Below, piece after piece: positions 1 through 64,000 of a DNA stretch of 64,000 nt. Every line of letters begins with the position of its first letter. The first letter of the stretch is position 1. The notes under the pieces are model-generated. The model did no database searches, had not been told where the DNA came from, and saw only the letters and a program-made list of their open reading frames with translations. Origin of the DNA: a virus; the IMG/VR virus record IMGVR_UViG_3300033153_008183, positions 16,918-80,917 of that record; one strand, given 5' to 3'. The position numbers and the translations under genes are program-made.

Positions 1-7
1 TTTAGGT

Positions 8-268
8 TTGAGATTAGCTGTATGGAGCATGGGTAAAACAGCTAATCTATTATGCTTGGATGAGCCAGCAAAGAATCTTGATGTAATTCGCAGTCCTGTA
101 ATGACTACACTATTAAAGGATATCAGTGATCAATTGAAGGTGCAGGTCCTTATGAGCACACATAAAGAAGATCAAATTGATAGTGCTGATAAGGTGTATA
201 AAGTTGTTCAGAAATTTAATAAGAAACTGGGATATAGAATTTCCAGAGTGCATTTGGTGAGAGCTTAA
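8..268 (+). CDS. C-terminal end of SbcC/Rad50 (gp46-like) ABC ATPase, truncated by window start
   Basis: Walker B/D-loop LCLDEPAKNLD and H-loop VLMSTH. Confidence 0.75.
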   Translation: MRLAVWSMGKTANLLCLDEPAKNLDVIRSPVMTTLLKDISDQLKVQVLMSTHKEDQIDSADKVYKVVQKFNKKLGYRISRVHLVRA

Positions 269-290
269 AGCAATAAATCCTTATGTTTAA

Positions 291-839
291 TTATAAAGAT
301 TTATTTAAAATTGCTTTCCCTTTTACTAACCATACTATTCCAAATACACTCATCATAATTGTTTCGATTATTATTGTCGAATATCTTATATGTAAAATAT
401 ATGCTCCCGCCCATAGTACCAAACAAAACATAATAATTATTCCGCTTATCTTATATATTTTATTGTTCTTTTTCCCTTGTGTGAATTGGAAATATGACAT
501 ATAAGCGATGGATAAAAAGAATATTACTGCTGCTAATCCATGAATTAAAATGGAATAAGATGAAGGAATTATTGCTACCAGGATAATTGAGCTCCCAGAA
601 ATAGAAGATACAATATTGTCTTTCAGGTCGTATCCTTTGTAAGTTAAAAGAAAGGCTCCGGTAATTGTAAGTATCGCAACCATAATGTCCCTCATTATAG
701 TACGATAATAAGCAGACATCGTTTGTTCTACTTGTCCTGTAACTATAAGAATTACAATTATACATAATGGAGCAAGAAGTATTCCAAGAATACCAATTGC
801 CTTTCTTAATGTTAAGTAGGAGATTATTTTATTATCCAT
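291..839 (-). CDS. Multi-pass membrane protein, DUF998-like
   Basis: About 6 hydrophobic segments; ISYLTLRKAIGILG start, SAYY and IHGLAAVIFF motifs; last gene of tail operon. Confidence 0.55.
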   Translation of the reverse strand: MDNKIISYLTLRKAIGILGILLAPLCIIVILIVTGQVEQTMSAYYRTIMRDIMVAILTITGAFLLTYKGYDLKDNIVSSISGSSIILVAIIPSSYSILIHGLAAVIFFLSIAYMSYFQFTQGKKNNKIYKISGIIIMFCLVLWAGAYILHIRYSTIIIETIMMSVFGIVWLVKGKAILNKSL

Positions 840-1389
840 TTATATACCCTTCATAAGCTGTTTCTACTTCCTCAATTGTTGTAGCTGACTCTATAGCATC
901 TTTTACTGTCCAACTATCCTCATAAGTTGTTTTAAGAAATGTATTAAATGCAGATATTAACGTTCTAAAAGTAGTAATATCCAATATTGTATAATACACA
1001 TTCTCTTTAGTTCTCCAATCAAGAGGAAATATATCTACTCCATCCATGTGTCTTACATAGTACATCTGCAATCTTACTTGAGAATAACTATCAGCTCTTA
1101 TTGTATGCTGTCCCAATGTAAATCCTGCATCCAACCTTTGAAGTCTTATGTCACTTACCCTTATTTGATAATTTGTTTTTGTAGCCTCAAGAGTTAATAT
1201 CCATTCTTCATTGATAGAATCCCATTCAAAATCATCACCGGGGGAAAGCGGTACTTCTTGTTCTATTTCTTCACCATCTAAAATCCTTTGTTGAACTTCA
1301 GACCAATATTCTTCATCTGTATCAATTACATGATAAGGCATATTATTTACTTCAATTACATATGTTCCGTCTTTTCTTGTATATATCAT
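832..1389 (-). CDS. Tail fibre assembly protein, DUF4376-like
   Basis: Follows tail fibre; WRTKEN motif and C-terminal KDAIESATTIEEVE. Confidence 0.6.
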   Translation of the reverse strand: MIYTRKDGTYVIEVNNMPYHVIDTDEEYWSEVQQRILDGEEIEQEVPLSPGDDFEWDSINEEWILTLEATKTNYQIRVSDIRLQRLDAGFTLGQHTIRADSYSQVRLQMYYVRHMDGVDIFPLDWRTKENVYYTILDITTFRTLISAFNTFLKTTYEDSWTVKDAIESATTIEEVETAYEGYING

Positions 1390-1399
1390 TTATTCCTCC

Positions 1400-2458
1400 T
1401 TATCCTGATATTTTAGTTACAGCAGCTATAAAATTTGTGCTTACTGTTGAATCACCGGAAACCATTATTGTTTCCCCTGCAGTCGCTGTCCCTCCTGTTC
1501 CATAAATAGAACTAGATGTTACAGTAGGATCCTTATCAATAGATAAAATTATCCACTCATACGTCCCTCCTGATGGAAGTTTTATATTATAAGAAGTATT
1601 TGAAGAAATAGACACTCCTACTATAACTGTTTGCCCCACCGTCATTGCAGGCATAGTATATGCTGAGGCTATAAGTACATGAATCACTTTAGTTTGATCA
1701 TAAGCCTCAAAATCACCTAATCCAGTATTTATAGAAGGGCAATTCACTATTCCAAATGTTACTTCATCATTAGTATCCAATCCAAGCATTGTCCTGACTT
1801 GTGAATTAGTAAGTTCTTCTACAACACCATTCGCACCAGATACTCTTCCAAGAAGCCTTTCATCAAGAACTACATTCTGCATTTTTGTATATGTCACAGC
1901 ATCATTCTGTACCATTCCTGTAGCCACTTTTAATGCTCCTATTGTTAATTCGGCACTTCCTGTAACATCTCCAGTGTGATTTGCATTGGTTACTTTTCCA
2001 TTATTAGTAACTACATCTGAATGTTCACTACCATCACGAGTCTTATGTGCAGTATTATCTGCAACTGCTGAAGTAAAATCAGTATTAGGTACCGCACTTA
2101 ATCCTACTTGTGTTTTAGTTACATCATGAGGATCATCAGTTAATCCTCTATGATCAGTATTATTAGATACAGGTGTAGTGAAATCAGTATTAGGTACAGC
2201 ACTTAATCCTACTTCTGATTTTGTTACATCATGAGGATTTCCTTCAACTACACCTCTATGAGTAGTATTTGCTTCTACATCACTATGGCTCGTAATCCAA
2301 CTTGTCAACCAACTCTTAAAATTAGCCCATGTCCATTTTCTATCTATCAAAACTGGAGTAGCTTCGGAAGGGAGTGCAACATAAACTATAGCATCATCCG
2401 GAAGATCAGCCGGAAGCACTACATCATAATCTGTTATTCTTTTAAATCCACCAGCCAT
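1400..2458 (-). CDS. Tail fibre protein
   Basis: PHDVTKxxVGLSAVPNTD repeats, HTGDVTG and VTYTKMQNV fibre motifs; downstream of baseplate. Confidence 0.75.
   Translation of the reverse strand: MAGGFKRITDYDVVLPADLPDDAIVYVALPSEATPVLIDRKWTWANFKSWLTSWITSHSDVEANTTHRGVVEGNPHDVTKSEVGLSAVPNTDFTTPVSNNTDHRGLTDDPHDVTKTQVGLSAVPNTDFTSAVADNTAHKTRDGSEHSDVVTNNGKVTNANHTGDVTGSAELTIGALKVATGMVQNDAVTYTKMQNVVLDERLLGRVSGANGVVEELTNSQVRTMLGLDTNDEVTFGIVNCPSINTGLGDFEAYDQTKVIHVLIASAYTMPAMTVGQTVIVGVSISSNTSYNIKLPSGGTYEWIILSIDKDPTVTSSSIYGTGGTATAGETIMVSGDSTVSTNFIAAVTKISG
2074..2238. repeat. Two near-identical ~55-bp copies at 105-bp (35-aa) period inside tail fibre gene
   Basis: aaatcagtattaggtacNgcacttaatcctactt...gttacatcatgaggat seen twice. 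Confidence 0.8.
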
Positions 2459-2468
2459 AATTTATCTC

Positions 2469-3008
2469 CTATACATCACTATCGATAAGTGGATAGCTAT
2501 TAGCATCCACAATAAAATCTGTATTTGCATCTACTATATAATTTCCTGAAGGAACTTGCATCAATAATACTCCAAAAACGCCTGCAGGAATAAGTTTTTC
2601 TAATATTTCTTGATTAATATCCCCATCAGTGTCAATTGTAAATCCTGCTGGATATCCATTTGTGTATGTTACATATGTAGCTTCATATAAATTAAATAAT
2701 ACTTTTTTAATCTCAGTAAAAGTTCCTGAAATACTTAAAGAAATTTTTATATTGATACGGTATCTGTAATCATCATCTGTATCACCCTCTCTAGCTTCAT
2801 CCCAAACAGCTCCTATTATGGTCAATTCAGCCCCTGACGCTGTTGATAATACGAATCTGTCCCTTATTTCCAATACAGCAGTCTGAAGAGGTATAGCAGC
2901 TGCTGTCATAGCCTGGAGAAGCTTTTGAAGCTCAGTGCTGTCCTTAAAGTGTTGTACAAGAAGAGAAACAGCTACTGTGGGATAGTCACTGGAAACTATT
3001 TCTGCCAT
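2469..3008 (-). CDS. Baseplate wedge protein, DUF2612-like (paralog 2)
   Basis: TASGAELTIIG..W and DDDYRYRI motifs; near baseplate J. Confidence 0.7.
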   Translation of the reverse strand: MAEIVSSDYPTVAVSLLVQHFKDSTELQKLLQAMTAAAIPLQTAVLEIRDRFVLSTASGAELTIIGAVWDEAREGDTDDDYRYRINIKISLSISGTFTEIKKVLFNLYEATYVTYTNGYPAGFTIDTDGDINQEILEKLIPAGVFGVLLMQVPSGNYIVDANTDFIVDANSYPLIDSDV

Positions 3009-3021
3009 TTATAAATTCCTC

Positions 3022-3480
3022 TCATAAAATTGTTCCTTGTACCCCAGCAGCTGTTAAACTATCTAAAGCAATTTGTGTAATCACTGCATCTGTTGTTAAA
3101 TCATAACCTGCAGGATAATCTGCAGCATATGTAACATATGTAGCTCCATAAAAATAAAGTAATATTTGTTTTATTTCTGGAATAGTACCTGAGACAGATA
3201 ATCCAACTTTAACTTCTATTTTATCTCTATACTCATCATCAGTTTCGGTTATATCCAATCTCCGGGAAACATCCCAGATTCTGCCTATAATGGTTAATTC
3301 TATTCCTTCAGCAGTAGTTATAATAAACTTATCTCTTATCTCAAAAAAAGTAGTCTGCAGTTCCATATTGGTTGTTGCTATAATATTAAAAATCTTTTTA
3401 AAGTCTTCACTATCTTTAAATCTTTCAATTAAAAGAGAAAGAGCAATTGTAGAATAATCAATACTTTCAAGCTCTGCCAT
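3022..3480 (-). CDS. Baseplate wedge protein, DUF2612-like (paralog 1)
   Basis: TAEGIELTIIG.IW and TDDEYR; aligns along its length with 2469..3008. Confidence 0.7.
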   Translation of the reverse strand: MAELESIDYSTIALSLLIERFKDSEDFKKIFNIIATTNMELQTTFFEIRDKFIITTAEGIELTIIGRIWDVSRRLDITETDDEYRDKIEVKVGLSVSGTIPEIKQILLYFYGATYVTYAADYPAGYDLTTDAVITQIALDSLTAAGVQGTIL

Positions 3481-4925
3481 TAAGGTCCCTCAATAACTAT
3501 GACACGAGTTAATATTATTTCTGCATTCTCTCTGTTTAAAATGACAATATCATCTTCAGCGTATGAAGGAGTTCCTTCCGGAGTTGCTGTCTTTGCTATT
3601 TCTATAGTAAGTTCTCCAGAACCAGGAACTGTGTAAACTGGGATAGAAATTCTTTGTCTGATAACATCAGTTCCTTGTTTCAAATAAGTTTCAGCCCAAT
3701 CAACAACTGCAGCTTGTATCTGTTCATCTCCATCAGAGGGGTAAATTTCTTCAGAATTAGGAATTCTTGTGATACGTGCCCACACATAAATAGGAGTAGG
3801 CCGGGTGAAATCAATAGTTACATCAGTGCTGTCAATAGGATCTACAGCTGTTCCTGAATCATTATCACCATATATCTCTATACCTGCAGGAGCATTTTCA
3901 TAAATTGCCTGGGCTATCTCATCCTCATCACCACCTAAAACTACTGTTTCAAATGCTTTTGCAGGAATTCCAGAAGCATCTGTTACTAATGTTCGATTGC
4001 TGAAAACAGAAACTGAACTTACATTTTCTACTTTTTCAACTGCTATCTGTATAGCATTATCTGTACTTTTTCCAGAAATCAATTCTTTTCTGCGTCTGAT
4101 TCTCAAAGCGACATCTGTTTCTATTTCAGATCCGGTTTCTCCTGCAGATGGATTATTCACAGAATCCCATCCTGAAACAGGTGTTACAATCTCAATAAGA
4201 GAATTTGCCGGTGCTGTGATTACTCCTGACGTATTAGATCTAAAATCTCCAGCAGAAGCTAAAATATCCAACGTCCAAAGCACATTATAATCAAATGAAA
4301 AATCAACAATAGCAAAAATCTCTAAAGTACCATTTACCAGAGTTCCTGTGACTCCACTTGGAAGTTCTGCAATCATAGCCGTTATTATCTCATCAACTGT
4401 AGGATCAGCATCTGCAATTACAGAATATACCACACTGTTAATTGTAATAGTGTATTCATCAGATTCGCTGGGTTCATCCGGTGTTAAAATAGCTTTACGA
4501 GCAACTGCTTTTGTAATAATAATCCCATCTACCAAAGCAAAATAAAGATCATCAGCTGGTGAAAAAGAAGCTGATAAAGTAATTCTATTCTCATCAGCAG
4601 CTATAACTGTTCCTTCATCACCATAACAGAGAACATTTTGTGCAAATGTATAACTGGCAGCTTTACGCACCGTACCTGTTTCTGCACTGATCCGGTCAAG
4701 ACTTACTCCTGTAGCTGAATCAGGATCCCTGGATAAATATATCTCTTCTATAATTTCATCCTGGTCCGTCATTATTTTAGAAGTAATGGCTACTAACTGT
4801 CCGAAAGGACCACTCGGATCCAAATCAGCATCATCTCCAAATTGTTCTTTAAAAAGATCTTCAACCTTTATTTTCCATTCTGCTAATGATTCTTTCTGAT
4901 AACCAGAATCAGTAAATGTACCCAT
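3480..4925 (-). CDS. Baseplate J-like protein
   Basis: PDSATGVSLD, GWDSVNNP..G.EIETDVALR, GGDEDEIAQAI..PAGI motifs. Confidence 0.9.
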   Translation of the reverse strand: MGTFTDSGYQKESLAEWKIKVEDLFKEQFGDDADLDPSGPFGQLVAITSKIMTDQDEIIEEIYLSRDPDSATGVSLDRISAETGTVRKAASYTFAQNVLCYGDEGTVIAADENRITLSASFSPADDLYFALVDGIIITKAVARKAILTPDEPSESDEYTITINSVVYSVIADADPTVDEIITAMIAELPSGVTGTLVNGTLEIFAIVDFSFDYNVLWTLDILASAGDFRSNTSGVITAPANSLIEIVTPVSGWDSVNNPSAGETGSEIETDVALRIRRRKELISGKSTDNAIQIAVEKVENVSSVSVFSNRTLVTDASGIPAKAFETVVLGGDEDEIAQAIYENAPAGIEIYGDNDSGTAVDPIDSTDVTIDFTRPTPIYVWARITRIPNSEEIYPSDGDEQIQAAVVDWAETYLKQGTDVIRQRISIPVYTVPGSGELTIEIAKTATPEGTPSYAEDDIVILNRENAEIILTRVIVIEGP

Positions 4926-5290
4926 TAGGAAACCTCCAAAGCAGTATCTCCGGATACTTCACCCAGTACCGTATCAACTGTAAATTTAATTGCATATGTT
5001 CTGGTAGCTCCTATATACTCTCCTGTATAGGAAATAATAGAATTTACACCTTCTGTTTCTAATAAAGTATTCTTAAAAAAAGAATCTACTAATGATCTGT
5101 CACTTGTTTTTACAAACACTTGAGAAACATAAGGAATTCCTAATGTCTTATCTAAAAAATAGTCACCTTTAATCATAAGAAGATTACTTTCACATAATTG
5201 AGCAAGAGCTCCTATATCTGAAGTCATAGTTAGATTTCTTTTAGTTATTACTATATCATTTGTAATTGGATCAATATATAAATTTGTCAT
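4925..5290 (-). CDS. Baseplate wedge/sheath initiator (gp25/XkdS-like)
   Basis: GDYFLDKTLGIPY...ETEGV motif; immediately upstream of J. Confidence 0.75.
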   Translation of the reverse strand: MTNLYIDPITNDIVITKRNLTMTSDIGALAQLCESNLLMIKGDYFLDKTLGIPYVSQVFVKTSDRSLVDSFFKNTLLETEGVNSIISYTGEYIGATRTYAIKFTVDTVLGEVSGDTALEVS

Positions 5291-5664
5291 TCTGCCCTCA
5301 CTTTAATTTGGCCCGCATCGTTCACTTCTAAACTGCAGGCACATGGCATGGGGGTATAAGGTGAAGCAGTCAAAGTGAAACTTCCAGCACAAACTCCAAT
5401 ATCACCTTTACGCATTACAGCTTTACTATCTGACTTAACTTTTAAAGCAGTAGCTATGACTCCATCACTCGCTCCAGAGACAAAAGTATGTGAAGCTAAT
5501 GTACAACCTGAAGGTGACCACCCTATACTATTCACTGCCACATTAGACCCATTCATCTTAAATTTACCGGGAGTATCTGAGGTACTTCCATCAGGAGTAG
5601 CAGCTCCTGGTATTGTATTGGTAACTTGCAGATTATAATCCACATTAGCTATTTCTGCTCCCAT
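5287..5664 (-). CDS. Probable spike-tip protein (PAAR-like)
   Basis: Small Gly/Cys-containing beta protein after spike gene; KVK...VMRKGD and C-terminal AGQIKVRAE. Confidence 0.5.
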   Translation of the reverse strand: MGAEIANVDYNLQVTNTIPGAATPDGSTSDTPGKFKMNGSNVAVNSIGWSPSGCTLASHTFVSGASDGVIATALKVKSDSKAVMRKGDIGVCAGSFTLTASPYTPMPCACSLEVNDAGQIKVRAE

Positions 5665-6203
5665 TATTGTAATACCTCTAAATTAGTCCCATTAATTGAC
5701 ACCTTACTGGAATCCGTTACAATGCTATTACCATTAGTGTCTTCAATTATAACCTCTTTAGCACCATCCAACCTTAAATTTCCATCTTTATCTATGTATA
5801 AGTTTACAGTAGATTCTACTACTTTCGGAGTTAAACCTAAAATAGCAATAGCATCTGTTTCAGAAAATCTATGTTTCCCTTCCGGAGTGACTTGATTACA
5901 ACCATCAGAATCAACCCAGGCTCCTAAAGCAGCCTCAGAGAAAACTAATAAAACACCATCTCCTTTTTGAACTTCCCAGGACATTTTAAAAGCTTGTCCA
6001 GAAGGAAACATAACAGGTACTCCAGGTATAACCGGGAGAGCTACTTCTGTATTTTTTATAGTTATTTTACTTAAAAGAGGAAGAACATCAGCAGTTTGAG
6101 TAGCTTCATCATATTTTTCTATTTTACCAGGGATAGCAGTATGAACATCTTCAAACTTAGAACTTAACCAGATGGTCATAGCTTCTACTAAATCTGTTCT
6201 CAT
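5664..6203 (-). CDS. Baseplate central spike (Gp138-like)
   Basis: HTAIPGKI, VPVMFP, GDGVLLVFSE, DAIAI motifs. Confidence 0.85.
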   Translation of the reverse strand: MRTDLVEAMTIWLSSKFEDVHTAIPGKIEKYDEATQTADVLPLLSKITIKNTEVALPVIPGVPVMFPSGQAFKMSWEVQKGDGVLLVFSEAALGAWVDSDGCNQVTPEGKHRFSETDAIAILGLTPKVVESTVNLYIDKDGNLRLDGAKEVIIEDTNGNSIVTDSSKVSINGTNLEVLQ

Positions 6204-7048
6204 GTTACTCCCTCCCCAGTTGCTATAAATGCTCCTCCATAATTATTACCTGAAAACGATACTTTTTCAAGAATAAAAGTACCTTCAACTGTACTCTCAT
6301 CTAATACTACAACACCATTAGGATTTAATTGAGGATTTAAAAGAGATTTAAAAGATACTCTTAAGGGAAACTCTTCTTCCGGATTACCTGCTTTACTAGA
6401 ATCAGTCAATTTAGCAGTTCCTATTAATCCTGTCTCCGGAGTAAGGTAAACTACTTTAAATCTTGTATCTGCAGTATTCCGTTCAAAAACTACAACAGTA
6501 GTATTGTCAATAAAAAGATCCATGCCATTAACTGCTAAAATATCTTTACATTTGGCAAAAGCTGCTTTAGCAGATCCTGCAAAAGAAAAACCATTAGATA
6601 ACTTTATATTTTTAGCTATTTCAAAACCATAAGTAGTAAGACCTAAAGCTGTAGCTATATCCTTTAAAGGAGTTGTGATTGCTATGTTTCGTTTGTATGA
6701 AAGACTGACCGTGACATATTCTAAATCTCTATTTGCATTCTGAATACTTCCAGCCACAATATCTACTATACGATTAGGACCTTCTTTATAGGTAACACTT
6801 TCAATAATCTGTCCTACATAAATAACTCCAGAACCTTCATCGTCATAACCAGCAGTAACAATAATACTAGCTCCTTTTTTTAAAAACTTTTCCTGAGTGT
6901 CAGAAGCAGGGTTATATATTTTTAATTTTGCAGAATTTGCAGAAAAATCAATAGATCTTTCTATTTGAAAATCAATATTAAGATCTGAAATAAGAATACC
7001 TGTGTGTTCAAATCCTATTTTCACATTTAAAATTCTATTGAAAGCCAT
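6200..7048 (-). CDS. Baseplate hub protein
   Basis: IDFQIERS...KIYN, AGY..IYVG, ETGLIG, LLNPQL; start MAFNRIL preferred. Confidence 0.8.
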   Translation of the reverse strand: MAFNRILNVKIGFEHTGILISDLNIDFQIERSIDFSANSAKLKIYNPASDTQEKFLKKGASIIVTAGYDDEGSGVIYVGQIIESVTYKEGPNRIVDIVAGSIQNANRDLEYVTVSLSYKRNIAITTPLKDIATALGLTTYGFEIAKNIKLSNGFSFAGSAKAAFAKCKDILAVNGMDLFIDNTTVVVFERNTADTRFKVVYLTPETGLIGTAKLTDSSKAGNPEEEFPLRVSFKSLLNPQLNPNGVVVLDESTVEGTFILEKVSFSGNNYGGAFIATGEGVT

Positions 7049-7388
7049 TAAAATCCTTCCAATTATTGAACTCTTCATTTGAAAGATAAAAAAGACCGTG
7101 ACCTTCCCCCAAACTAGAATAAGTTATTTCAGTAGTTAAGGCTGAATTTTGTAAAAAAATTAAAAACTGACCTGATAAATTAGTTACAAATTGATATAGT
7201 AATGGAAAATTTACAACCATTTTAATACCATTTAAAGTTAATCCTGAAGCTACTTCTTTATATTCATTTAACATCCAATATTGACTCTTAGTATTCCATG
7301 CGAATCTAAGACTGATTTCAACATTATCTAATGTAATTCTTTCTGTGAAATCAGAAGATTGATCTTGAAAAACAGGTATTTCCAACAT
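7035..7388 (-). CDS. Baseplate plug/small hub-associated protein
   Basis: ITLDNVEISLRFAWN...W motif; conserved position. Confidence 0.65.
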   Translation of the reverse strand: MLEIPVFQDQSSDFTERITLDNVEISLRFAWNTKSQYWMLNEYKEVASGLTLNGIKMVVNFPLLYQFVTNLSGQFLIFLQNSALTTEITYSSLGEGHGLFYLSNEEFNNWKDFNGFQ

Positions 7389-8041
7389 TATCTACCTCCA
7401 TAATGAATAGTAGGAGCTGATTTTTCTGCATAAGTTCTATCTTCATAATAAGAAGGTGTCTCATGTACTGATTGACTTCCAACATCTACTGGAGGAGAAG
7501 CCTGTTGACTTTCCTCAGTTTCTAATTCAGTTATCACAATACTGGCATCTACAGATATTTTTTTAAGTCTTATAATTCTAAATTCAGTAAAAGATACTTC
7601 AAAAGTACCAGCTTCACCTACTCCTACATTTCGAGAAGTACTTATTTTAGTGATAGCAACATCTTCATAAACTTCAAGGTCAGTTACTAAAGTTACAAGT
7701 TCTTTTGATTTCCATAATTGTTTAAAAAGATCATATACATCCTGTACTCTATTTGTTTCTAATTCTCCTATCTTCAAACTATAATTAGAAACAAAAAATG
7801 AAGCTGATCCAGAACGTAACTCTTTTTCTATATGATCTGTGATAGGAGAACCATCTTCTACTGGATGATTAGTAACTTTACTATTAAATGAATGTGATTC
7901 AGATATTTGAAGATCAAATACCAAACTAAATGAATCACTTTTAATAGATTTACTTCGTTTACGGCCCCCAAAAAGCATAGCAGGAATTTTTAAACTTCTT
8001 GTTTGTGATTTTGAATGACGATAAACATTTTCACTTACCAT
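7388..8041 (-). CDS. Dit-like tube initiator/baseplate protein
   Basis: ESH...VTNHPVEDGSPITDHI; follows tape measure. Confidence 0.8.
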   Translation of the reverse strand: MVSENVYRHSKSQTRSLKIPAMLFGGRKRSKSIKSDSFSLVFDLQISESHSFNSKVTNHPVEDGSPITDHIEKELRSGSASFFVSNYSLKIGELETNRVQDVYDLFKQLWKSKELVTLVTDLEVYEDVAITKISTSRNVGVGEAGTFEVSFTEFRIIRLKKISVDASIVITELETEESQQASPPVDVGSQSVHETPSYYEDRTYAEKSAPTIHYGGR

Positions 8042-8042
8042 A

Positions 8043-10286
8043 CTAAATTCCTGCTTCTATAAGTATTTTTCTAACTTCAATTGCTACTGCTGATCTGGCG
8101 GCAGCTGCAACAGCCCCAGCATTATTAGGATCTACACCTTCAATAGTGACATTGGTATCACCAAATGTAGCATTTGTAGTTGTGGAAGAAGTTGCTCCTC
8201 CTGGAGCCCCCAACATTTCCTCTTTCATACCTTTCTCATAAGCTCCTTCTGCTTTTCCCCAGCTCGAAGGATCTTTTATAGATTCAATTAAATCTATAAT
8301 AAATCTTAAATCTTCTAACCAATTAGCAAAAGGCATTTCTACATTTGTAAGCCATGTGACAAACTCTTGAAATTTTCTTGTTGCAGCATTCATGTCATCT
8401 AAAGATTGATTCATAGGATTTAAAAATACGTCCATCAAAGATTTTCCAACTTGATTTATAATATCTAGTAATCCTTTAAAAACAACTCCTAAAGGAGTTA
8501 AAATTGCCATCACTAATCTTAAAATAAAAGAAAGCGGACTAATTATAATACCTAATGAATTAATGATAGGAGGAAGTATGTCAGCCGCAAATCTCATGAA
8601 ATCTTCAAATACACTTTCGAGACCTGAATTTTTCATGAATCTAACAGTTGCAGCCCCCATTTTAGATTTATATTGTTTTACTGCTCCTGGTAATCCTAAA
8701 AATCCCATACCTGCCATTTCTGCTGCAATATTTCCAGCCTTAGCAATTTCACCTCCAAACTCAGTTACAGCTTCAGCATTACCCGTAATAATAGGAGCCA
8801 AAGCTCTCCAGGGACGTATTCCTAATCCAGCTAAAAATTGTCCTTTAGAGACTTCATCCATATTTTGAAGAGCCATAAAAAGCTCATTTATATTATCTAT
8901 TTTACCAGTTTCATCTACAAAATTACCTATAGCAATCCCACCAGCTTGCATCAATTTAGTAAGTTTTTTAGAAGGATTAGTTAATTCCATTATAGCATTA
9001 CGAACCATAGTACCTGATTCTTCTCCAGCTAAACCATTCTTAGCAAGAACACCCAACCATGAACTTAACTGCTCCACACTTAAACCAGCTAATCTACCTG
9101 CAGGACCAATGTTTGCTAAAGCAGAACCTAACTGTTCTATATTTGTATTTGAATTAGAAGCTGTATATGCTAATGTATTATTAATACGAGCAAGATCTTC
9201 AACTTGTAAAGCATTCGATGACATAATGTTTGTAGATATATCAGCAGCTCTTGCTAAATCCATTTCTCCAGCTGCAGCTAATTGAAGTACTCCAGGAAGA
9301 GCTCCCATAACTTCTTTAACAGTAAGACCAGCCATTCCCAGAAACTTCTGAGCTTTAGCTGCTTCTGTAACAGTAAAAATACTTGCCTCACCTGATTTAA
9401 TAGCTGAGACTGCTAATTGCTCCATCTCTTTATTAGTAGCCATTGTAACACGTTTAACACCCATCATAGATGTTTCAAATGCAATAAATTGTCTGGTTGC
9501 AGATGCAATAGCTTTAATAGATTTGACAACTGCAAAAATAGCTCCTACTACTAAACCTAAAGCAGCAACAGCTCCTATAGCGGTGGCAGGTAGAGCACCC
9601 AAAGCTTTTCCTAAAAATGGAATTTTAGATGTTGCTCCTTGTATGCTTGTTCCGAAACCTTTAAAAAATGAACTAAGCTTGCCCCCTACTTTTTGAAACC
9701 CCCCAACCATAGCTTTTAAAAATTTATTATTTCCAGTCATTACAGTAGTTACTATTTTATTCCAGGTTTTTGTGATCCATAACTTTAATTTCAAAAGACC
9801 AGCTTTTGTTTTGATCCATAATTTAGACAGACCTATCTTCATAGCTGCCCATATTCCAGACATTTGCGTTTTAAAAGAAAGCCACATAGCCTTCCAGCCT
9901 TTTTGCATAACATGCATCCAGGAACGAACGGCACTTCTTAATCTTGTTAAAGTTAATCCCAATTTATTCATTGGGAGCATTACTTTTTGAACTCCTAAAA
10001 ATAATTTATGAAACATTTTTCCCGGAGTAAACTGATCTAAAAGTTTAAATGTGTTTTTAAATCCATTGAGAAACATTCTGGTTCTATTGAAGGTAGTAAG
10101 AAAACCGGACATACTCTGGAACCATTGGTTAGGAATTCCCTTTCTTAATTGATCCTGAAATCTAGTCCAGACATTATCTGTTCCTGTGACTTTTTCCTTT
10201 GCTTCATTTACCTTCTTAGCAAAATCTTTAACTTTAGAAGTATCAGCTTTAAAAGAAAACTTTGATATAAATTCTTCAATGACCAC
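8043..10286 (-). CDS. Tape measure protein (TP901-type core)
   Basis: FETSM..V, LGMAGL, LPGVLQLAAAG, SNTNIEQLG motifs; 747 aa. Confidence 0.9.
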   Translation of the reverse strand: MVIEEFISKFSFKADTSKVKDFAKKVNEAKEKVTGTDNVWTRFQDQLRKGIPNQWFQSMSGFLTTFNRTRMFLNGFKNTFKLLDQFTPGKMFHKLFLGVQKVMLPMNKLGLTLTRLRSAVRSWMHVMQKGWKAMWLSFKTQMSGIWAAMKIGLSKLWIKTKAGLLKLKLWITKTWNKIVTTVMTGNNKFLKAMVGGFQKVGGKLSSFFKGFGTSIQGATSKIPFLGKALGALPATAIGAVAALGLVVGAIFAVVKSIKAIASATRQFIAFETSMMGVKRVTMATNKEMEQLAVSAIKSGEASIFTVTEAAKAQKFLGMAGLTVKEVMGALPGVLQLAAAGEMDLARAADISTNIMSSNALQVEDLARINNTLAYTASNSNTNIEQLGSALANIGPAGRLAGLSVEQLSSWLGVLAKNGLAGEESGTMVRNAIMELTNPSKKLTKLMQAGGIAIGNFVDETGKIDNINELFMALQNMDEVSKGQFLAGLGIRPWRALAPIITGNAEAVTEFGGEIAKAGNIAAEMAGMGFLGLPGAVKQYKSKMGAATVRFMKNSGLESVFEDFMRFAADILPPIINSLGIIISPLSFILRLVMAILTPLGVVFKGLLDIINQVGKSLMDVFLNPMNQSLDDMNAATRKFQEFVTWLTNVEMPFANWLEDLRFIIDLIESIKDPSSWGKAEGAYEKGMKEEMLGAPGGATSSTTTNATFGDTNVTIEGVDPNNAGAVAAAARSAVAIEVRKILIEAGI

Positions 10287-10298
10287 TATACTTCCCCT

Positions 10299-10616
10299 TT
10301 ACTTACCTGTTTTACTTTGTATTATAGACTGTAATCCATCTTCTGCAGTCTTATAATCCTGCTCCATATCCAATAAAGCATTTGCCTTAAGAACATCATC
10401 TAAAGACCATTCTGTCTCTATTTGATACCTGCTGATTTGAAAACCAGATTCCTTTATAATTCTCCAAACCAGCCATTCAGATTCAAATTCTTCATCAAGT
10501 GTCCCTACATCACCTAATGTTTTTATTCTTCGTTTTCGCTTTCTATTTCCTCGGCTGTAGTAAGGATTCCGCTCATTAGTTCTCCAATATCGCCCTCCAT
10601 GTCCCTTACTAAAGGG
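10299..10616 (-). CDS. -1 frameshift extension of tail assembly chaperone (lambda gpT equivalent)
   Basis: Slippery C CCT TTA at 10616-10610; -1 frame open to TAA at 10301-10299 (..EWLVWRII..WSLDDVLKANALLD..). Confidence 0.8.
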   Translation of the reverse strand, partial: PFSKGHGGRYWRTNERNPYYSRGNRKRKRRIKTLGDVGTLDEEFESEWLVWRIIKESGFQISRYQIETEWSLDDVLKANALLDMEQDYKTAEDGLQSIIQSKTGK

Positions 10617-10969
10617 AAGCGGTTGTGTCTCATCACATCAAATGCAACTACAAAAATAGCATCCGGATCTAAACCCATGAATGCTGTGTTGAAAGAAGCT
10701 TCTGAATCTATTTGAAATGGAGGTTTTCCTGATGGAATAATTTGTACACATGAAAATAATTGAAGCCAAAGCGTATTCAAATCTTTATCATCTAAGGTAT
10801 TAAGAGCTGGTCCCAAAGCAGCAAATACTTCTGTTTGAGAATCACCACTGAAAGCTGTTCCAATAATTCCAGTCAATTTTTTTAGAACAGCCATTGCTGT
10901 GAGAGGAGAAAGAGTTCCAATATGAAACTCTATTCCCTCTACAGTTATTATTTTTGTTTTTTTAATCAT
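10523..10969 (-). CDS. Tail assembly chaperone
   Basis: Between tube and tape measure; strong RBS ggaaggaaggaa; slippery site near end. Confidence 0.8.
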   Translation of the reverse strand: MIKKTKIITVEGIEFHIGTLSPLTAMAVLKKLTGIIGTAFSGDSQTEVFAALGPALNTLDDKDLNTLWLQLFSCVQIIPSGKPPFQIDSEASFNTAFMGLDPDAIFVVAFDVMRHNRFPLVRDMEGDIGELMSGILTTAEEIESENEE

Positions 10970-10998
10970 TTCCTTCCTTCCTTCCTTTAATGATTATT

Positions 10999-11445
10999 TT
11001 AGAGAACTGCTAATCCAAAATCTATAACTCCTGGACCAGTATCTATTACCCATTCTATTGTAGAAGCACTATCTGAACCCTCCCAATCTGGGGTTTTTCG
11101 GATCCAGGCACTCACATAAAAAGCAGCAATTGTACCATTTATATCAGTTATAGTCAGAGGTCCTTTACCTGCACCTGATGCTTTGTCAAGTTGATGCAGT
11201 GCATCTAACGCTCTGTTAGCTAAACTTGTTGCGATTAGTGTTATAGTAACTTCAGAATCATATACATTTTTACTGTATCTTTCTACAGTACCATCAGCCC
11301 CTCTTACTTTTTCATAAAAATCATCGGGAGCTACAACTGTAACAAAACTACCTGGAGCATACCCTGTTATTAGTACTCCGTTAAACGTTATGATAACTTT
11401 TGTTGGATCTATAGTCCTTACATTAGGATCAATCATATCACTCAT
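10999..11445 (-). CDS. Tail tube protein (DUF3277-like)
   Basis: DPTKVII..GVLITG, GADG, AWIRKTP..EW; follows sheath. Confidence 0.8.
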   Translation of the reverse strand: MSDMIDPNVRTIDPTKVIITFNGVLITGYAPGSFVTVVAPDDFYEKVRGADGTVERYSKNVYDSEVTITLIATSLANRALDALHQLDKASGAGKGPLTITDINGTIAAFYVSAWIRKTPDWEGSDSASTIEWVIDTGPGVIDFGLAVL

Positions 11446-11460
11446 TTCTTTCCTCCCTTA

Positions 11461-13293
11461 TTAAATTGATAATGTACCGGTAATAGCAACTTTCTGAATT
11501 GCTCCCTGGTAAGTACTATTAAACGAAACACCATCAAGAAAACGAGCTGCTCTATCAGCAGGATCCGTTTCAACTCTTGTAGGTATCACTATTGTGGTAT
11601 CCTCAGCATTCAATAAATCTACTTCAGCTCTTGTTAAAACACCTTTAAGAGCATTTGTAATTAATTGTATACCTCCATCTGAAAAAGGAACTTTTCTGTT
11701 ATTCAATAAAGTTGTAAATACAGCATTTTGTATTTCAGATTCCAACCAATGTGTTCCTCTGATGATATCAATATACTCTCCCCCAATTACTTTACCATCC
11801 AAAGTAACGGCAACACCTCCAGTACTTACATAAACATTTGCATTATTGTTTTTAGCAAATATTTCCTGTCCAGAACCTATGGAAGAAGCACTGACTGCTG
11901 ACAAAGTTTTAAAAGCCCAAGTCTGACTTGCCGGATCAAAAGGAAGAGCTTCCCCTATCCATGCCATAAATGAAAATTGTACTGAAGAAGCACTTATGCC
12001 GTTTTGATTCTGAGCCACTTCATTATAAACCAGAATTGTATGGTCATAAGACAGTGCTTTTAATACTGTAGCTAAATCAGCTACCCCAGGTTCATTCCCA
12101 AGATCAGTACCCAAAGTAGAAATGCCACCATTAAGATAAGAAGCTCCAGTGATATCAGTTCCGGGTCCTGCAGTTACAGCGGATATTTCAATGCTTGAAG
12201 AATTTCCTGTTGTAGCGCTGGTAAAAACCATTCTACTATCACTGTATTCTACAGTAACATCACTTACACCAGCAGCTGTTATTGCCGCGGTTAAAGCAGT
12301 TGCCACTGCATCCATGTCGGCAGGTAAACTTGCAGCTGTTCCGGGAGTCTCATCTCCTCCGTCAAAATAAGCTTCTCCTGTTAAATCAGTTCCAGTACCA
12401 GCTGTTCCTACTTCAATTAGAATAGCTGAAGTAGCTCCTGTTGAATCACTTGTAAAAATGAATCTTCCAGAATTTGAATCATATTCTACAGTTACAGCTT
12501 CCAAACCAATTTCAGCCTGTACAGCTGTTTGAAGAATAGCAGCTAATCCTGCAAAAGTACTTGCTCCGGAAAAATCTACAAGAAGAACATTAATAGGTGA
12601 TCCTGCATCTAATGTGATATCAAACTCTCCATCAGATACAGCTTCAAAAGCTGCCATCTTACCAGTTACAATACCTGTAACCCAAAGACCAGCAGTTGCA
12701 CCAGCAGACATATTGATACCATCTACTTCAACAGCTGCAGCTCCATCCTTTGAAATCATGAATTCACCATCAGTAAGAGCTTGCCATACTGCCAGAGCTC
12801 CTAATGCACCACTGGTAAAATACCCTTCTTCAAGAGCAACCTGTATTCCAATAATTGCTTTTTCTGCAGAAGTATACCCAAATAATTTCACTACTGTTTC
12901 AGCCCAGGATGCAGCTTCCAAAATATCTGCTTCTGTAGATGATTTAATTGTGAAAGCATACCAATCAGTATAAGCACTCTGAATAGCAGCTAAAGCAGCT
13001 GTCCAATCAGCATCTCCAGCATCTTTCCTTCCTACCATAAAAGTTCCTGGATTTGGATTCTGACTGAAATAAGCTAAAGCAGCTCTATATTCCAAATCAG
13101 TACTAGCCCATCCATCTTCTATCATAGCAGTTACACTTGTATACAACTGGTATCTATCTCCCCCTAGCATAGGGTTATTTAAACTACCAGGGGTAAACGC
13201 AGAAATAATTGCCCCACTTCCAAATCCTACTTGTGTAGGATACCGTGTTTCACGAGTAATATTTACCGCTACAATGTCTCTAACTTCAGACAT
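11461..13293 (-). CDS. Tail sheath protein (DUF3383-like) with nested domain insertion
   Basis: AALAYFSQNP, TWAFKTL, GEYIDIIRG.HWL, KVPFSDGG, GAIQKV. Confidence 0.9.
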   Translation of the reverse strand: MSEVRDIVAVNITRETRYPTQVGFGSGAIISAFTPGSLNNPMLGGDRYQLYTSVTAMIEDGWASTDLEYRAALAYFSQNPNPGTFMVGRKDAGDADWTAALAAIQSAYTDWYAFTIKSSTEADILEAASWAETVVKLFGYTSAEKAIIGIQVALEEGYFTSGALGALAVWQALTDGEFMISKDGAAAVEVDGINMSAGATAGLWVTGIVTGKMAAFEAVSDGEFDITLDAGSPINVLLVDFSGASTFAGLAAILQTAVQAEIGLEAVTVEYDSNSGRFIFTSDSTGATSAILIEVGTAGTGTDLTGEAYFDGGDETPGTAASLPADMDAVATALTAAITAAGVSDVTVEYSDSRMVFTSATTGNSSSIEISAVTAGPGTDITGASYLNGGISTLGTDLGNEPGVADLATVLKALSYDHTILVYNEVAQNQNGISASSVQFSFMAWIGEALPFDPASQTWAFKTLSAVSASSIGSGQEIFAKNNNANVYVSTGGVAVTLDGKVIGGEYIDIIRGTHWLESEIQNAVFTTLLNNRKVPFSDGGIQLITNALKGVLTRAEVDLLNAEDTTIVIPTRVETDPADRAARFLDGVSFNSTYQGAIQKVAITGTLSI

Positions 13294-13315
13294 AATAACC
13301 TCCTAAACGTTATTT

Positions 13316-13903
13316 TTATGGAGCCACACTATCATTAGTGATCTCCAAAATTCTAGTTTCACTGCCATCAATATTTTCTATTTCTCCACCTATATTCACA
13401 TCTTCTATCCAATTTAAATTCTCTCTTCTACTATCATAAAAGGAAAAGGTCGGAGATACAATACTTTCTTTATGAACTTTATTATCAATTCGAAAGGGAA
13501 TTGAAGTTATTGCAAGTTCGATATTTGGAAGACTCAAATTTACTTCAGTTAAAAATTCTGAAACGTATATCATTCTTAAAGATGATAATATCGTCATAAG
13601 AAGATTTCCATCCCCATTAACTTGTCTAATTTCAACTTCACCTGCATAAGGAGTATAATACACTAAATAAGAAGGATCTTCTGAAGGAGGTTCTTCTGTA
13701 CTTGGATCGTGTACATCTCCAAATGTAGTAGCCCCTATTTTGCGTAGTATTGTAGGTGTGTATCCTACTACAATATAGGGATCATCAGTCACGGGTAACG
13801 CTGCACTCATATCAGATTGAAAAACTTCAGCTGTGATTCCTTCTGTAGTTAAAATTAAAGAGACTAAATCATAAACATGAACATATAATTCATTTAGTGT
13901 CAT
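13316..13903 (-). CDS. Tail terminator/neck protein
   Basis: Position before sheath; P..PYI motif; start MTLNELY. Confidence 0.55.
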   Translation of the reverse strand: MTLNELYVHVYDLVSLILTTEGITAEVFQSDMSAALPVTDDPYIVVGYTPTILRKIGATTFGDVHDPSTEEPPSEDPSYLVYYTPYAGEVEIRQVNGDGNLLMTILSSLRMIYVSEFLTEVNLSLPNIELAITSIPFRIDNKVHKESIVSPTFSFYDSRRENLNWIEDVNIGGEIENIDGSETRILEITNDSVAP

Positions 13904-14259
13904 ACATCTGCCTCTCGCCAAACCATAACATATCTGTAGTAACTCAGATCAGCAAAAACGCCCTTCTGATCGCTCCAATCAAGTTCTTTGACACATTCAT
14001 ACCAATCACCGTGATAAAGTACGTAGGTGCCCTTGGTAGCCGTATTTGAGGTCGGAATATTAAGTTTCTCTTCTGAAAAAACAAGCATAACTCCAGAAGA
14101 TATAACCCCTTCAGTCTGATCCTGTGTAATCTTACCTTTGTAAGGTTGAACATTTCCCTGGAAAGTTGTGATAGGAGTTGATGTGATTGTTGCTACTCCT
14201 TTTACATATTCCTGAATTATCTCTTTTCTTTTTATTTCAGTTTTATAAAATAGAGCCAT
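13900..14259 (-). CDS. Head closure protein
   Basis: GNVQP and Y.G.WYE motifs; position. Confidence 0.6.
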   Translation of the reverse strand: MALFYKTEIKRKEIIQEYVKGVATITSTPITTFQGNVQPYKGKITQDQTEGVISSGVMLVFSEEKLNIPTSNTATKGTYVLYHGDWYECVKELDWSDQKGVFADLSYYRYVMVWREADV

Positions 14260-14735
14260 TACATAACCACCTTGTGAGTGATACTGCTTCTCATTTTGTT
14301 TGTATCAAGCAATGGTGTACTATTTGGAGTCACAGCTCTACCACTGGGACGTACTTTATAACTGGGTTTAAGAGCTGCAAATGTACGTCTAAGAAACTGA
14401 TCTTTTAAATATTGTGTGTATCGTTTTCCTAATAGATTATAAATTTCTTTTCGAGACATATTTCCTTTTAACATTTCACCATAAAGAAATTTCATATACT
14501 GCTTTACTTCAACTTTTCGATCAGCCATAGTAGTTTGAAATACTGGACGAGGTAACATATTACCATTTATAGAACCTGCTTCAAAAACAGCCATTCGCAA
14601 GGCAAGATTTTTATCATAATCATTGCCAGCTCCTTTTGAAAAGAGTCCTATTGCTACATATTCTTTTGACATAGTGTCCATACTTTTGATTATATCTTCT
14701 AATGAAGGTCCTTTCCGAGTAACTTTAATACTCAT
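14259..14735 (-). CDS. Neck/tail completion protein
   Basis: PRPVF and PLLDTNKMRSSIT motifs. Confidence 0.7.
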   Translation of the reverse strand: MSIKVTRKGPSLEDIIKSMDTMSKEYVAIGLFSKGAGNDYDKNLALRMAVFEAGSINGNMLPRPVFQTTMADRKVEVKQYMKFLYGEMLKGNMSRKEIYNLLGKRYTQYLKDQFLRRTFAALKPSYKVRPSGRAVTPNSTPLLDTNKMRSSITHKVVM

Positions 14736-15145
14736 CAGTTACTCCCAAGAGCCATTATAGCTGAGGTTCCTACTGCTCTCATTGAAGTATTAGACATAGA
14801 CATCAACTGTAACAATTGCTGTCCATAAACAGTAGTTGTAAGTAATTTATTACCGGGAGTAGTAGCTCCTCCTGCTAACTGAGGCACACTCTCATAAAAA
14901 GTCTCAGATAAATCCTGCTGCCTTCTACTTGCTGGAGAACCAGATTTCATTGAAGTTCTACCATAAATAGCAGGTTTGGAAAGTGTAAGATTATGGGCTG
15001 CTCTCAGAGCCACAGCTAATTCATATTTAGTACCATAAAAAGAAGAAGATGTTTGTAATCTTGCTAACTCAATATAAGTATCTATATCAACATCATCTCT
15101 GATTCCAGGATATGTTTGAATTATTTGTGAAGCTGAGAGTGCCAT
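14735..15145 (-). CDS. Head-tail adaptor (DUF4054-like)
   Basis: AVALRAAHNL and TVYGQQLLQL motifs. Confidence 0.75.
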   Translation of the reverse strand: MALSASQIIQTYPGIRDDVDIDTYIELARLQTSSSFYGTKYELAVALRAAHNLTLSKPAIYGRTSMKSGSPASRRQQDLSETFYESVPQLAGGATTPGNKLLTTTVYGQQLLQLMSMSNTSMRAVGTSAIMALGSN

Positions 15146-15155
15146 TATTTACCTC

Positions 15156-15611
15156 TTATTCCTCTTCTTCATCTTTTCCAGGATTTTTAATCTTTTCAAC
15201 CTGGTCATCAATTACACCCTTGAGGAAGTCATTTCCTTTTTTACGCCATTTACCTAAAAGCTGAAGATTAAAAGTTTCTTTTACAAGAGCTTCCTGTTCC
15301 TCACTTTCAAGTTCTGCAAAAGGGGTTTTAGTTTCTACACTGATAACTTTCTCTTTAGCATCTTTCTTTTCTGTGACATGTTTTTCAACAATGTGACCTT
15401 CTTCAAGATAAAACTTAATTTTCTTGAGTTCTCTCACTTTGTTCCATACTTCATCCGGTATATCATTTATACCAGGAATAAGAGTTACAGTTTTCATTTT
15501 TCGATGAGATGCATTCCTGCCTTTGTTAGGACCCTTCTGTCCTTTAACAGGTTTAGAAGGTAAAGGTAAAGTTAATACTCCGGCATTTGGTTTTCTAAAA
15601 TCAATTATCAT
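15156..15611 (-). CDS. Hypothetical head-associated protein
   Basis: Directly after capsid gene; LIPGIN..W motif; RBS aggaga before ATG 15611. Confidence 0.55.
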   Translation of the reverse strand: MIIDFRKPNAGVLTLPLPSKPVKGQKGPNKGRNASHRKMKTVTLIPGINDIPDEVWNKVRELKKIKFYLEEGHIVEKHVTEKKDAKEKVISVETKTPFAELESEEQEALVKETFNLQLLGKWRKKGNDFLKGVIDDQVEKIKNPGKDEEEE

Positions 15612-15626
15612 AATTATTCTCCTTAT

Positions 15627-15659
15627 TGAAATAAGCACTCCCTACAAAGTAAGGAGTGC
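15627..15659 (-). terminator. Intrinsic terminator-like hairpin after major capsid gene
   Basis: GCACTCCTTAC-ttt-GTAGGGAGTGC followed by TTATTT on minus strand. Confidence 0.6.
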
Positions 15660-15667
15660 CAAACCTC

Positions 15668-16588
15668 TTATATATTATCTGCAAAAATTACTGATTGCGG
15701 ATAATAAATTATAACTCCACCATGTTCAGCCCATACAGGGATGACATAAGAAAAAGGAGATTCCTGAAATTCTTTTTCCTGTTTGGTAGGAACCGGGAAC
15801 AACTGTGTGAGGTGATCTACATCACGCACATAAGCAATCATTCTGTCAGAACCACCATCACCTACTCCCTCAAGATCAGGAATAGATAAAACAGTTACAT
15901 CAGGATTATTTCTTTTGAAATACTCCATAATGGTTAAATCAGAAGCAGTTGAAAACTGAATATCTTTAATCAGTTCATACTGCTCTGTGGGAAGAAGAAG
16001 TGTATCAGGTTTCTCAATCTGTTTGGTGTTGATATAAGGAGTCTTAACCATAGCTCGCATATCTGCATAAATTTCAGCAGGATCTTTTGTTGCCCATTCA
16101 GGATCAGCTGGATCAGCTCCATTTGGTGTTACATATTCCTGAATACCAGGATAATCAAGAAATCCCTGAAGATTTCTTTTAGAGTCACCATTCCAAAGAA
16201 TATGATCCACTTTTTCAGCTACTGCTCTAAAAGCAGCATCTGCTCTTCCAGATTTAAGATTAACACCTGCTCTAATGGCTTTTTTGATCTCAAAGATCGT
16301 ATAACCATAAGAAGAAGCAAGTCTCTTAATATGAGCAGAAGTCTCTGTACCAAACATGTCAGCACGAGGAATACTTCCACCGTAGTCTCCGATAAAAGAG
16401 GCTACACCGATTCGTGAGTAACTTCGGTATGTTACTGTTTCAATTCCTTCACCCTTTACATCGGGATCTACAGGAATTAGAGAAGCCCCAAAAAGGAGTT
16501 TATTCTTCTCATTGTATTGGGTCCGTTTTATGACCTCAAGCTGCCGTGTAAAAAAAAGCAGCTGGCTACTATCTAATCTATCAGGCAT
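15668..16588 (-). CDS. Major capsid protein (DUF2184 family)
   Basis: FFTRQLE, IPRAD, PDTLLLP, DRMIAY, GGVIIYYP. Confidence 0.9.
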   Translation of the reverse strand: MPDRLDSSQLLFFTRQLEVIKRTQYNEKNKLLFGASLIPVDPDVKGEGIETVTYRSYSRIGVASFIGDYGGSIPRADMFGTETSAHIKRLASSYGYTIFEIKKAIRAGVNLKSGRADAAFRAVAEKVDHILWNGDSKRNLQGFLDYPGIQEYVTPNGADPADPEWATKDPAEIYADMRAMVKTPYINTKQIEKPDTLLLPTEQYELIKDIQFSTASDLTIMEYFKRNNPDVTVLSIPDLEGVGDGGSDRMIAYVRDVDHLTQLFPVPTKQEKEFQESPFSYVIPVWAEHGGVIIYYPQSVIFADNI

Positions 16589-16598
16589 GTTTAGCTCC

Positions 16599-17360
16599 TT
16601 AGCTCACTGCTTTCTTCATATTATCGACACGAATAACCGCAAGATCCTGCACACCATCTGCTATAAAAGCAAAGGCGGCATTGATCAATAAGTTACTTCC
16701 AACTGTTCCGGTAAACTTACCAGCATCTGCACCAGATTTAATTACATAAACAGGAGCATTTACTGTTACGTTTGCAATGTCATCTACAATGACAGCACAA
16801 TATCCATCTACCAAAGTCTCAAGGGCCTGACCCTCTTCATAACCTTCGTCACTAAGAAGAGTTGCTGTAGGCGCTTTCTGAGCCTTAAGAACAGGACCGA
16901 GAACAACCATTTCAGCAGACTGGGAAAGAACAGGAGTACCTACAGGAGGTGTTGCACCTGTTACAACAGTCGAAGCTGAAGTTGTTTCTCCAGGAGTGAT
17001 AATGGTAAATACTCTACCAGTTACCGAAACCTGCCATTCAGAATTAAGAGCCTGAAGAGCTACAACCATAGCGGCCATTGTGGTGTCATGATCAGTAACC
17101 CAAGCTAATTCTTCCATAGCAAGGCCATTAACAGTAAAGTTAATAGTCACAGCATTAGCCTCTGTGAAATCAATGTCATAAGTCATTACAACTTTGTCAA
17201 CATGGATATTCATGGCACTGTCAACATCACCCTTGTACCCAAAAGCACACATACCGAACTTAATCAGTTCACGTGCTATGAACGATTCTGTAAGAGCTCC
17301 TACCTGAGCACCGAACAGATTACCAGCTGAAAGCTGGCTAATATTTCCATACTGAGACAT
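16599..17360 (-). CDS. Capsid cement/decoration protein
   Basis: Between protease and capsid; IKFG, G..VYV..GKF motifs; start MSQYG with RBS. Confidence 0.65.
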   Translation of the reverse strand: MSQYGNISQLSAGNLFGAQVGALTESFIARELIKFGMCAFGYKGDVDSAMNIHVDKVVMTYDIDFTEANAVTINFTVNGLAMEELAWVTDHDTTMAAMVVALQALNSEWQVSVTGRVFTIITPGETTSASTVVTGATPPVGTPVLSQSAEMVVLGPVLKAQKAPTATLLSDEGYEEGQALETLVDGYCAVIVDDIANVTVNAPVYVIKSGADAGKFTGTVGSNLLINAAFAFIADGVQDLAVIRVDNMKKAVS

Positions 17361-18697
17361 TATGCCCCCCTCTTTTTCTGACCGGCTTTGACAAGCTGCA
17401 ACCAATTTTCATCATCGGTTTTAACTTCACCTTCGACCAGAGTAAGCTCATCCTCTTTATGATGAGCTCCAGATGTGAGGTTATCTTCCAGAGTGGTATC
17501 TGCTTCATCAAGAGTTGTAACAGCTCCATCAAACATTGCGTTTATGTAAGTGTCGTCCTTCCCTTCCAGATCCATCTTTGGAAAAGCTTTTGCGATAACA
17601 GCTTTTTTCTTAGCCATTACATCCATTTTGTCAGTATCTTCGATACCGGCTTTTGCCACAGCAGTATCCAACTTATTACGATCTTCGAAAAGACCATCAA
17701 GCTGATCTACCTGAATAGCATTTTTCAGCTTTTCTTCTGCAGCATCAAGTTTTGCCTGAAGTGCATCTCTTTCTCCCTCACGGGTACTTAGATCTGCAGT
17801 TGCTGTGTCTAATTTCTTAGTCACATCTTCAAGCTCTACATTACTCTTTTTAAGAGCTTCGTCAATTTTTGAGTAATGAGCGATTACCGGGGCTTCTGCT
17901 TGGTATTCGACATTATCAATCCTGACGATTTTGAAATTTTCGGGCATATTCTCCCCCTTGTTTATATTTACAGGAGGATTAACCCCTGCAGTATCCTTAA
18001 CAACCGGCTTAATAGTATCTGGAGGAGCCTGGTAGCCGTCTACTCTCATAACAGCAGCATCTCCTGCTCTTCCTCTATCAACTATAGCCACATGGTTATA
18101 TCTTATTTTAACTTGTTTTGCATCATAAGGAACCCCATTGTAATTTCCAGATTCCATCATAACATCACAACTGTATCCAGCAGAAAGAGCTCTCTTTCCA
18201 TCCTGCACATCATCTATAGCATCTTTGACTGACACTGTAAGATTACTTGCTACCCGGCCTTTAAACTGATCTACAATGATTTCTTCACCTAAAGAACCTA
18301 CCATAACAACTTTTGCATTATCCGGAGTCACCAATGTCCCAGGATGATCATTTGTTACAACAGCCATTCGTAATGTATTTAAAGAATCAGGATGAAAAAC
18401 CTCTTCAGGACTTCTAAGTTCCCACTGAATAGCTCCATCTTCCATTACATAAGGAAAAACACCAGTAGTAGTGATTACAGCTCTACCTTTAAGAAAACCA
18501 TTGGAATCTTCTTTCATGGTCTGGTATACATTATTTTCTCTGTAACGGTTCATTTCTTCAAAATATTCAGCTTCAGAATTATTAGCCTGTCCAAAATAGC
18601 CAAAATAATCAATTCTACTTTCGGCTTTATCAAATCGTACTACTTTTTTTAACATCTCAAAAATGGGAAGTTCAACCCATCTGAGTTCATTTCTCAT
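17360..18697 (-). CDS. Prohead protease/scaffold (DUF2213)
   Basis: TGVFPY, R.PEEVF, TNDHP, LSAGY, NHVAIV.RGRAG; coiled-coil C-terminal half. Confidence 0.9.
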   Translation of the reverse strand: MRNELRWVELPIFEMLKKVVRFDKAESRIDYFGYFGQANNSEAEYFEEMNRYRENNVYQTMKEDSNGFLKGRAVITTTGVFPYVMEDGAIQWELRSPEEVFHPDSLNTLRMAVVTNDHPGTLVTPDNAKVVMVGSLGEEIIVDQFKGRVASNLTVSVKDAIDDVQDGKRALSAGYSCDVMMESGNYNGVPYDAKQVKIRYNHVAIVDRGRAGDAAVMRVDGYQAPPDTIKPVVKDTAGVNPPVNINKGENMPENFKIVRIDNVEYQAEAPVIAHYSKIDEALKKSNVELEDVTKKLDTATADLSTREGERDALQAKLDAAEEKLKNAIQVDQLDGLFEDRNKLDTAVAKAGIEDTDKMDVMAKKKAVIAKAFPKMDLEGKDDTYINAMFDGAVTTLDEADTTLEDNLTSGAHHKEDELTLVEGEVKTDDENWLQLVKAGQKKRGA

Positions 18698-18875
18698 CAG
18701 TTCCTCCCTTCCATCGTTTACCACGTTTAACAAGTCCAGCTCTGGTTAATTCCGCATCCTGGTGTTCTACTTTTATAAGAACTCCATTCTGAAAATCCAA
18801 AATAATTTTTCCATAATTAACATTAGCTGTGTGTTTTTTAATGATTATAATATCTTCTTCTTTTAAAATTGCCAT
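18687..18875 (-). CDS. Small DUF2292-like protein
   Basis: YGKIILDFQNGVLIKVE motif. Confidence 0.55.
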   Translation of the reverse strand: MAILKEEDIIIIKKHTANVNYGKIILDFQNGVLIKVEHQDAELTRAGLVKRGKRWKGGTDEK

Positions 18876-18881
18876 TGCTTA

Positions 18882-18910
18882 ACAATACACCCCCGTAGAG
18901 CATCTGTCAA
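18882..18910 (-). promoter_or_regulatory. Sigma70-type promoter, probably leaderless
   Basis: TTGACA-17-TATTGT; ATG 6 nt after -10. Confidence 0.6.
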
Positions 18911-18945
18911 CTATTGATAAATTCATACAATTGCACCTCCTCACT

Positions 18946-19287
18946 TTATACTGGTAAACAATCATCACAAATCTTAAGACCTCTTCTTTTAACTTCAAAA
19001 CACATAGTCATCCAGGCTATTTCAGTTTCCTTATCAATTATTTGAAATCTCCAAAATCTTTCTGGACTACTTACTTCACTCAATAAATTTTTAGGAACTG
19101 TGATAACAACAGTAGGTGACAAAGCAACTGTAGCCCATTGAGATGGGCTCATTGTGCCTGTAGGAGCATCTTTTTGATTTGAAGGAGCCCAATAATCCAC
19201 ACGAAAATCTACTGCATTCATATCAATATCTTCTGTGTCCGTGTAATTTAAAATCAATTTTTGATTTAAAAATATTGTATTTGCCAT
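18946..19287 (-). CDS. Hypothetical beta-sandwich protein
   Basis: RBS aggaga; last gene of accessory structural block. Confidence 0.5.
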   Translation of the reverse strand: MANTIFLNQKLILNYTDTEDIDMNAVDFRVDYWAPSNQKDAPTGTMSPSQWATVALSPTVVITVPKNLLSEVSSPERFWRFQIIDKETEIAWMTMCFEVKRRGLKICDDCLPV

Positions 19288-19297
19288 TTATTTTCTC

Positions 19298-19534
19298 CTA
19301 TTGCATCGTTCCAGCAAAATTTATTTCTGAATATGCAAGTCCACTAAAATCTAATTCTCTAATACTTTTACTTGTAAATAATAACTCTCTAACAGCCAAA
19401 CCTTCAAAATTTAAATCAGTTACTCTCTTACCTGTAAAGTATAAAGGTTCCACCAATGAAAGAAAAATAGGTCCTTCCACTAAACCACGTGTAACTAAAT
19501 ATGCTGTTTTTAAACCGTGTAAAACTAAATTCAA
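19298..19534 (-). CDS. Small protein, paralog of 26627..26782
   Basis: VLHG....LVTRG...EPLYFTGK. Confidence 0.55.
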   Translation of the reverse strand: MNLVLHGLKTAYLVTRGLVEGPIFLSLVEPLYFTGKRVTDLNFEGLAVRELLFTSKSIRELDFSGLAYSEINFAGTMQ

Positions 19535-21624
19535 GTACCTACCCTCTGATCAGGTTCAACGTCACTTGGTACCCCTGCCTTAAATAGATCAAAAGTTTGT
19601 AACGGTGTAGTATGATCTGAACTATCTACCTTAATCAATTGATTAGAAATAACCTGTTCATCAGCCTTTAGTATTTTATTATTATTTTCTACAATTAACT
19701 CCATAGCTGCCTGGTCTGCTAAAGTTGCAAGTAAAGCTAAAGCAGCATCCATTTCAGCTTTTGTAGTGATATTAGCTGTAATTCTTGCTAATAACGTAGT
19801 GATATCTACCTGAGTGGCATCAATCTTCCCATCAGTTGTACCATGAAGTGTTGCTGCTGTCCCTGCTATGTCCGGAATCACGATATTCGCATCATCTGTT
19901 CCCCTCATAACCGTTGGAATTGCATCTACTTTGGTTTCTACACCATCCAATGTTGTTTCTTTTGCTACAGTAGAATCCAAAGCCATTCCTGAAACGTCAG
20001 CCTTAGATGCATTCCTTGAAGCAGTATCCGTAATTACCTCATCTGTCGTATGATCAAATAGGGACGCTTCCAGAGCCAAGGCAGATACATTTGCCTGACT
20101 TGCTGTACGGGAAGCACTATCCGTTGTAACCGTTCCTGTAATAGTTCTGGCTACATTACTCCAAATATCCGCAATAAGAGTACCGAAGCTGGAAAGTGTT
20201 CTGGTTGTTGCTGCCCACACATCGGCTGCAGAATGACTCGAACGGGTTGAAACCGCTACATCTAAATTACTTACATCTGCAATAGGAGCTTGTTCTAAAC
20301 CATTCTGAGTAAATCTTCTAACTCCGGCATCATCCTCTGTAGTCTCCCAAAGATGATCTAATTTACCACCATTAGTTTCCATTTCAGTTCTTATTTCCTC
20401 TACAGTTGGAGAACTCCCTCCTGCTCCAGTCAGCCAAGCATCATCACCACGATCCCTAATAGCTTCATTACTGTCTGTAGATTCTAAAAATCCAGAACCT
20501 TTTAATTCATCAATTGAAGCCTCTAAAGCAAGTGCTGAAACATTAGCTTGACTTGCAGTTCTTGAAGCCGTATCGGTTTCAACAGCCGCAGTCAATATTC
20601 TGGTTGCATATTCCCATACCTGCTGTGCAGTTAATCCGGATCCGGCTACTCCTACATCATTAACGGTTTTGGTTGTAACTGGTTCTACATCGTAAAAGAA
20701 TGAAAAGCTCTCTGCTACATCACCGGCATTGGTCTCTGTGATCAAAGTTCCCAGTAGTTTACCTACATCTACAGAATCACTATCTGGATCAAAATACCCT
20801 GCCGCTAATAATGTTCTTGCAATTACGGTAGCTTCCAAAGCTAAACCACTGACATCAGCTTTGGACGCATTCCTTGAAGCTGTATCTGTGATAACTTCAT
20901 CTGTCGTGTGGTCAAAGAGACTGGCTTCGAGTGCAAGTGCTGAAACATCTGCTTTACTGGCTGTTCTTGAGGCGGTGTCCGTTTCTACTGTACCTGTAAG
21001 GACTCTTGTAGCATATGACCAGATATCAGCTAATAGTGTTCCAAATGACGATAATGTTCTTGTTGTCGCTGTCCATACATCAGCGGCAGAATGAGTACTG
21101 AAACCCGTGGCCTGTGACGCTGTTCTTGATGCAGAATCGGTTGTAACTTCATCACTTGTATGATCGAATAAACTTGCTTCAAGAGCTAATGCTGATACAT
21201 TTGCTTGTGAAGCTGTTCTGGATGCACTATCGGTTTCTACTGCTGCTGTAACACTTGCAACAGCTCCAGATACGCTTGCCACAATCTGATCTGCTGTATC
21301 TAAATCAAAAGCGTGTTGTGCCGAAGCATCTCCATATGTTTCAAACTCTATTGTTATGTCCAACCATGCCTTTGTTGCTGTCTGGTCTATAATTATAATA
21401 ACGCCTCTGGCACATTCCATCTCTGTTGCTGTTAAAGCAATTGAATATGAATTCCCTTCATCAACAAAACCACTACCGGTATTTGCAGGAGTGCCTTCAT
21501 CTTTCATAACAGTAGAATCACCGGATTCATGTGAGGCATCTACTCTAAGATCTACTCCATCCACTTCGTAAAGAGAGAAAACAAAAGTAGTTGCTTCTCC
21601 ATATTTTCTTAGTCTATCAAACAT
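19531..21624 (-). CDS. Repeat-rich fibrous protein (697 aa)
   Basis: Multiple TDxASRTASxAxVSALALEA and AADVWxATTRTLSSFGTL repeats. Confidence 0.7.
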   Translation of the reverse strand: MFDRLRKYGEATTFVFSLYEVDGVDLRVDASHESGDSTVMKDEGTPANTGSGFVDEGNSYSIALTATEMECARGVIIIIDQTATKAWLDITIEFETYGDASAQHAFDLDTADQIVASVSGAVASVTAAVETDSASRTASQANVSALALEASLFDHTSDEVTTDSASRTASQATGFSTHSAADVWTATTRTLSSFGTLLADIWSYATRVLTGTVETDTASRTASKADVSALALEASLFDHTTDEVITDTASRNASKADVSGLALEATVIARTLLAAGYFDPDSDSVDVGKLLGTLITETNAGDVAESFSFFYDVEPVTTKTVNDVGVAGSGLTAQQVWEYATRILTAAVETDTASRTASQANVSALALEASIDELKGSGFLESTDSNEAIRDRGDDAWLTGAGGSSPTVEEIRTEMETNGGKLDHLWETTEDDAGVRRFTQNGLEQAPIADVSNLDVAVSTRSSHSAADVWAATTRTLSSFGTLIADIWSNVARTITGTVTTDSASRTASQANVSALALEASLFDHTTDEVITDTASRNASKADVSGMALDSTVAKETTLDGVETKVDAIPTVMRGTDDANIVIPDIAGTAATLHGTTDGKIDATQVDITTLLARITANITTKAEMDAALALLATLADQAAMELIVENNNKILKADEQVISNQLIKVDSSDHTTPLQTFDLFKAGVPSDVEPDQRVGT

Positions 21625-24600
21625 GAGTTCCCTCCAAACAATGTTCTACTTCTGCCAACGCTTTTATATGTTCAGGATCACTATACCATAATAGCTGTTT
21701 TTGTGCCTGCTTTAATTTCATCACTGTATACGATAATAAGAAACCGGAAATTGTATTGAATAATATCAATAGATTTTCAAAATTAAATACTGCCGAATAT
21801 CCCATGATCCTACGTCTAAGGACTGCTATTGAAGCAGGGGGTTCTCCACCACCACTCCATGCCCATGTACCCCAAAATGTTGCGTTGTCGTTTGTTTGGG
21901 AGTATTCTTCTGAAATCCAATCGTCTGACTTAACATCAGAACACCATTTAAAATCATCTAATATACCATCAAAAGTTTGCACAGCACCATTGGCCGATCC
22001 TGCAACTTGAAATTCTGCATTACCTACTGTAGGAGTAGTTCTTGTTCCTCCTGAATCTTTATTACTGTTTATCCATAAATCAAAATCTGTTCCATTTTTG
22101 CGTAAACATATAAAAGTATTTGTCATAGCTGATACATAATTAGAATAAAAAGACATTGTTCCGTTATTATCTTGGACTCCCATACGTCCATTTCCTTGTA
22201 GAACAAAATTGACATAATTAGAGCCGTTATACTTGGCTATAAGTGTTTGATTACCTAATAGATCATCTGTATTTATCCAACCCATAAAAGTAAAATCATC
22301 ATCAATATCTGGATCAGTCACAACCGAATCTGTTATCAAGTAATCATCTATATCATCGAAGTGTAATCCATTGGCCACTTGAGATGATACTAAATCTCCA
22401 AAAGTCATTGTTCCGGCTGAATCTAAATCTACACTATTTAATGTCCTATCTAACATTTGTGGGGCTGATCCACTAGGATCTTCCTCAAGAGGCCAATATC
22501 CTTCCCAACTAGAATCATAAGCATTATCCGATCCATAAACATGAGTACTTGCATAAGCCTCATTATCAGTAACCGGAGGAAATACCCAAACTATTTGTGT
22601 ACCTGTATCCTGTAAATCAGGCCATAGAAGTCTAAGCCAACCTGTTTCTGCTCCATCATCAAAGTCAATCCAATCTGCCGCAAGTTCTATTCCATCAGAA
22701 GTTGATACCCTGCCCATTGTACCGTCAAAAGTATTAACTGCATCCCACCACGCTTGAGGTAGATTACCTAAATTGATCATACCTGAGAAGTCAACTAAAA
22801 CACTTGCAGGATTAGTCCATGTTGCATATGCTTTTTCACCGTAAGTATCTATGAGGTTTTCATCTACACCAACAGAATACGCTCCTACATTATATGGTTG
22901 ACCGTCCATATCTGTAGTGTAAAGTCCTGAAGATGGGTTATCTGCTCCACCTTCAAAGCAGTTGCCTGTATTTAAAAGTGTGAAGTCTCCGTTTGAAGGA
23001 TCTGTGTATTCGTTATCCCAATCTGAGCCGGATGGGGTAACTGCATTAGTTCCTGTCCCAGCAGCTGAGGCACAACAATCTACATCGTAGCCAGAACCTT
23101 CTACTACACTATATCCATAATCTATAAAAGCTGTGTTTACAACAGGTAATGATGAAGCGGTTCCATGTATGCCATACCTAAATTTATGTGCTATAGAGTT
23201 GTATACTGTAAAATAGTTACCAGACATAGCTGCTGAGCCTATAACTGATGTTGAACCACCGGTTATTACTGTATTTATTACAGTAACCGTATTATCTGAT
23301 AGAATCCCTATTTCTCTATAACTTTCATTACCTGCTTGCTCAAGATAACAACTATCAAACTCCATTCCTGGATGATCAGTTATTGTTATAACTGATTGAG
23401 CAGCGCCATTTGTAGAAGATTTTTGAAATTGTATACCTTTAAACCTAATATAGTCATCAAATATTCTGATTAGATATGCTGTATCCCCTGCTACCAGTCT
23501 ATATCTGCTTGTATCTATGCCTGTTTTAAGAGCCTCATCCCCTGAAGCTGCTTCAATTAAAACATAGTGCGTAATATCAGTAGTCCATCCATCTATAGTA
23601 AATGTTGTCGTATCAGCTGTCCCACTAGATGCCCTGCAATAAACATGATGCCAGTCTCCATCGGTAACAAGATTAGTTTGCTCGGCTGCTTCCCAATCGT
23701 AAAGTGACAACCAAGCTGTTTCCCACGTTAAACCGTCTGGAGTTCCACCTGAATCAGGATCGACATAGCGAAGTAGTTCAAATATTGCTTCATCAACACC
23801 GATTGAATATGCACCACTGAAATAAGGATCTCCTTCCATATCAGTAGTGTAAAGCCCACCACTAGGATCATCTACACCACCATGATATAGATTACCTTTT
23901 ATTGCTCCTGAATTAACTAAAGTGAAATCACCATTATCAGGATCAACGAATTCATTGTCCCAGTTTGAATCTCTTGGAGCTACTGGATTTGTTCCTATTG
24001 CATCATCACTGGCATTATAGTCTGCTGAGTTACCTGTCCCAATATCACTATAATCATCTCCTACATTATTAAATACAGCACAATTAGTGACGGTTACATT
24101 ATTAGAACCAGCTTCAAGTTCTATAGCTTCACTTGTTGCATAACCTTGACCTGTAAAAATACAGTTTGAAACATCTACAGAAGTAGATTCAGTAACAAGC
24201 AAACCATGCCTATGACACTTATTTAATATGGTATTAAATACTGAAACCGTTACATCGGAATCATATATATAAATTCCACGCAAGTAGCCAGCTCCATCTC
24301 CTTCAACTCTACACTCTTCAATTCTTATATCAGAACCTCCAGAAGGAATCCCCGATATATAAATAACATTTAAAAAATTAGTTGCAACATAATTTTCTTT
24401 TATCTGTAATTTTTTAATCCTTACATAGTTATCATTTATTATAATAGTAGTTTCATCCGTAGTTTCTAATCGGTACCTATCAGCTTGCCATCCAACCTTT
24501 AAAGCCTCATCTCCTACAGCTGCTTCTACAACAATGTTATTCGATGGTCCTGTCGTCCACCCATTTATAACAACCGCTGTCGTATCCGCTGTTCCACTCG

Positions 24601-26449
24601 GCGCAGAACACAGGACAGTGTGCCTATCCCCCGAAGCCGTTAAATCTGTTTCCTCTGCCCCTTCCCATGTATTAAGTAAAGGATAAGCTCGATTGACTCC
24701 GGTACTTTCATTAGTTGTTCCAGTTCCACCAGTAGTAGAATCTGTGTTTACATAGCGGATTACATTGTATGCTCCAATAGGTTCAGTGCTTGCTTTTATG
24801 TCATCGAAGTAGAGGTAGTCACCGTTTGCAGGAACTGCTTCCCAATATGTGCCTATTGTTATATCATCTGCTGAGTAAACTGTTAGGTTATTATCCATTT
24901 CAGAAAAAGCAGAATTTCCATCAACCCATAATTCTACCCCTCCATCGGCTCCTGTTCCTGCTTTCCAATGTGCTTCTATACAATGCCATGCTCCTAGACT
25001 AAAATTAGTAGTTGAAGTAGTGCTAGTTATATCTTGTCCTCTTATTTGCCATTGAGTAGGAACACCACTACCTGAAGCACCTCTTCTAATTCGTATATCA
25101 GCTAAAAGGGTTGAACCATCTCTAATTGTTAATAATTGTGTGGTTTGATATTCAGGAAGTGTAAAACCTGAATCTATATAAACATAACCACGAACATAAA
25201 CTTCATCTTGAGATACATCAAAAGCCTTTACTGCATAACAGTCGTTATTAGTTCCATCAAAAGTAACAGAGTATCCATTAGTTCCTCTATGGGTTGCATC
25301 ACTATCTAAGGTGAATACATTGCTTCCTTCATTGGTTATTGAATCAAACTCCCAAGGAGTAGTACCTGCATCTTCACCATTTATAAGGAATAGTTCATCG
25401 TCTAACTCTTCACCTTCTTCAAATGTCCATTCTCCCCAAAAGGTGGCGTTGTCGTTTGTTTGGGAGTATTCTGAAGATATCCAGTCATCTGATAAATGTG
25501 CATTAAATATTTGCACTCCCTGTTCTAATCCTGCAAATAATTTTGTTCCTGCTTCTGATGCTCCTATAAACCAATCCGCTGTTAATATATCATCTAAAGC
25601 CCCATCCCCTGTAAGCTCTCCTGATTTATCCAAATTTATTGATACATTTGTGGCTAATCCATCCCCATATCTAAATGTTACCATTTGCCATGACGAAGCG
25701 TTTATAGTACTTTTACTTAATGAATGGAACCCCCCTTCATCATTATAAGCTACAAATAGATTTGATCCGTTTTGTTCGAACAATACGTGATTTTCATCAT
25801 CCCAACACGATACATATGAGTGTTCTCCTACTACACTATCAGGATTAACCCACATAATTAGTGATAATTCTGTATATCCAGAAGTCCATGCATCCCCTAA
25901 ACTGATATATTGAGTACTACCATTCAGGTCTGTTGCATTTCCTACCTTTCCCACAGTACCCCCAATCGTAGGGCTTCCTGTTGCTGTTCCATCTCGTCCA
26001 TTCGATGTTCTATCTGTACCACCACCAAGAGGATAATAAGCATCCCATGAACTGTCATAAGCATTATCCGATCCATAAGTATCACTTGCACCATACAAAG
26101 CCATATCTGTATTAGGTAGCCAAACCCTTACTAATTGATCACCTGTACTTTCAAGATCACCACTCCATTTAACACGTAACCAACCTGTTTTATTTGTGGT
26201 ATTAAGATCAATGAAGTCAGTTGCTAATTCTGTTCCATCTAATTTTGAAGCCCTTCCATAGCCTCCAGTTGTAGTATCACATAAAGCCCATGCACGAGGT
26301 GATAATCTTGAGAGATCAACCATCAATGTAAAATCAGTTAATGCAGAATCGGGATTAGTTGCAGTTGCTTTACTGCCGGGGATTGTTGGAAGAGTTGCAA
26401 ATAAAGAGATGCTTAATAATAGTAGTAGTCCAACAAATAGTTTTTTCAT
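21617..26449 (-). CDS. 1610-aa modular lectin/adhesin-like protein: signal peptide, two DUF2341-LamG units flanking a ConA-like domain and two beta-helix units
   Basis: MKKLFVGLLLLLSISLFA; duplicated YGSDNAYDSSW and WISxEYSQTNDNATFWG; duplicated RYVxxDS...SGTADTT..GWTT...NGDFTL. Confidence 0.75.
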   Translation of the reverse strand: MKKLFVGLLLLLSISLFATLPTIPGSKATATNPDSALTDFTLMVDLSRLSPRAWALCDTTTGGYGRASKLDGTELATDFIDLNTTNKTGWLRVKWSGDLESTGDQLVRVWLPNTDMALYGASDTYGSDNAYDSSWDAYYPLGGGTDRTSNGRDGTATGSPTIGGTVGKVGNATDLNGSTQYISLGDAWTSGYTELSLIMWVNPDSVVGEHSYVSCWDDENHVLFEQNGSNLFVAYNDEGGFHSLSKSTINASSWQMVTFRYGDGLATNVSINLDKSGELTGDGALDDILTADWFIGASEAGTKLFAGLEQGVQIFNAHLSDDWISSEYSQTNDNATFWGEWTFEEGEELDDELFLINGEDAGTTPWEFDSITNEGSNVFTLDSDATHRGTNGYSVTFDGTNNDCYAVKAFDVSQDEVYVRGYVYIDSGFTLPEYQTTQLLTIRDGSTLLADIRIRRGASGSGVPTQWQIRGQDITSTTSTTNFSLGAWHCIEAHWKAGTGADGGVELWVDGNSAFSEMDNNLTVYSADDITIGTYWEAVPANGDYLYFDDIKASTEPIGAYNVIRYVNTDSTTGGTGTTNESTGVNRAYPLLNTWEGAEETDLTASGDRHTVLCSAPSGTADTTAVVINGWTTGPSNNIVVEAAVGDEALKVGWQADRYRLETTDETTIIINDNYVRIKKLQIKENYVATNFLNVIYISGIPSGGSDIRIEECRVEGDGAGYLRGIYIYDSDVTVSVFNTILNKCHRHGLLVTESTSVDVSNCIFTGQGYATSEAIELEAGSNNVTVTNCAVFNNVGDDYSDIGTGNSADYNASDDAIGTNPVAPRDSNWDNEFVDPDNGDFTLVNSGAIKGNLYHGGVDDPSGGLYTTDMEGDPYFSGAYSIGVDEAIFELLRYVDPDSGGTPDGLTWETAWLSLYDWEAAEQTNLVTDGDWHHVYCRASSGTADTTTFTIDGWTTDITHYVLIEAASGDEALKTGIDTSRYRLVAGDTAYLIRIFDDYIRFKGIQFQKSSTNGAAQSVITITDHPGMEFDSCYLEQAGNESYREIGILSDNTVTVINTVITGGSTSVIGSAAMSGNYFTVYNSIAHKFRYGIHGTASSLPVVNTAFIDYGYSVVEGSGYDVDCCASAAGTGTNAVTPSGSDWDNEYTDPSNGDFTLLNTGNCFEGGADNPSSGLYTTDMDGQPYNVGAYSVGVDENLIDTYGEKAYATWTNPASVLVDFSGMINLGNLPQAWWDAVNTFDGTMGRVSTSDGIELAADWIDFDDGAETGWLRLLWPDLQDTGTQIVWVFPPVTDNEAYASTHVYGSDNAYDSSWEGYWPLEEDPSGSAPQMLDRTLNSVDLDSAGTMTFGDLVSSQVANGLHFDDIDDYLITDSVVTDPDIDDDFTFMGWINTDDLLGNQTLIAKYNGSNYVNFVLQGNGRMGVQDNNGTMSFYSNYVSAMTNTFICLRKNGTDFDLWINSNKDSGGTRTTPTVGNAEFQVAGSANGAVQTFDGILDDFKWCSDVKSDDWISEEYSQTNDNATFWGTWAWSGGGEPPASIAVLRRRIMGYSAVFNFENLLILFNTISGFLLSYTVMKLKQAQKQLLWYSDPEHIKALAEVEHCLEGTHV

Positions 26450-26454
26450 TTATA

Positions 26455-26559
26455 TTACATAACTCCTAATTTTAAAGTATTTACAACCACATATGTTACT
26501 GCAATTCCAACAACTATATAGGCAATAATTAAAATAAGAAAAAGTATATCATGTTTCAT
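26455..26559 (-). CDS. 34-aa single-TM micropeptide (not in ORF track)
   Basis: MKHDILFLILIIAYIVVGIAVTYVVVNTLKLGVM; RBS aaggag. Confidence 0.5.
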   Translation of the reverse strand: MKHDILFLILIIAYIVVGIAVTYVVVNTLKLGVM

Positions 26560-26561
26560 AT

Positions 26562-26630
26562 TCACTCCTTACCTATTGCTACAAAGGACAATACTATTAA
26601 AAACAATATTGCCCAAATTATAAAAATCAT
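26562..26630 (-). CDS. 22-aa single-TM micropeptide (not in ORF track)
   Basis: MIFIIWAILFLIVLSFVAIGKE; ATGA overlap with upstream stop. Confidence 0.4.
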   Translation of the reverse strand: MIFIIWAILFLIVLSFVAIGKE

Positions 26631-26782
26631 TTATATGTCCCTCTATAAAATAATGTTACAATTGCTTTCCCGGTGAAATACAAATTCTCCATTATCCTTT
26701 GAATAACACTAGATCTACCATACCCTTCTGTGATAAGTAGTTTCCCAACTCCCATTCCTTTTAAAATAATAGGACTTATCAT
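26627..26782 (-). CDS. 51-aa protein, paralog of 19298..19534 (not in ORF track)
   Basis: MISPIILKGMGVGKLLITEGYG...ENLYFTGK; ATGA overlap with upstream stop. Confidence 0.65.
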   Translation of the reverse strand: MISPIILKGMGVGKLLITEGYGRSSVIQRIMENLYFTGKAIVTLFYRGTYK

Positions 26783-28113
26783 ACACGTACTCTTTTATAA
26801 ACGTTTTCAATAGAAGGATTATCATCCGCATCAAATAAATTAAAACGCATAACCTCAATCCCTCCAGCTTTATAAAATATTTCCTGGAAAGTAGTTCCAT
26901 CTATTATACGATCCCCTCCAGCCTCATCCCATAACAAACCAATTGCTTCACCGAAACTACCAGATAATATGTTATTTGCCAGTAAGCTACTCCATACTGC
27001 TGTACCCATAGTCTCTGATCCTGGGAATACACCCAATTTGATAACACTACAACCTACTTCAGTATTATCTGTGATCGCTGTATCTAATATTCCTGCTAAT
27101 CCTATAGTTCCTAATGTATTAGTAGTATCTAGCAGTGCAAACCCGCCGCCCCCACTATATGCAAAAGTAGCAAGCTTATCTGCATGATTCATTCCTATGG
27201 TTCCATATGCACCAGTGGCTTCTCTTACATTTAATTTTGTAGCTGTACCAGCACTCATATCAAATATACGAGATTCAATCCCATTCATAAATATTCCAGC
27301 TATTCCAACAATATTAACAGTAGCATCTGCTAATAGAGCTACATCACCACCCATTTTTACATCATCATAGTCACCATTTAATCCTGATAAACCATCCAAA
27401 AATGTCACATTCTTACAAACTACTTTACCAACTTGTAGTCCTGTTAATTTTACATTATTAAAATGTGATTTATCACAATTCTCACCAGCAAAATCAATAG
27501 TTTTTAAACCAATACTTGAAAAAGTAAAGTTCTTTAAAGTTCGTTCAAGAGTAATATCAGATAATGCCATTATATCAAATATGTCGTTTGCTTCTGCAAA
27601 ATCTACTCCATCTGCTGTAACATTGAATGGACTACCAGCTGAACCATCTCCACCAGGACCTGCTTTTTCATCAATGAAGACATACTGCTTCATATATCTG
27701 AGTTTATCTAATGTTGCGGATTCTTTACTGGTTAATCCTGATACACCAGTCTCTACACGTTGCAAACCTGCAGAATTACTAGGAACAACGCTTACTCCAT
27801 TTACAACCATAATATCTACAATATTATTATTACTTCCTATAAGATTAACTCTTGTAGCAGAAGTGGAAAACGCTACTGTGTAACCATCAACCACTTTGTC
27901 AAAACCTGCATAGTCCGCACCAGCAAAATCTAATTCTGGATTCTTATGATTTAATATTTGAGGAGCCCATAATCCGTCAATAAAACTTGCTTCAAGTCTA
28001 CGGATTTCGATTAAAAAATTCTGCATGAACAAGTTATATGTAGTTCCCGACACCAGAGTCATATCTGATGTCGGAATAAATACTACTTTCGTAAACCAAT
28101 TAACGGTGTACAT
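26779..28113 (-). CDS. Accessory virion-type protein with beta-helix-like middle
   Basis: NSAGL linker, GDGSAGSPF motif, C-terminal RFNLFD...P...KRVRV. Confidence 0.6.
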   Translation of the reverse strand: MYTVNWFTKVVFIPTSDMTLVSGTTYNLFMQNFLIEIRRLEASFIDGLWAPQILNHKNPELDFAGADYAGFDKVVDGYTVAFSTSATRVNLIGSNNNIVDIMVVNGVSVVPSNSAGLQRVETGVSGLTSKESATLDKLRYMKQYVFIDEKAGPGGDGSAGSPFNVTADGVDFAEANDIFDIMALSDITLERTLKNFTFSSIGLKTIDFAGENCDKSHFNNVKLTGLQVGKVVCKNVTFLDGLSGLNGDYDDVKMGGDVALLADATVNIVGIAGIFMNGIESRIFDMSAGTATKLNVREATGAYGTIGMNHADKLATFAYSGGGGFALLDTTNTLGTIGLAGILDTAITDNTEVGCSVIKLGVFPGSETMGTAVWSSLLANNILSGSFGEAIGLLWDEAGGDRIIDGTTFQEIFYKAGGIEVMRFNLFDADDNPSIENVYKRVRV

Positions 28114-28122
28114 GCTGCCACC

Positions 28123-29883
28123 TTATGATTCATCATCTAATACTACTGTAAGTGATAGACCATTTGATCCTATTGTACCAGAAATAGGAACTGGCTTGTC
28201 TGGATTTGCTGGATCACCATGTCTAACCCACCCTATTACATCCATATCTGCAAGGTAAACATAACTGTTGCTTACTGTTTTGGTTGTACCGCCACCTGTT
28301 GCAGAGGCATAAAGTACAGTAACAAATACTGGATCACCTGCTGTATAAGTAGTTGTTAGTCCTCCTGGATGATCAGTCACATCAAGTGTAAATGTAGCTC
28401 CTGTCCAAGAGCTATAATGATACATTTCATAAGTCGTACCACCACCAGTTGTATCCTTAACCAAAAACCAACCATCTTGAGGTCTATCAGAACGTATTGC
28501 TGTTCCCACAACAAAGTCTGGATCACCTACACCATTACCAGCACCAACTGTATTTGTAGTATAATCTGGAGCGTTTAAAGCTCCATCTTTTTCTGTGAGG
28601 AAAACATGAGGATCATCACCAGCTAAGCCTGTTTCAACAGTAACAAGCATAGTTACATTCTGTGGTACAACTGGAGTTTCACCATCAAGAGAAGTTACTG
28701 AATCGCCAAAAGTAAGTTCATTGGCAATAATACCAATACCAAATGCTGCAATCCAATTTGACCCTGTGAATAAACCAAGGTGATTTGGATTAGTTGTTAT
28801 ACTATCTGGTGTTCCAGATACCGTTCCAGTCGCTGCACCATCACCAGTAATTTCAATAGTGTCGTCTGGAAATACACCAGTGTTCAAGTGTAGAATAAGT
28901 CGTGCAGTAGAACCTCCAGCTGTATCGTCAACACCAACTAAATTACCTGTGCCTTCTGTAACTCCTGTTCCCCAAGAAAGAGTTTCATTCTGAACCCATG
29001 TCCCAGCCCCGGAACCAATAACACAATCATAAAGTCTACCAGTCCAAAGATTACCATCAACTCCGTAAAGAGTTTCGGAAGTTCCATCTACAAGTAAAGA
29101 TTTCACAAACTCAGAAAGAGCTTTTTTACCTAAAGCATTATGACTCCACTCACCTAAGAAGACCTTATCTCCATTACCATCAACATCAATAAGCTTATAC
29201 CCTTCCGATGGAGTAATGGCGTAACCTTCAACGGTTGCCTGTAAAGTTGTATTCTGTGGATCGTTCGCTGTAATAATAGCCGCTGAAGCTTCACCTACAC
29301 CAAGAGTTACTTCCCAAACTGCATAAGTATCATACCAGGTACTTGCCTTTATGTTGATTACTTTATTATCAGTATCAACACCCCCCACACGACCTTTTAC
29401 GAGAATTCTCATAAGGGTTTTTGCAGGATTCGTAACATTCTTACCAGTTCCCCAGTGAGAAGTTAGCTCTATGTGATTCTGAATAACCTTCAAAGGTGTT
29501 GCAAGGTTTACTGCACCTTCGACATTTACACCGTAGTATCCATCATCACCATTGTTTTGCTCTACAGAACCACCAAACAAGTACGTAGCAACCTCATCAG
29601 TAATAGTATAATTTACAGTGTAATCTGTAGTGTGATCCAATAGAGTAATAATCGTACCAAGTGCTTCTGAAGTTGAAGGATTAGGTTTTGAAAAGTTTAT
29701 TTCATCGTCACCCGAAATAGCAAAATCCCATGCTATTTTCTGTAATGACCTATGTAACCACCAGACATGGAATGTATCTGTTCCCGATATGTATGTTATT
29801 GCTCCTGTTGCTGCTATTTTAAATTGTGCTAAAAAAGCTGTTACTGCTCCTGCTGCTGCTGCATCTCTGTCATAAACTGCCAT
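28123..29883 (-). CDS. Accessory virion-type beta-rich protein (586 aa)
   Basis: Gly/Thr-rich; C-terminal GWVR...ISGTI.SNG domain shared with 29894..31456. Confidence 0.6.
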   Translation of the reverse strand: MAVYDRDAAAAGAVTAFLAQFKIAATGAITYISGTDTFHVWWLHRSLQKIAWDFAISGDDEINFSKPNPSTSEALGTIITLLDHTTDYTVNYTITDEVATYLFGGSVEQNNGDDGYYGVNVEGAVNLATPLKVIQNHIELTSHWGTGKNVTNPAKTLMRILVKGRVGGVDTDNKVINIKASTWYDTYAVWEVTLGVGEASAAIITANDPQNTTLQATVEGYAITPSEGYKLIDVDGNGDKVFLGEWSHNALGKKALSEFVKSLLVDGTSETLYGVDGNLWTGRLYDCVIGSGAGTWVQNETLSWGTGVTEGTGNLVGVDDTAGGSTARLILHLNTGVFPDDTIEITGDGAATGTVSGTPDSITTNPNHLGLFTGSNWIAAFGIGIIANELTFGDSVTSLDGETPVVPQNVTMLVTVETGLAGDDPHVFLTEKDGALNAPDYTTNTVGAGNGVGDPDFVVGTAIRSDRPQDGWFLVKDTTGGGTTYEMYHYSSWTGATFTLDVTDHPGGLTTTYTAGDPVFVTVLYASATGGGTTKTVSNSYVYLADMDVIGWVRHGDPANPDKPVPISGTIGSNGLSLTVVLDDES

Positions 29884-29893
29884 ATAATCCTCC

Positions 29894-31456
29894 CTATATT
29901 GGCTCTAACTTAACTGTTAGATTAAATCCATTTGATGTAATTGTACCTGATATATCTTTAGGTGTATAATCTTCACCATTTATATCCCATTGTCTAACCC
30001 ATCCCACAACATCCAAATCCCCTAAAAAATTATAAGCTACACTTAATTCACCATTAGCATCTGTTTCATCATTAACAATTTGTGTTGAATGGTCACTCTT
30101 TTTTAACAGCATTATGTGTGAATACTGAATAGGTAAATCCGTAACAGCATCCAAAATCAAAAAATCTATAGAAACATCATTGCTTATAGTAATAATTCCT
30201 GCCCCTGCTTCATTTTTATGTCCTGCATCCGAACCATTAACCATTGAAGCAATAAGATCGTAAGAAGTATTTGAATATAGATCATAAGTAGATATTCCAT
30301 CTGCACCGGAAAATTTTATATTATCAAATATGAAAGTCTGATCTGCTACGGTTGGTACAATCTCTACACCAGACGTACCCGGAGCAATGATTTTTCCATT
30401 TTTAATTCCATGCCCAGGAATCATTCTAATACCGAAACCATCAGAACTAATTATATTAAAATTCTCAAACTTAATAGTGTCTGGAATAACTTCTGCACAA
30501 GAATCAAAAGTCGGATTTAATACCTCTTTATCTGTAGCTGCTGGTTGAAAAATAACTACCCCACAATCCTGAAAAATACATCCATAAATACCGAACTTAT
30601 CTATATTGGTATTAGACATATCAAACTGTACTTTAACTATACCTCCAGATTTAAAAGCACACCCCTTTATTCCATCTAAACCTGACTTCTCTCCAAAGTA
30701 TATTTCTGTTGTTCCCGTTCCTCCAACACCTTGTATCTTATGATAGCCATCTGCAACAAGATCATTTTCAAACTCTATCCATTTTGTTTTATCCGTGAAC
30801 CATAAATCACCTGTAGCACTGCTAAATAGAAAAGTTCCTTGTAAAAAATAAGTACTTCCAACCTTTCGTATCTGTCCAATTGATCCAGCAATGTCCTGTA
30901 CGAGAAGTTCTTCAAAATCATCTGGAGTACCAGAAGAACCACCGGTAATAACTATACCTCTTGAAGAAGCTGTATCATACCTGAGATCATCCCAAAAAGT
31001 ATTTGCAGCAAGTTTAGATTTCGCAATCCCTTTAAACCCAATACCTACTTTTACAATCGCTGTGATTGTTGGATCAGTACCATTATTTGCTGTGGGAGTA
31101 GAATCGGCATCAATGATAAATCTTTTCCATGCTCCTGAATTATTATCACTCCCTGCTACATACCAATAACCTTGATTACCAGAAGAATCTTCAAGACATA
31201 ATTGATAACCACCATTTGCCTGAATATCCATTGTCGGGCCAGTCAAACACATCAGGGCTGCCAGATAATGCCTACCTGTAAAATCAGCCTGAGTAATTGT
31301 CTTCCATATTAAATTAGTTTCTATATCAGTATCAACACCTATACACCCAGTACCTTCATACTTAAAATCTTCATCAAGGGTACCTACCAAACCGTCCATA
31401 GCATCGGTATCACAATCAAATATTTGTATAGAATTATTGACAACTGCTAAACTCAT
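29894..31456 (-). CDS. Accessory virion-type protein with parallel beta-helix-like region (520 aa)
   Basis: GCAF/GCIF..C repeats, TDANGE, shared C-terminal domain. Confidence 0.6.
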   Translation of the reverse strand: MSLAVVNNSIQIFDCDTDAMDGLVGTLDEDFKYEGTGCIGVDTDIETNLIWKTITQADFTGRHYLAALMCLTGPTMDIQANGGYQLCLEDSSGNQGYWYVAGSDNNSGAWKRFIIDADSTPTANNGTDPTITAIVKVGIGFKGIAKSKLAANTFWDDLRYDTASSRGIVITGGSSGTPDDFEELLVQDIAGSIGQIRKVGSTYFLQGTFLFSSATGDLWFTDKTKWIEFENDLVADGYHKIQGVGGTGTTEIYFGEKSGLDGIKGCAFKSGGIVKVQFDMSNTNIDKFGIYGCIFQDCGVVIFQPAATDKEVLNPTFDSCAEVIPDTIKFENFNIISSDGFGIRMIPGHGIKNGKIIAPGTSGVEIVPTVADQTFIFDNIKFSGADGISTYDLYSNTSYDLIASMVNGSDAGHKNEAGAGIITISNDVSIDFLILDAVTDLPIQYSHIMLLKKSDHSTQIVNDETDANGELSVAYNFLGDLDVVGWVRQWDINGEDYTPKDISGTITSNGFNLTVKLEPI

Positions 31457-31902
31457 GTATTATACCTCGCAGCAAGCATAATTCCTAAAACTACATGCGA
31501 CCATAAAGGAATCGAAACTGGAGTATCTATTGTAATTAAATCTGGATCAGTAAATAAACTCATATTTACCTGTGAATAATCAGAACCGATTACATATGTG
31601 ACATTATCTTCGTGATGAATATAATCCCTGATATTTGTAAACTCTTCCTCTGGATAATTATCTGCTTTTTCAAGCACTACAAATGTTTGTCCTGAATGTT
31701 CTGCAAGACACGCCTCAAGAGTAGGATATGTATTAAACTCTATTTCAGCATCAGCCCATCCTATGTCCTCGTTTGTAATTACATCCAAAATATTTAAACC
31801 AAAGGCTTTCATTGTAAGTGTGTAAAATTTCATTACAGTACGAATTCTATCCGGATCATTTATCCATGCTGCGTTATCCCAATGAACTATTACCCCAATC
31901 AT
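31453..31902 (-). CDS. SPOUT (TrmH/TrmL-like) methyltransferase-fold protein
   Basis: MKAFGL, FVVLE, YVIGSD, ITIDTP..PLWSHVVLGIMLAAR follow the motif order of SpoU-type proteins. Confidence 0.5.
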   Translation of the reverse strand: MIGVIVHWDNAAWINDPDRIRTVMKFYTLTMKAFGLNILDVITNEDIGWADAEIEFNTYPTLEACLAEHSGQTFVVLEKADNYPEEEFTNIRDYIHHEDNVTYVIGSDYSQVNMSLFTDPDLITIDTPVSIPLWSHVVLGIMLAARYNT

Positions 31903-32327
31903 TTTTCACCTCCAAAATAATAGTCTATTACAATATAAGTTGTTTCAGCAACTATAACTGCAGTTAAACCCATTATAGCATACTTCATAATTTTAATCTG
32001 TAACTGTTGCTTGTCGTAAAAACTCTGCAAAGTCGTCAGAGATACTCCCATATCCTTTGATATATTCTTCTGTTTTCTCACTTCCTGCTGTGATACTGTC
32101 AATGATGTGTTCAAGTTCGAAATTGTCCTCTTCGAGTTCCTTACTGTATCCTTTGCTTTTACTAAGTTCACTCTCAACAGTTGCATTTGATCTAATAAGC
32201 TGGATTCGTTGCCCCTGTAACGTTGCAATAATAGCGTCAGACTTACTTTCTCCTGCGAAGATAAGCCAAACAAGACCGACGATAATGATAATAAGAACAC
32301 CAATAATACCAATTTCTTTGCCCACAT
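31899..32327 (-). CDS. Spanin-like partner: signal peptide, coiled coil, C-terminal hydrophobic segment
   Basis: Overlaps 31993..32334 in another frame; no lipobox Cys. Confidence 0.55.
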   Translation of the reverse strand: MWAKKLVLLVFLLSLSSVLFGLSSQEKVSLTLLLQRYRGNESSLLDQMQLLRVNLVKAKDTVRNSKRTISNLNTSLTVSQQEVRKQKNISKDMGVSLTTLQSFYDKQQLQIKIMKYAIMGLTAVIVAETTYIVIDYYFGGEK

Positions 32328-32334
32328 TATTCAC
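31993..32334 (-). CDS. i-spanin-like protein
   Basis: N-terminal TM plus acidic coiled coil; RBS gaggtg; follows holin candidate. Confidence 0.6.
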   Translation of the reverse strand: MNNVGKEIGIIGVLIIIIVGLVWLIFAGESKSDAIIATLQGQRIQLIRSNATVESELSKSKGYSKELEEDNFELEHIIDSITAGSEKTEEYIKGYGSISDDFAEFLRQATVTD

Positions 32335-32335
32335 C

Positions 32336-32569
32336 TCACTTCTTCAAATCCTTTATAAATGTCAAAGCTTCTCTACCAAATACCACAATCAATACAATAA
32401 AAATCCACACATACACTATCCCACTTTCAGGAATATGATCATTCGTGATCATACTGTAAGTGATATACAGTACAATTCCCTTAATTCCCAAAAGTTTAGA
32501 AATTGCATTGACTACCCTTGTCGGGAGATACTTTATAGCATCCCAAAATGTCATATCTTTATAATCCAT
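32336..32569 (-). CDS. Holin candidate
   Basis: 77 aa, two hydrophobic segments, basic C-terminus, adjacent to lysin. Confidence 0.6.
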   Translation of the reverse strand: MDYKDMTFWDAIKYLPTRVVNAISKLLGIKGIVLYITYSMITNDHIPESGIVYVWIFIVLIVVFGREALTFIKDLKK

Positions 32570-33066
32570 TATAATACCTCCAAATACACAGGATCACCAT
32601 GCCGTAACTCTGGTTCTATGATTCGAGCTATAGAAGCCATTTGCTCATCAGTATCCCCACCTCTAATACAACCTAACGTGTGTTTATATTTATGAGTATG
32701 ATGAATATGATATTGTGTGTCTGTTTGAATTTCTCCTGTAGGATGCCAATAATTCCCTTCTCTATCTAAATCCCATATGAATACTTTTCTTTTCATTGTC
32801 GTTTTTATTTTTACATAACCGAACTCTTCTATTTCTTCCGGATCTTTTAACCATTCAATAGCTGTTATTTCAAAAATTCCCGAAGGTGCTTGCCTGGGAT
32901 AATATGGTTTACGATGTCCTTTTTCCGGATATGTATAAACAATCTCATTTTTTTTACGTTTTCCATTTAATTCTTGACGTACTTTACAAGTTGCAGGGTA
33001 TCGTTCTATTTCAACAGTACCATTCATGATTATGATTTCTGACCATGTAAATATGACTCTCATCAC
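32569..33066 (-). CDS. Endolysin candidate, YkuD/L,D-transpeptidase-like
   Basis: PSG.F.I and HIH...TLGCIR His/Cys catalytic motif. Confidence 0.65.
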   Translation of the reverse strand: MMRVIFTWSEIIIMNGTVEIERYPATCKVRQELNGKRKKNEIVYTYPEKGHRKPYYPRQAPSGIFEITAIEWLKDPEEIEEFGYVKIKTTMKRKVFIWDLDREGNYWHPTGEIQTDTQYHIHHTHKYKHTLGCIRGGDTDEQMASIARIIEPELRHGDPVYLEVL

Positions 33067-33446
33067 ATACCCCCTACCTTACCCCAGATAAGAACCATTT
33101 GAACTATCCCATAAATCATAGCAGGTGTCAAAAAACCAATAGCTATAAATAAAACATTTATTTTTGTATTTATAGTTTCTTGTTTACTATCATTTTTATA
33201 CAATTCGGCAATAGAACCTTTATTCCTTTGTACCTCACCATTGATGAGCTCAATTTGAGCCTCTAATTTTTCATCACGTAATAACTGCTCACGTTTCATG
33301 TGTTCAATCTCCAATTTTAAAAGCTCAGTATTACCTTTCATTTGCCCGGTAGTTTCCTGTGACATAAGTTTTAAATCAGAAATTTCTTTTTCTATTTCAT
33401 TAAGTTTATCAAGTATTAGTTTTTCAGTAGTGCTGTCTATTGCCAT
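33063..33446 (-). CDS. Coiled-coil protein with C-terminal TM (lysis accessory/holin-like)
   Basis: Heptad pattern then one TM; first gene of lysis cassette. Confidence 0.5.
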   Translation of the reverse strand: MAIDSTTEKLILDKLNEIEKEISDLKLMSQETTGQMKGNTELLKLEIEHMKREQLLRDEKLEAQIELINGEVQRNKGSIAELYKNDSKQETINTKINVLFIAIGFLTPAMIYGIVQMVLIWGKVGGM

Positions 33447-33476
33447 TTGTAACCCCTTTTAAGTCAGTTAAAAAAG

Positions 33477-33505
33477 AGTATAACTCAGAAATTCACAGGC
33501 GTCAA
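33477..33505 (-). promoter_or_regulatory. Sigma70-type promoter for lysis/accessory block
   Basis: TTGACG-17-TATACT. Confidence 0.7.
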
Positions 33506-34462
33506 TTATCTACTTAATAACTCTTTATCAGCTGCTTGTACTAAAGACAGGAATATTGGAGAACCTGTGCATCTACAATTATTTGCACGTCCAACGTGTT
33601 CTGGCTCCTCTCTACCCTGAATTTTCCTCCAACTTTTACCACCATTTGTAGAAATTTTGCCATCTGACCATCTTCGCCAAACTCCATTCATCTTATAATG
33701 AGAATACTTAGATTTTGGATAAAGCCCCCTGGGATTACCACGAACTTTCTTATCCCCTTTGGTATACCACTCATAAGCTTCAATACCAGCTTCCTCAGCC
33801 ATAGTTTGTTGTAATCTGGAACTTAAATCTCCTGTAGAATCTCTGGCAATATAATCAGCCTGAGTCGAAGTCAATCTGTCATTTTGAATCTCTATTTTAT
33901 CACTGATAACATCCCAACTATCATCATTAGAAACACCATCTGTGATAATTTTATTTATTTTCTTAGCATGAAGAGTAGAATAATCTCTCAATCGATCAAG
34001 ATTATCAGCAGCCCATTCTGCAACCACTTCCCTTTCAGCTTCTGTTTCAAAAATAGTAACATCTACACCAGTAGCCTGTCTGACAAACTTACTCCATTGG
34101 CTTTTACTTTGTTTTGAAATGGAATCAGCTATATTATTCAAAAAAGTAGAATCAGGAAAAGCAGCTAATCCAATCCGGGTAATTGCTCCTTTGATTTCAA
34201 TTATACCATCCTGGTGTAAGACTGCCTCTGAATCTTGTCTCAGACGCTGTAAATACCACTTCTTAGCCTCTTCCAACATAGGAATGGTCACATATAAGGC
34301 TAAAGCAGATCGGAGAAGCCTGCGGTATCGTATTTCCTGAATGTATGGATACTGCCAATTTAATTTTCTGCCTAATTGAGAAGAACGTTCCCTGGCCTTA
34401 ACACTTAATCTCCCTCTCCGGGAAAAAATATAAGGGTAGAGGTACGATTCTCTAACTTTCAT
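33506..34462 (-). CDS. Minor head protein (SPP1 gp7/Mu gpF family)
   Basis: IARD, YEW.T.GD.KVR..H, NCRC. Confidence 0.85.
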   Translation of the reverse strand: MKVRESYLYPYIFSRRGRLSVKARERSSQLGRKLNWQYPYIQEIRYRRLLRSALALYVTIPMLEEAKKWYLQRLRQDSEAVLHQDGIIEIKGAITRIGLAAFPDSTFLNNIADSISKQSKSQWSKFVRQATGVDVTIFETEAEREVVAEWAADNLDRLRDYSTLHAKKINKIITDGVSNDDSWDVISDKIEIQNDRLTSTQADYIARDSTGDLSSRLQQTMAEEAGIEAYEWYTKGDKKVRGNPRGLYPKSKYSHYKMNGVWRRWSDGKISTNGGKSWRKIQGREEPEHVGRANNCRCTGSPIFLSLVQAADKELLSR

Positions 34463-35118
34463 GCTTCTTTCCAAGATTTATTATAAACTACATCCTCTAA
34501 TGTTGATAATTTTAAATTATAAATTTTACATAGATCTTTAATTGAATATTTTTTCATAGCGAACAATCTCCTAAGAGATCTCACAGTAAACCAATTTAAT
34601 ACATTATTCCTTCTATTCTGTTGATTCACAGCATTTGTTACCCATCTACAATTATCCGGAGTATAATCTTCATTATTTTTTTCACGATCAATTTGTGCTT
34701 TCTTAAATGGTTTTGGTCCCATGTCTTCATAGAAGTTCTTAAATGAATGTAACCAACGCTCACAAACTTTAATTCCTCTGCCCCCATAATTATGATATTC
34801 TTTGTTATTAGGATTATAGCAACGAGCTTTCATACCAGCCCACACTTTATGTTCTAAAGTATCTGACATACCATGTCTTTCTGCTTTTATAACCATAGGA
34901 TCACCATGTCTTAAAAATCTCAAATAATGAGATTTGCAGAATCCTTTTATCTTAGTTTTGTTTAAACACCCTACTACAGAACACATTACATCAGGTGCTT
35001 TAGCAATATGTTTCACTATTAAAGGATCCCCATTGTTTCTGAACCTATTATAATGTTTACTACAATACCCCAATCCATAATGTTTGATTGTACAACCGTC
35101 TACTTTACACACTCTCAT
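34459..35118 (-). CDS. Free-standing HNH-type homing endonuclease-like protein with two N-terminal Zn fingers
   Basis: CxxxGC...CxxHY twice; WAGMKARC, YGGRGIKVCERW, IDR..N..Y.PDNCRW. Confidence 0.85.
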   Translation of the reverse strand: MRVCKVDGCTIKHYGLGYCSKHYNRFRNNGDPLIVKHIAKAPDVMCSVVGCLNKTKIKGFCKSHYLRFLRHGDPMVIKAERHGMSDTLEHKVWAGMKARCYNPNNKEYHNYGGRGIKVCERWLHSFKNFYEDMGPKPFKKAQIDREKNNEDYTPDNCRWVTNAVNQQNRRNNVLNWFTVRSLRRLFAMKKYSIKDLCKIYNLKLSTLEDVVYNKSWKEA

Positions 35119-36475
35119 CTGATTCCTCTTTTTGCTTAATTATCTCTTCCTCTTCTTCAATAGGATATGGTCCTATTGCATTTGGATCAAACACACCATC
35201 TAAAAGTTCAGTTTCAAAACTATACTCACCTGTAAATCTTGAATTTCTAACCTCTTCTGGTAATAGCACCCCTAACTCTAAATATATTTTATCAGTTTTA
35301 GCTTGCTCCCCTCGCATTGAATTTGCTTCCTGCACACTTGGTTCCCAGGGATTATTAAAATCAAAAGACACTTCTTTACCTGTCATATGTTTTAAAAGAG
35401 TAGTAAGAACTCCTTCCATCTGCAGTTCCTGCTGTCCGGTGAGATAGGCATTATAGTTACGTTCATCCATTTCGCCTTTGTTATTTAGGCCGCTTGCTTG
35501 ACGGCCGAACAAACGACTTGCCGGAATATTAGTGACTCCAGAAAGAACCATCATGAACTTATCCCAAAGTTCCGGAACACCAGCTAACTGTGGAGTATTC
35601 CGGAAAAAATCCTCATCACCTTCAGAATCCAGGAATACAGCATTTAGTATTGATTTAGCCTGATTCATAGTCTCCATACGATTTGCCATTATCTCAGCAC
35701 CATTTTCTGACTGAAGAATCTCTCGTAAACCGGCAATTTTATAAATAGCAACAATTATTTCGGTTCCCAGATTACCCATTCCCTGTTCAAATGTGCCGTA
35801 TCTGGATAATTGATTATAAATACTCTGAACTACACCTGTACCCCAATACATATATTCTTCTTCATCTACAGTACCAGTAGAAAACATACTGGTGAATCCC
35901 GGATCAGTTACAACTGGAATAGGATCTCCTTTGATTATCAGACACTGAGTTGCATGTACTTTAAAAGAATTATTCTGATTACCACCTGGTGTCACTTCAA
36001 ACAGGACCGGTTCACCATATCTACTTGGATCCGATTTTCCATCTTCCCATTTTATTACTTTAATTTGACTGGCAGAAAATACCTTCAACTGCCTGATATC
36101 CAGCTTCTCACCATCTTTGTAAGGTTTCTCACGAGGTTTACTTGATACCATCCAGATAACACCACCGCGGAACAGCCTTGCCCAGCTAATAGCAGTATTA
36201 AAAGCAGCCTTTGCTTTTAATTTTTTTAACTGCTTAAGAATATCAGAATCCCCATCATCAGATAATGATATCCAGGCCCTTGTCATATCGTCAGCAGGTG
36301 CTTTTATTAGTTTTTTAACCCATCCATCTCCAGCAAACATACTGGCAAGTTCAAGATCAGAAACAACTTTAAAATCTCCAAATGAAGTATCTTTAGTGAC
36401 ATCCTGCCTTCCACCAAATCCCTTATAGATATTATCCCAACCATCCTGTCGAATTATTTTACTATTTTCAGTCAT
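35105..36475 (-). CDS. Portal protein (DUF1073 family)
   Basis: DGWDN..G.G, PADDMTR.W, WARLF.GG, IPASRLFG...GLN. Confidence 0.9.
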   Translation of the reverse strand: MTENSKIIRQDGWDNIYKGFGGRQDVTKDTSFGDFKVVSDLELASMFAGDGWVKKLIKAPADDMTRAWISLSDDGDSDILKQLKKLKAKAAFNTAISWARLFRGGVIWMVSSKPREKPYKDGEKLDIRQLKVFSASQIKVIKWEDGKSDPSRYGEPVLFEVTPGGNQNNSFKVHATQCLIIKGDPIPVVTDPGFTSMFSTGTVDEEEYMYWGTGVVQSIYNQLSRYGTFEQGMGNLGTEIIVAIYKIAGLREILQSENGAEIMANRMETMNQAKSILNAVFLDSEGDEDFFRNTPQLAGVPELWDKFMMVLSGVTNIPASRLFGRQASGLNNKGEMDERNYNAYLTGQQELQMEGVLTTLLKHMTGKEVSFDFNNPWEPSVQEANSMRGEQAKTDKIYLELGVLLPEEVRNSRFTGEYSFETELLDGVFDPNAIGPYPIEEEEEIIKQKEESDESV

Positions 36476-36490
36476 ATCAAACTCCCTTTA

Positions 36491-37939
36491 TCACGAGTAC
36501 AGATATCCATATCTGCTTCCCCCGTCTTCCGGATGTAACCATTGTCTTTGTAAACTACTCATAGAGTCTGGTGCATCATTCGGTTCCTGTCCATCCATGT
36601 AATCAATAACCTGTTCCAGATATTCCGGATCAGTAAGAGGAGTCCAATCTATCCTCTCCCAGTATCGTTTACCATAAGTCTGAATCTTCATATCTTTGTT
36701 AGTGACTTCAAAATATTCAGAAACCTGTGGTCTATGGTTTATAATACCATCTTTTGCCAATCTGTCTATAGCTCGTTGCAATTCTTTTTCTCCAAAACCC
36801 TTATCAGCATTACTTTCAATAAAAATTTTTCTAACAAATCTGGCAGAACAATCTTTTACAATTCTAATTGCCACATCTGAAATAGCTGTCGCATCTCCGG
36901 AGGATGCTTTAGAAAAATCGTCATAAAATAATTGACCAAAACCTTGAATCCGTTTATTACTATGCAGTTGCATCACTGTGTAAGCGCCAGTATGCTGTCC
37001 AGCGTATTTTGCATCTACATGAGCATAACTGTTTCGCCAGGGCTCTGCAGGAGCAAAACAAGGATCTTGAAAGATCATATCACTGGCAGCAACGTGCTGG
37101 AGCATATAATTACAATTAAAAAGCACATCTGTAGTATATTTTTTCTTATAAGCAATATCTTCCGGAGTTAAAATACCAACTCTATCAACATCAAACTTCA
37201 TATGAGGAGCTGGAGGTGTAATTGTCCATCCATCTTTTTTATGCCAGGGAGTTCCTTCGTGTATCAATCTGGCACCGGGATCTAATACATTTGTAATTAC
37301 TTCTCTCATGTACTCAATAGTTTCATCACGTTTTGCTTCTGAAACTCGATCATCTAATGTGATAATATCACACAGAACAATTACATCATAATGAGCTCCG
37401 GTTATATTAGTTCCAATTCCATAAGCATCCAGATTTCCTTCTTTAGAATTTGTTGTTTTAAAATTCCAGGTAATACTTGCTTCTTTCTTTCTAATTTCCC
37501 TGGGAGCAATTCCATAAATGGCCTGAAACAAATCTTTCATGACAGCAGACCGCATAAAGGCCCTGACAACCCCAGAAATAGATGCAGCCTCTGTGTAACT
37601 TTTTCTAATGATTGCAATACGTGCATTGGGAAAAGTCAAAAGATGTCTGACAATTCCAATTACAGTAACTGCAGAAGTTTTATAACTTCCTCTGTGTGCC
37701 TGAAGAGCATTTATATTTTGGTGAGTGTCCCACATGGAAGTGATCCATCCACTGTGAAGGGGAAGTAACTTTTCAAACCCTAAACTATGACCTAGTAAAT
37801 GGGGTTGTGAAAAAACAGTTTTCCGGATAAGTCTTTCAACATCAAGACTTATGGTTTTCTTTTTTAAAAATTGTCTGGATTTACCTCCGGGAATTCCCGG
37901 AGGTCTGCCTACTTTTCTTTTTGTCTTTTCTATGATCAC
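36491..37939 (-). CDS. terL: Terminase large subunit
   Basis: Walker A HRGSYKT, ITGAHYD, GTPWH..D, ESNA, C-terminal NDAPDS. Confidence 0.9.
   Translation of the reverse strand: MIIEKTKRKVGRPPGIPGGKSRQFLKKKTISLDVERLIRKTVFSQPHLLGHSLGFEKLLPLHSGWITSMWDTHQNINALQAHRGSYKTSAVTVIGIVRHLLTFPNARIAIIRKSYTEAASISGVVRAFMRSAVMKDLFQAIYGIAPREIRKKEASITWNFKTTNSKEGNLDAYGIGTNITGAHYDVIVLCDIITLDDRVSEAKRDETIEYMREVITNVLDPGARLIHEGTPWHKKDGWTITPPAPHMKFDVDRVGILTPEDIAYKKKYTTDVLFNCNYMLQHVAASDMIFQDPCFAPAEPWRNSYAHVDAKYAGQHTGAYTVMQLHSNKRIQGFGQLFYDDFSKASSGDATAISDVAIRIVKDCSARFVRKIFIESNADKGFGEKELQRAIDRLAKDGIINHRPQVSEYFEVTNKDMKIQTYGKRYWERIDWTPLTDPEYLEQVIDYMDGQEPNDAPDSMSSLQRQWLHPEDGGSRYGYLYS
37883..37904. repeat. Perfect 22-bp palindrome at 5' end of terL
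   Basis: ACCTCCGGGAATTCCCGGAGGT equals its own reverse complement. Confidence 0.9.
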
Positions 37940-38910
37940 TAAGAGGATCCATTACTTTCTTCAACAGTCTGCATTTGAGCTCTACGTCCTGCAGCTTCTG
38001 CCATCTGTGCCATCTTTGCAATACCTTCACCCATCTTTGCAAGTCCGGTATCGGAATCTTCATAGAGTTTAATATACTTGGAAAGTTCCCTTCTGGCCTC
38101 ACCACGATTAGCAAGTTTAATTTCATAAGTCACAACATTAGTATTTTTAGGATGCATATTTGTTTTGATACTTTCAACACAACATCTCCACTCCAGAGGA
38201 ATATCATCAAGACTTGTAAATCTTGGACTTCCATTTCCATTGATAAACATTGCCGGATCATAAAAAGCCTGTTTGTAAAGTTGTCCGATAATATCATTTT
38301 TCAAAGTCATACTCATGGAATCAATTTCCCATTCCAGAATACGTTGGATACCCTGCCTGATATTATCTCTCCTCATCCACTGCTGGGCCTGGTATCGTGC
38401 TGCAACTCTATTTGCATCTGTAGCAAACTCTCCACTCTTAAGTCGCACCATAGCCTCTGTTGCATTTCTGTGAAGCATATATAAATAAATAAAAATAATT
38501 TCATTATCTTCAAGTTTCAAATCAACCAGACTTTCTTTTATGAGTTCTGCAGAATGAGCTTCCCCTTCACGTTTACGAACAAGGTCCATTTCAAAATTCA
38601 TATTTAATTTTTCCGGGAGCCGATACCGGTCAAGATATTTATCCGGATCTTTTATCCACCGATAAAAAGTATCACTGGAGATTCCATATTTTTTTATTAT
38701 ATGAATCCGGGGAACTCGCTTTGCATCCTCTTGCAGGATTTTTCGGATCTTATCATATTTTGGAAGTTGCCTTGCCCGGAAAGTTGCAAGAGGCAACCCG
38801 GCTTCTTCAGCATCCTTTGCTTCTTTTAAAATTAAAGCCGCTGTTTCTGCTGCTTCCCCAACAGTCTCTTCAATTATACTTCCATATTCATCTGTTTCAA
38901 ATGCTCTCAT
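37939..38910 (-). CDS. terS: Terminase small subunit with extra N-terminal HTH
   Basis: KYGISSDTFYRW HTH; NATEA; AFYDP..F...G; EIKLANR..A...L.K. Confidence 0.75.
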   Translation of the reverse strand: MRAFETDEYGSIIEETVGEAAETAALILKEAKDAEEAGLPLATFRARQLPKYDKIRKILQEDAKRVPRIHIIKKYGISSDTFYRWIKDPDKYLDRYRLPEKLNMNFEMDLVRKREGEAHSAELIKESLVDLKLEDNEIIFIYLYMLHRNATEAMVRLKSGEFATDANRVAARYQAQQWMRRDNIRQGIQRILEWEIDSMSMTLKNDIIGQLYKQAFYDPAMFINGNGSPRFTSLDDIPLEWRCCVESIKTNMHPKNTNVVTYEIKLANRGEARRELSKYIKLYEDSDTGLAKMGEGIAKMAQMAEAAGRRAQMQTVEESNGSS

Positions 38911-38917
38911 GAAAACA

Positions 38918-38946
38918 AGTATAACTCACAAAACTGGTAATGTCAA
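38918..38946 (-). promoter_or_regulatory. Sigma70-type promoter, probably leaderless, for terS
   Basis: TTGACA-17-TATACT; ATG 7 nt downstream, no RBS. Confidence 0.75.
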
Positions 38947-39353
38947 ACAGAATCAAAAGCATCATAAATAATTTTCTTTTTATGCAGCTTCGCTTCTTTT
39001 CTCATATTCGCAGTTCCACTTCCTCCTGGAAACAGAAAAACGTAATCAGTATAAGCAGCCATTTCCCGATTTCGATTATGGCCTGCAATACAGTTATATC
39101 TGCTTCCGTCCCATCTCTCTTTCACAATGCATGGATCCACAGTTAAATCATCCCATAAAGCCGGAAATGGTTTTACTTTTAAATCCAGAATATCTGCACA
39201 GAATTCTCCAAACTCATCAGCCCCAGAAGCTTTCCCGGAAACGATTATTTTTATATTATATTTCCGAACCATTTTCCGCACTAATTTAAAATCGGAAAGG
39301 GAACCATCAAAGTCTCTTCTTCCTGCTATCACGCAACGCTTATTATTTTTCAC
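38943..39353 (-). CDS. SLOG/YspA-like (DUF2493) protein
   Basis: IAGRRDF, IVSG.A.GAD, FPA.W, AG..RN..MA, GSGTANM. Confidence 0.85.
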   Translation of the reverse strand: MKNNKRCVIAGRRDFDGSLSDFKLVRKMVRKYNIKIIVSGKASGADEFGEFCADILDLKVKPFPALWDDLTVDPCIVKERWDGSRYNCIAGHNRNREMAAYTDYVFLFPGGSGTANMRKEAKLHKKKIIYDAFDSV

Positions 39354-39409
39354 GAAGTGAACTCCTTACATATTTATTATAGATTAAATAAATAAAAACG
39401 GTATTACTA

Positions 39410-39563
39410 TTTTTACCGGAAAGAAATTATCTTTTTAATTTTTTACGTTTTTCGAAGAAAACGGTAAAGTATCTATAAGTTTACTTATAGTACTTTACTC
39501 TAAGACTATGTTCTTATAGCTCGGCCTTTTCGACAATTGTTGATTTATGACAATAGTTGATTT
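39410..39563 (-). repeat. Non-coding inverted copy of internal segment (~57093-57240) of initiator gene; candidate second origin
   Basis: 52/65 identical ungapped in first block by manual alignment; same two 17-bp-period CAACWATTGT boxes. Confidence 0.75.
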
Positions 39564-39634
39564 TAATAAGTACAAAATAGTGATAAATTTTAAAACCAAC
39601 TATCTGCATATGGGTGCAAAAGTTGAATTACAAT

Positions 39635-39982
39635 TTATTCTGGAATTTCATATGCAGATATGGTAAATCCAGTATCATTCATAAGGAATCCCGGACCTGT
39701 AAACAGTACAGTTCTAAACTCTTTCCGGTTATCTACAACACTCCGGATTACCAGATTAAAAACCTGCAGAACATCTGGTTTTTCCGGCATGTTGTAATGG
39801 GATAAAATATCACATAGAACTTCTTCTTTTTTCCGCAATACAGGTATTTTATTTTTCCCTATTATCTCAACAGTCTCCCCCAGATCCCTGGTTATCCCAA
39901 CTCTGGTAATCTGCTCAATATTATCAATTAAAACATTACCATTTTCCGTATTCATCATCTTTAAAATCATAAAATCCTCCAT
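39635..39982 (-). CDS. Hypothetical protein
   Basis: 115 aa; C-terminal FLMNDTGFTI motif of small phage proteins; TATAAT upstream. Confidence 0.55.
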   Translation of the reverse strand: MEDFMILKMMNTENGNVLIDNIEQITRVGITRDLGETVEIIGKNKIPVLRKKEEVLCDILSHYNMPEKPDVLQVFNLVIRSVVDNRKEFRTVLFTGPGFLMNDTGFTISAYEIPE

Positions 39983-40691
39983 ATATCTTAAATACTATTA
40001 TACACGAATTCCGGGGAAATAAAACTAAAGATTCATATTGCTTGTTAAAAGTCATTTAAACGACAGTACAGGATTATGTTTTATTATTTTTAGCACAATA
40101 TCGTCAAAATTATAAAAGTATCAAATCGAATACAATAACAGTACAAGGCAAAAATCCAGTTTACACACATACAATGAAGAATAAACGTAATATTTTAATT
40201 AGCACAATATTGTCATACTCTCAAAAACCATATAAATACCCACATTTCTTATAAATTTTTTATAGAAAATAAGGATCAACTTAAATACAGCTCAGATTTA
40301 CATATAAACACTGCAGAAACACTCTAAACTACTCCGTAGAAGTGCTACAGACAACAATAACAGCTGCAGGAGCAATACAGACAGCAGGACCGGAGAAAAG
40401 GTACCAGAAACACAGTAAGGAGTGTATAGAGAGGCAGGAGAAGCATATTAGGACAATAACTATAATAAAAATTTTTATAGTATACATAAGTAACATACTC
40501 TATAGAGAGGTATTATCATATAAAATTTAGAGTTAAAACCCCCACACCCCTATACCAGGTGCCCCTGCCCCCTGCTGCCTTTCTGCCCATACTACAATAG
40601 CAGATATCAACAATAGCCATATTATAACAATTGCTATATTGCTTGTGGGGTTGTCCTTTAATTCAATAGAGAATTTCATTTTGATTTAACT

Positions 40692-40812
40692 CTATGCTAT
40701 ATATAGACTTGTTAGTAACTTGTTGATAATAAACTGTTGATAACTTACATGCAATTGTCACTTAGTTACAATTGTTGAATGATTGCAATTGCATAATCTG
40801 TCTATAGCATAG
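40692..40812. promoter_or_regulatory. DnaA-box-like cluster bracketed by 10-bp inverted repeat
   Basis: TGTTGATAA at 40721 and 40735; ACAATTGTTGA at 40768; CTATGCTATA/TATAGCATAG flanks. Confidence 0.5.
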
Positions 40813-41273
40813 TTTAAATGGGAAGATGTAAAGAGTATAGTTACCACTTCTTACTACTTAATTACATAGGTTTTATTATTTATATATTACTACTATTTCT
40901 ATTGTTATACTTATTAAGAACTATCTTCAATATTACTATGCTTGTATTCTATTGTACTTATCCTGTTATAGTTTATTCTATTCATTGCTATTATTCACTC
41001 TATTCATTGCTATTATATCTATGATCATTATACCTATGCATATCGGATTAAATTATATCTATATCTCCTTTTGTATCCTATGCAATAACTCTTGTATTCA
41101 TCCGGTTATATTCTTACTTACTATCCTTGCAATTGTATCTATTCTATTATTCACTTATCTATCATTATTTCACTGTTCAAACTGGACAAAATTTCCCTAA
41201 AAACTACTTAATATTTGTACAGTAAAAAAATAATTTATTTTACTATTTATATGTCAAATGACCAATAAATCGT

Positions 41274-41302
41274 TTGACATATGAATCTATTAATATTATA
41301 CT
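41274..41302 (+). promoter_or_regulatory. Strong sigma70-type early promoter
   Basis: TTGACA-17-TATACT; -35 is part of inverted repeat atatgtcaaa...tttgacatat. Confidence 0.75.
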
Positions 41303-41424
41303 CATATTAGATAGTAAGTAAACAGATAAGTTTTTATTATCTTAAAAAGGCAGTTCTGACAACCTGCAAATATTGACATAAAAAACAGTGAATATCTTAG
41401 TATATATACTGTACCATTCAAATG

Positions 41425-41478
41425 AAAATGCTTGTGTTTATACCCTTTATTTACAAAGGGTATTTGCATGATTATTTT
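41425..41478 (+). promoter_or_regulatory. Conserved leader stem-loop, copy 1
   Basis: AAAATGCTTGTG / CATGATTATTTT lower stem; ATACCCTTT / AAAGGGTAT upper stem. Confidence 0.65.
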
Positions 41479-41516
41479 ACAATCAAAATAAATAGAGTTT
41501 AAAAGGATGTTTAATT

Positions 41517-41687
41517 ATGACCGCAACAGAAAAAATGATAAGTAGATTAGACAATGCAAATAGATATCAGGCTGAAGTAACAAGAAACACAATTACACCA
41601 AAACCCGTAAATTACAGCTTTAATTCAGCAAGTGATTTTAATGTATTTGTTAATAGCAAAAAGTCTTTTTATGGGATAAACAAATAG
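41517..41687 (+). CDS. 56-aa pre-early protein (not in ORF track)
   Basis: MTATEKMISRLDNANRY...; RBS aaggatg shared with 42269 gene. Confidence 0.65.
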   Translation: MTATEKMISRLDNANRYQAEVTRNTITPKPVNYSFNSASDFNVFVNSKKSFYGINK

Positions 41688-41746
41688 TCAATAAATAATG
41701 GTGTATGCCGTTATTAAAAATAAATAAGGGAAATAGGTAAAACAAA

Positions 41747-42172
41747 ATGGAGACAACTAAAAAAGCAACATTTACAGTAAATGAATTGAAAGACAGTGTA
41801 AAAAGCAAAATGGAATTTGCCGGATTATATGCAAAGCTAGCAAGTGTAAAAACTGTTGAATACGGTATTAAGTCTATTATCAAAGCTGAAGAATTAGCAA
41901 AACAGACTGTTGAATTTTCAAGAGATAAACTTATTGAATTAAACAAGTTTTTTGAAAGTAGAAATATTAGTAAAATGGATCTTTTGACAATCATAATTGA
42001 AATTATCATCTATGCTGTTAGTATTATGTTGCTTACTAATACCGGATCTATCCTATTCTTAATAATTGCCTTAATAGATGTTTATTGCCTTTCTTACAAT
42101 TTGACCGGTTTATTCATGAATATAGCCTTAAACCGATCAAATAGAAAAACAGTAAAAGTACAAGCTTTATAA
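41747..42172 (+). CDS. Pre-early membrane protein
   Basis: Helical N-terminal half, two hydrophobic segments near C-terminus. Confidence 0.65.
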   Translation: METTKKATFTVNELKDSVKSKMEFAGLYAKLASVKTVEYGIKSIIKAEELAKQTVEFSRDKLIELNKFFESRNISKMDLLTIIIEIIIYAVSIMLLTNTGSILFLIIALIDVYCLSYNLTGLFMNIALNRSNRKTVKVQAL

Positions 42173-42176
42173 TCTT

Positions 42177-42232
42177 AAAATACTTGTATTTACAGTCTAC
42201 CGTCAAAAGTAGACTGTCTTTATGATTATTTT
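42177..42232 (+). promoter_or_regulatory. Conserved leader stem-loop, copy 2
   Basis: AAAATACTTGTA / TATGATTATTTT lower stem; ACAGTCTAC / GTAGACTGT upper stem. Confidence 0.65.
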
Positions 42233-42268
42233 ACTATAATCAAATAAATATTATAAGGATGTTTAAAA

Positions 42269-43075
42269 ATGGAACAAAAAACGATTATGAGTAAAGAACA
42301 AGTAAAGGAGAGCAGGGAAGAAAGAGAATTCCGGCTTGCAAGGGAAGGGAAGAATTCAGCCCGTAATTATGCTGATAGTATGATTATGAGTAAAGAACAG
42401 ACCGGTTTCTGTCCATGTCAATTATGGGTGAATAACCATGAATTCAAGTCTATAAAGTTTACTGATAACATTGTACAGGCTTTTATAGGCAAGAAAAGAA
42501 AGACTATTCTCTATGAAATATGGGGTAAAGGTGGATTTGATAAAGATGAAGTAAACGAAGTATCAACGTCAAGGTTCCCAATGAGCTATGATGATTTTAG
42601 CGAATTCATTTATAGCGAATCTTCCCTTATATTTGTTGAAGCTTTACAATCTTATAATGCCTTGAAAGGTAGAAGTTTTTTATCATGGTACTGGTATAAA
42701 CTATCTGATTTAATGGTACGATTTTGGAGACAAGCCCATAAATTAGGTATGTCTAAAAACAGTCTTCAGGACTATACTGATATTGGACGACAAAATAATG
42801 TTGACAATTCCATGGTTATTTTCAGGGAAAGTCTATCTACTTATGGCCGGAATTTACTTCTTGAACTAGAAACCGGTATTGGTTTCAAGCTTAAAAAATC
42901 GGACGTCAATAAAAACGTTTCTTGTCATATGGGTAAACGAAATTTTTGGGATACCTTTATTAAAGATAAGAAAATTACTTTTAATCAATTTTCTATTGCG
43001 TGGGAAGAAATAAGGGAAGAATTCCAAAATTTGGAATTGAATAATACAGTCTTTACCATAGGCAAAACAGCATAA
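42269..43075 (+). CDS. Sigma-factor-like protein (region 2-like), paralog of 53461..53952, with N-terminal extension
   Basis: IFVEALQSYNALKGRSFLSW; LS..GR.LL; WEEIREEFQNL. Confidence 0.6.
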   Translation: MEQKTIMSKEQVKESREEREFRLAREGKNSARNYADSMIMSKEQTGFCPCQLWVNNHEFKSIKFTDNIVQAFIGKKRKTILYEIWGKGGFDKDEVNEVSTSRFPMSYDDFSEFIYSESSLIFVEALQSYNALKGRSFLSWYWYKLSDLMVRFWRQAHKLGMSKNSLQDYTDIGRQNNVDNSMVIFRESLSTYGRNLLLELETGIGFKLKKSDVNKNVSCHMGKRNFWDTFIKDKKITFNQFSIAWEEIREEFQNLELNNTVFTIGKTA

Positions 43076-43098
43076 AACAAGCTGCACAAGCTTACTTT

Positions 43099-43134
43099 AG
43101 CCGGTTGATACTAATCTATCAATCGGCTTTTTTT
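43099..43134 (+). terminator. Intrinsic terminator of pre-early unit
   Basis: AGCCGGTTGATA-6-TATCAATCGGCT plus T run. Confidence 0.85.
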
Positions 43135-43259
43135 GTGTCTATAGGGAAGTGATAAAGCAATGAAAAAATTCAAAATTTGACTTTCCCTGGTGAATAAAAA
43201 TTTTTGAAAAATTCTGTCCAGTCTATACCTGATAATCTATAACAAAAAAACTAATATTC

Positions 43260-43292
43260 TTATGCAAATAATTCATTTTAAACTGATAGTAT
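43260..43292 (+). promoter_or_regulatory. Phage promoter motif copy 1
   Basis: TTATGCA-5-TTCAT-6-CTGATAGTAT. Confidence 0.65.
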
Positions 43293-43351
43293 AGTAACTA
43301 AAAAACAATGTTTAATTTATACATTGTTTTATAACATCCTTTATTTATTTT

Positions 43352-43400
43352 GTGTTACAATCCGGTCAAATTATATCATCGGATTGTAACACGGTTTTTT
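43352..43400 (+). terminator. 13-bp hairpin followed by T run
   Basis: GTGTTACAATCCG...CGGATTGTAACAC then ggtttttt. Confidence 0.6.
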
Positions 43401-43600
43401 GTACAATAAAGGTGATAATCAGTCAATTGTCGATTTGTTTTATTTGTTTATAATCAAATATTGACAAATAAAAAAAACAGTAAAATAATAGATTATTTTT
43501 AATAAATCAAATAGTAAAAAATTCTGATAGAAAATAACCGTAAAAAACAGTAGAAAATAGCAATGTTTTTATCGTGATTGTTTCACAAGCAAATTTGAAG

Positions 43601-43641
43601 TTATCCACAATGTCAACAGGTTATTAACAAAGTTATCCACA
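43601..43641 (+). promoter_or_regulatory. DnaA box cluster
   Basis: Perfect TTATCCACA at 43601 and 43633; degenerate TTATTAACA at 43621. Confidence 0.7.
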
Positions 43642-43863
43642 AGTGATTACGTACTTTTCAAATTTTCGAATTTTTACATTTTTAAAAAAGTAAGCTCGGA
43701 TTCGCAGGGAAAATTTGAATTTTTTTTGAAAAACAATAGAGAGTTATAACAGTAAAGAATAAAACGGTATTCTCTCATATAATACAACAGTGTATTTTTT
43801 CCAGGATGATGACTGGACTAAAATTTTCACGTACTTTTCCTGGTATGAATAAAATTAAAAAAT

Positions 43864-43976
43864 TTATGCATTTTTTTCATATTACACTGATAGTATAATG
43901 TACAAAAAAACAATTTAAACTTATAAAAAATAATTAAAAAATATCATGTAAATAATTCATTTTACACTGATAGTAT
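43864..43976 (+). promoter_or_regulatory. Phage promoter motif copies 2 and 3
   Basis: TYATGYA-5-TTCAT-6-CTGATAGTAT at 43864 and 43944. Confidence 0.65.
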
Positions 43977-44049
43977 ACATGTAATTAAACAAGTAAAAAA
44001 TATATTAAATATTGTAAATCATGCACTTATTGTAAACAATTTGATCCTG

Positions 44050-44087
44050 ACCCCTTCCCCTATATAGGAACATATTAGGGGAGGGGT
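44050..44087. other. GC-rich hairpin at start of early region
   Basis: ACCCCT(T)CCCCTA...TAGGGGAGGGGT. Confidence 0.65.
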
Positions 44088-44137
44088 GGTGGTTGTTTTA
44101 CCCGAGAATTTCGATTTGATTTATCCTGGAGGATATT

Positions 44138-44257
44138 ATGAAAAGAAAAGACAGATCAAAAGCCCAGTCTGTAAAAAGACTTCAGAGATCCATACGAAAG
44201 TTTGGTATGACTGATAATAAAGTATCAGCTCTGAAAGATCTCAAACATTCTGTATAA
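44138..44257 (+). CDS. 39-aa basic protein (not in ORF track)
   Basis: MKRKDRSKAQSVKRLQRSIRKFG...; RBS ggagg. Confidence 0.6.
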   Translation: MKRKDRSKAQSVKRLQRSIRKFGMTDNKVSALKDLKHSV

Positions 44258-44311
44258 ATGTTTGGACGGACAGTTTACGACTGTCTGTTTGATTATTTAT
44301 TGGAGGATCGT

Positions 44312-44590
44312 ATGGAATACGGTGATTTGAACAGCATTTTACTTGAGGGTAAGGTGGTTGAAACCCATGAAAAAGATTTTGTAATCCAGTCTTTCAGGAA
44401 TGCAGAAGATGAGGCTGGTGAAACTATTAAAATTGAAAATCGATTTCAGATTATGACTCCATTCGGTAGAAAGTACACCCTTGAAAAAGGTATGAATGTA
44501 CGTATTGTCGGACGGCTGCAAGGTGAAGAATATGCTGAAAGAATCACTATTATGCCTGATGCAATAGAGATTATGAGGAGTGAACCATGA
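44312..44590 (+). CDS. Short SSB-like OB-fold protein
   Basis: LNSILLEG...KGMNVRIVGRL; RBS ggagg before ATG 44312. Confidence 0.65.
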   Translation: MEYGDLNSILLEGKVVETHEKDFVIQSFRNAEDEAGETIKIENRFQIMTPFGRKYTLEKGMNVRIVGRLQGEEYAERITIMPDAIEIMRSEP

Positions 44591-44979
44591 AAGGTATAAG
44601 AATCTCCGAATATGAAAAGAGAGAATTTGAAGGATCGGATGCGGATCTTGAAACTTCCCTCTTTGAATATGGATTGATATGGAAGAAATTCAAGAGAGCT
44701 GTGAAAAAGTATCCATGCGTGAAAGGTGAGTATTTTTTTGTTGCTTATGATGGCCCGGAAGATGGTAAGAATGGACGATGGACTACAGGGTGGATTGATC
44801 CTAATAGATATCCCATAGAAGAGGAATTTGACTGGGTTGACTGGACAGAATTTTTAGACTGTCAAGGTCAGACCATGGAAGAATTTAAATCAATGGATTT
44901 TGGTATGCAAGTTTACATGCTGACTAATTATTATGGTGCTGATAATACCATAGGTTCAACAGGATGGTGGGAGACATGA
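44587..44979 (+). CDS. Hypothetical early protein
   Basis: ATGA-coupled acidic ORF. Confidence 0.6.
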   Translation: MKGIRISEYEKREFEGSDADLETSLFEYGLIWKKFKRAVKKYPCVKGEYFFVAYDGPEDGKNGRWTTGWIDPNRYPIEEEFDWVDWTEFLDCQGQTMEEFKSMDFGMQVYMLTNYYGADNTIGSTGWWET

Positions 44980-45482
44980 TGATTAAATGTGATATAAAGG
45001 AAGATCGCATGGGCAATATTACTGTCTATCCGGTTGCAAAACGACACAATTATCCTTCCTTGTTTTTCCAGGAAGGATCGCATTATGAATTTTTGGAATC
45101 TCTTTCAAAATATGTTCAAGAAGCTATAAATGAAGGGTACACTGTTAAAATATTATTATCTGATGAATACTTCATGGATAGAGATTTTGAAGATTATCTT
45201 ACAGAAATTCTCCCTCATGGATCTGGTATAGACTGTGACTGGGAATTTTCTGAACAGAAAGATGGTAAATTAGTCTGTAAGAATTCATATCATGCAATGG
45301 ATGAATGGGGTGGTTATATTGGATTCATAGATTTTTCCATACGATTTCACCGGAAAAATCCTACAGATTTTATATTGCAGTTTCATACAAATAAGGCCGG
45401 TTATCGGCAAATTGAAAGAACTGATCTCCGTAGTTATTTGGATGATATATTTTATTATGCATTGGAGAAATTTGAAGCATAG
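44976..45482 (+). CDS. Hypothetical early protein (LPHGSGID motif)
   Basis: LPHGSGIDCDW...NSYH.MDE.G.Y motif seen in phage early genes. Confidence 0.6.
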   Translation: MMIKCDIKEDRMGNITVYPVAKRHNYPSLFFQEGSHYEFLESLSKYVQEAINEGYTVKILLSDEYFMDRDFEDYLTEILPHGSGIDCDWEFSEQKDGKLVCKNSYHAMDEWGGYIGFIDFSIRFHRKNPTDFILQFHTNKAGYRQIERTDLRSYLDDIFYYALEKFEA

Positions 45483-45490
45483 GTGGTGTT

Positions 45491-45925
45491 ATGAACAGAA
45501 AACAAGAATTACTTCATGAACTAATGGTCATGGAGAAAGAGAACCCCACAAAGAAGATAACAGCTCCTGGGGACGCTTTCCCCTTGTATGCTGAGTATTG
45601 TGACAAGAAGCAGGAACACTTCATGGTGACTACCCTTAATGGTGCACACGAACTGATTAAGACCCATGTTGTAAGTATTGGACTGGTAAATCGGACTTTG
45701 GTACATCCACGGGAGATTTTCCGTCCAGCGATAGAAGATAATGCAGCAGCCATAATGATTTGTCATAATCATCCAAGCTCTAATTTGGAACCATCTATTG
45801 AAGATAAAGAAATCACAACTCGATTAATAAAAGCTGGTATCATTATAGGAATAGAGATTTTAGATCATCTGATAGTTTCTACAAAAGGATATTACTCATT
45901 TCTTGAAGAAAATTTGTTGCATTAA
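45491..45925 (+). CDS. radC: RadC-like JAB domain protein
   Basis: QEHF, VHPREIF, HNHPS...PS.ED, LDH. Confidence 0.92.
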   Translation: MNRKQELLHELMVMEKENPTKKITAPGDAFPLYAEYCDKKQEHFMVTTLNGAHELIKTHVVSIGLVNRTLVHPREIFRPAIEDNAAAIMICHNHPSSNLEPSIEDKEITTRLIKAGIIIGIEILDHLIVSTKGYYSFLEENLLH

Positions 45926-45952
45926 TCATAAAATATGGAAAGGAATGAAATT

Positions 45953-46285
45953 ATGAGTGAAGAAGAATCTGTATGCATTATAGACTTTGCAGGAAATTAT
46001 AATCAATGTGGTGTCTGGTGTGATTATTTTCCAAAGCACAAAACTGTAAAATTTGGTGGTGCATGGTCTGACATACCTAATATGCCGATAGATCATGAAC
46101 CGGAACAAGATGAATGTTATGACTGGATTAAAAAACATAAAGAATTTGATTACAGTCAATTAGATAAACTGACTATAGCAATCATTGTGGAAGATAATCC
46201 GAATGACCGAGATAAAGTCAGTAGATTACTTAAACAAGCATTGAAGGAGAAAATGGATGAGGCAGCAGAAAAAATCCAGGATTAA
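45953..46285 (+). CDS. Hypothetical early protein
   Basis: RBS aagga; start MSEEE. Confidence 0.55.
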   Translation: MSEEESVCIIDFAGNYNQCGVWCDYFPKHKTVKFGGAWSDIPNMPIDHEPEQDECYDWIKKHKEFDYSQLDKLTIAIIVEDNPNDRDKVSRLLKQALKEKMDEAAEKIQD

Positions 46286-46415
46286 AGTACTCAGAAAGAA
46301 ACTTGCAGAAATTGAATCGGGGAAGTGGAGAGCTACCGATGAAGATAAAAAGAAATTGAAACAGGCTTTAATTGATGCTGAATTGATTGAACCTGAAAAG
46401 GAGGAGAATTGTTGA
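46257..46415 (+). CDS. 52-aa hypothetical protein (not in ORF track)
   Basis: MRQQKKSRIKVLRKK...; aaggag upstream. Confidence 0.4.
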   Translation: MRQQKKSRIKVLRKKLAEIESGKWRATDEDKKKLKQALIDAELIEPEKEENC

Positions 46416-46534
46416 AATAGAGAATAGTTATATTACCGGTTTTGAATAGTGATTGGGGGATGGTGGGTTATTCATCATGGAATTTCAATCATCAAGACCG
46501 GCTGTGTAAATATTACTCTTGAAAGGAGTGAATT

Positions 46535-46738
46535 ATGACTGTAGAAGAAATCAAAAAAGCTGTAGATGAGGGAAAAACAGTTTATTGGAGTAGTGAAATA
46601 TATCCAGTAATTAAAGATAGAATAGGACAGTATCTTATCAATTGTACAATATCTACTATGTGCATTGGATTAACATGGTTGGATGGTGTTACTTTAAATG
46701 GTACTGAAGATGAATTCTTTATTGCTTTGGAAAATTAA
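46535..46738 (+). CDS. Conserved small phage protein
   Basis: MTVEEIKKAVDEGKTVYW; RBS aaggag. Confidence 0.65.
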   Translation: MTVEEIKKAVDEGKTVYWSSEIYPVIKDRIGQYLINCTISTMCIGLTWLDGVTLNGTEDEFFIALEN

Positions 46739-46748
46739 AGGAGTTCAT

Positions 46749-47129
46749 ATGAGTGATATAAGTTTAGATGATTGTAGTCTGGAAAATTTAAAAGAGATAT
46801 TGAGTTCAAAAATGAGAGAACTTAAAGCATCTCAGGATTATATTAATGGGATCACAGGTTTTGCTAATGAGGCTCATATCACTGTTATTCTTGAACGTGT
46901 TAAAAGACAGACAAAAGAATGTGAAGAAATTGTGCGTCACATAGAAAATAGAATGACTATTGAAAAACAGATACTAATTGGAAGTATTCAGAAAATAACA
47001 AAATCTATGGGTAAAAGATTGTCTCATGAAATATTGAAAACAAAATCCATAGAATCGTTGCGGTTATTTCAAATGGATCTTCTTGAGAATTATGATAAAA
47101 AGGTAAAGGAGATTATTCATGAAAATTGA
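46749..47129 (+). CDS. Hypothetical protein
   Basis: RBS aaggag before MSDIS. Confidence 0.55.
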   Translation: MSDISLDDCSLENLKEILSSKMRELKASQDYINGITGFANEAHITVILERVKRQTKECEEIVRHIENRMTIEKQILIGSIQKITKSMGKRLSHEILKTKSIESLRLFQMDLLENYDKKVKEIIHEN

Positions 47130-47355
47130 AGTAAAATTTAATGTTGGTGATACTTTTGTTTGGAAAGACAATAGGGAAGCAAAAAATCGCAAAGTAAAAA
47201 AAATTATTATTAATGATAAAGGCATTTTTTACGAGACATTTACACCTCATGGAAATTATTATATTCAACATGAAGAGAATGTTTGTTTTTTCACCAGAGA
47301 AGAATGCAATCTGGCAATCATAGAAGAAATTGCAGGAGAAACCAGAAAGGAGTGA
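47119..47355 (+). CDS. Hypothetical protein
   Basis: MKIEVKFNVGD...FFTREEC motif of small phage proteins. Confidence 0.6.
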   Translation: MKIEVKFNVGDTFVWKDNREAKNRKVKKIIINDKGIFYETFTPHGNYYIQHEENVCFFTREECNLAIIEEIAGETRKE

Positions 47356-47359
47356 ATCT

Positions 47360-48223
47360 ATGGTAGTTGAATTAGAATATAGAATTGAACAGGATGAAGA
47401 TTCAGGGATGCATCCCAGAACAGATTGTGATAATCTGGGTACCATGTACTGCTGGCATTCCCGATATAACTTAGGGGATGAACAACCTAGTGAAAGTCCG
47501 GTTGATTTTAGAATGGGATTGATATCTGATTTAATACCAGAATCTTACTATGATGACTGGGGAAATATTTCAGATGGTAATCTTGAAAAGATTGAAGCCT
47601 TATTTGAAAAACATTACATATCACTTCCCCTGTATCTGTATGACCATTCAGGAATAACTATGAGCACTGGTAGTTTCGGTTGTCCATGGGATTCTGGTCA
47701 AGTGGGATTTATTGCAGTTTCTAAAGAAGATGTTCGGAAAGAATATGATTGGAAACAACTGACAAAAAAACGTATCCAGCAAATTGAAGAATATCTCCGT
47801 AATGAGGTTAAAACATATGATCAGTATTTGACTGGTGATGTCTGGGGGTATGTGATTGAAAATGAGGAATATGACATTTTTGAATCATGCTGGGGATTTT
47901 ATGGACATGATTATTGTGAGACTGAAGCAAAATCCATGTTGGAGTGCGAACAGAAAGCACTCAATGAAAAATTGAAAATAGTTTCAAGAGATTTACCTGA
48001 TGCAGAATATTGTTACAGTGTCAAAGGTGATGAACTCTTGAATGATTTTTTAATGGAACATTGGCCTAATGAATGCAGGGAATTGGATGAGATCCTGGAA
48101 CGTGGGAAAAATGCATCTGATCTTTTCTTAGAAGAAGAAACGGATAGATACTATGAATTAAAAGAATTTTTAACAACTTCTATGAAGGGAAGTATCAGCC
48201 GATATTTTAATCCAAGGAGGTAG
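47360..48223 (+). CDS. Conserved uncharacterised mobile-element protein (YDHSG / WDSGQVG motifs)
   Basis: PR..DNLG.M.CWH.RY.LGD, LPLYLYDHSG, WDSGQVG, SCWGFYG. Confidence 0.7.
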   Translation: MVVELEYRIEQDEDSGMHPRTDCDNLGTMYCWHSRYNLGDEQPSESPVDFRMGLISDLIPESYYDDWGNISDGNLEKIEALFEKHYISLPLYLYDHSGITMSTGSFGCPWDSGQVGFIAVSKEDVRKEYDWKQLTKKRIQQIEEYLRNEVKTYDQYLTGDVWGYVIENEEYDIFESCWGFYGHDYCETEAKSMLECEQKALNEKLKIVSRDLPDAEYCYSVKGDELLNDFLMEHWPNECRELDEILERGKNASDLFLEEETDRYYELKEFLTTSMKGSISRYFNPRR

Positions 48224-48227
48224 ATTT

Positions 48228-48692
48228 ATGTCAGTGATGATGTTGAGTGAAAAATCTATTAAGAATATTTCTATATTTTTAATTGAAACATTTAATCCTG
48301 AAAGAATCACACAAAGATCACATTTCCAGTTATGGAATGCTGAAGATGATTATCCTGAACTTTACAAGTTTATGAAAGGTTGTAGAGTCTCAGATGAACA
48401 AGGGAATATCCCTTGGCTGCTTTATGATATGAATGAAACTGCTTATGTGGAAAGATACAAAGATGAAAAAAAAGATTCTATTCTTTTTTCAGATTTGAAA
48501 CGTATTCCTACACAATGGTTTTTTGATTTTGCAAATGTAACAGATATACAAATGCACAAAACATTTAGCTGTTATCTGTATCAGATTGAAAGAGAATCAG
48601 CTTTCATAAAAGAATTGGAAAAACTCAATGCTGAATTTGGGAATTGGATTACTGGACAATCAAAAGAATGGAATGAAGCAAAGTGGGAGTAA
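48228..48692 (+). CDS. Hypothetical early protein
   Basis: LYDMN..A...RY and CYLYQ motifs; RBS aggagg. Confidence 0.6.
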   Translation: MSVMMLSEKSIKNISIFLIETFNPERITQRSHFQLWNAEDDYPELYKFMKGCRVSDEQGNIPWLLYDMNETAYVERYKDEKKDSILFSDLKRIPTQWFFDFANVTDIQMHKTFSCYLYQIERESAFIKELEKLNAEFGNWITGQSKEWNEAKWE

Positions 48693-48695
48693 GTT

Positions 48696-48860
48696 ATGAA
48701 TAAAAAAGAAGCTTATGATTATTGCATTAAACATAATAAAATTAAAAAGTTTTTAACTATGCCAAAAAAGTTACAGGAGGAATATTTATATTCTGGCAAA
48801 TTAGAATCTAATCCCTTGTATGTTACTAAGGCTGGTTATGTTTATGCAATTATCAGATAA
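48696..48860 (+). CDS. 54-aa hypothetical protein (not in ORF track)
   Basis: MNKKEAYDYCIKH...; ggag upstream. Confidence 0.5.
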   Translation: MNKKEAYDYCIKHNKIKKFLTMPKKLQEEYLYSGKLESNPLYVTKAGYVYAIIR

Positions 48861-48873
48861 TGAGGAGTAAAGA

Positions 48874-49722
48874 ATGGAAAGATTAAAAGAATTACATGAA
48901 GTAGCTTATCAGGCTTATTCCGGAACATCGTTTGATCCGGAGAAAAGACGGGATCAGATTCTCAAAGAATTGGAACAGGAACTTGAAGAAGATCTGATTT
49001 CCCTGGGTGAAAAAGCTGGGAATTATGAAAGTAAGTATATTGATCACGTCCGTGATTGGCTGGGTAAAAAAAGCCGGTGCATGAGTGTAATGATCACAGG
49101 CCCTGCAAACTTCCCTACCAGACGAAATCAGAAAGCAAATAATGCAGAGGATAAATCATGGCAGGATTTCAGACAATGGAGACTGAGATTCTCTAAAGCT
49201 GTAAACCGTGTGCATAATTTGTCACCTGAAGATGACATGGATGCAGCAATCAAAAAAGTTGATAAACTTATGACCAGTCAAATGATCATGAAATCTGCTA
49301 ATAAAATAATCAGACAGAAGAATAAGACTGATGAAGAGAAAATCCAGGAAATGATTGAAGCTGGATTGTCTGAAAAATTAGCAAGGGGATGTATGGTGCC
49401 AGATTGTTATGGTGGTCTGGGATTTCAATCTTTCAGTCTGACAAACAACAATGCCAAAATCAAAGCTGCAAAAGATAAGATCATAACCATGAGAAGAAGG
49501 ATAGAGGTCAAGAATATCTTTGAAGCAATCCCTTTTGATGGTGGTGTGATTGATATTGAAAATGATAGAGTGACAATTACCCATGATGAAAAACCGGATA
49601 GGGATGTGATCAATCGAATTAAATCCAGAGGTTTTCATTGGTCAAGAAATTATGGTTGCTGGAGTCGAAAGCATACAGCAAATGCGTTATATGATGCAAA
49701 GGAACTAATGGGAATATCATAG
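48874..49722 (+). CDS. Conserved mobile-element protein, polyvalent-protein/DUF3560-like
   Basis: TSFDPEKR, MITGPANFP, LTNNNAKI, KP...GFHWS...W. Confidence 0.6.
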   Translation: MERLKELHEVAYQAYSGTSFDPEKRRDQILKELEQELEEDLISLGEKAGNYESKYIDHVRDWLGKKSRCMSVMITGPANFPTRRNQKANNAEDKSWQDFRQWRLRFSKAVNRVHNLSPEDDMDAAIKKVDKLMTSQMIMKSANKIIRQKNKTDEEKIQEMIEAGLSEKLARGCMVPDCYGGLGFQSFSLTNNNAKIKAAKDKIITMRRRIEVKNIFEAIPFDGGVIDIENDRVTITHDEKPDRDVINRIKSRGFHWSRNYGCWSRKHTANALYDAKELMGIS

Positions 49723-49731
49723 GAGGATATT

Positions 49732-49911
49732 ATGTCATTATTCAGAGAAGATTTATCAGAAAAAGAAGTTGTTGAAATGAAGCAATGGAGCCGTGAACAC
49801 CCTGAATTTCTTGATTCTTATCAGGAAAAAATTGGAGTGTGGCATCCTTTTGTAATAGCTGAATATAATCAGATGGCAATGGAAAGAAATAGATCATTAA
49901 ATCTTATGTAG
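49732..49911 (+). CDS. 59-aa hypothetical protein (not in ORF track)
   Basis: MSLFREDLSEKE..QWSRE...WHP; RBS aggagg. Confidence 0.6.
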   Translation: MSLFREDLSEKEVVEMKQWSREHPEFLDSYQEKIGVWHPFVIAEYNQMAMERNRSLNLM

Positions 49912-49936
49912 ATTTTTCATTACCTGCTGATAGTAT
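49904..49936 (+). promoter_or_regulatory. Phage promoter motif copy 4
   Basis: TTATGTA-5-TTCAT-6-CTGATAGTAT; 34 nt before ATG 49971. Confidence 0.65.
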
Positions 49937-49970
49937 TAGTATAAGTAAATAAATCATAAAGGTTGTAAGT

Positions 49971-50201
49971 ATGGTAAAGGTTAAAGTCACAGAAAATACA
50001 GGTGTTACGGATTTGAAGATTTCTAAAAATACAAAATTTACTGTGATGCCTACTTACCAGATGGGAAGATTACCTTCAAATCACAAAAGTAAAAAAACAG
50101 CTGAATCCAGAATCAGAAAATTGATAAATGACAAAATTGATTTCATTATTTTTGATTCACATTTGAATATTGTTACTTTAAAGGATTTTCTTTATGACTA
50201 G
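49971..50201 (+). CDS. Hypothetical protein
   Basis: First gene after motif copy 4; overlaps next gene. Confidence 0.55.
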   Translation: MVKVKVTENTGVTDLKISKNTKFTVMPTYQMGRLPSNHKSKKTAESRIRKLINDKIDFIIFDSHLNIVTLKDFLYD

Positions 50202-51069
50202 AGAGTTATTACAGGCTAGACAAGCTATGCCCCTGGAATTGAAAGAAAGATTGTCTTTAATAAGAATAAGTGAATATTACTATCATTTTGGTGGTAAGAT
50301 TTATGTCTCTTTTTCAGGTGGTAAAGATTCTACTGTTTTACTTCATCTTATTAGAAGTAAATTTCCGGATGTCGAAGCAGTCTTCATTGATACCGGATTA
50401 GAGTTTCCAGAAATAAGATCATTTGTAAAAATTATAAACAATGTCACATGGGTAAAACCTAAAATGACATTCAGGGAAGTCCTGGAAAAATATGGATATC
50501 CAGTGATTTCAAAAGAGGTTGCTCAGAAACTCCATGAAATTAGAACTACTAAATCTGAAAAATTAAGAAATAAAAGATTGTATGGTGATGAAAAAGGAAA
50601 TGGGATGATGGCTAAAAAATGGAGACCCATGATAGATGCTCCCTTTAAAATATCACATAACTGTTGTAATATTTTGAAAAAATATCCTGTAAAATCTTTT
50701 GAAAAGAAATCTGGAAAAGTTCCTATTGTAGGAACAATGGTAGAAGAATCCACATTAAGAAGTACAGTGTACCTTAAGAGAGGTTGTAATTCTTTTGAGG
50801 GAAACCGTCCCATGTCAACTCCGATTGCATTTTGGAGAGAGAAAGATATCTGGGAATATATTAAAAAATATGATTTAAAGTATTCCAGTATTTATGAGAT
50901 GGGATATCCTCGAACTGGTTGTGCCTTTTGTATGTTCGGAGTTCATCTTGAAAAAGATGAAAACAGATTTCAGAGAATGAAAAAAACACATCCTAAACTC
51001 TATGATTATTGTATTAATAATTTGGGAGTAGGAAAAGTTTTAGATTTTATGGAGGTAGATTACATATGA
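50194..51069 (+). CDS. PAPS-reductase-family PP-loop protein (phage type)
   Basis: SFSGGKDSTV, DTGLEFPE, CC pair, RTGCAFC. Confidence 0.9.
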   Translation: MTRELLQARQAMPLELKERLSLIRISEYYYHFGGKIYVSFSGGKDSTVLLHLIRSKFPDVEAVFIDTGLEFPEIRSFVKIINNVTWVKPKMTFREVLEKYGYPVISKEVAQKLHEIRTTKSEKLRNKRLYGDEKGNGMMAKKWRPMIDAPFKISHNCCNILKKYPVKSFEKKSGKVPIVGTMVEESTLRSTVYLKRGCNSFEGNRPMSTPIAFWREKDIWEYIKKYDLKYSSIYEMGYPRTGCAFCMFGVHLEKDENRFQRMKKTHPKLYDYCINNLGVGKVLDFMEVDYI

Positions 51070-51704
51070 AAATCTTGATTGCATGTGAATTTTCAGGAAT
51101 TGTAAGAGATGCCTTTATAGCAAAAGGTCATGATGCAATCAGTTGTGATTTATTGCCATCTGACAGACCTGGACCACATTATCAAGGTGATGTTTTTGAC
51201 ATTATTAATGTAGGATTCGATATGATGATCGGTTTTCCTCCATGTACATATCTGACCGTGACAGGCAACAAATGGTTTTATCATCCTGATGATAAGGAAT
51301 TGCCTGTGGAGCAAAGGAGACCCCATCCACGGTTCCCTGCCAGACAATTACACAGGCAGCAAGCTATTGAATTCTTTATGAAATTAGCAGATGCTGATAT
51401 ACCTAAAATCTGCATTGAAAATCCAGTAGGGATTATGTCTACTAGGTGGAGAAAACCGGATCAGATCATTCAACCTTATCAATTTGGACATCCTGAACCA
51501 AAGAAAACTTGTCTTTGGTTGAAAGGATTACCTTTACTGGCTTCTACAAAAATAGTTGAACCTGAGTACATGATCACTAAAAGTGGAAAACGAGTGCCTA
51601 AGTGGTTTTTTGCACCGAGTAACACACCTGAAAGAGCTAAATTACGCAATACTACCTTTACTGGAATTGCAAATGCAATGAGTTCCCAATGGAGCAATCT
51701 ATGA
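51066..51704 (+). CDS. DNA cytosine methyltransferase-like protein
   Basis: LIACEFSG.VRDAF, FPPCTYL, IENP, KKTCLWL. Confidence 0.8.
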   Translation: MKILIACEFSGIVRDAFIAKGHDAISCDLLPSDRPGPHYQGDVFDIINVGFDMMIGFPPCTYLTVTGNKWFYHPDDKELPVEQRRPHPRFPARQLHRQQAIEFFMKLADADIPKICIENPVGIMSTRWRKPDQIIQPYQFGHPEPKKTCLWLKGLPLLASTKIVEPEYMITKSGKRVPKWFFAPSNTPERAKLRNTTFTGIANAMSSQWSNL

Positions 51705-52072
51705 AAACTGAAACAAAAATCAGATTAACAGTACAGGAAATTGTAGATCTTTATACTGTTTACAAAAATTATACTGAAATGACAAAACAAATTGATATCT
51801 ATGAACCTTATGATTTTTGGTATGAACTCAAAGAAGAGTTGGAAGATTGCCAAAATCATATAGATGATTGGAATATTTATACTGGAATGGTTTTTGAGTA
51901 CCATTATAAGAAAGATGAACTCATAGAAAGTAAAAAAGCAGAAGAAGCTCTTAAACAAGAAGATCGTTTATTGAAATTTGGAAATTGGTTAGTTGATGGT
52001 GTAGAAGAATTAACTATGGACAAAGAAGAGATTCAGCAAGAACTCTATCTTTTCCTGGAGGATGAAGAATGA
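51701..52072 (+). CDS. Acidic hypothetical protein
   Basis: ATGA-coupled ORF. Confidence 0.55.
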   Translation: MKTETKIRLTVQEIVDLYTVYKNYTEMTKQIDIYEPYDFWYELKEELEDCQNHIDDWNIYTGMVFEYHYKKDELIESKKAEEALKQEDRLLKFGNWLVDGVEELTMDKEEIQQELYLFLEDEE

Positions 52073-52317
52073 AAATTATTGATAAATCAATTGAAGGTAC
52101 CCTTATAAGAGTTACTGAAGAAGAGCTTTACTTATTAGAAAGAGCTTTAAATACTATGTTGGATGATGCTGAATATAAAGATCCTGATCTTTTATTGCAG
52201 TGTAAGTTTTTACTGACCACTTTGGGTGAAGGAGTTTATTATGGAAAAGCAAGTGAAGATAGACCTCGTAGAAGATATCGTGGAGACTATTCTCAAGGAC
52301 ATGGTTCAAAAACTTGA
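52069..52317 (+). CDS. Hypothetical protein
   Basis: RBS ggagg; ATGA overlap. Confidence 0.5.
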   Translation: MKIIDKSIEGTLIRVTEEELYLLERALNTMLDDAEYKDPDLLLQCKFLLTTLGEGVYYGKASEDRPRRRYRGDYSQGHGSKT

Positions 52318-52471
52318 AGAGAACAGAGTTCCGGAGGGCTGGGATGGTGTTGAGCTGCGGTGGTGGATTAAAGATCGAATTAGTACAGTAATAATGCCTT
52401 TACGTTCTCCCAAAGATAATAGAGCCAGACATAAAGATTACTATAATGATAGATTAATTGGAGGTTTTTAA
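52241..52471 (+). CDS. Hypothetical protein
   Basis: PEGWDGVELRWWI; RBS aaggag before MEKQ. Confidence 0.6.
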   Translation: MEKQVKIDLVEDIVETILKDMVQKLEENRVPEGWDGVELRWWIKDRISTVIMPLRSPKDNRARHKDYYNDRLIGGF

Positions 52472-52686
52472 TGGTAAAGATTTATATTGGAATTGAAGAT
52501 GGTGTTATTGGAGCAGTTTATTCTACTTGTAAAGCTGAGGTGGTGGTGGTTGTGGACTTTGATAAACATAATGACGATCCTCTGGCTATATCTGAATTCA
52601 AATCTCAGAAAGTATCTCATAAGCTTATTAAAGGTTTCAGAGATGAAGCTATTAAAGAGTATAAGAATTATGAATTAAACACTTGA
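52471..52686 (+). CDS. Hypothetical protein
   Basis: KIYIGIEDGVI..VY...VVVVDFD motif; RBS ggagg. Confidence 0.6.
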   Translation: MVKIYIGIEDGVIGAVYSTCKAEVVVVVDFDKHNDDPLAISEFKSQKVSHKLIKGFRDEAIKEYKNYELNT

Positions 52687-52843
52687 AGAGGTCAAATCTC
52701 TTCAGGTGTTGTTGAGGGAGCTGTTCGTATGAACTTAGCTTACCTCAAAACTTTCGTGCTGGTAGTACGGGTACTCGCACATCACACGAGTAAAGTTTAT
52801 TACAATGCAGGAGCCCGTACCTCACTTTTTATAGGAGAGTCTA

Positions 52844-53047
52844 ATGCACAGTAAAAAACGAATAGAAAAAGCTCTTGAAATAATTATTGAATGTGGTCAA
52901 ATTGATGGTGCTCATCATAAAACGTGGGTAATTGATCAAATAGTAAGACTACTCACAGATGATGAATATGATGCGTGGATTAAGAATTACTGCAAAGGTG
53001 AAGATGGTCTTGATACTTACTCCTGGGATGTAGGAATTGTTCCATGA
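52844..53047 (+). CDS. Conserved small phage protein
   Basis: DGAHHK.WVIDQ...WD.GI.P. Confidence 0.7.
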   Translation: MHSKKRIEKALEIIIECGQIDGAHHKTWVIDQIVRLLTDDEYDAWIKNYCKGEDGLDTYSWDVGIVP

Positions 53048-53304
53048 CTAAAAGGCTTACAGTCTTATGGGGCCCTTCCCTGGCTGAATTAAATGAAGGA
53101 AAAGATTATATCTACCTCAAAAAAGCAAAAGCTCATATTGAGAGATTGAAAAAATCAACAGAGCCTAATCATCAGGCTTATAGATTAGTAAGAACAGAAG
53201 GTACTGGGGATTTTGCCCCTTCAAAGGAAATGATATATGCAGAATCAGAATCTGAACGTAGGCTTGAAAAAAGACTTTTTAATAGAAGTATTAACAAAGC
53301 ATAA
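53044..53304 (+). CDS. Hypothetical protein
   Basis: ATGA-coupled ORF. Confidence 0.5.
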   Translation: MTKRLTVLWGPSLAELNEGKDYIYLKKAKAHIERLKKSTEPNHQAYRLVRTEGTGDFAPSKEMIYAESESERRLEKRLFNRSINKA

Positions 53305-53464
53305 CATACCTTTTGTCACAGGTAAAAAAGACATTCATATCCCTATGATAAGCAGAATACTGTTTATAAATCTTGAGGATGATACAGTTTCAACAGATTC
53401 TAATACTTGGTTTTTGATAGCTGCTGAAATAGGAATCTCAGTATTAGCTAAAGGAGTTACATGA
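53237..53464 (+). CDS. Hypothetical protein
   Basis: Stop overlaps sigma-like gene start. Confidence 0.45.
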   Translation: MQNQNLNVGLKKDFLIEVLTKHNIPFVTGKKDIHIPMISRILFINLEDDTVSTDSNTWFLIAAEIGISVLAKGVT

Positions 53465-53952
53465 TGCCTGCAACTGTAGAGCAATGGAATCCTCTGATCA
53501 GAAGTAAAGCTTCAAAAGTGTATAGAAGCTTTCAAGGGACAGTAGAGTATGAAGATTGTTTGCAGCAGGGTTACGAGATATTCTGTGAAGCGCTTCACTC
53601 TTTTGATCCAGACAGAGGAACTTCCTTTGGTACATGGTTGTACTGGCAGTTAAAGCGATTACAGAAAGAAATAGCTGGATCACAATTGATACCAGGAAGT
53701 AATGAAGCTCTTGAATATCTTATAAATCCTGCTGAACTATGGGAATCTGCTGTATACTTATCAAAGGATGCACGGTTTCTATTGAAGTTGTTACTGGAAA
53801 GACAACTACACAGGCAGACTTCAGGCCCCGGAAGAATACTTCCTGGAGAGAAAACAGTAAGGAATTATATGAAAACTCATTATGGATGGTCTAAAAGTCA
53901 TTCAATTACTGTTTGGGATGAATTAAAATGCTGGTTTCAAGCTTTAAAATAA
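53461..53952 (+). CDS. Phage sigma-factor-like protein (sigma70 region 2)
   Basis: PLIRSKA...EYEDCLQQG...EALHSFDPDRGTSFGTW. Confidence 0.8.
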   Translation: MMPATVEQWNPLIRSKASKVYRSFQGTVEYEDCLQQGYEIFCEALHSFDPDRGTSFGTWLYWQLKRLQKEIAGSQLIPGSNEALEYLINPAELWESAVYLSKDARFLLKLLLERQLHRQTSGPGRILPGEKTVRNYMKTHYGWSKSHSITVWDELKCWFQALK

Positions 53953-53964
53953 TGTATTGTCAAA

Positions 53965-54034
53965 GATGGGTGATAGCACACGGAGTGCAGGCTTCAATCC
54001 GAAGCAAGGCAGGGGTTCATCTCCCCTTCATCCA
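53965..54034 (+). ncRNA. tRNA-like cloverleaf, non-canonical
   Basis: GATGG/TCATC, GCAC/GTGC, GCTTC/GAAGC, AGGGG-TTCATCT-CCCCT; ends CCA. Confidence 0.4.
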
Positions 54035-54085
54035 ATACCGGAAAGTACACAGTAGTGGAAAAATCTGGTAAGTAGTATGAACGAA

Positions 54086-54133
54086 TGAGAGGGGAATCAT
54101 CTGTAAACCTTGATCTTCCCCTCTCAACTTTTT
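54086..54133 (+). terminator. Intrinsic terminator-like hairpin
   Basis: TGAGAGGGGAA...TTCCCCTCTCA then acttttt. Confidence 0.7.
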
Positions 54134-54174
54134 AAACAAATAAACAATATTCAACAGTTAAATTGCTGGACAAA

Positions 54175-54571
54175 GTAGTGAAAGGTGTGTACATTTAATT
54201 ATCAAGTCTAACCAGCTTGTGTACATACGATTACTTAGCCAACAGATAAAGAGCTGTTGAGCACTTTTAAACTGAATACTAAGTAATCGGTTCAGTAAGG
54301 GTTGGTCCCCTGGAAGTGTTCAGCAGCTCTTTCTTAACTGGAGAGAGCTCACAAACATTCTTACACTGAACTGCTTTCTATAATGTTGTCGGGTGATAAC
54401 TGTAACTGGCAGGACAAGGAAGTATTCAGCTACTGTGAGGGGTATTTAAAGCAACAGGTTGAAAATGGAAGAATCCTGATACCAAAATGAGATCCATCAC
54501 CCAATGGCTCCGCAAGGAATTATTTAAGGTGTATCTCTCTTACTTAGGAGAAGTGCACCCAAATTCACCAC
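54175..54571 (+). ncRNA. Candidate large structured RNA with two pseudoknots
   Basis: About ten manually paired helices including a 21-bp stem, plus 10-bp and 7-bp loop pairings. Confidence 0.55.
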
Positions 54572-54582
54572 AAGGAATTATT

Positions 54583-55470
54583 ATGAAATGGGATACAGTA
54601 CGTTTCTGTCAAGATTATCGCATTAGATATACTGTTAGCAGACGCTGGCACCAGACCGACTGTCCATGGTGCGGAAATAATTCATTGAAGGCCGGTTTCA
54701 GTCTTGGAGGTGGTACTTTCAGCTGTTTTGTCTGTTCTTCTCACCCAGTCTCACAAACTGTAGCAAGAATGTTACTCTGTTCTGAAGCAGAAGCTATTGA
54801 AATTATACAAAATTACCAGGGAAGTTACTCTACTGCTAATATACTCACAGATGAGCAAGTTTCAGCGTCTATTGTGGATCTTCCTGGACGTAAGAAAATG
54901 CGTAAAAAACATAGACTATATCTGGAAGGGCGTGGATTTGATCCTGATGAGCTTACAAAGGAATGGAGCTTACGTTTCACCGGACCAGCTGCTGAGTATG
55001 GTTGGGAGTGGAGAATTATATTTCCTATCTTTCATAAGAATGAACTGGTGTCGTATCAAGGTAGAGATGTCACAAACAATGAAGGTGTGATTAGATATCG
55101 GGGTGCTCGTATTGAAGATAGTAAAATTCACTATAAGAAGCTATTGTACGGCATTGAGAAATGTAGAAACAATACAGTCGTTGTAGTTGAAGGCATTTTT
55201 GACATGTTCAATTTTGGGCCGGGAGCAGTGACTGCCTTCGGTACAAGTCTAACTCTATCCCAGGTCAGATTATTAGCTGAATTAGAAAGGGTGGTCTTCC
55301 TTTTTGATCCTGATGATCCTCTGGCATGGAAGAAAGCAAAGAAATATGTTCTGGAGTTAAGAACATTAGGTGTAAAAGCAGAAAGAATAAGGTATGATGG
55401 TGGAGATCCTGGTAGTTTATCCAGAGATGAAGTTCGTTATTTACGTAAATACATAGGTTTTGGAGGATAA
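54583..55470 (+). CDS. DNA primase (Zn finger + Toprim)
   Basis: CPWC, CFVC, RIIFPI..SYQGR, VVEGIFD, FDPD, GDP; RBS aagga before MKWD. Confidence 0.88.
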   Translation: MKWDTVRFCQDYRIRYTVSRRWHQTDCPWCGNNSLKAGFSLGGGTFSCFVCSSHPVSQTVARMLLCSEAEAIEIIQNYQGSYSTANILTDEQVSASIVDLPGRKKMRKKHRLYLEGRGFDPDELTKEWSLRFTGPAAEYGWEWRIIFPIFHKNELVSYQGRDVTNNEGVIRYRGARIEDSKIHYKKLLYGIEKCRNNTVVVVEGIFDMFNFGPGAVTAFGTSLTLSQVRLLAELERVVFLFDPDDPLAWKKAKKYVLELRTLGVKAERIRYDGGDPGSLSRDEVRYLRKYIGFGG

Positions 55471-55471
55471 T

Positions 55472-55612
55472 ATGCAAATTATATGTGCTAATTGTGCTTA
55501 TCTTGAAAAATGTGCTTTACCTAAAGATAAGGTTTGTCCCGCTTTTATTTTTAAAAGAAGAGTAGATGACAAACCTGTTATTGTAAGAACAAATAGAGTT
55601 AGAAAGGATTAA
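55472..55612 (+). CDS. 46-aa Cys-rich protein (not in ORF track)
   Basis: MQIICANCAYLEKC...VCPAF; RBS ggagg. Confidence 0.55.
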   Translation: MQIICANCAYLEKCALPKDKVCPAFIFKRRVDDKPVIVRTNRVRKD

Positions 55613-55760
55613 TAATCCAGTAGGGGATTTTTAAATTGGAGCAATAGGCATTGCTTTTATTTTGATAATGGTAAACAGAGTGTAAAAGATTCGCTGTTGC
55701 CATCTTTGCACTTGCACTCAGGGGGCCTGCTACCCCTGTTTTATTTATAAAAAGGAGCTA

Positions 55761-56225
55761 ATGATGAAAAAGAAAATTTTAATTATTTTATTCACTTGTA
55801 TTTTAATAGGAATTTTAACAGCTGAAGGTTTAGATAAATGGGGAACTACTATACATAATCAAGTGCCAAATGCTTATGCTGTAATTAAAGAAGCTGCTAT
55901 TGCTAAATGGGAAGGTAATCACACAATGATTTTATTTGAAATAAATCAGCAATCAAAAGCAGCAATAGCTTCTGTGAACACAATAATTGCATTTATTAAA
56001 ACAACTTCTGGTAATACTACAGCTGTAATAGGGTCTAAAGAATTCAATATTTTTAAAGCTGCTGTAGATAAATGGTCTTTTCCAGGTAAATCACATCAGA
56101 ACATGTTAATTCTGGATGATTGGATGTATGGTGGAGATATTTTTCCTGTGTATGCAATGTATGTGAATTGGACAATGGTAGAGTTTGAGTATGTGAATCA
56201 AACAAAAGCTTTAAATAGTTATTGA
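55761..56225 (+). CDS. Exported protein with signal peptide and internal duplication
   Basis: MKKKILIILFTCILIGILTA; KW...TM..FE..Q.KA twice. Confidence 0.65.
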   Translation: MMKKKILIILFTCILIGILTAEGLDKWGTTIHNQVPNAYAVIKEAAIAKWEGNHTMILFEINQQSKAAIASVNTIIAFIKTTSGNTTAVIGSKEFNIFKAAVDKWSFPGKSHQNMLILDDWMYGGDIFPVYAMYVNWTMVEFEYVNQTKALNSY

Positions 56226-56237
56226 TTTATTTAATAC

Positions 56238-56266
56238 TTGATGTTTCAACTCGTCTGTGTTATATT
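56238..56266 (+). promoter_or_regulatory. Extended -10 sigma70-type promoter of initiator operon
   Basis: TTGATG-17-TATATT with TGn before -10. Confidence 0.55.
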
Positions 56267-56324
56267 TGAAGAATAAGCAAAATAAGCTTATACCATAGAG
56301 TACCTTTACCGAACCAAAGGTATT

Positions 56325-56448
56325 AGAAAAATAAGAGCGTTGTGTTAAGTGGGGGGTGTAAAAACCCGGTTCGGCCCACTTAACAGAGAAAAATAAGAGC
56401 GTTGTGTTAAGTGGGGGGTGTAAAAACCCGGTTCGGCCCACTTAACAG
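56325..56448 (+). repeat. Exact 62-bp tandem duplication of a hairpin/junction element
   Basis: agaaaaataagagcgttgtgttaagtggggggtgtaaaaacccggttcggcccacttaacag x2. Confidence 0.95.
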
Positions 56449-56475
56449 AACGCTTTTTTATGTCCTGGGGGCAAT

Positions 56476-56748
56476 ATGAGTAGAGAAGATGTTATAATTT
56501 CACAGAGAGTTCAACCATTTGTGTCTATTGATCATAAGGTTCTTGAAGAATGCCGGAAAAGAGGTCCAGCTACTCCAAACATGCTTCTTACTTATTTTGT
56601 CCTGCAGGAGATGGATTCTAAAAATGAATGGTTTGATGATGTAACTGCAGAACTTAAGCTGGCTGAACTATCAGGTTTAGATCACCCTACTGTATCAAAG
56701 ATACTTAATGAGTTTGACTTAATGGGGGTCTTCAATGAAGAAGGTTAA
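56476..56748 (+). CDS. Small wHTH-like protein
   Basis: LLTYFVL...LAELSGLDHPTVSKILNEFDLMG. Confidence 0.6.
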   Translation: MSREDVIISQRVQPFVSIDHKVLEECRKRGPATPNMLLTYFVLQEMDSKNEWFDDVTAELKLAELSGLDHPTVSKILNEFDLMGVFNEEG

Positions 56749-58273
56749 AAGAGATCCAAAGAAACAACCTTTTGCCTGGCAGGAAAAACACATTTTAAGA
56801 TTGATACAAAAAACATTCGAAGGAACTGAGTTATCCCGGTATTTATTATTGTATCAGACACTCACACACCTCTACAGCGACTTTAATGGTACCCCTATCA
56901 AATACTTCACAAAAGTTATTCACACGTACTCAGGGCTCTCCATGAGATTTATCCCTGAAGGCATTAGAACATTTCAGGAATTCGGAATTGTAAAGATAAC
57001 CGGATTAAAAGAAGACCATACTTTTATCACTAAAGTATTAACATTTACCCCTGAGAATATACCGGAAAGTACAGAATCATTTCTTAATGCCGAAACCAAC
57101 AATTGTAACAAATCAACAATTGTTAAAAAGGCTGCACTTATAGAACATAGTCTAAGAAAAGAATCAGTAGATTCTTTACCATCTTCTTCGAAGAACGGGA
57201 AAAAACCAAAAAGAAAAGTTTCTTCCTCGGTAAGAATGGATAAAGCTCCCGATGATATAGCTACAAACTTTCTGACCGGCTCTTCGAGAAAATCTCAGCT
57301 TTTTGATAAAGTAGTATCTGTTGCGAAAGAAGTTAATGCTCAATGTAAACATCCCGCTTTTTCAATTCCACAATCCCCGGATACTAAATATTTGAAGACC
57401 CTAGCAAAACAAATTAAATTATTGCAGGCCGGAAAATTTATTTCCAACCATACCTGGATGCCATTTTTTGATAGGGAAAAGTTTCCCGGTGATGATTTAA
57501 AGGGAGCTTCTGATGAAGAAGTTTGGGAAATGATTGAATTTTCTATAACAAAATATATTCGGGTTAGAGAGAATGGTAAATATTTATTTTATGGAAATCG
57601 AAATGCAATAATAAACATATCTGAGTTTATGTATATTTCTTATCAGGCTTTGAGACCTCCTGAACCTGGAGTAAGAACTCCGGATGGTTACAGTTGGTTT
57701 TGGCAGTATCTTCTACCATTGAGAAAATCTTCTCAATCTACAATAGAATTTGATGCCAGGATTAAAGAACTTTATAAAAAATCAAGTACCGTATTAGGAA
57801 AAGAAATCTATAATGATTATGAGACTCTAGCACTTTCTGAGAAAATTAGATTTTGTAAAAGTCTTATTGCTATGGGAAAATATTACCAGAGTAACCAGAA
57901 AGTACTTCTTAAAAATAATGCAGAAGCTGTTCTGGTAATTCCTAATTTGAAAAAGTTATTTAAGTTTTATGCGAAGTGGATTAAACGGTCTGGCTTTAAA
58001 CATGTCCCCGGGGTATATCCGGGAGAAGATGGACGCTGGATTGATTTTGTTAATTGGTTGAAGAAAGATTATGGAGTGGATCTTGAAGCTATCCATAAAT
58101 CTAAACCAAAGAAAAAGAAAGAAACATATGTGGAGCCGGAAATGTCTGAAGAAGAAGCTTATGAAAGATCGATACTCGGAGTTCTTTACGATGTTTTAGA
58201 TCCGGATGAAAGATTACATAAACTTAAGTTGTGGTTTAGAGCACAACACCAGGAAAAAATGGAGAGTATTTAA
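56735..58273 (+). CDS. Replication initiator-like protein (N-terminal wHTH, origin-like linker)
   Basis: PFAW..K, LYQTL, YSGLS...GI..FQEFGIV; linker holds CAACAATTGT repeats; lies among primase and helicase genes. Confidence 0.6.
   Translation: MKKVKRDPKKQPFAWQEKHILRLIQKTFEGTELSRYLLLYQTLTHLYSDFNGTPIKYFTKVIHTYSGLSMRFIPEGIRTFQEFGIVKITGLKEDHTFITKVLTFTPENIPESTESFLNAETNNCNKSTIVKKAALIEHSLRKESVDSLPSSSKNGKKPKRKVSSSVRMDKAPDDIATNFLTGSSRKSQLFDKVVSVAKEVNAQCKHPAFSIPQSPDTKYLKTLAKQIKLLQAGKFISNHTWMPFFDREKFPGDDLKGASDEEVWEMIEFSITKYIRVRENGKYLFYGNRNAIINISEFMYISYQALRPPEPGVRTPDGYSWFWQYLLPLRKSSQSTIEFDARIKELYKKSSTVLGKEIYNDYETLALSEKIRFCKSLIAMGKYYQSNQKVLLKNNAEAVLVIPNLKKLFKFYAKWIKRSGFKHVPGVYPGEDGRWIDFVNWLKKDYGVDLEAIHKSKPKKKKETYVEPEMSEEEAYERSILGVLYDVLDPDERLHKLKLWFRAQHQEKMESI
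57093..57240 (+). other. Candidate replication origin inside initiator gene
   Basis: CAACAATTGT at 57097 and 57114 followed by AT-rich stretch; conserved as non-coding copy at 39.5 kb. Confidence 0.55.
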
Positions 58274-58431
58274 TGGGTAAATTATCAGAAGAAGTAAAAG
58301 CAGCAAGAGCTAAAGAAAGAGCTGAGAAAAGAGCAGCTAAACAGAAAAGAGAAAGAAAAATTAAGTCTACTATTAAAGTTCAAAAATTAAAAAGAAAATT
58401 AAGATTAAGATTAAGAAGAAGGAAAAAATAG
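58273..58431 (+). CDS. 52-aa extremely basic protein (not in ORF track)
   Basis: MGKLSEEVKAARAKERAEKR...KRKLRLRLRRRKK; TAATG coupling. Confidence 0.55.
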   Translation: MGKLSEEVKAARAKERAEKRAAKQKRERKIKSTIKVQKLKRKLRLRLRRRKK

Positions 58432-58527
58432 TGTTTAATATAATTGGTATTACACTCACAGTGGTTGTTGTTATTTTAAGTTTAATTTCAAATGAAGAAC
58501 ATTACAAAAAGGAAAAAAAAGAAAAAC

Positions 58528-60141
58528 ATGAGAGTTGATGTTACTGATACTCATTTGGAGATCCGATTTAAATACCATCCTCGAATGATAGAAAAAATTA
58601 AAAAGATTAAAGGTCTTTGGTTTAATGGAAACAAAGGTGACAAACACTGGCGTGGTCCCATTAAACCTTCTATCATTATGACTTTGGATGAATTGGGTTT
58701 TGAAATTTATGGTTACGGTGAAGATCCTCCGGAAACCAGAGTAAAAGCTTTTTATGAAAATCCTCCCTGGAAAGATATCAAAGTAAACAATACAAATGAT
58801 CTTTGGCCTTTTCAAATTGAAACATTACAATTTCTTTATTGGAAAAAAGGAAGGGGGCTTGTGGGACATTCTCCAGGATTAGGCAAAACAAGAATTGGTA
58901 TGGCATGGGTCAGAGAAGATCCTGTAGAACATGGTCCAGCTCTTATTGTTTGTCCTGTCAGTGTTAAATACCAATGGGAAACTTTCTGGGAGAATTGGAT
59001 TGGATCTCCTGTCACAGTTTTGGAAACTACAGTTCCATATAAAATTCCAAAAGATATAACAGTTGTTATTAACTGGGATATTTTAAAGAACTGGTATAAA
59101 TATTTATTGAGTCGTAATTTTAAAACTCTGATTGGAGATGAAAGTCAAGCTCTTGGCAGTTTGTATACTGCCAGGACTATTGCTTTTAGAACTCTCAGTA
59201 AAGAAATATCTAATGTGATCCCCATGTCCGGAAGTCCTATCCGGTCTAAGCGAAGTCAGATATTTCCAACACTTAATATTTTAGATCCTGAAACTTATGA
59301 ATCTCCCACAGCATTTGAAAAAAGATATTGTGAAACAATGCCTACTGAATTTGGAAGTATTGAAGTTGCCTGCGATAAACACACATCTGAATTATATGAA
59401 ATTATGACTCAAGTAATGTTTAGAAAAGAGAAGAGAGATGTTATGAGAGATCTCCCTCCTCTTCTCCCCATCACAGTAGTTCCCATGCCTGTTTCAGAAA
59501 TTGATTATTTTGAAATGGAAGATGAAGCTATTGCAGAAATGGAAGCAGCTCAAAATAAATCTGAAATAGATATTGCATTGGAGAAATTATTCTGGTCCGT
59601 ATTTAATCTGAAAAAAGATATGGTTGTAGACTGGATAAAAGATTTCCTGGAATCAGATAGGAAGTTAATAGTTTTCTGTTACCACAGAGATGTAATTAAA
59701 TATCTTCGAAAACAATTTCCCCGGATTTCTGTACACATTGATGGAAGTGTATCTGCTGTCCAGCGTGTAAAAGTTAAACAGGATTTTCTAGGTAAACGTC
59801 AATTACTAATTATGCAAATATTATCTGCAGTAGGAACAGATGGGCTGCAGACAGTGTGTTCAGATATAGCGGCAGTAGAACTTCCCTGGGCCTTTACAGA
59901 CATGGATCAGGGAATTGGTAGATTGGATCGTCCCGGACAAACGGAACCTGTGAATGTCAGCTATTTACTTTCTCCAGGAACTACAGATGATTATATTCAC
60001 AGAACTTTAAAACGATCTGAAAAAACTTTTAGAGATATGATTGAAGGTAAATCTACTAAAGAATTTAATGCTCGTGGTAATTTTTTGAAATTATTAAAAA
60101 AGAAACATGAAGCCAGGAGGGAATTGAGAAATGTTAAATAA
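58528..60141 (+). CDS. SNF2-family (HARP-like) helicase
   Basis: PFQ, GLGKT, IVCP, DESQ, SGSP, QGIGRLDRPGQ. Confidence 0.88.
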   Translation: MRVDVTDTHLEIRFKYHPRMIEKIKKIKGLWFNGNKGDKHWRGPIKPSIIMTLDELGFEIYGYGEDPPETRVKAFYENPPWKDIKVNNTNDLWPFQIETLQFLYWKKGRGLVGHSPGLGKTRIGMAWVREDPVEHGPALIVCPVSVKYQWETFWENWIGSPVTVLETTVPYKIPKDITVVINWDILKNWYKYLLSRNFKTLIGDESQALGSLYTARTIAFRTLSKEISNVIPMSGSPIRSKRSQIFPTLNILDPETYESPTAFEKRYCETMPTEFGSIEVACDKHTSELYEIMTQVMFRKEKRDVMRDLPPLLPITVVPMPVSEIDYFEMEDEAIAEMEAAQNKSEIDIALEKLFWSVFNLKKDMVVDWIKDFLESDRKLIVFCYHRDVIKYLRKQFPRISVHIDGSVSAVQRVKVKQDFLGKRQLLIMQILSAVGTDGLQTVCSDIAAVELPWAFTDMDQGIGRLDRPGQTEPVNVSYLLSPGTTDDYIHRTLKRSEKTFRDMIEGKSTKEFNARGNFLKLLKKKHEARRELRNVK

Positions 60142-60610
60142 AATAAAAGAAGAATTTGAGAAATGGTACTTAGAGGAAATGCCAAAAGTAAGGCAAGGAT
60201 TAAGACAGGAAAATGATCCTGTTAAGGATCTTGCATGGGCTATATGGCAATCTCGTGATAAAGAAATAACAGAGCTTAAAAATGAACTTACAGATAGAAA
60301 ACAAGAATGTATTGGATACCAAGGCGAAATGATAAAACTAACATTACAAGATGCGCAGGCCCCTATTTTAAATACATTAGATAGAGATAACATTGCAAAA
60401 ACATATTACCAAAAAGGAAAAGAATCCCGTGATGAAGAAATAAAGAAACTAAGAGAGGGTTTAACAAAAATAAATACACTAATAAAAATGGCTGATATGA
60501 AAGCTATTGTAACAAATCATATAACAAAAAAACAGATGCTTGAACTACTTCTTAAAGTTGATAAGATTGTTTCGGAAACCTTAAGGAGATTAAATAAATG
60601 CCTGAAATAA
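60131..60610 (+). CDS. Coiled-coil hypothetical protein
   Basis: EEFEKW...AW.IWQ; internal SRDxEIxxL repeat. Confidence 0.6.
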   Translation: MLNKIKEEFEKWYLEEMPKVRQGLRQENDPVKDLAWAIWQSRDKEITELKNELTDRKQECIGYQGEMIKLTLQDAQAPILNTLDRDNIAKTYYQKGKESRDEEIKKLREGLTKINTLIKMADMKAIVTNHITKKQMLELLLKVDKIVSETLRRLNKCLK

Positions 60611-60822
60611 GAACAGTAGTATTGCAAGATGGTGAAGAGATATACACCGAAGCCGAGCTAAAAGAAGCAGTTGACCAGGCTTGTGGGGAATACGTAAATA
60701 CTAAACTCTATCAAGAAGGTTATAGAGCAGGAGTAAAGGCAGAAAGAGAGGCTTGTACAATTGAAGCAGATAATTGGGATACATGTGCAAGCGAAGCCAT
60801 AAGAAAAAGAGGTAAAGAATGA
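60598..60822 (+). CDS. Hypothetical protein
   Basis: AEREAC...A.AIR.RG motif; RBS aaggag. Confidence 0.6.
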   Translation: MPEIRTVVLQDGEEIYTEAELKEAVDQACGEYVNTKLYQEGYRAGVKAEREACTIEADNWDTCASEAIRKRGKE

Positions 60823-61007
60823 GAGATAAATGTGATTGGGAACCACAGGGGAATGGTCATTTTTTAACATCATGTGGGGAATTGTATTTCGATAGAAAGT
60901 TTAGTCCAACAAGAGATAAGGTGTGTAGATTATGTGGTAAGCCTTTTACAGAAGCTACTTATATAAACAAAAGTGAAAATATACCTAATGCCAAAGGCAT
61001 AATATAA
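60819..61007 (+). CDS. Small Zn-ribbon protein
   Basis: C.W...TSCG...CRLCGK. Confidence 0.6.
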   Translation: MRDKCDWEPQGNGHFLTSCGELYFDRKFSPTRDKVCRLCGKPFTEATYINKSENIPNAKGII

Positions 61008-61020
61008 AAAGAGGTAAAGA

Positions 61021-61353
61021 ATGAATATAGACTTTATAAAATGGTTAGTAGATTATGCCGAAGGGTTTTCTTTAAAAAGAATAAATGAAGAAGATGGTGT
61101 TGATTATATAGGTTTTACAGTGCCTTTTTATTTAGTTTTAAATGCGTGGGTATTTGATCCGTTACTTCTCCAGAGGGCAGTAATCGGCATAAATAAAGAT
61201 GAAGAAAGTAATTACGATATAACTATGTATCCTGATAGTCTCGAAATTGGAGCATATCATGATGGCTCAAAAGACAAAACTTATGAAGATGTTGATGATT
61301 ATGAAAAAGGTATTGAACAAGCCCTTAAATACATATGGGAGCAAGAGAAATGA
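61021..61353 (+). CDS. Hypothetical protein
   Basis: RBS gagg; 110 aa. Confidence 0.6.
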   Translation: MNIDFIKWLVDYAEGFSLKRINEEDGVDYIGFTVPFYLVLNAWVFDPLLLQRAVIGINKDEESNYDITMYPDSLEIGAYHDGSKDKTYEDVDDYEKGIEQALKYIWEQEK

Positions 61354-61544
61354 ATATAATTGAAGGTATACAATCAGAATGCAGTAGATGTAGAGAGCTA
61401 AAAAAAGAATATGACTTAATCCCTATGGGCGGTTTTGGAGCTTCATTTATTCAAGCGGCTATAGATGAAGGTGAAAATTCTATTGCATCCGGTGATGTTG
61501 TTAGGATGTTGTCTGCATACAAAGAATTAGAATCTTGTGAATAA
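61350..61544 (+). CDS. Hypothetical protein
   Basis: R.REL...Y..IP.G.FGA..I motif; ATGA overlap. Confidence 0.6.
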   Translation: MNIIEGIQSECSRCRELKKEYDLIPMGGFGASFIQAAIDEGENSIASGDVVRMLSAYKELESCE

Positions 61545-61556
61545 GGATGTAGAAAA

Positions 61557-61820
61557 ATGAATATTAAACCTATAGAAAGTTTTCATTTAATGGATGGTCA
61601 TGAAAATGGTGTAGAGGCTTGTGAAGTTGAAGAAGTCAGAGAGCTTGAAGCTAACTACAAAGAAGTCCTTGAAACTTTTATATTTGATATCCAATGGCAA
61701 ATAACAGAGAAAATAACTGAACTAAAGATTGATATAGAATCTGCGACATTTTTATATGAAGATCAAATCGGCATAATAGAAAAGGCAACAGGCCTTTCAT
61801 GGCAGGAGCTTATAAAATGA
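61557..61820 (+). CDS. Hypothetical protein
   Basis: C-terminal IEKATG.SW. Confidence 0.55.
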   Translation: MNIKPIESFHLMDGHENGVEACEVEEVRELEANYKEVLETFIFDIQWQITEKITELKIDIESATFLYEDQIGIIEKATGLSWQELIK

Positions 61821-61833
61821 AACAGGAAGTGAA

Positions 61834-62076
61834 ATGAAAATTAAAAGGATACTTATTCCTTGTCCAGTAGATCCTTATTGTAGAAATTGGGACCAGCATA
61901 ATGAATATTGTCCTGAAGGTGGCTGCAGGGAATCAGGATATAGAACTATTACAAAAGCTGATGTTTCTTTTTATACAAATAAAAGAATTATGGAAAGTGA
62001 ACTTAGAATACTTCAAACAAAAGAAAGAGAAGATATGAATAAATTTGCTCTGGACACGGTGGATTATAATGAGTAG
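61834..62076 (+). CDS. Hypothetical protein
   Basis: Four N-terminal Cys; operon context. Confidence 0.5.
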   Translation: MKIKRILIPCPVDPYCRNWDQHNEYCPEGGCRESGYRTITKADVSFYTNKRIMESELRILQTKEREDMNKFALDTVDYNE

Positions 62077-62103
62077 AAAAAGAATTAGAGAAGGAGTGAA
62101 TGA

Positions 62104-62307
62104 ATGAAAACGTATTGCAATGAATGTAAACATGTTATTCAGCAAGGTACTGTTAAAGGTGGAGGCTGGCTATGTGAAGACACAGGTATTAAAGACACGT
62201 TAGGTATTAAAACTTATCGTTTTTGTCTCAAAGTTAATGATGATTTTAAATGCAGTCGATTTAAACCTAAGTGGTGGATTAAATTATTAAGAAGGAGAAA
62301 AAAATGA
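62104..62307 (+). CDS. Cys-rich hypothetical protein
   Basis: CNECKH...C...C..N...C..F. Confidence 0.55.
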   Translation: MKTYCNECKHVIQQGTVKGGGWLCEDTGIKDTLGIKTYRFCLKVNDDFKCSRFKPKWWIKLLRRRKK

Positions 62308-62714
62308 ATGAGTATAAATATATTTTTGCTTATTGTTTATTACCATATTGGTGTGAAAAATGTAATCAATATGAATGGATTTGGAATTCTGGAGATACTG
62401 ATCTTCTCGAAGATGTGAGATGTGTTAAATGCTCTGAAAATATGAAACTTGTATTAGAAAAGTTTCCAGCTCCTAGAATCCCAGAACTCACTCCATTAGG
62501 AATTAGATGGTTTGTAACTGAATCAAAAGAACTTTACACCAAAAGAATTAAGCAGCAAATAATTGATATGGAAGATAATTTATTCCAGGACACTACAAGA
62601 AAAATTGTAGAGAGATCTCTTATAGAAGCTTACACCCCAGATAAAGTTTATTTAGTGGATCCCCTTACACTTAATTTTGAGGAACAGATAGAAATTTTAT
62701 TAAATACTGATTAA
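62304..62714 (+). CDS. Zn-ribbon hypothetical protein
   Basis: CEKC...IWNS...CVKC. Confidence 0.55.
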   Translation: MNEYKYIFAYCLLPYWCEKCNQYEWIWNSGDTDLLEDVRCVKCSENMKLVLEKFPAPRIPELTPLGIRWFVTESKELYTKRIKQQIIDMEDNLFQDTTRKIVERSLIEAYTPDKVYLVDPLTLNFEEQIEILLNTD

Positions 62715-62734
62715 ACAAAAAGGATTGAAGCTTA

Positions 62735-64000
62735 ATGGAAATTGAAAGGGATGATCTGTCTTCATATGATCAGGAAAAAACATTCTTAGGTCAACTTATA
62801 ACTAATACTGAAATATTGAAAAGAGTTTATCCTGTATTGGATCCGGAGTTAATGTCAAATGAATATAGTCGTATTTTAACTCGTTGGATTAAAGACTATT
62901 ATACTGAAACAGAAAAAGCTCCTGGAAAAGATATAGAAAGTATTTATATAAAAAACAGAAGTCTTATCAGAGATAAAGATATCCGGAAGAATGTTTCTAC
63001 TATGCTTAAACGTCTGGCTAAAAACTGGAAAGCCTATAATACTTCTAATCCTACTTATAACGCTAAAGTAATCACTGAACATTTTCGAATGCAAAGTCTT
63101 GCTCGTTTATCTGAGAGAATACAAGAGAGTGTTGACATGGGTGATCTTTCTGAGGCAGAAGCTACAATTGCTGGATATAATAGAATTGAAATAGTAGGGA
63201 GTCAGGCTGTAGATTTATTTAAAGATTCTCATATTGTTTCTAATGCTTTCAATGATCACACAGAAATGTTGTTTCAATTACCTGGAAAACTGGGAGAAGC
63301 TTTGGGACCTTTTAATAGAGGTGAGCTCACAGGTATTGTAGCCCCCACCAAAGGTGGAAAGTCATGGTTTAAATTGTACTGTGGTCAGAGAGCTGCTTTA
63401 AGTGAACTTAAAGTTCTCATATTTAATTTTGAGATAACACAACAGATGTATTTGAGGAGAGCCTGGCAAGGACATCTGGGTTCTCATAGAGAAGGGGGAG
63501 TGATAGAACTTCCTTATCTTGATGGGAATCAGATTAAATATAAAGACAGAGTGTTATCTGCTCCTAACTATAGTAGGAGAGCTATCACAAAAGAACAGAA
63601 AACAATGAAAGCTATGCTCAATGGTGGTGGTATTAAAATTGTCACAGTTTCCAGGGGAAAAGCTACCCTCCCTAAAATGGAACAGGAACTTATAATTCAG
63701 GAGAAAGAAGGATTTATTCCAGACCTGATTATAGTAGATTATGCTGATATTCTCCGAAGTGGCAGGAAATTTAACACAGAACAAAAAGAAGAAAACTTTG
63801 TCTGGGAGTCATTAGCTGGTATGGCTGTGGAAAGAAATGCCCATATAATGACTTCTACTCAAGGTAATAGAAAATCTTTTGATGGACAGAAGTATGGTAT
63901 TGAAGGACTTGGGGGGTTCTATGATAAACTCTCACATGCAGGTAAGATCTTTGGTATAGTAGTAGGAGCTGAAGAAAGAGCCCATGGTCTCTCACGTATC
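62735..64000 (+). CDS. DnaB-like replicative helicase, truncated by window end (not in ORF track)
   Basis: Own translation: MEIERDD...RGELTGIVAPTKGGKSW...FNFE...LIIVDYAD...TQGNR. Confidence 0.88.
   Translation, partial: MEIERDDLSSYDQEKTFLGQLITNTEILKRVYPVLDPELMSNEYSRILTRWIKDYYTETEKAPGKDIESIYIKNRSLIRDKDIRKNVSTMLKRLAKNWKAYNTSNPTYNAKVITEHFRMQSLARLSERIQESVDMGDLSEAEATIAGYNRIEIVGSQAVDLFKDSHIVSNAFNDHTEMLFQLPGKLGEALGPFNRGELTGIVAPTKGGKSWFKLYCGQRAALSELKVLIFNFEITQQMYLRRAWQGHLGSHREGGVIELPYLDGNQIKYKDRVLSAPNYSRRAITKEQKTMKAMLNGGGIKIVTVSRGKATLPKMEQELIIQEKEGFIPDLIIVDYADILRSGRKFNTEQKEENFVWESLAGMAVERNAHIMTSTQGNRKSFDGQKYGIEGLGGFYDKLSHAGKIFGIVVGAEERAHGLSRI

What the first reader, a model, noticed from the sequence alone, without database searches (positions are those of the whole stretch)
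56238..56460. CI/C4-like antisense immunity architecture controlling the initiator operon
Seen in order: promoter; hairpin TACCTTT-ACCGAACC-AAAGGTA (56301-22); a 62-bp unit in two exact copies folding TGTTAAGTGGG / CCCACTTAACA around GGGT-gtaaaa-ACCC and a GGTTCG bulge; closing AGCGTT / AACGCT and a T run; then wHTH and initiator genes. Loop CCGAACC is the exact complement of GGTTCGG (56368 and 56430), and adjacent TTTAC complements the GTAAA loop. Established: P4 CI and P1 C4 RNAs use a loop and a bulge to pair with targets in their own transcript and cause termination. Inference: RNA-based replication or immunity control, hinting at a plasmid-like or carrier state in a phage with no integrase in view.
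Basis: partly seen in the sequence, partly recalled or inferred. Interest (0 to 1): 0.72.

Follow-up and report, generated by a model that had tools for sequence, protein, structure and literature searches.

The report
Self-pairing terminator leader RNA in phage
In front of a phage's replication-region genes lies a folded leader RNA that ends in a transcription stop signal and whose first hairpin tip base-pairs with a bulge inside that signal; three related phages keep this pairing with entirely different letters, so the pairing is real, but nothing shows it is an immunity system.

Summary
Observation confirmed: promoter (56238-66), hairpin P1 (56301-22), two exact 62-bp copies (56325-86, 56387-448), closing stem plus T-run (to 56459), and the P1 loop CCGAACC complementary to GGTTCGG in both copies.

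The only three independent relatives whose upstream DNA I could obtain (L002=L011, L005, L006) share the design. It runs: conserved promoter, 5' hairpin, Y-shaped intrinsic terminator, ribosome site. In each, the hairpin loop complements the whole 6-8-nt bulge, with unrelated letters. Of 144 pairs, 131 are Watson-Crick, 13 G-U and none mismatched, so this is a plus-strand RNA.

The 62-bp duplication occurs only in this genome. No reads could be found to verify it.

It is not a member of the C4, isrK or any other Rfam family. It has no downstream target site. The complete 80.9-kb genome shows no integrase, resolvase, ParA or ParB. 'Immunity' is therefore unsupported.

Best reading: a pseudoknotted leader/attenuator gating a winged-helix plus 512-aa gene operon. 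A CI/IsrK-like action in trans is not excluded.

This scan's unchecked notes describe the same design in other phage genomes.

The parts
56238..56266 (+). Sigma-70-type promoter: TTGATG, 17-nt spacer, TATATT, with TG before the -10. The transcript probably starts near 56272.
   Evidence: The same -35 (TTGAT) and a TG-extended -10 at the same spacing can be read in L002, L005 and L006.
56273..56292 (+). 5'-terminal hairpin P0 (AUAAGC / GCUUAU). Not part of the conserved core.
   Evidence: Predicted. A counterpart appears only in L005.
56301..56322 (+). Hairpin P1: 7-bp stem and 8-nt loop ACCGAACC. Loop bases 56309-56315 form the 5' strand of the long-range pairing.
   Evidence: (I17, I18, I19).
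56325..56386 (+). Repeat copy 1. It holds the A-rich linker, the 5' strand of the outer stem (56336-41), inner stem P3 (56343-53 / 56375-85), small hairpin P4 (56354-67) and bulge GGUUCGG (56368-74). It has no 3' outer strand and no U-run, so it is not a terminator by itself.
   Evidence: (D1, I3).
56387..56448 (+). Repeat copy 2, identical to copy 1: outer-stem 5' strand 56398-403, P3 56405-15 / 56437-47, P4 56416-29, bulge 56430-36.
56449..56459 (+). 3' strand of the outer stem P2 (AACGCU, 56449-54) and a run of six U (56454-59). Together with copy 2 this forms a Y-shaped intrinsic terminator.
   Evidence: The simple terminator scan does not list it, because that scan allows loops of only 3-8 nt.
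56467..56478 (+). Ribosome-binding site GGGGG (56467-71) and ATG (56476-78) of the first gene, 8 nt after the U-run.
   Evidence: Relatives have GGAGG at the same place.
56476..56748 (+). 90-aa protein with a predicted winged-helix-type DNA-binding fold.
   Evidence: AF2 mean pLDDT 76.5. VIA-align top rows are PerR/Fur, DnaD-N and Lrp DNA-binding domains, Z 6-7.5. No Pfam or PHROG match. Conserved at 46-60% identity in the three relatives.
56735..58273 (+). 512-aa protein of unknown family. The N-terminal ~110-160 aa form a widespread, probably winged-helix domain. The role as replication initiator is not shown.

Best explanation
This is a promoter-proximal, non-coding leader RNA on the + strand. 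A conserved host-type promoter starts a transcript that first forms a small hairpin (P1). It then forms a Y-shaped intrinsic terminator: outer stem P2, inner stem P3, a small side hairpin P4 and a 6-8-nt bulge, followed by a U-run. The ribosome site of the first gene follows 8-40 nt later, so RNA polymerase must read through this terminator to express the winged-helix gene, the 512-aa gene and the helicase genes behind them. The whole bulge pairs with the apex of P1 and turns the bulge into the third arm of a fully paired three-way junction. Shown: the structure and the pairing are under selection. Inferred: the pairing forms mainly within one molecule, as a pseudoknot. The partners are only 65-100 nt apart, the P1-to-terminator linker is 12-13 nt in three of four sequences, and the bulge emerges just before the terminator closes. 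Also inferred: the pseudoknot sets how much transcription stops or reads through, possibly as the handle for a still unknown factor. The 62-bp duplication in this genome is a recent, lineage-specific addition. It places a non-terminating decoy copy at the ancestral distance from P1 and leaves a second bulge unpaired.
For: Four independent sequences show the same order of parts, although the intergenic letters are unrelated: window, L002 (identical to L011), L005 and L006. They were found through the 512-aa protein at 69-79% identity. In the helix table all 20 helices are intact: 131 Watson-Crick, 13 G-U and 0 mismatches in 144 pairs. The 13 G-U pairs would be C-A mismatches on the other strand. 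The + strand also folds better than the - strand in all four: z -6.84, -3.20, -4.51, -5.65 against -5.19, -1.88, -2.74, -3.72. Loop-bulge pairing is 7, 7, 8 and 6 pairs, covers the entire bulge each time, and uses four unrelated sequences. Shuffled leaders reach the observed complement in 18, 80, 2 and 942 of 20000 trials. Predicted duplex energies are -13.0, -12.5, -11.6 and -7.7 kcal/mol. In transcripts cut just after the bulge, the minimum-energy fold already contains this pairing in 3 of 4 (not L006). U-runs of 6-8 follow the outer stem directly. The -35 and the TG-extended -10 are the only conserved letters upstream. No sigma-70-type promoter lies between terminator and start codon, and no antisense promoter lies inside the element. 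A covariance model built from L002/L011 alone finds L006 (E 7.5e-5) and the window (E 7e-4) and nothing else in 116810 bases.
Against: There are only four independent sequences, all from one narrow clade. Three further relatives (P0002, P0004, P0005) could not be inspected. There is no RNA or read data, so the start, the stop and read-through are all predicted. The helices were assigned by hand from single-sequence folds. On the automatic MAFFT alignment, RNAalifold recovers only P3 (11 pairs, 4 with changes on both sides), because the other helices are out of register. The model did not find L005, whose stems have different lengths and whose pairing is the weakest (5 Watson-Crick pairs plus 1 G-U; 942 of 20000 shuffles). 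P1 of L002 is weak (5 pairs, 2 of them G-U) and has an alternative form. The shuffle test used bulge and leader limits that I chose after seeing the folds. No conserved alternative antiterminator fold was found, so how the pairing would change termination is not explained. In the window the duplication separates P1 from the real terminator by 62 nt more, which a strictly in-cis mechanism does not predict.
Confidence: 0.5

Rival explanations
1. The RNA targets itself in trans, working like P4 CI, P1 C4 or Gifsy-1 IsrK. The short terminated leader, or its terminator hairpin freed by cleavage in the A/U-rich linker, accumulates. Through its bulge it binds the P1 loop of nascent leaders from the same phage type. 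This changes termination or read-through, so the replication-region operon senses the dose of its own leader. The fast-changing pairing letters would act as a strain-specific address.
For: Both partners are displayed the way antisense recognition elements are: a hairpin apex, and a bulge framed by helices. The pairing letters have turned over completely between phages whose flanking proteins are 46-80% identical. In this genome the duplication gives two bulges for one loop, so one bulge must stay free for another molecule. Precedent read in passages of PMC4825925: IsrK exists as a short terminated form that acts in trans on its own read-through mRNA, and P4 CI pairs with seqA upstream and seqC downstream of itself.
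Against: The partners sit on the same molecule 65-100 nt apart, so intramolecular pairing should win unless processing separates them, and no processing is shown. There is no second target downstream of the terminator or elsewhere. CCGAACC and GGTTCGG each occur 3 times in 80917 bases, against 1.6 and 1.3 expected, and the 10-mer complement search gave 44 matches against about 30 expected, none in loop or bulge. There is no match to C4 or isrK models. Complete turnover of non-coding letters is also expected from neutral drift at this protein divergence.
Confidence: 0.25
2. It is a stand-alone small RNA gene with its own promoter and terminator. The operon behind it would be expressed independently of the fold.
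For: There is a complete promoter-to-terminator unit of roughly 115-190 nt with strong predicted terminators. No conserved unpaired nucleotides point to a small-molecule pocket. Complementary loop and bulge that covary between relatives are also the hallmark of phi29-type pRNA (recalled, not tested).
Against: The first gene's ribosome site follows the U-run by only 8-40 nt in all four sequences, and no promoter lies in between. Downstream expression is therefore physically tied to this terminator. No partner or other target was found. The position among replication genes of an 81-kb terminase-type phage does not fit a packaging RNA.
Confidence: 0.13
3. It is a DNA-level element. The inverted and tandem repeats would be operators or iterons bound by the neighbouring winged-helix proteins, or a replication origin.
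For: It lies directly upstream of two putative DNA-binding proteins inside the replication module. It has four half-sites of an 11-bp palindrome and a tandem repeat.
Against: The relatives have one copy, not repeats, and the palindrome letters are not conserved although the 90-aa protein is 46-60% identical. What is conserved is pairing, including 13 G-U pairs that are mismatches on the other strand and in duplex-symmetry terms. A U-run follows on one strand only.
Confidence: 0.05
4. The 62-bp duplication is an assembly artefact and the true genome has one copy. This concerns the duplication only, not the element.
For: It is a single metagenome-derived record. All relatives have one copy. No reads could be obtained.
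Against: Inference: de Bruijn assemblers collapse tandem repeats rather than create an exact second copy from single-copy sequence, and a 124-bp tract is shorter than common read lengths.
Confidence: 0.15

Closest known systems
Satellite phage P4 CI RNA with seqA/seqB/seqC
   Same: An untranslated leader of the replication-gene operon carries a sequence that pairs with a complement lying upstream in the same transcript, and the outcome is premature transcription termination (passage read in PMC4825925; structural details recalled).
   Different: P4 also has a downstream target (seqC), CI is cut out of the primary transcript, and the system maintains immunity of a lysogen or plasmid. Here there is no downstream target, processing is unknown, and no lysogeny or partition gene was found. 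The pairing partner sits inside the terminator hairpin itself.
Phage P1/P7 C4 antisense RNA (Rfam RF01695)
   Same: A sense-strand leader RNA whose exposed loops pair with sites in its own operon transcript (recalled).
   Different: No match to the C4 model at E<=10 in the whole genome or locally. C4's functional targets cover the ribosome site of the next gene (recalled), whereas here the ribosome site is not complementary to loop or bulge.
IsrK of Salmonella prophage Gifsy-1 (Rfam RF01394)
   Same: A promoter-proximal RNA ends in a Rho-independent terminator that is partly read through into the downstream genes. The short form and the long form share the same 5' part (abstract and passages of PMC4825925).
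   Different: IsrK acts by opening a translation-blocking fold in the read-through mRNA. There is no match to the isrK model, and no sequestration of the ribosome site is predicted here.
Lambdoid late unit PR' - 6S RNA - tR' released by Q (recalled)
   Same: A constitutive promoter makes a short terminated RNA, and genes behind the terminator are expressed only when termination is overcome.
   Different: No Q-like factor or binding site was identified here. The lambda 6S leader is not known to me to have a covarying loop-bulge contact.
IncI-alpha / IncB plasmid repZ (repA) leader pseudoknot
   Same: A long-range pairing between a hairpin loop and a distal site in the leader of a replication gene is the regulated step (passage read in PMC8053102).
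   Different: There the pseudoknot activates translation, and an antisense RNA from the opposite strand blocks it. Here the partner is in a terminator, and no antisense promoter was found.

Membership tests
C4 antisense RNA family (Rfam RF01695; P1/P7 c4) | Match to the family's covariance model | tested here: not met
   0 matches at E<=10 in the 80917-base genome. 0 matches of any family at gathering score in the window. C4 is not among the 6 weak local matches at E<=10.
C4 antisense RNA family (Rfam RF01695; P1/P7 c4) | Target sites downstream in the same transcript that cover the next gene's ribosome site (feature recalled) | tested here: not met
   No further copy of either 7-mer lies between 56437 and the start codon. 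Genome-wide the counts are 3 and 3.
P4 CI RNA immunity system | Complement to the effector sequence upstream in the same transcript (seqA-like) | tested here: met
   The P1 loop is complementary to the whole bulge in 4 of 4 sequences.
P4 CI RNA immunity system | Second complement downstream (seqC-like) | tested here: not met
P4 CI RNA immunity system | Effector released by processing of the primary transcript | not testable with these tools
   No sequencing run was listed.
P4 CI RNA immunity system | Belongs to a temperate or plasmid-forming element whose immunity it maintains | tested here: not met
   PF00589, PF00239, PF02195 and PF13614 each gave 0 matches at E<=0.01 in a record rated 100% complete with terminal repeats. 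Only these four markers were tried.
isrK (Rfam RF01394) | Match to the family's covariance model | tested here: not met
   0 matches at E<=10; 8 candidates were scored.
Intrinsic terminator / transcription-attenuating leader | Stable G+C-containing stem directly followed by a U-run, placed between a promoter and the first ribosome site | tested here: met
   Outer plus inner stems of 16-18 pairs are followed by U6-U8 in 4 of 4. Promoter. Ribosome site 8 nt after the U-run.
Intrinsic terminator / transcription-attenuating leader | A competing antiterminator fold | tested here: inconclusive
   Folds of truncated transcripts show the loop-bulge pairing forming early in 3 of 4, but no conserved competitor for the terminator strands.
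RNA pseudoknot / kissing contact | Both strands change between relatives and stay complementary | tested here: met
   Four unrelated pairings of 7, 7, 8 and 6 pairs. Shuffles reach them in 18, 80, 2 and 942 of 20000.
Iterons / operator repeats (DNA-level) | Repeat number and letters conserved where the binding protein is conserved | tested here: not met
   There is a single copy with unrelated letters in L002, L005 and L006, while the 90-aa protein is 46-60% identical. 13 G-U pairs were counted.
Winged-helix DNA-binding proteins (90-aa product) | Winged-helix fold | tested here: inconclusive
   Model pLDDT 76.5. Foldseek found nothing at E<=0.001. VIA-align best rows are PerR, DnaD-N, Zur and Fur DNA-binding domains at Z 6.2-7.5, below the level the tool calls clear.
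Replication initiators (512-aa product) | Homology to a known initiator family | tested here: inconclusive
   No Pfam or PHROG match. No PDB match with profile A1. TubR at E 0.0017 matches the N-terminus only. HTH_36 and Phage_rep_O appear only as language-model leads. The AF2 model is unusable, pLDDT 35.7.

The most novel reading that the evidence does not exclude
The loop-bulge pair is a private address code. The terminated leader, which carries a spare bulge in this duplicated variant, pairs in trans with nascent leaders of the same phage type only. The replication-region operon of an apparently virulent phage would then count its own genome copies, or detect co-infecting kin, through an RNA that is at once sensor, signal and terminator. 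That would be an RNA-only dosage or kin-recognition circuit outside lysogeny. The scan's unchecked notes of the same design in other phages suggest a widespread, undescribed class of phage transcription gates.
Probability: 0.2. Interest if true: 0.8.

Novelty: new variant of a known kind. Interest (0 to 1): 0.55.

Why it matters
If the pairing controls read-through, this is a compact RNA gate on phage replication genes that matches no catalogued RNA family. Its recognition letters are free to change while its geometry is fixed. That combination suits specificity between related phages, and it could be reused as an orthogonal, programmable terminator switch. It also shows that leader-terminator units with a built-in long-range contact, known from a few temperate elements (P4, P1, Gifsy-1), occur in a phage without visible lysogeny genes. 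The natural 62-bp duplication is a ready-made variant for testing whether the contact acts in cis or in trans.

Tried and rejected
Searches for relatives that found little or nothing:
- Nucleotide similarity of 55700-58300 to the phage and plasmid collections: no match.
- tblastn of the 512-aa protein and of the primase against phage records: no match.
- Exact search for the 43-nt hairpin in viral contigs: 0.
- Protein-guided scans of viral contigs with the 512-aa protein alone, with alignment A1, with the 90-aa alignment and with the primase alignment. These gave only L011/L012/L013, which are the same contig as L002's sequence, and two distant phages (L014, L015) that lack the gene pair.
- Genome contigs with A2 and A1: none.
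- Distant N-terminal-domain relatives L007-L010, and L014: their upstream regions do not show the design.

Other negative or limited results:
- Sequencing runs: none was listed, and no RNA holder was listed. Neither expression nor the duplication could be examined, and read laying was not used.
- RNAalifold on the MAFFT alignment A6 recovers only P3. I could not load a hand-made alignment, so the count of structure pairs was not used, and the pair counts come from my script.
- The covariance model missed L005 and aligned the window with copy 1 in place of P1.
- A script scan of the whole genome for other terminators with an upstream complement gave 7 candidates. Only this locus had a strong hairpin (-31.9 kcal/mol), so the design is not repeated in this phage.
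- TTTAC/GTAAA as a second contact is rejected as unproven. It needs the P1 stem to open, it is not colinear with the main pairing, and it is A/U-rich.
- The T-loop or tRNA-like reading of GGTTCGG is rejected because relatives have unrelated letters there.
- A riboswitch is unlikely because no unpaired nucleotides are conserved.
- The minus-strand ORF 56211-56441 is taken as spurious.
- The structure of the 512-aa protein was unusable.

Literature:
- Four searches on P4/C4/IncI and two on the design itself were made.
- Of the last two I saw only the listings, which name no paper on a hairpin loop pairing with a terminator bulge in phage leaders.
- The original P4, P1 and phi29 pRNA papers are not in the library and are cited from recall.
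- Supplements were not opened.

Full report
WHAT IS THERE. The window is bases 16918-80917 of an 80917-base virus record with direct terminal repeats (114 bp by my check), rated 100% complete. From about 41000 onward all genes run on the + strand. Around the finding lie a sigma-70-region-2 protein (53461), a DnaG-type primase (54487), a small Cys-rich ORF (55460) and a 154-aa protein (55761). After the element come a 90-aa gene (56476), a 512-aa gene (56735), an SNF2-type helicase (58492) and a DnaB-like helicase (62735).

- a TTGATG-17-TATATT promoter with TG before the -10 (56238-66);
- hairpin P1 (56301-22);
- two exact 62-nt copies (56325-86, 56387-448);
- an 11-bp inner stem around a 4-bp side hairpin and a 7-nt bulge;
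- a closing stem AGCGUU/AACGCU and six U (to 56459);
- GGGGG and ATG.
The P1 loop CCGAACC is the exact complement of the bulge GGUUCGG in both copies. The region folds far better than shuffles: -78 kcal/mol, z -6.84, with 0 of 200 shuffles as good.

RELATIVES. The region has no nucleotide match in the phage or plasmid collections. The 512-aa protein has four relatives at 66-80% identity among 5.8 billion clusters. A protein-guided scan of metagenome contigs gave nine loci:
- L002, L005 and L006 contain the upstream region.
- L003 and L004 are cut off.
- L007-L010 are distant, 33-39% identical to the N-terminus only.
The viral-contig hit L011 is identical to L002 there. Further scans added nothing. 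The comparison therefore rests on four independent sequences.

THE CONSERVED DESIGN. In all four, the intergenic letters are unrelated except for the promoter (TTGAT, 17 nt, TG-extended -10) and the U-run/ribosome-site junction. The order of parts is nevertheless the same: promoter, about 30-40 nt, hairpin P1, an A-rich linker (13, 12, 13 and 25 nt), and a long terminator hairpin. That hairpin has an outer stem P2 and an inner stem P3. At its top it carries a small side hairpin P4 on the 5' side and a 6-8-nt unpaired stretch on the 3' side. U6-U8 follows, then the ribosome site.

My script checked every assigned pair. The 20 helices hold 144 pairs: 131 Watson-Crick, 13 G-U and no mismatch. The G-U pairs would be C-A on the other strand. 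Each + strand also folds better than its - strand. This is therefore selection on a + strand RNA, not on a DNA palindrome.

A covariance model built from L002/L011 alone, without the long-range pairing, recovers L006 (E 7.5e-5) and the window (E 7e-4). It misses L005 and finds no other site in 116810 bases.

THE LOOP-BULGE PAIRING. The unpaired stretch in the terminator is complementary, over its entire length, to the apex of P1:
- window: CCGAACC/GGUUCGG (7 pairs);
- L002: AGUGCAU/AUGCACU (7 pairs);
- L006: CUGACGUU/AACGUCAG (8 pairs);
- L005: GUCACG/UGUGAC (6 pairs, one G-U).
Shuffling each leader reaches the observed complement in 18, 80, 2 and 942 of 20000 trials. By my arithmetic the product of these fractions is about 2e-11. 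The limits of leader and bulge were chosen after seeing the folds, so these numbers are generous.

The pairing stops exactly where the flanking helices begin and leaves no unpaired base. The bulge thus becomes the third arm of a fully paired three-way junction. Predicted duplex energies are -7.7 to -13 kcal/mol. In transcripts ended just after the bulge, the minimum-energy fold already contains this pairing in three of four.

WHAT IT IS NOT.
- No Rfam family matches at gathering score in the window. The local permissive scan gives six chance-level rows. The C4 and isrK models find nothing at E<=10 in the genome.
- There is no second target. The two 7-mers occur three times each in 80917 bases (1.6 and 1.3 expected), and the extra sites are far away. 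A 10-mer complement search gives 44 matches against about 30 expected, none in loop or bulge.
- No sigma-70-type promoter lies on the opposite strand inside the element, and none between terminator and start codon.
- The genome has no match to Phage_integrase, Resolvase, ParB_N or AAA_31. Nothing points to lysogeny, a plasmid state or immunity, although only these four markers were tried.
- Relatives have one copy of the unit, so the duplication is not part of the design.
- A whole-genome script scan for the same design finds only this locus with a strong hairpin.

THE GENES BEHIND IT. The 90-aa protein is conserved at 46-60% identity. Its model (pLDDT 76.5) is most similar to winged-helix DNA-binding domains (PerR/Fur, DnaD-N, Lrp) at Z 6-7.5, which is suggestive rather than clear.

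The 512-aa protein has no Pfam, PHROG or PDB sequence match. A profile search finds 279 representatives at E<=1e-3, almost all matching only its first 110-160 residues. Ten of these carry no Pfam domain above cut-off. A wider profile touches TubR, a winged-helix protein, at E 0.0017. Language-model neighbours carry HTH_36 or Phage_rep_O (leads only). The AF2 model is unusable. 'Initiator' is a reasonable guess from position but is not shown.

HOW IT MOST LIKELY WORKS. Shown: the structure, its strand, the terminator features, the position between promoter and ribosome site, and the selected loop-bulge pairing. Inferred: transcripts from the conserved promoter mostly end at the U-run, and the genes behind need read-through.

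I favour an intramolecular pseudoknot (0.5). The partners lie on one molecule. The linker length is kept at 12-13 nt in three of four. The bulge emerges immediately before the terminator closes, so the contact is placed to influence that step or to offer a defined shape to a factor. I could not find a competing antiterminator fold, so the direction of the effect is open.

The CI/IsrK-like alternative (0.25) has the short RNA pairing with nascent leaders in trans. It is favoured by the antisense-style display of both partners and by the spare bulge in this genome. It is disfavoured by the advantage of cis pairing and by the lack of any downstream target. What I read in PMC4825925 (abstract and passages) supports both precedents. 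PMC8053102 (passages) supplies the plasmid repZ pseudoknot precedent.

The remaining rivals are a stand-alone small RNA (0.13) and a DNA-level operator or origin (0.05).

THE DUPLICATION. Copy 1 sits at the ancestral distance from P1 but lacks the 3' outer strand and the U-run. Copy 2 carries the terminator. The repeat is exact, with one base of junction homology. It is either recent or, less likely, an assembly error. No reads were available.

NOVELTY AND SCORE. The element matches no catalogued RNA family. My two literature searches on the design (listings only) name no description of it. In kind it is a variant of leader-terminator RNAs with self-complementary sites (P4 CI, P1 C4, IsrK).

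This scan's own notes, which are AI-written and unchecked, describe the same design in other phage genomes: a first hairpin's tip pairing with an unpaired patch inside a terminator hairpin, with private letters. The notes are e1-3441540, e1-5869497, e1-5765255 and e1-6078547. I treat this as a lead that the design is recurrent, not as evidence. No look-alike of this stretch was indexed.

Interest is 0.55. The pairing is solid and testable and the architecture is unusual. Against that, there are only four sequences, no expression data and no mechanism.

Noticed in passing
window 55460-55612; L002 4443-4583; L006 2821-2967; L005 3858-4013: A small Cys-rich ORF of 46-51 aa (C-x2-C ... C ... C-P pattern, basic tail) is conserved just upstream of the element in all four relatives. 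In L002 and L006 its stop codon is only a few bases before the -35, so upstream transcripts would also run into the leader's terminator.
   Followed up: partly
window 55761-56225; L005 4019-4528: A 154-aa protein with a hydrophobic N-terminus and no Pfam or PHROG match is inserted between the Cys-rich ORF and the element in the window and L005 only. In the window it is preceded by its own terminator-like hairpin at 55719-55738. It looks like a moron-type insertion.
   Followed up: no
window 56735-57200 (N-terminal ~110-160 aa of the 512-aa protein): This domain is widespread. It has 279 representatives at E<=1e-3 in a 1.84-billion-protein library, mostly in 250-350-aa proteins, and no Pfam family above cut-off in the 10 checked. 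The 90-aa protein may be a distant paralogue of it (hhalign E 0.0028, probability 11%).
   Followed up: partly
window 57300-58140 (residues ~189-468 of the 512-aa protein): The C-terminal domain recurs in only about six representatives (P0074, P0086, P0091, P0107, P0118, P0129). One has a sub-threshold hit to an archaeo-eukaryotic primase domain (AEP_C962R, E 0.003, below cut-off). This is a lead that the protein might be a primase-polymerase-type replication protein.
   Followed up: no
window 56305-56308; L002 4633-4636; L006 4 nt in 3019-3023: In three of four sequences the four bases just 5' of the pairing strand in the P1 loop read UUUA. This fits the YUNR U-turn motif that speeds antisense loop recognition (motif recalled). 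It could also be chance in A/T-rich DNA.
   Followed up: no
window 56211-56441, minus strand: A 76-aa GTG-start ORF overlaps the whole element on the opposite strand. It is probably spurious, because it is built from the complement of the hairpins.
   Followed up: no
L010 66-2588: A distant soil relative of the N-terminal domain sits next to an integrase-like ORF and an excisionase-like HTH ORF. The domain therefore also occurs on integrative elements.
   Followed up: no
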